Below the pieces are notes generated by a model. That model was not told the origin of the DNA. It saw nothing but the letters and a program-made list of their open reading frames with translations, and made no database searches. DNA of 20,000 bases from Chiloscyllium plagiosum (lineage: Eukaryota), in the NCBI RefSeq assembly GCF_004010195.1, contig NC_057718.1, positions 57,976,875 through 57,996,874 of the forward strand, in the 5' to 3' direction. The position numbers were made by a program, and so were the translations under genes. Numbering within the stretch: position 1 is the first letter of the stretch; every line of letters starts with the position of its first letter. This document shows positions 1-20,000 of this stretch, in pieces.

Positions 1-251
1 TAGTTACATGTCATCTGAACACCCTTTAAGTCAGGGCTACCCTGGCACTAATGCCCACTTTAGACACACAGATACTTACTGTCCAGTATGGGGCATCATA
101 TACAGGAAAGCAATTGGACAACTCCAAACATGAGCTTTTATTTACAAACGGCAAGAGTGAAGTAAACAAAATAAACCTGCGGCTGAAGTCCACTCTGACA
201 ATGCAAAACCAAAGACTACTTTACAGTGATCTGCTGCAGCCAGCTCTCACT

Positions 252-1406
252 TTATGGAAGCAGGTATCTGGGATGATATCTCCGTCTTGTATCTCTCAGT
301 GCAGCTGTCTCTGTCATGGACAAGGAGAGATTTCTCCTCACCAGTATCTGATTCTCCTCTTCAGAAGACTGTTCCCATTCTCCTATTTCCTCAGCATATA
401 GGATATCATTACCTGTTCCAGTTGTGCACAGCACAATATGCCAGAATGATGCAGAGCACTCTGTCTGTACTATATTGGAGGCACTCACAGACTGGTCTAA
501 ACAGCAGAACTGCATCTATAGCAGTCCAATACTCTCTTCCAGCATGGCTCTGGTGGAGACGACATTGCATCTGTCCTCCATATCAGTCAGGGTTGTGCAT
601 TGGTGACCTGAGCCATGGTCACAGTGAGTATCTGTTGTCCCCAAGTAACCAGACTTGTAAGACACCTGGAACCTCACATGCACTAGGTATATTAGAGTGC
701 TTCACAATGTAAGAGTCATGGCAACTGCCAGAGTAGGGGGGGGGGGCACATACCTCCAGGAAGTGGTGATGGTGATCACAGATCCCCTGTACATTAATGG
801 AATGGACACTTTTTCAGTTGATAAATTGCTCGGTGTTGTGATAAGGTCCTCTCAGCACCATGTGTTATGTTAATGGCACCCTGCACCTGGGGTAAGCCAG
901 CACTGTTTCGAAATCCTATTGTGCCAGGTTGCAGTGCTGACCCTGGCATCAGGGAATAAAATGTAGCCTTGCACAGGTGGTGTTGGTCATTATCCTGATG
1001 CATTTTGGGTACATGATTGAGAGATCCCACGCAGCTAAGCTGTGACTCTCTGGAAGAGGCTTGTTGCAGAGAAGTTCAGTGCCACAGTCATTGGCACAGC
1101 CTCTGGAAGAGGATGGCATCTCCCTTCTGCAGCCATCAGGTCCTGCTCCAGCATCCCGCATGGCTCTGCGCAGCATTCCAGGAAGTACGGGACCCGTATC
1201 AATACGTTGTCTCACTCATTCCCAGGAAATGGAGTGAGTACCAGAAGACTCTGGCCTCTGATGGGCCAAACAGGTGTGACCTCTCCCTGAGCTAGATGCT
1301 CCTCATCTTCCACTCTGACCTTTTGCTGCTCGTGGGCTTGCAGTTGTTCCTGGTCTTCCTGGATCTGTCTTTGCCTTCTTAGGTAAGCAGCTGCAATGAC
1401 TAACAC
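252..1406 (-). pseudogene. Degenerate PIF/Harbinger DDE transposase (HARBI1-like), multiple frameshifts and stops
   Basis: Manual minus-strand translation across frames gives collinear Harbinger motifs: HPLPEAVPMTVALNFSATSLFQ..GISQS; AGLPQVQGAINITH (cf. GAIDGTH); FIN*KSVHSINVQGICD; YSGSCHDSYI; WLLGDNRYSL*PWL; STRAMLEESIGLL*MQFCCLDQS; LQYSTDRVLCIILAYCAVHNW. No TIRs identified. Confidence 0.88.
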
Positions 1407-2555
1407 ATCACCAGCAGGAGGGCACAGGAATCTCAGTGGAAATGTCTATATTGGGAACCGTATGTGTGGAAGTGGTTCACCAATACAAAATAATCATCGA
1501 TGGTAATATCCTGCAGATGAGGGCTGAGCACACCTCTCCACACAATGAGATACACTGCACCTTGATAGCAAAGGAGATGCCTCTATCATCCATCCAACTT
1601 CAGGCTCAACATATGCAGCAATGTGGTGGAGGTGTCGTCACAAAGGGAATGCTTACTGCACTCTGAGATCCTTTTAATCTCAGACCCATATCAAATGCTC
1701 AATATCTCACTACTCTCAGTACAGACTATTGTGACACTTATGTGATAGGACATGAAGTGATGGTGACAAGATCCCATACTTAAAAGTTTCACAAATAATG
1801 GTTTATCTTTGGCCAGCATTGGCCTTTTGTATTATCATTGCTGCTAACGTCAACATCTTTGAGATGCCCAAGTTCAACTTCCAAGCATCAATGGCAAGTA
1901 ATTCATCTTTGACTAGCCTCTGATCTTAAGCATCCTCACTCCGCATGCATACCCAATGGGTGACAAAGTAATTGCAAATGAAGTGTAGCTGGGGTTTGCA
2001 GACATCTGCTTCATGTCTGTTCTTCCAATGCCCCAGTGTCCAGCTAATGTGGATTCTGTGCTTTCACCCATCAAACTGACACTGACATCACCCATCCTGG
2101 CTCAGCAATTTTCAGTGAGTGATGGCAGAGAATGTGGTTTGTGGTGAACACCATCAGCACTAGGGCCCGTCTGGTTGCCATGTAACTTTCCAGAGCCTGT
2201 AAGCCATACCACCATACACTACCCCAGCAACTCATCTCCACCCATCACCATCACCCCCTAAACCCCCATCCCTGCAGAGGTCCACAACATTGAAACATCA
2301 CCAACAATTAACTTGATTGTTGCTGTTGGCCCCACAGCACTGACCATTGTGCACTCCCTGAACTGTACTGGGACAGATCCACTGATCCTCCGTCCACCAA
2401 GGGGACGACTAACCATGACGAAACCCATGGACTTGTGCGCACTTTATTTCTTAACTGATGCTACTGGGACTCCTTACTGAAAGTGAATCCTCTTTAATGT
2501 ACTGAGGATTAGTGCCAACCTATTTTCCAGTATGGTCATTTGGTTGAATCAGTAT

Positions 2556-2635
2556 TTTTTAAAAATCATTCATGGGATGACAGCATAGCTGGTTAGGCTA
2601 GACTATTTATTGCCCATCCCTAATTTCTCAGAAGA
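2556..2635 (-). mobile_element. Short decayed 3' tail fragment of a LINE/SINE-type repeat
   Basis: The minus strand reads ...ATTAGGGATGGGCAATAAATAGTCTAGCC...ATCCCATGAATGA followed by an A/T run. This resembles a common elasmobranch retroposon 3' end (from memory, unverified). Confidence 0.4.
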
Positions 2636-2771
2636 AAGTCACTTTTGAACCTAGGATAGAGGAAAGGTTATTTATGAGCTAGCTGAAGATGACAGGTTCA
2701 AAGTTTGGGTGAAGATTTGTAGCTCGGGTGCTCATTGTTATGGTTCTGTTTGCCGAGCTGGAAATTTTTGT

Positions 2772-2812
2772 TGCAAACATTTCGTCCCCTGTCTAGGTGA
2801 CATCCTCAGTGC
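2772..2812 (-). ncRNA. Minimal type I hammerhead ribozyme motif (degenerate)
   Basis: Minus strand GCA-CUGAGGA-U-GUCACCU(AGAC)AGGGGAC-GAAA-UGUU-UGC: CUGANGA box, stem II, GAAA box, NUH triplet and a 3-bp stem I (GCA/UGC). Confidence 0.6.
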
Positions 2813-3320
2813 TTGGGAGCCTCCTGTGAAGCGCTTCTGTGGTGTTTCCTCCGGCATTTATAGTGGCCTGTCCCTGCCGCTTCCGGTTGTCAGTTTCAGC
2901 TGTCCGCTGTAGTGGCCGGTATTTTGGGTCCAGGTCGATGTGTTTGTTGATGGAGTTTGTGGATGAATGCCATGCTTCTAGGAATTCCCTGGCTGTTCTC
3001 TGTTTGGCTTGCCCTATAATGGTAGTGTTGTTCCAGTCGAATTCATGTTGCTTGTCGCCTGCGTGTGTGACTACTAAGGATAGCTGGTCGTGTCGTTTCG
3101 TGGCTAGTTGATGTTCATGGATGCAGATCGTTAGCTGTCTTCCTGTTTGTCCTATATAGTGTTTAGTGCAGTCCTTGCATGGGATTCTGTACACTACATA
3201 GTCTTGCTCATGCTGGGTATCGGGTCCTTCGTTCTGGTGAGTTGTTGTCTGAGGGTGGCTGTTGGTTTGTGTGCTGTTAAAAGTCCCAGTGGTCGCAGTA
3301 GTCTGGCTGTCATTTCAGAA
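2793..3320 (-). pseudogene. Penelope ORF C-terminus: GIY-YIG endonuclease domain
   Basis: SEMTARLLRPLGLLTAHKPTATLRQQLTRTKDPIP (frameshift) VVYRIPCKDCTKHYIGQTGRQL..IHEH..H..FDWNNTTII..R..REFLEAWH..NSIN, the typical VY-x-IPC-x2-C-x3-YIG-x-TGR signature of Penelope-like elements. Confidence 0.88.
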
Positions 3321-3836
3321 ATCCACCGTCCGGACACGCCTTGGCGTGCCCATTTGCCACCGGGCGGTGGGGATCCCCAGTGGAGGGCTCTCTACGCGGG
3401 AGTCCTCCCTCTTTCTCTCGGGGATCTGGGGTGGAAGGTGCTGCACGCAGCAGTCCCCTGCAACCGCAGATTGCTGTGGTTGATGGACTCCCAGCCCAAC
3501 TGCTTGTTCTGTGGCGCTGTGGAGTCCGTGGACCATGGCACTCCCTTTTTGATTTTCTTAAAAACCTTCTCCTCTGTTTTTGGCTGCACTTCAGTCCCCT
3601 TTGATGTGAAGGGCAGTGTTTGTCACTGGCCACCCGGGTGTTTTCCTGTCTTCCTGGTTGTGGAAATTGAATAAAGATTGGTGCACTTTGTGTCTTTCAC
3701 TGTGTCTCACACCTGCACACACACACCATGGGTGCTGGGGATAAAATAAGCACTACCGCACTTAGGTGGTAGTGTGGGGGTTTTTTAAAAAAAGGGGAGT
3801 TTTAGTGGAGTGCATAAAACGAAAAAAAAGAAAAAA
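3321..3836 (+). mobile_element. Tx1-clade LINE, 5'-truncated fragment A (ORF2 C-terminal piece, 3' UTR, terminal hairpin, A-rich tail)
   Basis: IHRPDTPWRAHLPPGGGDPQWRALY...CLFCGAVESVDH matches ~10243-10458. Two internal deletions (~3537 and ~3598); the 3' UTR matches ~10885-11065. Confidence 0.92.
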
Positions 3837-3850
3837 ATATATAAACAGGA

Positions 3851-4610
3851 TTCTTCCCTTTCAGGGGGTAAAAAGGTGGGCCCTGTATAGACTGCTGCTG
3901 CACACCGTCCACCTCTTCTCCCTCATCCACCGTCCGGACACGCCTTGGCATGCCCATTTGCCACCGGGCGGTGGGGATCCCCAGTGGAGGGCTCTCTACG
4001 TGGGAGACCTCCCCCTTTCTCTCGGGGATCTGGGGTGGAGGGTGCTGCACGCAGCAGTCCCCTGTAACCGCAGATTGCGGTGGTTCACGGACTCCCAGCC
4101 CAACTGCTTGTTCTGTGGCGCTGTGGAGTCCGTGGACCATGTATATATTGGGTGTGGGCGTTTGCACTCCCTCTTTGATTTTCTTAAAAACCTCCTCCTC
4201 TGCTTTTGGTTGCACTTCAGTCCCACGCTCCTGATCTTTGGGCACCCGGTACGGAGGAAGGAGGGCTGGTCTGAAGACCTCTTCGTGGGTCTGCTCCTGG
4301 GCCTGGCCAAACTGGCCATCAACAGGTCCAGGCAGCGGGCCGTGGAGGGGGTCGTTAAGGCCGACTGCCTGCCCCTCTTCCGCGGTTACGTTAGGGCCCG
4401 AGTGTCCTTGGAGAAGGAGTACGCGGTGTCGACCAACACCCTAGAGTTGTTCTGGGAGAGGTGGGCGCGGCAGGGAGTGGAGTGCATTATTTCTCCCTCC
4501 AACTCTATTTTGATTTAGTCCCTCCCCTCCCCTTCACTGTTTAGATCACATAGCACTGCCCTTTGAGGTGAAGGGCAATGTTTGTCACTGGCCAGCCGGG
4601 TGTTTTCCTA
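3851..4610 (+). mobile_element. Tx1-clade LINE fragment B (ORF2 C-terminal zinc-finger region and partial 3' UTR)
   Basis: Starts immediately after ATAAACAGGA (3841-3850). The frame is open to the stop at 4518 and includes CLFCGAVESVDHVYIGC (CCHC) and ...ECIISPSNSILI*. The 3' UTR is cut at ~4610 where the next copy begins. Confidence 0.92.
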
Positions 4611-4739
4611 TTGTGAGTGTATGTGCAAGGACTCTCCTTGAAGGGGACTATCCCTGGACCAGCTGCCCTACAGAGAGAGGAAGGAAGAAAGAAGACGGAG
4701 AAGAAGAAGAGACCAGCACTCCCAGACTTGCCTCAGCTG

Positions 4740-5245
4740 TTGCTGCTTGGGGCCTACCTCACCTCTGCTGCCTGGGACTTGCCTTGGGGCCCCTCCCAGG
4801 ACCTCCACCACTGCCACTGCTGAAGGCCCACCTCCACTGCTGCTGCCTGGGACTCAATTTTGGGACTGCCTGGGACTTGCCTTGGGGACCCTCCCCAAAC
4901 AGGTCTGCCCCCTCACCGCTGCGACCAAAGGCCTACCTAGAACTTGCCTGAGGCTTGCCTCCACTGCTGCCGCTGCCTGAGACTCGCCTTGGGTCCCTCC
5001 ACCACAACTGCCTGGGACTCAATTTTGGGGCTGCCTGGGACTTGCCTTGGGGACCCTCCCCAACAGGTCTGCCCCCACCGCCGCGACTGAGGGCCAACCT
5101 AGGACTCGCCCGAGGCCTGCCTCTACTGCTGTTGTCGCTTGAGGCCTGCCTCCTCCACCGCTGCCTGGGACTCGCTTTGGCCCCTCCCTACAACCTCCAC
5201 CACTGCTGCTGCCGGAGGCCCACCTCCGCCGCCGCTGCCTGGGGC
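4740..5245 (+). repeat. Tandemly repetitive 5' UTR of Tx1 copy 1
   Basis: Many CTGCCTGGGACT(T/C)GCCTTGGGG modules; a ~165-bp duplication starts at 4843 and 5008 (CTGCCTGGGACTCAATTTTGGG...AACAGGTCTGCCCC). Related modules occur at ~16060-16335. Confidence 0.8.
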
Positions 5246-5268
5246 TTGCCAATATCCAGCAGCAGAGT

Positions 5269-7278
5269 ATGGCGAGCCCGAAGGTCACTGTGGGCGGGAC
5301 ACATTTGCCCGTCGACCCTCTGGAGGTTACGGCCCAGAGGGTCGTGATCTCTAACGTCCCGCCCTTCATTGCCAGCGAGCTCCTTCTCCCCCACCTTGCC
5401 ACCCTGGGGGAGATCCGGTCAGGGGTCCAGCCGCTCCTGCTCGGTCTGAAGGACCCCGCCCTCAGACACATCTACTCCTTCCGACGCCAGGTATTTATTT
5501 GCCTGGCCCGGGAGGAAGTCACCGAGGGCAATTTTACCGTCCTCCACGAGGGCGTGGCCTACCGCGCCTTCCGGACGGCGTGCGGTGCCACCTGTGCCAT
5601 GAGGTGGGGCACATAAGGAAAAACTGCCCCACCCAGAAGGCTGCCCCAGCCCGTGCCAATGGCTGATGGTGGTGCCGCCGCACACACTCCCCCTCCCTCG
5701 AAGTCAACACCACAGGCCCCGGCACCGAAGCCAGAGGCTTCCAATACTTCAGCCTCTGGCAGGGAGGGGGGTGAGCGTCCGGCTGGCCAGAAGGCGCGGA
5801 AGAAGACGCGACGCGTCAAGCCTGCCCACGGGGAGACCACCCTATCCCCTTCCCCGACACCTAGCCCACGACCAGCCCTGCCCCGGCACGACAATGCCCC
5901 TGCGGCTATGCCAGCGTCGCCCCGGTGTGGGAACCCTGACCCTCAAACCCCCGAAACCGTGCCTGATCCTGACCCCACACCCACTCCCCACCCCGATAGA
6001 GAAACCCCTCGGGATTCAACGCCTGCCCCTGGCAATGCAACACCTCGCCCGGGGGCACACGAGCCCGAGCCATGCCCAACCCAGCCACGCCCTGGCACTA
6101 ACCTGGGGGGAACCACTGCTGCTCCACCTCTTGCAGCGACCGTGTTTCCAGGCCCCGGAGCGGGAACTGGGCCCCTGCCCCTCCCTGCCCACCCTCACCT
6201 GATAAACCGGGGGCGGGGCAGGGCAGGAAGCGACACAGCTGGCCCTCCCCACCCTGGCCATGCCCCCTGTCTTCCCCCAGCCATTCGTATTCCGGGAAGG
6301 GCTGGGGGGAGGGACCTCGGGCCCCATGACCACCGAGGCGGGCGGGGAGGAGAAGGCCTATAAATTCCCCCTGGTCTCTCTGGGGAAGAGGCACCGGCCC
6401 CTGGAGGGGAGAGACACTCCAGCAGCGCGCTGGCGGTGCTGCCCCTCTCCGGGGGACGAACCAACGGTGTCCCTCGACTGTCCCACACCGTGGCCTGACT
6501 TACCAAAACCTCCAGGGGCTATAGCAGGGCCTCCTGCTGCCTTGACTCCTCCGGCCCCTGGGGAGGACCTCAATAACCACAAGGGCCGTGGTGCGGGCGA
6601 TGACGGAGGACCCTCTGCTGGGTCGTCGAGGGGAGGAGGGTGTTATCCTCGCTCCTCCCTCCCAGACTGTTTTTTCCGGGGGCCTTGGCCCTGGGGGATG
6701 ACCTTTTCCTGGGGGATGACCTTTTCCCCGAGGAGCCAGGCGTCCCGGTGTCGGGAGAGGAGCGGGGCCCCGAGCCTGTGCCGCCCGATGACCCGAACCC
6801 GGGGCGTTCTGGGAAGGGGTGCGCCGAGGAAGGTACTGTCGGTGACCCTGGGGGTGGGGTCGCCGGGGGTTTGAGGCCGGTTGGCGGCGCCAGACCAGCC
6901 CCCATCCTCTCGGTGGGGGAGGGGTCGGTGACCGAGGGTGACCTCCTGGAGGAGGGTTCGGGATTGGTGGCGGACACCGGGAACGACGCGGACTCCGTCT
7001 GCAGTGACATTTTTGAGTCCCAGGCTCCCCCCACCGATCTCCCCCTCATCCCCCTCGAGGAACTCCGGGAATTTGTCGAGGAAACTCGGGGTCGCCGGGA
7101 TAGAACCCAACTGGCGCTCGACCGCTGGAGCTCTTTCGAAAAAGTTTACTGGTCGGCCCACACTGCCCGCCAGGTGCCTGGGCTCGACATTAATGAGCGA
7201 AAGTGAGTCAGGAACTTCCTGGGGGCACTCCTGGTGAGGGCGAGGGACTTCAGTGCCCCTCCCTCGTCCTCCCTGTAA
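5269..7278 (+). pseudogene. Tx1 ORF1p (RRM-like N-terminus, CCHC zinc knuckle, long Pro-rich region), disrupted
   Basis: TVGGTHLPVDPL..RVVISNVPPFI..LLLPHL..LGEIRS..LRHIYSFRRQV resembles Xenopus TX1 ORF1. An alternative frame at ~5580-5631 gives VRCHLCHEVGHIRKNCP. N-terminal deletion, frameshifts and a premature TGA at 7204. Confidence 0.88.
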
Positions 7279-7332
7279 ATATACAGATAGGTTTGTTAAT
7301 TGTACTGGTGGTGGTTGCACAAAGCTTCCGAC

Positions 7333-10300
7333 ATGGAGACGACTATAGCCAGCCTCAACATCAACGGCAGCAGGGAGTCGCAGCGCAGATTCCAGACCCT
7401 CTCGGTCCTTCGGGACGGGAGGTATGCGGTGTGCTTCCTGCAAGACACCCACACTACCCCGGGAGATGAAGCCACCTGGCTCCTGGAGTGGCGATGGGGG
7501 GGGTCGACATGAGTCACCTCACCCGCAGATCTGGCGGGGTGGCTATCCTGTTGGCCCCGCATTTTCAGCCGGAGATCTTGGGGGTCAGGGAGCCTGTGCC
7601 AGGCCGTTTGCTTCACCTGACGGTTCGGCTGGGGGCCGCGGTGCTTCACTTGGTGAACGTCTACGCTCCCCTGGCCGGGCCGAGGCAAACGAGCTTCTTC
7701 AGAGAAGTGTCCGCTCATCTCGCTTCCATCGACGAGAACCAGTGCGTCGTCCTCGGGGGAGATTTTAACTGCGTCCTCGAGGGCAGGGACCACGGCGGTG
7801 CCCGCAATGGCTGGGCGTCGGGGAAGAGGTTGGGGGACTTGGTCAAGTCCTTCGACCTGGTGGACATCTGGCGGAATCTCCATTCCGACTCCATCGCCTT
7901 CACCTTCATGAGGGCTGGGGTCGGAGCATCCAGAATCGACCGCCTGTACGTTTCGCGGGCATACGCCTTCTGTTTTCCGAAGGCCTCCACGCGGCAGGTG
8001 TCGTGCACGGACCACCACCTGGTGTGGGCGGAACTCCTTCCTTTCGGCGCCAGGCTCGGCTCCGCGTACTGGCACTTTAACAACCTGCTGCTGGAGGACG
8101 AGCGGTTCCGGGACTCGTTCCGTCATTTCTGGGCCGGCTGGAGAAGGAAGCGGGGAAGCTTCCCCTCCCTGAGGCTTTGGTGGGACATGGGCAAGGCTCA
8201 CGTCCGCGTCTTCTGTCATGTGTACGCGAGGGGGTCGATGAAGAGGCGGATATCCAGGATCGGGGAGTTGGAGAGGGAGTTGCTCGACCTGGAGTCACGC
8301 CTCGGTCAGCCTGACGCGGACCCGGCCCTGCGCGGGGCGTACGAAGAGAAGGCCGTGCTCCGGGACCTGCAGCTCGTCGGGGCGCGTACGTGAGGTCGCG
8401 GATCCAACTCCTCCTGGAGGCGGCTCCCCCTTCTACTTGCTGGAAAAAAGGCGTGGCACCCGTCAGCAGCTCCTTGTGCTGCTGGCCGACGGCGGGTCCC
8501 TCGTCTCGGATCCGGAGGGCATCAGGGCCCACGTCCAAAACTATTACACGGCTCTGTTCTCTCCGGATCCGTCCAGCGAGGATGCTCGCAGAGTTCTGTG
8601 GGAGGACCTGCCGCAGCTCAGCCCGGAGGACGCCGGAAGGCTCGACGCTCCCGTCACTTTAGAGGAGCTGACCGGCACCCCCAACCGGCTCTCGAGGAGC
8701 AAAACCCCGGGGCTGGACGGGCTGACTGTGGAGTTCTTCAGGGCGCTCTGGGGCGTCCTGGGGAGCGACTACGCACAGCTCCTGGGGGAGTGTCTAAATG
8801 CCGGAGAGCTGCCCCTTTCTTGGCGCAGGGCGGTCATCGTCCTGCTGCCAAAGAAGAGGGACCTTCGTTCTTTAAAGGACTGGCGTCCGGTCTCCCTCCT
8901 CAGCACGGACTACAAAATCTTTGCCAGGGTGTTGTCTTCTCGCCTGGCCTCCGTGCTGGCCCAAATGATTCACCCGGACCAGTCCTACACGGTCCCGGGC
9001 CGGAGGATACACGATAACGTCCACCTGGTCTGGGACCTGATCCATTTCTGTCGACGGGCTGGTCTGCCGAGCGCCTTCCTGTCTCTCGACCAGGAGAAGG
9101 CGTTCGACAGGGTCGATCACAAGTACCTGCTCGGGACTCTGCAGGCATTCGGGTTCGGGACGCAGTTCGTCGCCCGGATCCGACTTTTGTACGCCGCCGC
9201 AGAGTATCTGGTTAAAGTTAATGGGTCCCTGATGGCGCCCCTTTGCTTCGCGAGAGGAGTGCGTCAAGGCTGCCCCCTGTCCGTCCAGCTGTATTCCCTG
9301 TGCGTGGAGCCTTTCCTACGCCTCTTGCGGAGGAGGTTGTCGGGGCTGGTTCTGCACGGCGCGGGCACAGGGGTGGTCCCCTCGGCCTACGCGACGTGCT
9401 CCTCACTTTCACCGACCCGGCTGACATCCAGAGAACGTTGGTCGATTTTTCTTCTGGGACAAAAAGATGCACTGGGTCACTGCGCAGGTTCTGAGTCTCC
9501 CTATTGAGGAGGGCGGTCAGTCGCTGGTGTGCGTCCACACCCAGGTCGCGACATTCCGTCTTCAGACCTTGCGGCGATACCTTTACGTCGAGACTCCTCC
9601 TAGGTGGTGCGCCCTGGCGACGTATTTTTTTTTCCGCCAGGTGCGTAACCTCAACTACGACACGCAGCTCCTGTTCGTCGACCGTGACGGTTTGGAGGTC
9701 GCCCTCAAGACGCTGCCTGTCTTTTACCAGGACCTGATCACTGTCTAGAACATGGTCGAATCGCGTCGCGCCTACCCTCCGGCTGGAGTAGCGGCTGTCG
9801 TCAGGGAGCCGTTGCTCAGGAATCCGCACCTCCATACTCACTGGTTCGATTGGCTGTCGGAGGGGAGGGCTGTGGCGGTGAGGGTGACCAGGGTCAGGGA
9901 CGTGCCGGGGACCTGGGCTGGACGCTGCCGCAGGACATAGCGAGCAGGGCAGCGGTAAACGTCTGGTACGTGGCCACCGCCATCCGACGCCTTAAAACGG
10001 CGGTGCTCGGACCCGACATAGTGCACCAGTTGGAGGAGGCTCAGCTGTGCGGTAGGATCCCATCTGCGCTCACCCCAACCCAGACGGAATTTCACTTTGG
10101 CCCCAAGGTCCCGTATTTCCCGCGGGAGCCTGTGCCCCACGACCTGAGCCGCCTCCAGAATTTTAATTTTGTCTCTTTCAAGGATATAAAAAGGCAGGCC
10201 CTGTATTGACTGCTGCTGCACACTGTCCACCTCTTCTCCCTCATCCACCGTCTGGACACGCCTTGGCGTGCCCATTTGCCACCGGGCGGTGGGGATCCCC

Positions 10301-10837
10301 AGTGGAGGGTGCTCTACGCAGGAGTCCTCCCTCTTTCTCTCGGGGATCTGGGGTGGAGGGTGCTGCACGCAGCAGTCCCCTGCAACCGCAGATTGCGGTG
10401 GTTCACGGACTCCCAGCCCAACTGCTTGTTCTGTGGCGCTGTGGAGTCCATTGACCACGTGTATAATGGGTGTGGGCGTTTGCACTCCCTTTTTTGATTT
10501 TCTGAAAAACCTCCTCCTCTGCTTTTGGTTGCACTTCAGTCCCGCGCTCCTGATCTTTGGCCACCTGGTACGGAGGAAGGAGGGCAGGTCAGAAGACCTC
10601 GTAGTGGGTCTGCTCCTGGGCCTGGCCAAACTGGCCATCAACAGGTTGAGGCAGCGGGCTGTGGAGGGGGTCGTTAGGGCCGACTGCCTGCCCCTCTTCC
10701 GCGGTTACGTTAGGGCCCGGGTGTCCTTGGAGAAGGAACACGCGGTGTCGACCAACACCCTGGAGTTGTTCAGGGAGAGGTGGGCGCCGCAGGGAGTGGA
10801 GTGCGTTATTTCCCCCTCCAACTCTATTTTGATTTAG
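7333..10837 (+). pseudogene. Tx1 ORF2p (APE endonuclease, reverse transcriptase, C-terminal zinc finger), disrupted
   Basis: EN: IASLNING, CFLQDTH, GGVAIL, VNVYAP, LGGDFNC, SRIDRLYVS, TDHHLV. RT: KTPGLDGLTVEFF, WRPVSLLSTDYKI, SLDQEKAFDRVDH, RGVRQGCPLS. YADD is broken at ~9388 with a downstream deletion. C-terminal CLFC..H..C motif. Confidence 0.95.
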
Positions 10838-11038
10838 TCCCTACCCTCCCCTCCCCTTCACTGTTTTGATCACATAGTATCGCCCTTTGATGTGAAGGGC
10901 AGTGTTTGTCACTGGCCACTCGGGTGTTTTCCTATCTTCCTGGTGGTGGAAATCGAATAAAGATTGGTGCACTTTGTGTCTCTCACTGTGTCTCACACCT
11001 GCACACACACACACCATGGGTGCTGGGGAAAAAATAAG

Positions 11039-11061
11039 CACTACCGCACTTAGGTGGTAGT
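11039..11061 (+). other. 3'-terminal stem-loop of the Tx1 family (representative of 8 copies in the window)
   Basis: Consensus CACTACCGC-A(C/G)TTAG-G(T/C)GGTAGTG, a 9-bp stem with 6-nt loop just upstream of the A-rich tail. Also at 3751-3774, 11232-11255 and five minus-strand positions in 12430-13820. Confidence 0.8.
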
Positions 11062-11125
11062 ATGGGAACAAAAAAAAGAGGAGTTTGAATAAAGATTCAT
11101 TTAAAAAAAAAATAAACAGGAGTGT

Positions 11126-11341
11126 TCAACACCCTGGAAAAAAAACAAACCAAAAAAAAGATTGGTGCACCTTGAGTCTCTCACTGTGTATCACACCTAC
11201 ACACACCATGGGTGCTGAGGGATAAAATAAGCACTACCGCAGTTAGGCGGTAGTGTGGGGTTTAATAGAGAGGAAAAAAAAACAGAAGTTGAGGAGGACA
11301 CTGCTTATCACTGGCCACTCTTCCGGGTGATTGAAGAAAAA
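11126..11341 (+). mobile_element. Patchwork of short Tx1 3' fragments and A-rich linkers
   Basis: After ATAAACAGGAGTGT (11112-11125): CAACACCCTGGA (ORF2 scrap) plus an A run, a 3' UTR copy at ~11157-11262 with hairpin, a TCACTGGCCACTC scrap, then ATATAAACAGGA (11342-11353). Confidence 0.85.
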
Positions 11342-11353
11342 ATATAAACAGGA

Positions 11354-11545
11354 TTCTGGATTAGTGGTGCTGGAAGAGCACAGCAGTTCAGGCAGCATCA
11401 GAGGAGCAGTAAAATTGACGTTTTGGGCAAAAGCCCTTCATCAGGAATACAGGCAGAGAGTCTGAAGAGTGGGGAGAAAGTAACATAGAGTACAATAGGT
11501 GAGTGGGGGAGGGGATGAAGGTCAGTGTCGGGGGGTGGGGTGGGC
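11354..11545 (-). mobile_element. Penelope-like 3' end/pLTR, inverted arm
   Basis: Reverse complement of ~11905-12106 with an internal deletion; carries a hammerhead-like core at 11414-11448 and runs into the assembly gap. Confidence 0.7.
11414..11448 (-). ncRNA. Minimal hammerhead ribozyme motif, core mutated
   Basis: Minus strand CUGAUGA-A-GGGC(UUUU)GCCC-AAAA-CGUC; GAAA has become AAAA. Confidence 0.55.
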
Positions 11546-11827
11546 NNNNNNNNNNNNNNNNNNNNNNNNNNNNNNNNNNNNNNNNNNNNNNNNNNNNNNN
11601 NNNNNNNNNNNNNNNNNNNNNNNNNNNNNNNNNNNNNNNNNNNNNNNNNNNNNNNNNNNNNNNNNNNNNNNNNNNNNNNNNNNNNNNNNNNNNNNNNNNN
11701 NNNNNNNNNNNNNNNNNNNNNNNNNNNNNNNNNNNNNNNNNNNNNNNNNNNNNNNNNNNNNNNNNNNNNNNNNNNNNNNNNNNNNNNNNNNNNNNNNNNN
11801 NNNNNNNNNNNNNNNNNNNNNNNNNNN
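11546..11827. other. Assembly gap
   Basis: Run of N. Confidence 1.
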
Positions 11828-12142
11828 CTCCTCTCTGACCTATCACCTTCATCCCCACCCCATTCACCCATTGTACTCTTTGCTACCTTGCCCCACCCTC
11901 CTCCCTGACCTATTACCTTCATCCCACCCCCATTCACCTATTGTACTTTATGTTACTTTCTCCCCACCCTCCTCTCACTTATCTCTCCACCCTTCAGGCT
12001 CTCTGCCTGTATTCCTGATGAAGGGCTTTTGCCCAAAACATCAATTTTACTGCTCCTCGGATGCTGCCTGAACTGCTGTGCTCTTCCAGCACCACTAATC
12101 CAGAATCTGGCTTCCAGCATCTGCAGTAATTGTTTTTACCTG
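11828..12142 (+). mobile_element. Penelope-like 3' end/pLTR, direct arm
   Basis: Pyrimidine-rich tandem units (CTGACCTATYACCTTCATCCC..CCCCATTCACCYATTGTACT x2), then ATTCCTGATGAAGGGCTTTTGCCCAAAACATC and a tail ending ...TTGTTTTTACCT. No coding sequence is visible, so the class assignment rests on the ribozyme motif and the inverted architecture. Confidence 0.7.
12011..12046 (+). ncRNA. Minimal hammerhead ribozyme motif, core mutated
   Basis: CUGAUGA-A-GGGC(UUUU)GCCC-AAAA-CAUC against the canonical ...GAAA-CGUC; both changes fit CpG decay. Confidence 0.55.
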
Positions 12143-12300
12143 ATATAAACAGGACATTGAGTCTCTTCAGTTTAGGGGACTGACTCTGTTACAGTCAGTG
12201 TGTTACTGTTACTTTCTGCTTCTCTTTTTGGGAGGGGGAAACCTGATTCCTGAACTGGCTGAATTATTTAGCCAGTTTGCTAACTGGCATTCCTTTTTAT

Positions 12301-14268
12301 TTATTTATTTATTTATTTATATATTTTTTTTCCAGGGTGTTGGTGGACACCGCGTGCTCCTTCTCCAAGGACACCCGGGCTCTAACGTAATCTCCTGTTT
12401 ATATATATATACTTTTTTCTTTTTTTTTTAACCCCCACACTACCACCTAAGTGCGGTAGTGCTTACTGGCATTCCTTTTTTTTTAGTGGAAGACACAAAG
12501 TGCACAAATGTTTATTCAATTTCCACCACCAGGAAGATAGGAAAACACCCGGGTGACCAGTGACAAACACTGCCCTTCACATCAAAGGGCAGTGCTGTGT
12601 GATCAAAACAGTGAAGGGGAGGGTAGGGACTAAATCAAAATAGAGTTGGAGGGAGAAATGATGCACTCCACTCCCTGTGGCGCCCACCTCTCCCTGAACA
12701 ACTCCAGGGTGTTGGTCGACGCCGCGTGCTCCTTCTCCAAGGACACCCGGGCTCTAACATAACCGCGGAAGAGGGGCAGGCAGTCGGCCCTAACGACCCC
12801 CTCCACGGCCCGCTGCCTGGACCTGTTGATGGCCAGTTTGGCCAGGCCCAGGAGCACTGGCATTCCTTTTTTTCTTTTTATAGGAAAAACACCCGGGTGG
12901 CCAGTGACAAGCACTGCCCTTTCTCCTGTTTATTTTTCTTTCTTTTTTTAACCCCCACACTACCACCTAAGTGCGGTAGTGCTTATTACATTCCTGTGTA
13001 TATATTTTTTTTTTTCTCAAATTCCCACTCCTGTTTATATATATATTTTTTTATTTTAACCCCCACACTACCACCTAAGTGCGGTAGTGCTTATTTTATC
13101 CCCAGCACCCATGGTGTGTGTGTGCAGGTGTAAGACACTGTGAAAGACACAAAGTGCACGAATCTTTATTCAAATTACACCACCGGGAAGATAGGAAAAC
13201 ACCGGGTGGCCAGTGACAAACACTGCCCTTCACATCAAAGGACAGTGCTGTGTGATCAAAACAGTGAAGGACACTCCTGATTATTTTTTTTTTTTCAAAT
13301 TCTCCAGATTATTTTTTTTTCTCTTTTTTTTTCCAGATTATATTTTTTTTTTTCTTCTTTTTTTTTGTTTTAACCCCCACACTACCACCTAAGTGCAGTA
13401 GTGCTTATTTTATCCCCAGCACCCATGGTGTGTGTGTGCAGGTGTAAGACACTGTGAAAGACACAAAGTGCACGAATCTTTATTCAAATTACACCACCGG
13501 GAAGATAGGAAAACACCGGGTGGCCAGTGACAAACACTGCCCTTCACATCAAAGGACAGTGCTGTGTGATCAAAACAGTGAAGGGGAGGGTAGGGACTAA
13601 ATCAAAATAGAATTGGAGGGAGAAATGATGCACTCCACTCCCTGCGGCGCCCACCTCTCCCTGAACAACTCCAGGGTATTGGTGGACACCGCATGCTCCT
13701 TCTCCAAGGACACCCGGGCCCTAACGTAACCGCGGAAGAGGGGCAGGCAACACTGGGGAATTTATTTTTTTTTTTTTTTTTTTTTCTTTACCCTACACTA
13801 CCACCTAACTGCGGTAGTGCTTATTTTATCCCCAGCACCCATGGTGTATGTGTGCAGGTGTGAGACACAGTGAAAGACACAAAGTGACATTCCTGTTTAA
13901 ATATTTTTTTTTCCAAATTCCACCACCAGGAAGATAGGAAAACACCCAGGTGGCCAGTGACAANNNNNNNNNNNNNNNNNNNNNNNNNNNNNNNNNNNNN
14001 NNCAGTGCTGTGTGATCAAAACAGTGGAGGGGTGGGTAGGGACTAAATCAAAATAGAGTTGGAGGGAGAAATGATGCACTCCACTCCCTGCGGCGCCCAC
14101 CTCTCCCTGAACAACTCCAGGGTGTTGGTGGACACCGCGTGCTCCTTCTCCAAGGACACCCGGGCTCTAACATAACCGCGGAAGAGGGGCAGGCAGACGG
14201 CCCTAACGACCCCCTCCACGGCCCGCTGCCTGGACCTGTTGATGGCCAGTTTGGCCAGGCCCAGGAGC
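12301..14268 (-). mobile_element. Minus-strand concatemer of about 9 short Tx1 3' fragments flanked by a 15-bp direct repeat
   Basis: Units at approx. 12332-12390, 12430-12464, 12491-12855, 12880-12921, 12950-12987, 13058-13269, 13371-13750, 13789-13885 and 13913-14268. ACTGGCATTCCTTTT flanks both sides (12283-12297 and 14269-14283). Confidence 0.92.
13964..14002. other. Assembly gap within a Tx1 3' UTR copy
   Basis: Run of N; the flanks are collinear with the other 3' UTR copies. Confidence 1.
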
Positions 14269-15029
14269 ACTGGCATTCCTTTTAGTGAGGACTGATTGTT
14301 AAACTCCTGATGCACATAATGTGTTTCAGGTGTAACTCAGTTCTCATTAGGGGATTGTTGTTTCACTGGCTGGTTACAGCCTGTGTTATACTTTTTTTTT
14401 ACTTTTGAGAAAGGACCATGTTATATTTGTGGTAGGGCTTAGCCCATGGACTCAAGTTTCCTTTGTTTTTTGTATGTGTCCTCACTGTTTTTGGTGTTTG
14501 GACTGAGCCCTTGTGGAAGACATACATTTTACCAGAGGAGCTGTTCCTGTGGGGAGGCCTGGGCCTGTGTGTGTGCTGGGAGGTTAGCACTTGTATCCTG
14601 GAGTTTGGATTAAACCCCTGTGAGTTAACTGCACATGTACTATGTTCCTGTGAGTGGGCCTGGTTTTCCAAGGCTGGGCCAGGACTCCATGGAGACTGAA
14701 TACCTGTGCGCTGTGCATTTGCTGCCTTCAGGAGTGAACTCTGCCCTCGGTTGGGGACCCTGCTTTTTATTGGTGGACTCTGCAGTTTGGAGTGGACTCC
14801 ATTTTGGACAATGCACCTTGCAAACTGGAGTGGACTCCATTCCTGGGAATGGACTCTATATTTTGAAGACTCTATATTTGGACTGTGTACTAGAAAGGAC
14901 TCTGTTTGTTGGTAACTAACTGTCATATGGTTTGTTGGGGTTATCACCTGCACTGTCTTGAATGTCCCTGGGTCTGGCAGGTCTTACCATGAGCTGGGAG
15001 GCTCATGGGTCATCCTGAAAGCTGTCACC

Positions 15030-15545
15030 CCAAGAGCCGGAGGGTGAGTAGGCCATCCTGTGAACCTGAAGGTTTGTAGGCTGTCCCGAAAGCCGGAGGG
15101 AGGGTAGGCCATTCTGAGTGCTGTCGTCCCAAGAAGGGGTGATCTGGATGGGCTGTCCTAGAGGTGGTCAGAAGGTGTCTGAGCAGCTGAGAGCCAGAAG
15201 GCACGTAGGGGCAGGCTGAGATCTAGAAGGCTTGTGGGATACCCTGCACACCTTCGTCCCAGGGAAGGGGGACGGGCTGTCCTAGAGGTGGCTGGAAGGT
15301 GTGCCAGGCTAGCCCACTGGCTGGATGATGCATCGGGGTGGGTGAGAGCCCAATGGTACGTAGGGCAGACAGAGCCAGAAGGTGGGTAGGCCATCCTGAC
15401 TGCTGTCACACTGGGCGGGTACTGGGGCGGGCTATCCTAGAGGTGGTTGAAAGGTGTTAGGGTGGACAGAAAAAAGACAGAAAGAGCATGGGGTGGACCA
15501 AGAGCCATAGGGGCGGGCTGCTTTAGAGTGGTCGGAAGGTGGGAG
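15030..15545 (+). repeat. Degenerate G-rich modular repeats in an unassigned segment
   Basis: GGGCTRTCCTAGAGGTGGYYRGAAGGTGT-like units at ~15150, 15274, 15429 and 15515; AGCCRGARGG..GTAGGCCATYCTG at ~15035, 15091 and 15373. Confidence 0.7.
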
Positions 15546-15805
15546 GGACGGGGGCTTGCTGGGTCTGTATTGTCTGCTCTTTCCATGTAACATGATTGTC
15601 TCATGTACAAATGTCATTGTTGCTGTCTTTTCATATTTGAAACTGGGATTTGTTGTTTGTCCTCCATTCCCTGTTCCCTGTAAACTGGTTGAACGGTAGG
15701 GTTTGGGGCCTAGCTTTGCTGTTCCTCCCCCTTGTAAAATTATTGTTGTATACAGCTGTAAATGTTACTGTTTTTTGTAAACTGTTTTGGATTTTATTTA
15801 ATAAA

Positions 15806-15824
15806 ATATAAACAGGAGTGTCAG
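15806..15824 (+). other. Junction/target motif ATATAAACAGGAGTGTCAG preceding Tx1 copy 2
   Basis: Longest plus-strand instance of the motif found at about 14 insertion junctions in the window. Confidence 0.8.
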
Positions 15825-16396
15825 ACATCCTGTTCTTTCTGAGCTGGCTCTTGAGGGAGCTGGACCAGTGTGTGTGAAGGACTCTCCTCTTGATTTGCTT
15901 CAGGAGAAGGGGGAACTGATGCTGGGACTGGCTGGCTCACAGCCAGTGTGGGAGAAGAGAAAAGGAAGAAGAGTTAGACAGAAGGAGGTGAGAGTTCGGA
16001 GGCCTGGGCCTGTGTCTGGTGCTGCAGCCTTGGTTTTGCCTACAGCTGGCCCAACTGCTGCTGCTGCCTGAGGCCTACCTCCATGGCTGCTGCCAGAGCC
16101 TCACCCAGGTCAAGGGAGTGTTGCTGCTGCCTGGGGCCCACTCCCACTGCTCATCTCTGGGATCCACCTCACTGTTGCTACCTGGGACTCACTTTGGGGC
16201 CCCTCCCAGGACCTCTAGACTGTTGCTGCTAGAGGCCCATCTCCACCACTGCTGCCCAGGACGCACTGCTGCTGCCTGGGACTTGGCTTTGGATCATGCC
16301 AGGACCTCCACCACTGCTGTTGCCTGGGACCTCTAATGGACTCCTGTCACACCTGGTTCCTGGGGCCTGTTTCCACCAGCAGCAGACAGAAAAAGT

Positions 16397-18343
16397 ATGG
16401 TGAGGCTGAAGACCGCAGGACCCAGCCACACCTATGCTGGGGTAGCCGCTGCCTTTGGCTTAGCTGCTGCAACCCCAATCCCCTTCAGGCACCTAACTAA
16501 ATGCCTGGGGCTAAAGGCCTATCCCCAGCCCAACATGACCATCGAGGCCTGCAGTAAGGCCATGGCTAGTGTGGTTGGCCCACTGGCCATCGCTGCAGCC
16601 AGGATGTATGGGAAGGCTGTATTTTTCCTCGAGACCGAGCAGGCGGTCCACCTAGCCGTGGAGAGGGATCTCACTGTGGGTGGGACACATCTACTCATTG
16701 ACCCTTTGGAGATTACGGCCCAGAGGGTCGTGATCCCCAACATCCCGCCCTTCATTGCCAGTGAGCTCCTTCTTCCCCACCACAACACCTTGGTGGAGAT
16801 CGGGTCGGGTGTCCAACCGCTCCTGCTTGGTCTCCAGGACCTTGCCCTGCGGCATATTTATTCCTTCTGACGCCAGGTGTTCATTTGCCTGGCCCGGGAG
16901 GAGGTCAGCGAGGGCCCGATAACCCTCTTCCACGAAGGTGTGACCAACTGCATCTTCTGGATGGTGTGTGGTGCCACCTGTGCCGCGAGGTGGGGGCACA
17001 TAAGAAAAAAACTGCCCCACCCAGAAGGCTGCCCAGCCCAGCACGATAATGCCCCCGCGGCCGTGCCAGCCTCTCCCCGGCGCGGGAACCCTGACCCCCA
17101 AACCCGTACCTGATCCTGGCCCTGCAGCACCCACTGACCCCCCCACACAACCCCTGCCCCGTTACAGAAACTCCTGGGGCTTCAACGCCTGCTACTTGCC
17201 CGGGGGTCCCTGAGCCCTTGGCACTACCTGGGGGAAACCACCACTGCTTTCCCTCCTACAGCAGCTGTGTCTCTGGGCCCCGGAGAGGGAACTGGGCCCC
17301 TGCCCTGCCCACCATCACCTGATAAACCAGGGCGGGGTAGGAAGTGACACAGATGGCCTGCCACACCCCCAGGCAATAGGATTCTGGGAGAAGCTGGGGG
17401 GAGGCACCTCGGACCCCATGATCACCAAGGCGGGTGGGGAGGGGTAGGCCCATAAACTCCCCCCTGTCTCTCTGGGGAAGAGGCGCCAGCCCTTGGAGGG
17501 GAGAGACATGCCAGCGGCACTGGCCCTCTCCAGGGCATGAGCCTATGGTGTCTCTTGCCTGTCCCACACTTGGGCCTGACCTGCCGGAATCCCCAGGGAT
17601 TACAGCAGGACCTCCTGCTGCCGTAATTCCACCGGCCCCTGGGGAGGACTTTAACAACCACGAGGGCCACAGTACAGGTGACGACAGTGAACTGTCCGCT
17701 GGGTCGTCGAGCGGTGGAGGGGAGGAAGGTGTTATCCTCACTCCTCCCTCCCAGACTGTTTTTCTGGGGGCCTTGACCCTGGGGCAGGACCTTTTCCCCG
17801 AGGAGCCGGGCGTCCCGGTGGTGGGAGAGGAGCGGGGCCCCGAGCCTCTGCCGCCTGACGACCCGAACTTAGGGCATTCTGGGAAGGGATGCGCCGAGGA
17901 AGGGACCGCTGGTGACCCTGGGGGGTGGGGTCGCTGGGGGATTGAGGCCAGTTGGCGGTGCTGGACCAGCCCCCACTCTCTCAGTGGGGGAGGAGTCTGT
18001 GACCGAGGGCGACCTCCCAGAGGAGGGTTCAGGATCGGTAGTGGACACTGGGGATGACGCGGAGTCTGTCTCCAGCGACATTTGAGTCCCAGGTGCCCCC
18101 CACCGATCTCCCCCTCATCGCCCTCAAAACTCTGGGAGTTTGTCGAGGAAACTGAGTCGCCGGGATAGAGCCCAATTGGCGCTCGACCGCTGGAGCTCCT
18201 TCGAGAGAGTCTACTGGTCGGCCCAGGCTGCTCACCAGGCGCCTGGGCTCGATGTCAATGAGCGAAAGCAAGTCAGGAACTTCCTGGAGGTGCTCCTGGT
18301 GAGGGCGAGGGACTTCTGTGCCCCTCCCTCGTCCTCCCATTAA
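16397..18343 (+). pseudogene. Tx1 ORF1p, copy 2, disrupted
   Basis: FRHLTK..MTIEACSKAMASVVGPLAIAAARMYGKAVFFL..TVGGTHLLIDPLE..NIPPF resembles the Xenopus TX1 ORF1 N-terminus. Stop at 16868-16870; knuckle CHLCREVGHIRK at ~16972-17007; deletion at ~17040; further frameshifts. Confidence 0.88.
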
Positions 18344-18387
18344 ATGTATATAGTTTTTAACTGTACTGATTGTACAAAGCTTCCGAC

Positions 18388-20000
18388 ATGGAGACAACTA
18401 TAGCCAGCCTCAACATCAACGGCAGCAGGGAGTCGCAGCGCAGATTCCAGACCCTCTCGGTCCTTCGGGACGGGAGGTATGCGGTGTGCTTCCTGCAAGA
18501 AACCCACACTACCCCGGGAGACGAAGCTACCTGGCTCCTGGAGTAGCGAGGGGTGGTCTACATGAGTCACCTCACCCGCAGATCTGGCGGGGTGGCTATC
18601 TTGTTGACCCTGCGTTTTCAGCTGGAGATCTTAGGCGTCAGGGAGCCTGTGCCAGGCCGTTTGCTTCACCTGACGGTTCGGCTGGGGGGCGCGGTGCTTC
18701 ACTTGGTGAACGTCTACGCTCCCCTGGCCGGGCCGAGGCAAGCGAGCTTCTTCAGAGAAGTGTCCGCTCATCTCGCCTCCATCGCCGAAAGCCAGTGCGT
18801 CGTCCTCGGGGGAGTTTTAACTGCGTCTTCGAGGGCAGGGACCACGGCGGTGCCCGCATTGGGGAGGAGGTTGAGGGACTTGGTGGACGTCTGGCGGAAT
18901 CTCCATCCCGACTCCATCGCCTTCACCTTTGTGAGGCCTGGGGTCGGAGCGTCCGGAATCGACCGCCTGTACGTTTCGCGGGCGTATGCCTCCTGTTTTC
19001 CGAAGGGCTCCACGCGGCAGGTGTCGTGCACGGAGCATCACCTGGTGTGGGCGGAACTCCTTCCATTCGGTGCCAGGCTCGGCTCCGCGTACTGGCACTT
19101 TAACAACCTGCTGCTGGAGGACGAACGGTTCCGGGACTCGTCTTGTCGTTTCTGGGCCAGCTGGAGAAGGAAGCGGGGAAGCTTCCCCTCCCTGAGACTA
19201 CGGTGGGATGTGGGCAAGGCTCACGTCCGCGTCTTCTGTCAGGAGTACGTGAGGGGGTCGACAGAGTGGCAGAAATCCAGGATCGGGGAGTTGGAGAGGT
19301 AGATGCTCGACCTGGAGTCACGCCTCGGTCAGCCCGACGCGGACCCGGCCCTGGGCGGGGCGTACGAAGAGAAGGCCGCGCTCCGGGACCTGCAGCTCGT
19401 CGGGGCTCGGGGTGCGTACGTGAGGTCGCGGATCCAGCTCCTCCAGGACCTGGACTGTGGCTCCCCCTTCTACTCGCTGGAAAAAAGGCGTGGCACCCGT
19501 CAGCAACTTCTTGTGCTGCTGGCCGACGGCGGGTCCCTCGTCTCTGATCCGGAGGGCATCAGGGCCCACGTCCAAAACTATTACACGGCTCTGTTCTCTC
19601 CGGATCCATCCAGCGAGGATGCTCGCAGAGTTCTGTGGGAGGACCTGCCGCAGCTCAGCCCGGAGGACGCCGGAAGACTCGACGCTCCCGTCACTTTAGA
19701 GGAGCTGACTGGTGCCCTTGACCAGCTCTCGAGGGGCAAAACCCCCGGGCTGGAAGGGCTGACTGTGGAGTTCTTTAGAGCGTTCTGGGGAGCGACTACG
19801 TACAGGTCCTGGGAGAGTGTCTAAATGCCGGAGAGCTACCCCTTTCTTGGCGCAGGGCGGTCATCGTCTTGCTGTCAAAGAAGGGGGACCTTCGTTCTCT
19901 AAAGGACTGGTGTCCCGTCTCTCTCCCTCCTCAGCACGGGCTACAAAATCTTCGCCAGGGTGTTGTCTTCTCGCCTGGCCTCCGTGCTGGCCCACATGAT
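18388..20000 (+). pseudogene. Tx1 ORF2p, copy 2 (APE endonuclease and RT N-terminus), disrupted and partial
   Basis: METTIASLNING..CFLQETH, TAG at 18544, GGVAIL, VNVYAP, IDRLYVS, KTPGLEGLTVEFF; frameshifts present. Confidence 0.94.

What the first reader, a model, noticed from the sequence alone, without database searches (positions are those of the whole stretch)
3837..15824. Sequence-specific Tx1 family: one motif, (T)ATAAAMAGGARTGYCAG, marks most insertion junctions
Seen on +: 3837-3850, 11112-11125, 11342-11353, 12143-12154 and 15806-15824. Seen on -: ~12283, 12392, 12465, 12856, 12923, 12988, 13026, 13270, 13885 and 14269. At most sites the motif follows an A-rich tail and directly precedes the 5' end of the next insert in the same orientation. 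It was not seen in the ORFs or 3' UTR. Established: Tx1-clade elements use an APE endonuclease with target specificity (Tx1L into Tx1D, Keno into U2 snRNA, Mutsu into 5S rRNA, Dewa into tRNA spacers, Kibi/Koshi into microsatellites). Inference: this family has a different target, which matches none I recognise. Because the target-site duplication includes the recognition sequence, each insertion would regenerate the site, explaining a nest of more than 16 kb.
Basis: partly seen in the sequence, partly recalled or inferred. Interest (0 to 1): 0.85.

Follow-up and report, generated by a model that had tools for sequence, protein, structure and literature searches.

The report
LINE homing to LTR TATA boxes
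A frog-Tx1-like jumping gene lands mostly at the TATA box of another jumping gene's end-repeat and stacks up there, carries a copy of that repeat's downstream sequence at its own front end, and likely borrows the repeat's promoter; aimed insertion of this general kind is already known.

Summary
The motif is real and is target DNA, not the element's 3' end. It is the TATA box region of an abundant ~230-245-bp LTR, likely Gypsy: 607 exact 26-mer sites, 30 of 30 sampled empty. The element is Tx1-like (RT 61% identical to Xenopus Tx1 ORF2). Of 37 classifiable 3'-anchored copies, 25 sit at this TATA box, all in sense, with mostly 12-17-bp duplications; 10 sit elsewhere, so this is strong preference, not strict specificity. 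One foreign junction occurs on 17 contigs, so junctions travel with the RNA. Intact 5' ends begin with a copy of the LTR sequence downstream of the TATA box (31 of 31). A non-coding 1.6-kb partner has a similar head. Transcription from the LTR promoter is inferred; no RNA data were obtained. Tx1 families that prefer LTR retrotransposons and TSD-spaced arrays (R1) are published, and this scan noted the TATA target in this genome at least nine times on other DNA. Verdict: new variant of a known kind.

The parts
3321..3778 (+). Tx1-like 3' fragment with internal deletion and A tail; left end of the nest, no motif at its 5' junction
3837..3850 (+). target-type motif (TATAAACAGGA) after an A tail
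3855..4611 (+). Tx1-like 3' piece ending inside the 3' UTR, fused without tail or motif to the next copy
4612..11077 (+). near full-length Tx1-like copy: clipped head and 5' UTR, broken ORF1 with a CCHC knuckle, broken ORF2 (APE endonuclease from 7333, RT, zf-RVT-like end, stop near 10837), 3' UTR and A tail
11078..11341 (+). short A-tailed pieces of ORF2 end and 3' UTR, with a motif at 11112-11125
11342..11353 (+). motif; left copy of a 12-nt duplication around an unrelated common repeat and an assembly gap
12143..12154 (+). motif; right copy of that duplication, start of the partner element
12155..12283 (+). partner element B, 5' part: head resembling the downstream sequence of a second LTR subtype
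12284..14286 (-). antisense array of about 11 A-tailed Tx1-like pieces inside B; local duplication TAAAAGGAATGCCAG at 14286, 12873, 12482, 12300; other spacers foreign
14287..15805 (+). partner element B, body and 3' end; no similarity to two Tx1 ORF2 proteins; at least 235 copies
15806..15871 (+). target motif plus head homologous to the LTR downstream of its TATA box (84% to a natural LTR copy, E 1.8e-13)
15872..20000 (+). second full-length Tx1-like copy (5' UTR, ORF1, ORF2 start, broken); ends at L031:2720 with an A tail, motif and LTR 3' half

Best explanation
A Tx1L-like LINE family inserts mostly at the TATA box of an abundant LTR, in the LTR's sense direction, and likely does so because its APE endonuclease prefers that sequence. 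Shown: the site exists empty; it is duplicated over mostly 12-17 bp with each locus's private variants; arrays re-use it; many junctions are imported from other loci; intact 5' ends carry about 45-70 nt of LTR sequence from downstream of the site. Inferred mechanism: (1) the endonuclease nicks the bottom strand at the start of TATAAAC and TPRT duplicates the site; (2) the duplicate is hit again; (3) the new cDNA anneals to whatever homologous sequence lies just downstream (an earlier insert, or the LTR for headed copies), which lengthens the duplication and repeats the same 5' junction; (4) the LTR promoter left upstream transcribes through the array, so RNAs carrying tail-motif-unit joints, heads, LTR pieces and the non-coding partner B are copied into other sites.
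For: Empty sites: 607 exact 26-mers (control 0); 30 of 30 sampled are intact LTRs. 20 of 29 LTRs found by upstream similarity are empty, 7 carry this LINE at the TATA box, 2 another repeat. 25 of 37 classifiable 3'-anchored loci lie in the LTR, against at most 0.5% LTR sequence in 178,771 flank bases. 123 of 263 junctions are within 2 mismatches of the 11-mer core (47% against 2.5% shuffled), and 107 of those 123 start 12-17 nt after it. Same-junction units differ by 3.1-3.7% in the first 30 nt against 5.2-5.9% between loci, converging by 120-240 nt; 89 of 175 pairs have different 3' ends. B in a matching LTR subtype shares local variants for about 45 nt, in the other subtype about 12 nt (one case each). 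One foreign junction sits at 20 places on 17 contigs, 19 behind A tails, none behind LTR upstream sequence. Heads: 31 of 31. An initiator-like YYANWYY has its A 30 nt from the TATA start in 21 of 30 empty LTRs.
Against: No RNA or enzyme data. 10 of 37 copies are outside the LTR. Only 2 of 31 heads lie directly behind the LTR promoter half. In L114 and L221/L242 the element-derived sequence starts 13-20 nt after the TATA start, upstream of the predicted start site at 30, so the simple model 'own adjacent TATA box starts the RNA inside the head' fails there. The 20 copies of the foreign junction mostly have different upstream units, which pure read-through from one donor does not predict; only L195/L203 and L200/L212/window share the upstream unit. 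The pairs are not independent, and no donor locus was found.
Confidence: 0.65

Rival explanations
1. Arrays are partly concatemers made in one event: the RT jumps from the 5' end of one short RNA (starting at a motif) to the A tail of another, instead of copying one read-through RNA.
For: The 20 copies of one foreign junction have many different upstream units and 3' ends, and one is fused to untailed ORF2 sequence. Arrays mix LINE ends, heads of 10-100 nt, LTR pieces and B pieces, each with an A tail.
Against: Whole unit-tail-motif-unit joints are identical between chromosomes. RNAs starting at a motif still need upstream transcription. Local duplications inside arrays (38 of 66) need separate nicking events.
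Confidence: 0.2
2. Targeting comes from promoter chromatin or TATA-binding factors, with an endonuclease of only loose A-rich preference.
For: A second CCAAT/TATA repeat is hit at its TATA box in L014 and L093, and L029 also has a CCAAT upstream. Non-LTR duplications resemble the core only loosely.
Against: The look-alike site inside B is hit at the same position on the antisense strand in four B copies (window, L003, L243, L215) with no TATA context. Xenopus Tx1L endonuclease is sequence-specific on naked DNA (PMC1950540, passages read).
Confidence: 0.1
3. One reading: strict sequence specificity and sequential insertion into regenerated sites explain every junction.
For: 38 of 66 internal junctions repeat the local duplication with its private variants; the same route is proposed for Drosophila R1 arrays (PMC2718515 section 13).
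Against: 28 of 66 internal junctions are foreign; identical junctions recur on unlinked contigs; 10 of 37 loci are off target.
Confidence: 0.04
4. Arrays are DNA-level tandem duplications or assembly errors.
For: Many arrays abut N gaps; window segments 12590-12870 and 14003-14283 are 98% identical; some head loci are near duplicates (L074/L178, L189/L191).
Against: Repeated units differ by 3-7% and in their tails and 3' ends while sharing one 5' junction; many arrays have both LTR halves intact with no gap.
Confidence: 0.03

Closest known systems
Tx1L of Xenopus laevis (YTX2_XENLA), inserted in the DNA transposon Tx1D
   Same: RT region 61% identical over 97% of the query; endonuclease-to-linker region 40% identical; targets another transposon (PMC1950540 and PMC4494074, passages read).
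   Different: Target is an LTR TATA box, not a piggyBac derivative. The hairpin loop read as the RDGH loop of PMC1950540 is three residues shorter in this copy. About a quarter of copies are off target.
Tx1-8_Crp and Tx1-4_AMi (crocodilian Tx1; Kojima 2015, PMC4494074 section 15 read)
   Same: Tx1-clade families preferentially inserted into specific LTR retrotransposons.
   Different: The text does not give the position within the LTR element and the supplement could not be read, so a TATA-box target or captured head there is neither shown nor excluded. They belong to the group clustering with Keno; no tree was built here.
SINEU with Tx1-Mar (PMC4494074; abstract, passages, sections 15 and 20 read)
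   Same: Non-autonomous partners share the target of a Tx1 family, occur in tandem around a TSD, gain 5' heads repeatedly, and are proposed to be transcribed from flanking sequence.
   Different: SINEU heads are U1/U2 snRNA; here the heads of the LINE and of B are copies of the target LTR itself.
R1 and R2 in 28S rDNA (PMC2718515 sections 13 and 15 read; PMC3774820 abstract read)
   Same: R1 tandem arrays spaced by a 14-bp TSD through insertion into earlier TSDs; target sequence carried on the RNA to new sites; 5' target sequence proposed to anneal and prime second-strand synthesis; co-transcription with the target.
   Different: Other clades and an rDNA target. R2 carries upstream target sequence cut by a ribozyme; this family carries downstream target sequence as a fixed head, and Rfam found no RNA family in the window.

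Membership tests
Tx1 clade non-LTR retrotransposon | APE endonuclease at the N terminus of ORF2 | tested here: met
   Pfam Exo_endo_phos E 2.2e-5; aligns to Xenopus Tx1 ORF2 from residue 1
Tx1 clade non-LTR retrotransposon | RT closest to Tx1-type proteins | tested here: met
   RVT_1 E 3.1e-27; 61% identity to YTX2_XENLA, the only hit among the 120 listed whose shown name gives an element family (proteins of 558-2000 aa only)
Tx1 clade non-LTR retrotransposon | Placement in an RT phylogeny with named Tx1 families | not tested
   No tree built; Repbase and Dfam not available
Tx1 clade non-LTR retrotransposon | Two ORFs, A tail and target-site duplication | tested here: met
   Broken ORF1 with a CCHC knuckle seen in translation; tails and duplications
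Target-specific Tx1 (Kojima 2015 criterion: one sequence type in more than 20% of flanks) | Flank enrichment | tested here: met
   25 of 37 classifiable loci; 39 examined, 2 unclassifiable; criterion read
Target-specific Tx1 | Endonuclease nicks the target in vitro | not testable with these tools
   Needs protein
Gypsy LTR retrotransposon (the target) | TG...CA repeat with short TSD; two repeats flanking protease then RT | tested here: met
   5-bp TSD exact in 2 and one mismatch in 1 of 5 parsed copies, one more by eye (L044); L111 has two copies at 1519-1732 and 5981-6201 with RVT_1 E 9.8e-9 and a weak protease hit, E 0.098, before it
Gypsy LTR retrotransposon (the target) | Integrase downstream of RT | tested here: inconclusive
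   No Pfam hit for L111:4430-4882; reading it as RNase H end and integrase start is recalled. The 465 nt between the protease and RT frames leave no room for a Copia-type integrase.
Classical SINE (partner B) | tRNA, 5S or 7SL head | tested here: not met
   No Rfam match at gathering score in the window; the head matches LTR sequence

The most novel reading that the evidence does not exclude
A LINE and its non-coding partner have given up their own promoters and parasitise an LTR promoter: they aim at its TATA box, have twice captured the LTR's downstream sequence as a 5' head that restores the promoter context and guides 5' joining, and use the resulting arrays as transcription units that spread whole target junctions between loci.
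Probability: 0.4. Interest if true: 0.65.

Novelty: new variant of a known kind. Interest (0 to 1): 0.45.

Why it matters
It adds an LTR TATA box to the list of Tx1 targets in a close relative of Tx1L, whose endonuclease has been studied biochemically, so a change of target can be tested by comparing the two enzymes. The many diverged target copies act as natural barcodes: they separate junctions made in place from junctions carried by RNA and show homology-guided 5' joining, a poorly understood step of LINE integration. If the promoter is really borrowed, the family would also disable or redirect LTR promoters across the genome.

Tried and rejected
Motif as part of the element's 3' end: rejected, it is present in empty LTRs and carries locus-private variants. 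Motif as a tRNA, snRNA or rRNA target: no Rfam match in the window. Structured RNA at the head or 3' end: z -0.02 and -1.09, no support. RNA starting at the initiator inside the head from the adjacent TATA box as the only route: contradicted by L114 and L221/L242. Donor locus of the foreign junction: none among 20 exact matches. LTR 5' half of the window's nest: not found. B as a coding element: no hit to two Tx1 ORF2 proteins at E below 0.4; no wider search run. Expression: no RNA holder listed; no read-level data were obtained, so transcription is untested. Orthologous empty sites in related species: no relatives held. Look-up of B in earlier scan notes by sequence: nothing. Literature: searches listed no paper on a Tx1 family aimed at an LTR TATA box or with an LTR-derived head; this library lacks most subscription papers, Repbase entries, the original Tx1L endonuclease paper and the Kojima 2015 supplement, any of which could hold it.
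Full report
Observation. The 17-mer with up to 3 mismatches matches 10 times against 0.20 expected from 200 shuffles. Eleven sites follow an A tail and precede an insert in the same direction. Two (11342, 12143) flank an unrelated common repeat and a gap, and two (14269, 12283) are the outer ends of the minus-strand array.

The element. Window 4612-11077 and 15825-20000 (continuing to L031:2720) are broken full-length copies. ORF2 has an APE endonuclease and an RT. The RT region is 61% identical to Xenopus Tx1 ORF2 and 64% to a ray protein; most other listed hits are turtle and fish proteins. The genome is 3.56 Gb; that it is a cartilaginous fish is my inference, partly from recall.

The target. 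A search with the 3' UTR gave 43 matches from 40 scored candidates of 847; 39 loci other than the window were mapped. Twenty-five have LTR sequence directly upstream ending at TATAAACAGG and/or directly downstream of the last tail. One lies in the partner element B, one behind a diverged look-alike, ten in other sequence with their own short duplications, and two could not be classified. The repeat is about 230-245 bp, runs TG...CA, has CCAAT, TATAAA and AATAAA in that order, shows 5-bp flanking duplications in some copies, and occurs twice around a weak protease hit and an RT hit in L111. It is an LTR, likely Gypsy. It makes up at most 0.5% of 178,771 flank bases. An exact 26-mer across the site occurs 607 times and 30 of 30 sampled are empty LTRs (the pattern extends past the usual junction, so it selects for empty sites). 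Of 29 LTRs found by upstream similarity to an occupied copy, 7 carry the LINE at this site, 2 carry another repeat and 20 are empty. All LINE insertions at the LTR site were in sense. Of 263 junctions in 63 loci, 123 lie within 2 mismatches of an 11-mer core (2.5% in shuffles), and 107 of these start 12-17 nt after it (the 263 include some internal breakpoints).

A second site. The minus-strand array sits in B at TAAAAGGAATGCCAG. A 25-mer across this site occurs 235 times at up to 1 mismatch; 29 of 30 sampled have no insertion at the exact site. It is hit in the window, L003, L243 and L215, antisense and without TATA context, which favours sequence recognition over promoter tethering.

How arrays grow. 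In 14 arrays from the 3'-anchored set, 38 of 66 internal junctions repeat the local duplication with its private variants and 28 do not. Local repeats often re-use the same 5' truncation point, up to nine times in L104, yet differ in tails, 3' ends and body variants. Divergence is lower next to the junction (3.1-3.7% against 5.2-5.9% between loci) and converges further in (pairs not independent). This fits new cDNA annealing to the earlier insert. B gives a matching contrast: about 45 nt of shared local variants in the LTR subtype that matches its head, about 12 nt in the other (one case each). Foreign junctions travel: one occurs at 20 places on 17 contigs, 19 behind A tails and none behind LTR upstream sequence, and the window's joint at 13900 (-) is identical over 60 nt on two other chromosomes.

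The head. The 5' end at 15806-15871 is 84% identical to an LTR copy from the TATA box onward. All 31 exact matches to the head-to-UTR junction have such LTR homology in front (the pattern itself holds 11 nt of it, and two pairs are near duplicates). Two lie directly behind the LTR promoter half, one in other sequence, 28 in arrays; many are only head plus 10-100 nt and an A tail. The next part of the 5' UTR resembles, by eye, the downstream sequence of a second LTR subtype, suggesting an older capture; this was not scored. B (12155-12283 plus 14287-15805) has a head of that second subtype and no similarity to two Tx1 ORF2 proteins. An initiator-like sequence lies 30 nt from the TATA start in 21 of 30 empty LTRs. 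However, in L114 and L221/L242 element-derived sequence begins 13-20 nt after the TATA start, so those RNAs began further upstream. Read-through from the promoter at the head of an array is the best fit; template jumping is the main rival. No RNA data were obtained.

Comparison with what is known. Kojima 2015 (PMC4494074; abstract, passages, sections 15 and 20 read; supplement not available) reports Tx1-8_Crp and Tx1-4_AMi preferring LTR retrotransposons, tandem SINEU-3 copies around a TSD, repeated 5' head additions and possible transcription from flanks. Stage and Eickbush 2009 (PMC2718515, sections 13 and 15) describe R1 arrays spaced by a 14-bp TSD and target sequence carried on the RNA. 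Eickbush 2013 (PMC3774820, abstract) proposes annealing of target-derived 5' sequence in R2. Repanas 2007 (PMC1950540, passages) shows Tx1L endonuclease nicking its target specifically. PMC4640811, PMC6719617 and PMC6795142 were seen as passages and added nothing specific. Ten searches listed no paper on a TATA-box target or an LTR-derived head. Nine earlier notes of this scan describe the TATA target in this genome; I reached it before reading them. Eight agree; one doubts that the family is dedicated to the LTR, which the 25 of 37 count argues against. The summaries shown do not mention heads or imported junctions.

Verdict. Real, and a clean example. The targeting principle, TSD-spaced arrays and target-derived ends each have precedent; their combination at an LTR TATA box with a captured downstream head appears new but rests on sequence alone. 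New variant of a known kind, interest 0.45.

Noticed in passing
window 12155-12283 and 14287-15805 (+); L212-L248: Non-coding ~1.6-kb element B with an LTR-derived head, at least 235 copies, inserted at the same TATA site and mixed into the arrays; its 3' end is unlike the LINE's, so its driver may be a sister Tx1 family.
   Followed up: partly
window 2796-3314 (-): GIY-YIG-like frame (atlas score 0.94, PF01541 on 18% of cluster members; no Pfam hit), likely a Penelope-type fragment, abutting the left end of the nest.
   Followed up: partly
window 11353-12142; L040:1602-1868; L041:1652-1769: A very common repeat in inverted copies between two 12-nt motif copies; the same repeat lies at or near the TATA box in 2 of 29 LTRs. 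It occurs in about 60 of the fetched loci, so chance is possible.
   Followed up: partly
L014 and L093, upstream flanks: A second CCAAT/TATA-bearing repeat family is also hit at its TATA-like box.
   Followed up: no
L164, L173, L185, L188 arrays: Short A-tailed pieces of the LTR's own downstream sequence occur as array units, a possible source of the captured heads.
   Followed up: no
window 4611/4612; L110:7873-8004; L202:1500: Units fused without tail or motif, in two cases a 3' UTR cut near GTTTTCC joined to a clipped head.
   Followed up: no
L009:505-723 and 1739-2073: A junction inside the array matches one at another LTR copy 1 kb upstream.
   Followed up: no
window 11038-11062 (+): An 8-bp hairpin just before the A tail, kept in most complete 3' ends; the 86-nt region folds no better than shuffles (z -1.09).
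   Followed up: partly
window 9449-9450; L105, L114, L116, L125, L130: The window's first long copy lacks a stretch of ORF2 that five other copies hold, and lacks part of the ORF1 start present in the second copy.
   Followed up: no

Follow-up and report, generated by a model that had tools for sequence, protein, structure and literature searches.

A Tx1-clade 3′-end array in Chiloscyllium plagiosum with linkers common to other loci, likely stitched from several parent copies

In L1 3′ transduction the flank of the donor is copied after the tail, and the source is traceable. Within the Tx1 clade, families that prefer LTRs have already been published (PMC4494074). The crocodilian elements Tx1-8_Crp, Tx1-4_AMi and SINEU (Kojima 2015, PMC4494074) prefer LTR retrotransposons and form tandem copies around the target site duplication (TSD). 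The sections of that paper cited here ascribe 5′ extensions of crocodilian Tx1 to template jump or transduction, and propose transcription driven by the flank. The R2 reverse transcriptase (RT) jumps between templates in vitro (PMC4117753), and double template switches are rare chimeras in the cited parts of two reports (PMC2104539, PMC13174262).

We analysed a stretch of 20,000 nt of the Chiloscyllium plagiosum genome (contig NC_057718.1, positions 57,976,875 to 57,996,874), referred to as the window, whose coordinates are used throughout. It contains two long copies of the element:

4560..11068, plus strand: decayed near-full-length Tx1 copy (reference), endonuclease at 7470-8390, RT at 8242-9504
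15808..20000, plus strand: second Tx1 copy of full-length type, 5′ head repeating LTR sequence from the TATA box on

An APE endonuclease, an RT and a C-terminal zinc knuckle are encoded by these decayed copies. Pfam matches in the window Tx1 copies are Exo_endo_phos, RVT_1 and zf-RVT, the last just below the cut-off, and the endonuclease region matches L1 ORF2p structures. The RT region (P0027) is 59% identical to Xenopus Tx1L ORF2 (YTX2_XENLA) over 81% of the query; its best matches, mostly unnamed turtle proteins, show 52-64% identity. By sequence identity of the RT, the element is assigned to the Tx1 clade. Genome-wide, a 21-nt pattern from the 3′ end of the family gave 2,355 exact matches.

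Sampling by position along contigs C1-C2 yielded 73 Tx1 loci, 64 of them with a readable 5′ flank. The U3 of an LTR-like repeat of ~240 bp lies immediately upstream in 26 of these 64 (automatic calls, about three of them doubtful), and a TSD was detected at 47. This U3 carries CCAAT and TATA motifs, and the insertion TSD includes the TATA box. At L242 and L253 the LTR, with TG...CA termini, is flanked by 5-bp TSDs without mismatch. Upstream of the LTR at L237 there is an Integrase_H2C2 match under the cut-off (E=0.0024), and its retrotransposon may be a Gypsy element. A 30-nt pattern of the LTR target gave 409 exact matches, and all 25 that were viewed lack the window Tx1 family in the locus. 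Full-length Tx1 copies have at their start the sequence of the LTR itself, beginning at the TATA box. In their 5′ head (window 15808-15890, plus strand) the LTR stretch between TATA and a predicted initiator, both included, is present again; an inserting copy could thus restore the promoter it disrupts. At several off-target sites (L020, L012, L026, L136, L163, L176, L180, L288) the TSD resembles a TATA box and CCAAT stands 25-45 nt upstream; enrichment of CCAAT across non-LTR sites was unconvincing (6/23 vs 29/230). At L081 and L125 a tRNA-like sequence follows a canonical linker with an identical junction, possibly a SINE on Tx1 machinery.

Multi-piece loci make up 52 of the 73 loci sampled. 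Pairs of pieces with the same Tx1 start are present in 28 of these 52 arrays, against 6.8 in shuffles (maximum 13), and 70 of 245 tailed ends are 3′-truncated. Canonical-like linkers follow 150 of 374 A-tracts within arrays and 3 of 121 outside, and are therefore not due to chance; the common ones are TATA-region variants of the target LTR family. Of 23 insertions at non-LTR sites, with unrelated TSDs of their own, 8 also contain imported canonical linkers. Counts of foreign linkers are the revised ones, the automatic count, inflated by tail interruptions, having been discarded. Mixed tailing was considered for the G-rich tails (289 G, 175 T and 32 C in 3,311 letters), which ageing explains equally well. 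Arrays are normal for the window Tx1 family, and the multi-donor array is real as family behaviour and mostly real at the window.

Elsewhere in the window, an inverted pair of a common repeat (11340-11480 and 11980-12110) flanks an N gap, and a Tx1 stack terminates at 11352 in one arm of the pair, with a canonical-like linker. A decayed ORF without Pfam match lies at 2690-3250 (minus strand); we take its motif to resemble the GIY-YIG endonuclease of a Penelope-like element.

The array itself (12283-14283, minus strand, ~2 kb) is a Tx1-clade LINE 3′-end array, present in the assembly as originally described. Its features are as follows, piece coordinates being counted back from position 11068, where the reference copy in the window has its 3′ end:

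14269..14283, minus: local TSD, 5′ copy; the host is the 5′ part of a ~1.7-kb repeat, antisense, of which empty sites were seen
14003..14269, minus: piece A, Tx1 3′ end -458..-192, by alignment
13964..14002, no strand: assembly gap of 39 N inside the array, from the sequence
13885..13963, minus: piece A2 (to -113), A9 tail and linker TTAAACAGGAATGTCA (13885-13900); entire junction inherited, 9 loci
13766..13884, minus: piece B (-99..end) and tail, by alignment
13750..13765, minus: foreign linker ATAAATTCCCCAGTGT; source search without result
13370..13749, minus: piece C (-384..end); rare haplotype in common with D and locus L091
13243..13392, minus: 150-nt block of C end, tail, ATAATCTGG, tail, ATAATCTGGAGAATTTG, tail, ATAATCAGGAGTGT and D start; identical on contig C39
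13271..13284, minus: linker ATAATCAGGAGTGT; the identical junction is a primary insertion at an LTR TATA box on C16
13056..13270, minus: piece D (-214..end), by alignment
13018..13038, minus: linker ATAAACAGGAGTG and 8-nt scrap from -121; junction with 24 exact genome matches
12948..13001, minus: linker ATACACAGGAATGT and piece E (-36..end); 10 exact matches, 9 loci
12880..12933, minus: linker ATAAACAGGAGA and piece F (-174..-134); exact 23-mer unique to the window
12856..12870, minus: local TSD, second copy, from the sequence
12485..12856, minus: piece G (-458..-82); start as in A, 6 differences in 267 nt
12465..12479, minus: local TSD, third copy, from the sequence
12428..12465, minus: piece H (-34..end), by alignment
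12331..12402, minus: linker ATAAACAGGAGA(TT) and piece I (-364..-305); hot spot of microhomology with 33 matches, one mismatch allowed
12283..12297, minus: local TSD, 3′ copy, from the sequence

The local TSD is the 15-mer AAAAGGAATGCCAGT, whose four identical copies bound three segments. The array holds ten aligned Tx1 3′-end pieces of 32-382 nt, all in a single orientation, two scraps of 7-8 nt, and A-tails. Nine foreign linkers, each after an A-tail, sit in two of the three segments, eight of them in one segment; ATAAACAGGAGA occurs twice. The hallmarks of target-primed reverse transcription are present: the 15-bp TSD in four copies, an A-tail, and 5′ truncation with microhomology. Pieces A and G follow the same-start pattern of the family, and between C and D 2 of 224 nt differ. 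One template copy is the probable source of A, A2 and B, because the A2-B junction is inherited. The original prediction had described about nine micro-insertions within a single TSD unit. Its outer repeat and internal copies at ~12465 and ~12856 were confirmed, all four being unchanged, and the array is indeed multi-piece, but the single unit resolves into three TSD-bounded segments. All five linker types named there are present; the list lacked those at 13750-13765, 13332-13341 and 13303-13312.

The array site lies antisense within the 5′ part of another repeat of ~1.7 kb, and has 220 genome-wide matches at up to one mismatch. Among 30 viewed copies of that repeat, none has this Tx1 piece directly at the array-type site; one is occupied there by a different insert, and another has a small one 12 nt further along. 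The sampled locus L179 ends in a TSD identical to that of the array. The site is therefore a minor, re-used target. Both ends of the host repeat (window 12140-15820, plus strand) lie at the same LTR TATA target, and no ORF was recognised in it. It forms tandem stacks of its own, with pairs 1.7-1.9 kb apart, and its fragments appear as modules in Tx1 arrays. The host repeat is likely a non-autonomous partner of the window Tx1 family.

The linkers were traced by genome-wide searches with eight junction patterns, the ninth linker lying within the block shared with C39. Targeted searches were needed because a random sample of 416 junctions from 120 loci was too thin (9 of 309 clusters in at least two loci, several being overlapping loci). 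For seven of the nine linkers, exact copies attached to the same Tx1 position exist at other places in the genome. The D junction has five exact matches at four loci and zero variants at one mismatch. At the C16 locus this junction lies behind an intact LTR U3, whose own TATA region carries the ATC variant of the linker and is repeated after a tail. On C5, on C39 and in the window it is preceded by a tail, in three distinct contexts besides the primary one. The block on C39 matches window 13243-13392 in 150 letters, including three tails and three linkers, at an unrelated site. Beyond the linker, the C39 copy agrees with the second C16 copy for 69 nt (background for such a run 0.9%), and with window piece D for 28 nt.

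The junction of A2, tail, linker and B was found at nine loci with identical upstream end and tail and varying neighbours. The nine non-window matches of the E junction all lie behind an A-tract, with at most 11 nt of upstream identity to the window and differing partners. Similarly, the nine matches of the scrap junction that were viewed, out of 23 outside the window, are all behind an A-tract, and a downstream variant carried by 13 of 157 sampled copies was found in five of the five sufficiently long (four loci). The I junction marks a hot spot of microhomology, for which many donors are possible, since six of the nine non-window loci viewed are primary insertions at the LTR. The donor search for the C linker gave 10 matches vs 6 in the control, and none of the nine non-window matches is near Tx1. 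The F junction was found genome-wide in the window only, by an exact pattern that includes a variant base and is thus a weak test. A degenerate ATAATC pattern (461 matches vs 171 in the control) was set aside. The TTAAAC linker as a local point change, one contig of run X5 reading ATAAAC, was dropped because the linker is present at nine loci.

A donor-type locus with a primary LTR insertion was seen for D, and for I as a hot spot; among the copies viewed, none was seen for the B, E, scrap, 129-copy or 6-copy junctions. As regards 3′ transduction, the C16 junction is a likely source for D, and identical siblings exist for B and the C39 block; these loci are at most candidates for the transcribed parent. 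The rare C/D motif has eight exact matches at six loci, twice per array in two arrays, and the haplotype is complete at one other locus, L091. The several donor loci proposed originally are thus supported by seven recurring linkers, one primary LTR donor-type locus and the A2-B junction at nine loci. The array linkers are target-site copies common to other loci, likely brought in RNA from parent arrays, and the array was likely stitched from RNAs of several parent copies and not from the local site alone.

Frequently recurring linkers usually retain their downstream piece, and the upstream partner varies at the A-tract. A junction from other loci, with 129 exact copies, has 12 kinds of upstream partner, always via an A-tract, at the 21 readable loci of 30 viewed, where its linker has no second copy in front of the partner. 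This junction doubles as the 5′ head of a full-length subfamily. In the full-length subfamily at window 4560-4660 (plus strand; also L188, L190, L204), the 5′ head contains the element's own 3′-UTR segment -187..-134. Crossover between this head copy and 3′-UTR -187..-134 would yield an internally deleted module of ~200 nt, the form of most viewed 129-copy junctions. A 6-copy junction, likewise from other loci, occurs at five loci with differing partners, and its 3′ ends diverge within 30 nt; L227 was not accepted as source of its linker, since L227's own TSD differs. Rare inherited linkers lie together in single arrays at L319 (three) and L300 (two), which hints at few dominant templates in one period.

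The original prediction had also invoked read-through RNAs as in R1, carrying the tail plus target sequence of their donor loci. This part needs correction, as the linker is not the 3′ end of such an RNA but travels with the downstream piece, and most new joins fall in the upstream A-tract. Unlike what R1-type priming implies, the linker is internal to the array, inherited with the piece behind it, and differs from the local target. The region 12871-14268 has the make-up of a chimera, with same-sense pieces of different templates, as modules from different loci, in one TSD pair. Continuous read-through and re-joining at A-tracts both occur, because whole junctions recur and partners vary. Judging from these sequences, the change of partner at the A-tract suggests that, besides read-through, templates are switched (or pieces re-inserted and joined by homology); a switch during one event and a later re-insertion via A:T pairing would leave the same structure.

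We propose that the array probably arose by three Tx1-clade insertions at one regenerated 15-bp target, with foreign linkers from parent-array RNA and templates likely switched at A-tracts and in shared Tx1 sequence. The cycle would start, as observed at sampled loci, with insertion mainly at the TATA box of the ~240-bp LTR, and the target site is rebuilt because the TSD contains that box. Re-insertion at the rebuilt TSD would account for the observed piling up of pieces, often with the same 5′ start. With an intact CCAAT/TATA promoter just ahead, truncated stacks may be transcribed too, and as the stack lies directly behind the promoter, the RNAs would hold internal tail-TSD-piece junctions. 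Such junctions, observed to be inherited, would reach new sites through RNA. There the linker would be copied into the preceding A-tract and the cDNA end would re-prime on another RNA, so that modules from several donors come to lie between two local TSDs. A single burst is favoured over hits spread in time, because rare templates occur twice within one array. More tentatively, the RT of this family may routinely join many short RNAs per insertion, re-priming at each A-tract, and scraps of 50-400 nt headed by former target sites may become heritable SINE-like modules behind promoters; we hold this broader reading to be possible, with the balance somewhat against it.

Nested 3′ transduction without any template switching, in which each segment is a continuous read-through RNA of an older array, would explain the junctions inherited whole with identical tails, such as A2-B at nine loci, the -53 junction at four sites and the C39 block. 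It would also fit the tails at L048, L143 and L153, which continue into LTR sequence, nearly to its poly(A) signal. As the only process it is unlikely. One linker-piece module has many upstream partners and no second flanking linker copy, and no locus examined has two window junction blocks in succession, a check that preceded the last 40 loci. Further, C and D share one haplotype around a block whose C39 sibling belongs with another, and this requires two further switches in shared Tx1 sequence, or an assembly misjoin.

Serial re-insertion is an equally improbable account; the modules would be separate events at the tail/TSD boundary, a T-tract pairing with the existing A-tail and hence leaving no new TSD. 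Re-insertion at the TSD is certain from its four copies, tandem arrays of R1 and SINEU-3 form likewise in the cited parts of the literature (PMC2718515, PMC4494074), and the same-start rule shows homology-guided 5′ joins. However, rare templates appear twice in one array, and the site is a minor target, at which eight independent hits are unlikely given that none of 30 copies viewed has this Tx1 piece directly there.

Some gap fillers work with 25-nt words. Gap filling may have pasted the C39 junction block between two passes over one real unit, C being equal to D. The exact identity, the overlaps of only 25 and 28 nt by which the C39-type block meets the window haplotype, and the near-identical flanks C and D are the pattern of a short-word misjoin, so this block could be one. 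An N gap lies within the array, whose order rests on the assembly sequence, and none of the contigs from four DNA-type runs spans it. The A2-B junction, apart from one difference, is contained in a contig of 84 nt, which may stem from any of the loci with this junction. The array is not confirmed by other samples, because 72% of its 31-mers also occur at other sites examined and the best run contains 61% of the sampled words. A young, polymorphic locus or a partial misassembly may lie behind this. As an explanation of the array, an assembly chimera is nevertheless improbable, slightly more so than the two foregoing accounts. The neighbours of other recurring window junctions diverge within 31 nt, a pattern that the pasting of a single contig could not produce, and the D junction stands in three after-tail contexts besides the primary one. 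Contigs of independent runs contain many piece-tail-linker-piece joints of the array type. Removing the block would take away one block, not the overall finding.

Mutation of the local TSD as the origin of all linkers can be rejected despite the AGGA that some have in common with it, since eight linker strings compared ungapped (the 10-nt linker at 13332 left out) differ from it at 6-8 of 15 positions while the four TSD copies are unchanged, and seven of nine linkers recur exactly elsewhere; the original view that the linkers are not duplications of the local site holds for these eight, and the matching of linkers to donors that it called for gave the correspondence described above.

In a single-cell poly(A) run, 482 reads of the Tx1 3′ end were found, nearly all sense, with poly(A) at the normal 3′ end. 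No RNA running into a linker was present among the listed loose ends of this oligo-dT library (~2% of one run).

LINE enzymes are known to switch templates only rarely, as a side reaction that yields chimeras of two or three parts; here multi-part products are the common outcome. With over 2,300 exact 3′ ends, and with parts whose tags identify their source sites, the family offers a large natural data set on first-strand restart and 5′ joining, and the linker tags let source copies be mapped without experiments. Work on concatemers in RNA-templated gene insertion, whether to study or to avoid them, has a candidate enzyme in the ORF2p of the family. If many RNAs are indeed joined routinely, each array would be a readable pedigree of earlier landing sites, and the element a natural multi-template writer.

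In the open literature we found no equivalent description of this combination at such frequency with traceable donors. Similar to the window element, Tx1L of Xenopus laevis has an APE endonuclease and RT and inserts into another mobile element (PMC4494074, PMC1919474). The window family differs in targeting an LTR TATA box, with many off-target sites, and the cited text on Tx1L makes no mention of multi-donor arrays. Crocodilian Tx1 and SINEU share the LTR preference and the tandem copies at the TSD; in the main text of that paper, however, the TSD shared by tandem copies is the local one, switching of templates is a minority event, and no position in the LTR is given (PMC4494074). Tandem R1 arrays of Drosophila are alike in re-insertion into a 14-bp TSD and in 5′-junction microhomology, but have the same local TSD between all copies, and the cited sections do not mention foreign linkers (PMC2718515). 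In R2 jumping and tripartite LINE chimeras the RT changes RNA in mid-insertion, as proposed for the window array, and the product lies in one TSD (PMC4117753, PMC2104539, PMC13174262). The published LINE chimeras are rare and, in the parts cited, have two or three parts, with one tripartite against 33 bipartite in Magnaporthe (PMC4117753, PMC2104539, PMC13174262), whereas the window family forms mostly multi-part arrays with joins in A-tracts. In contrast to L1 3′ transduction, the flank carried along is the donor TSD plus the next Tx1 piece, handed on as a module. Each of the ingredients is known; what is new is the tracing of donors and the inherited linker modules.
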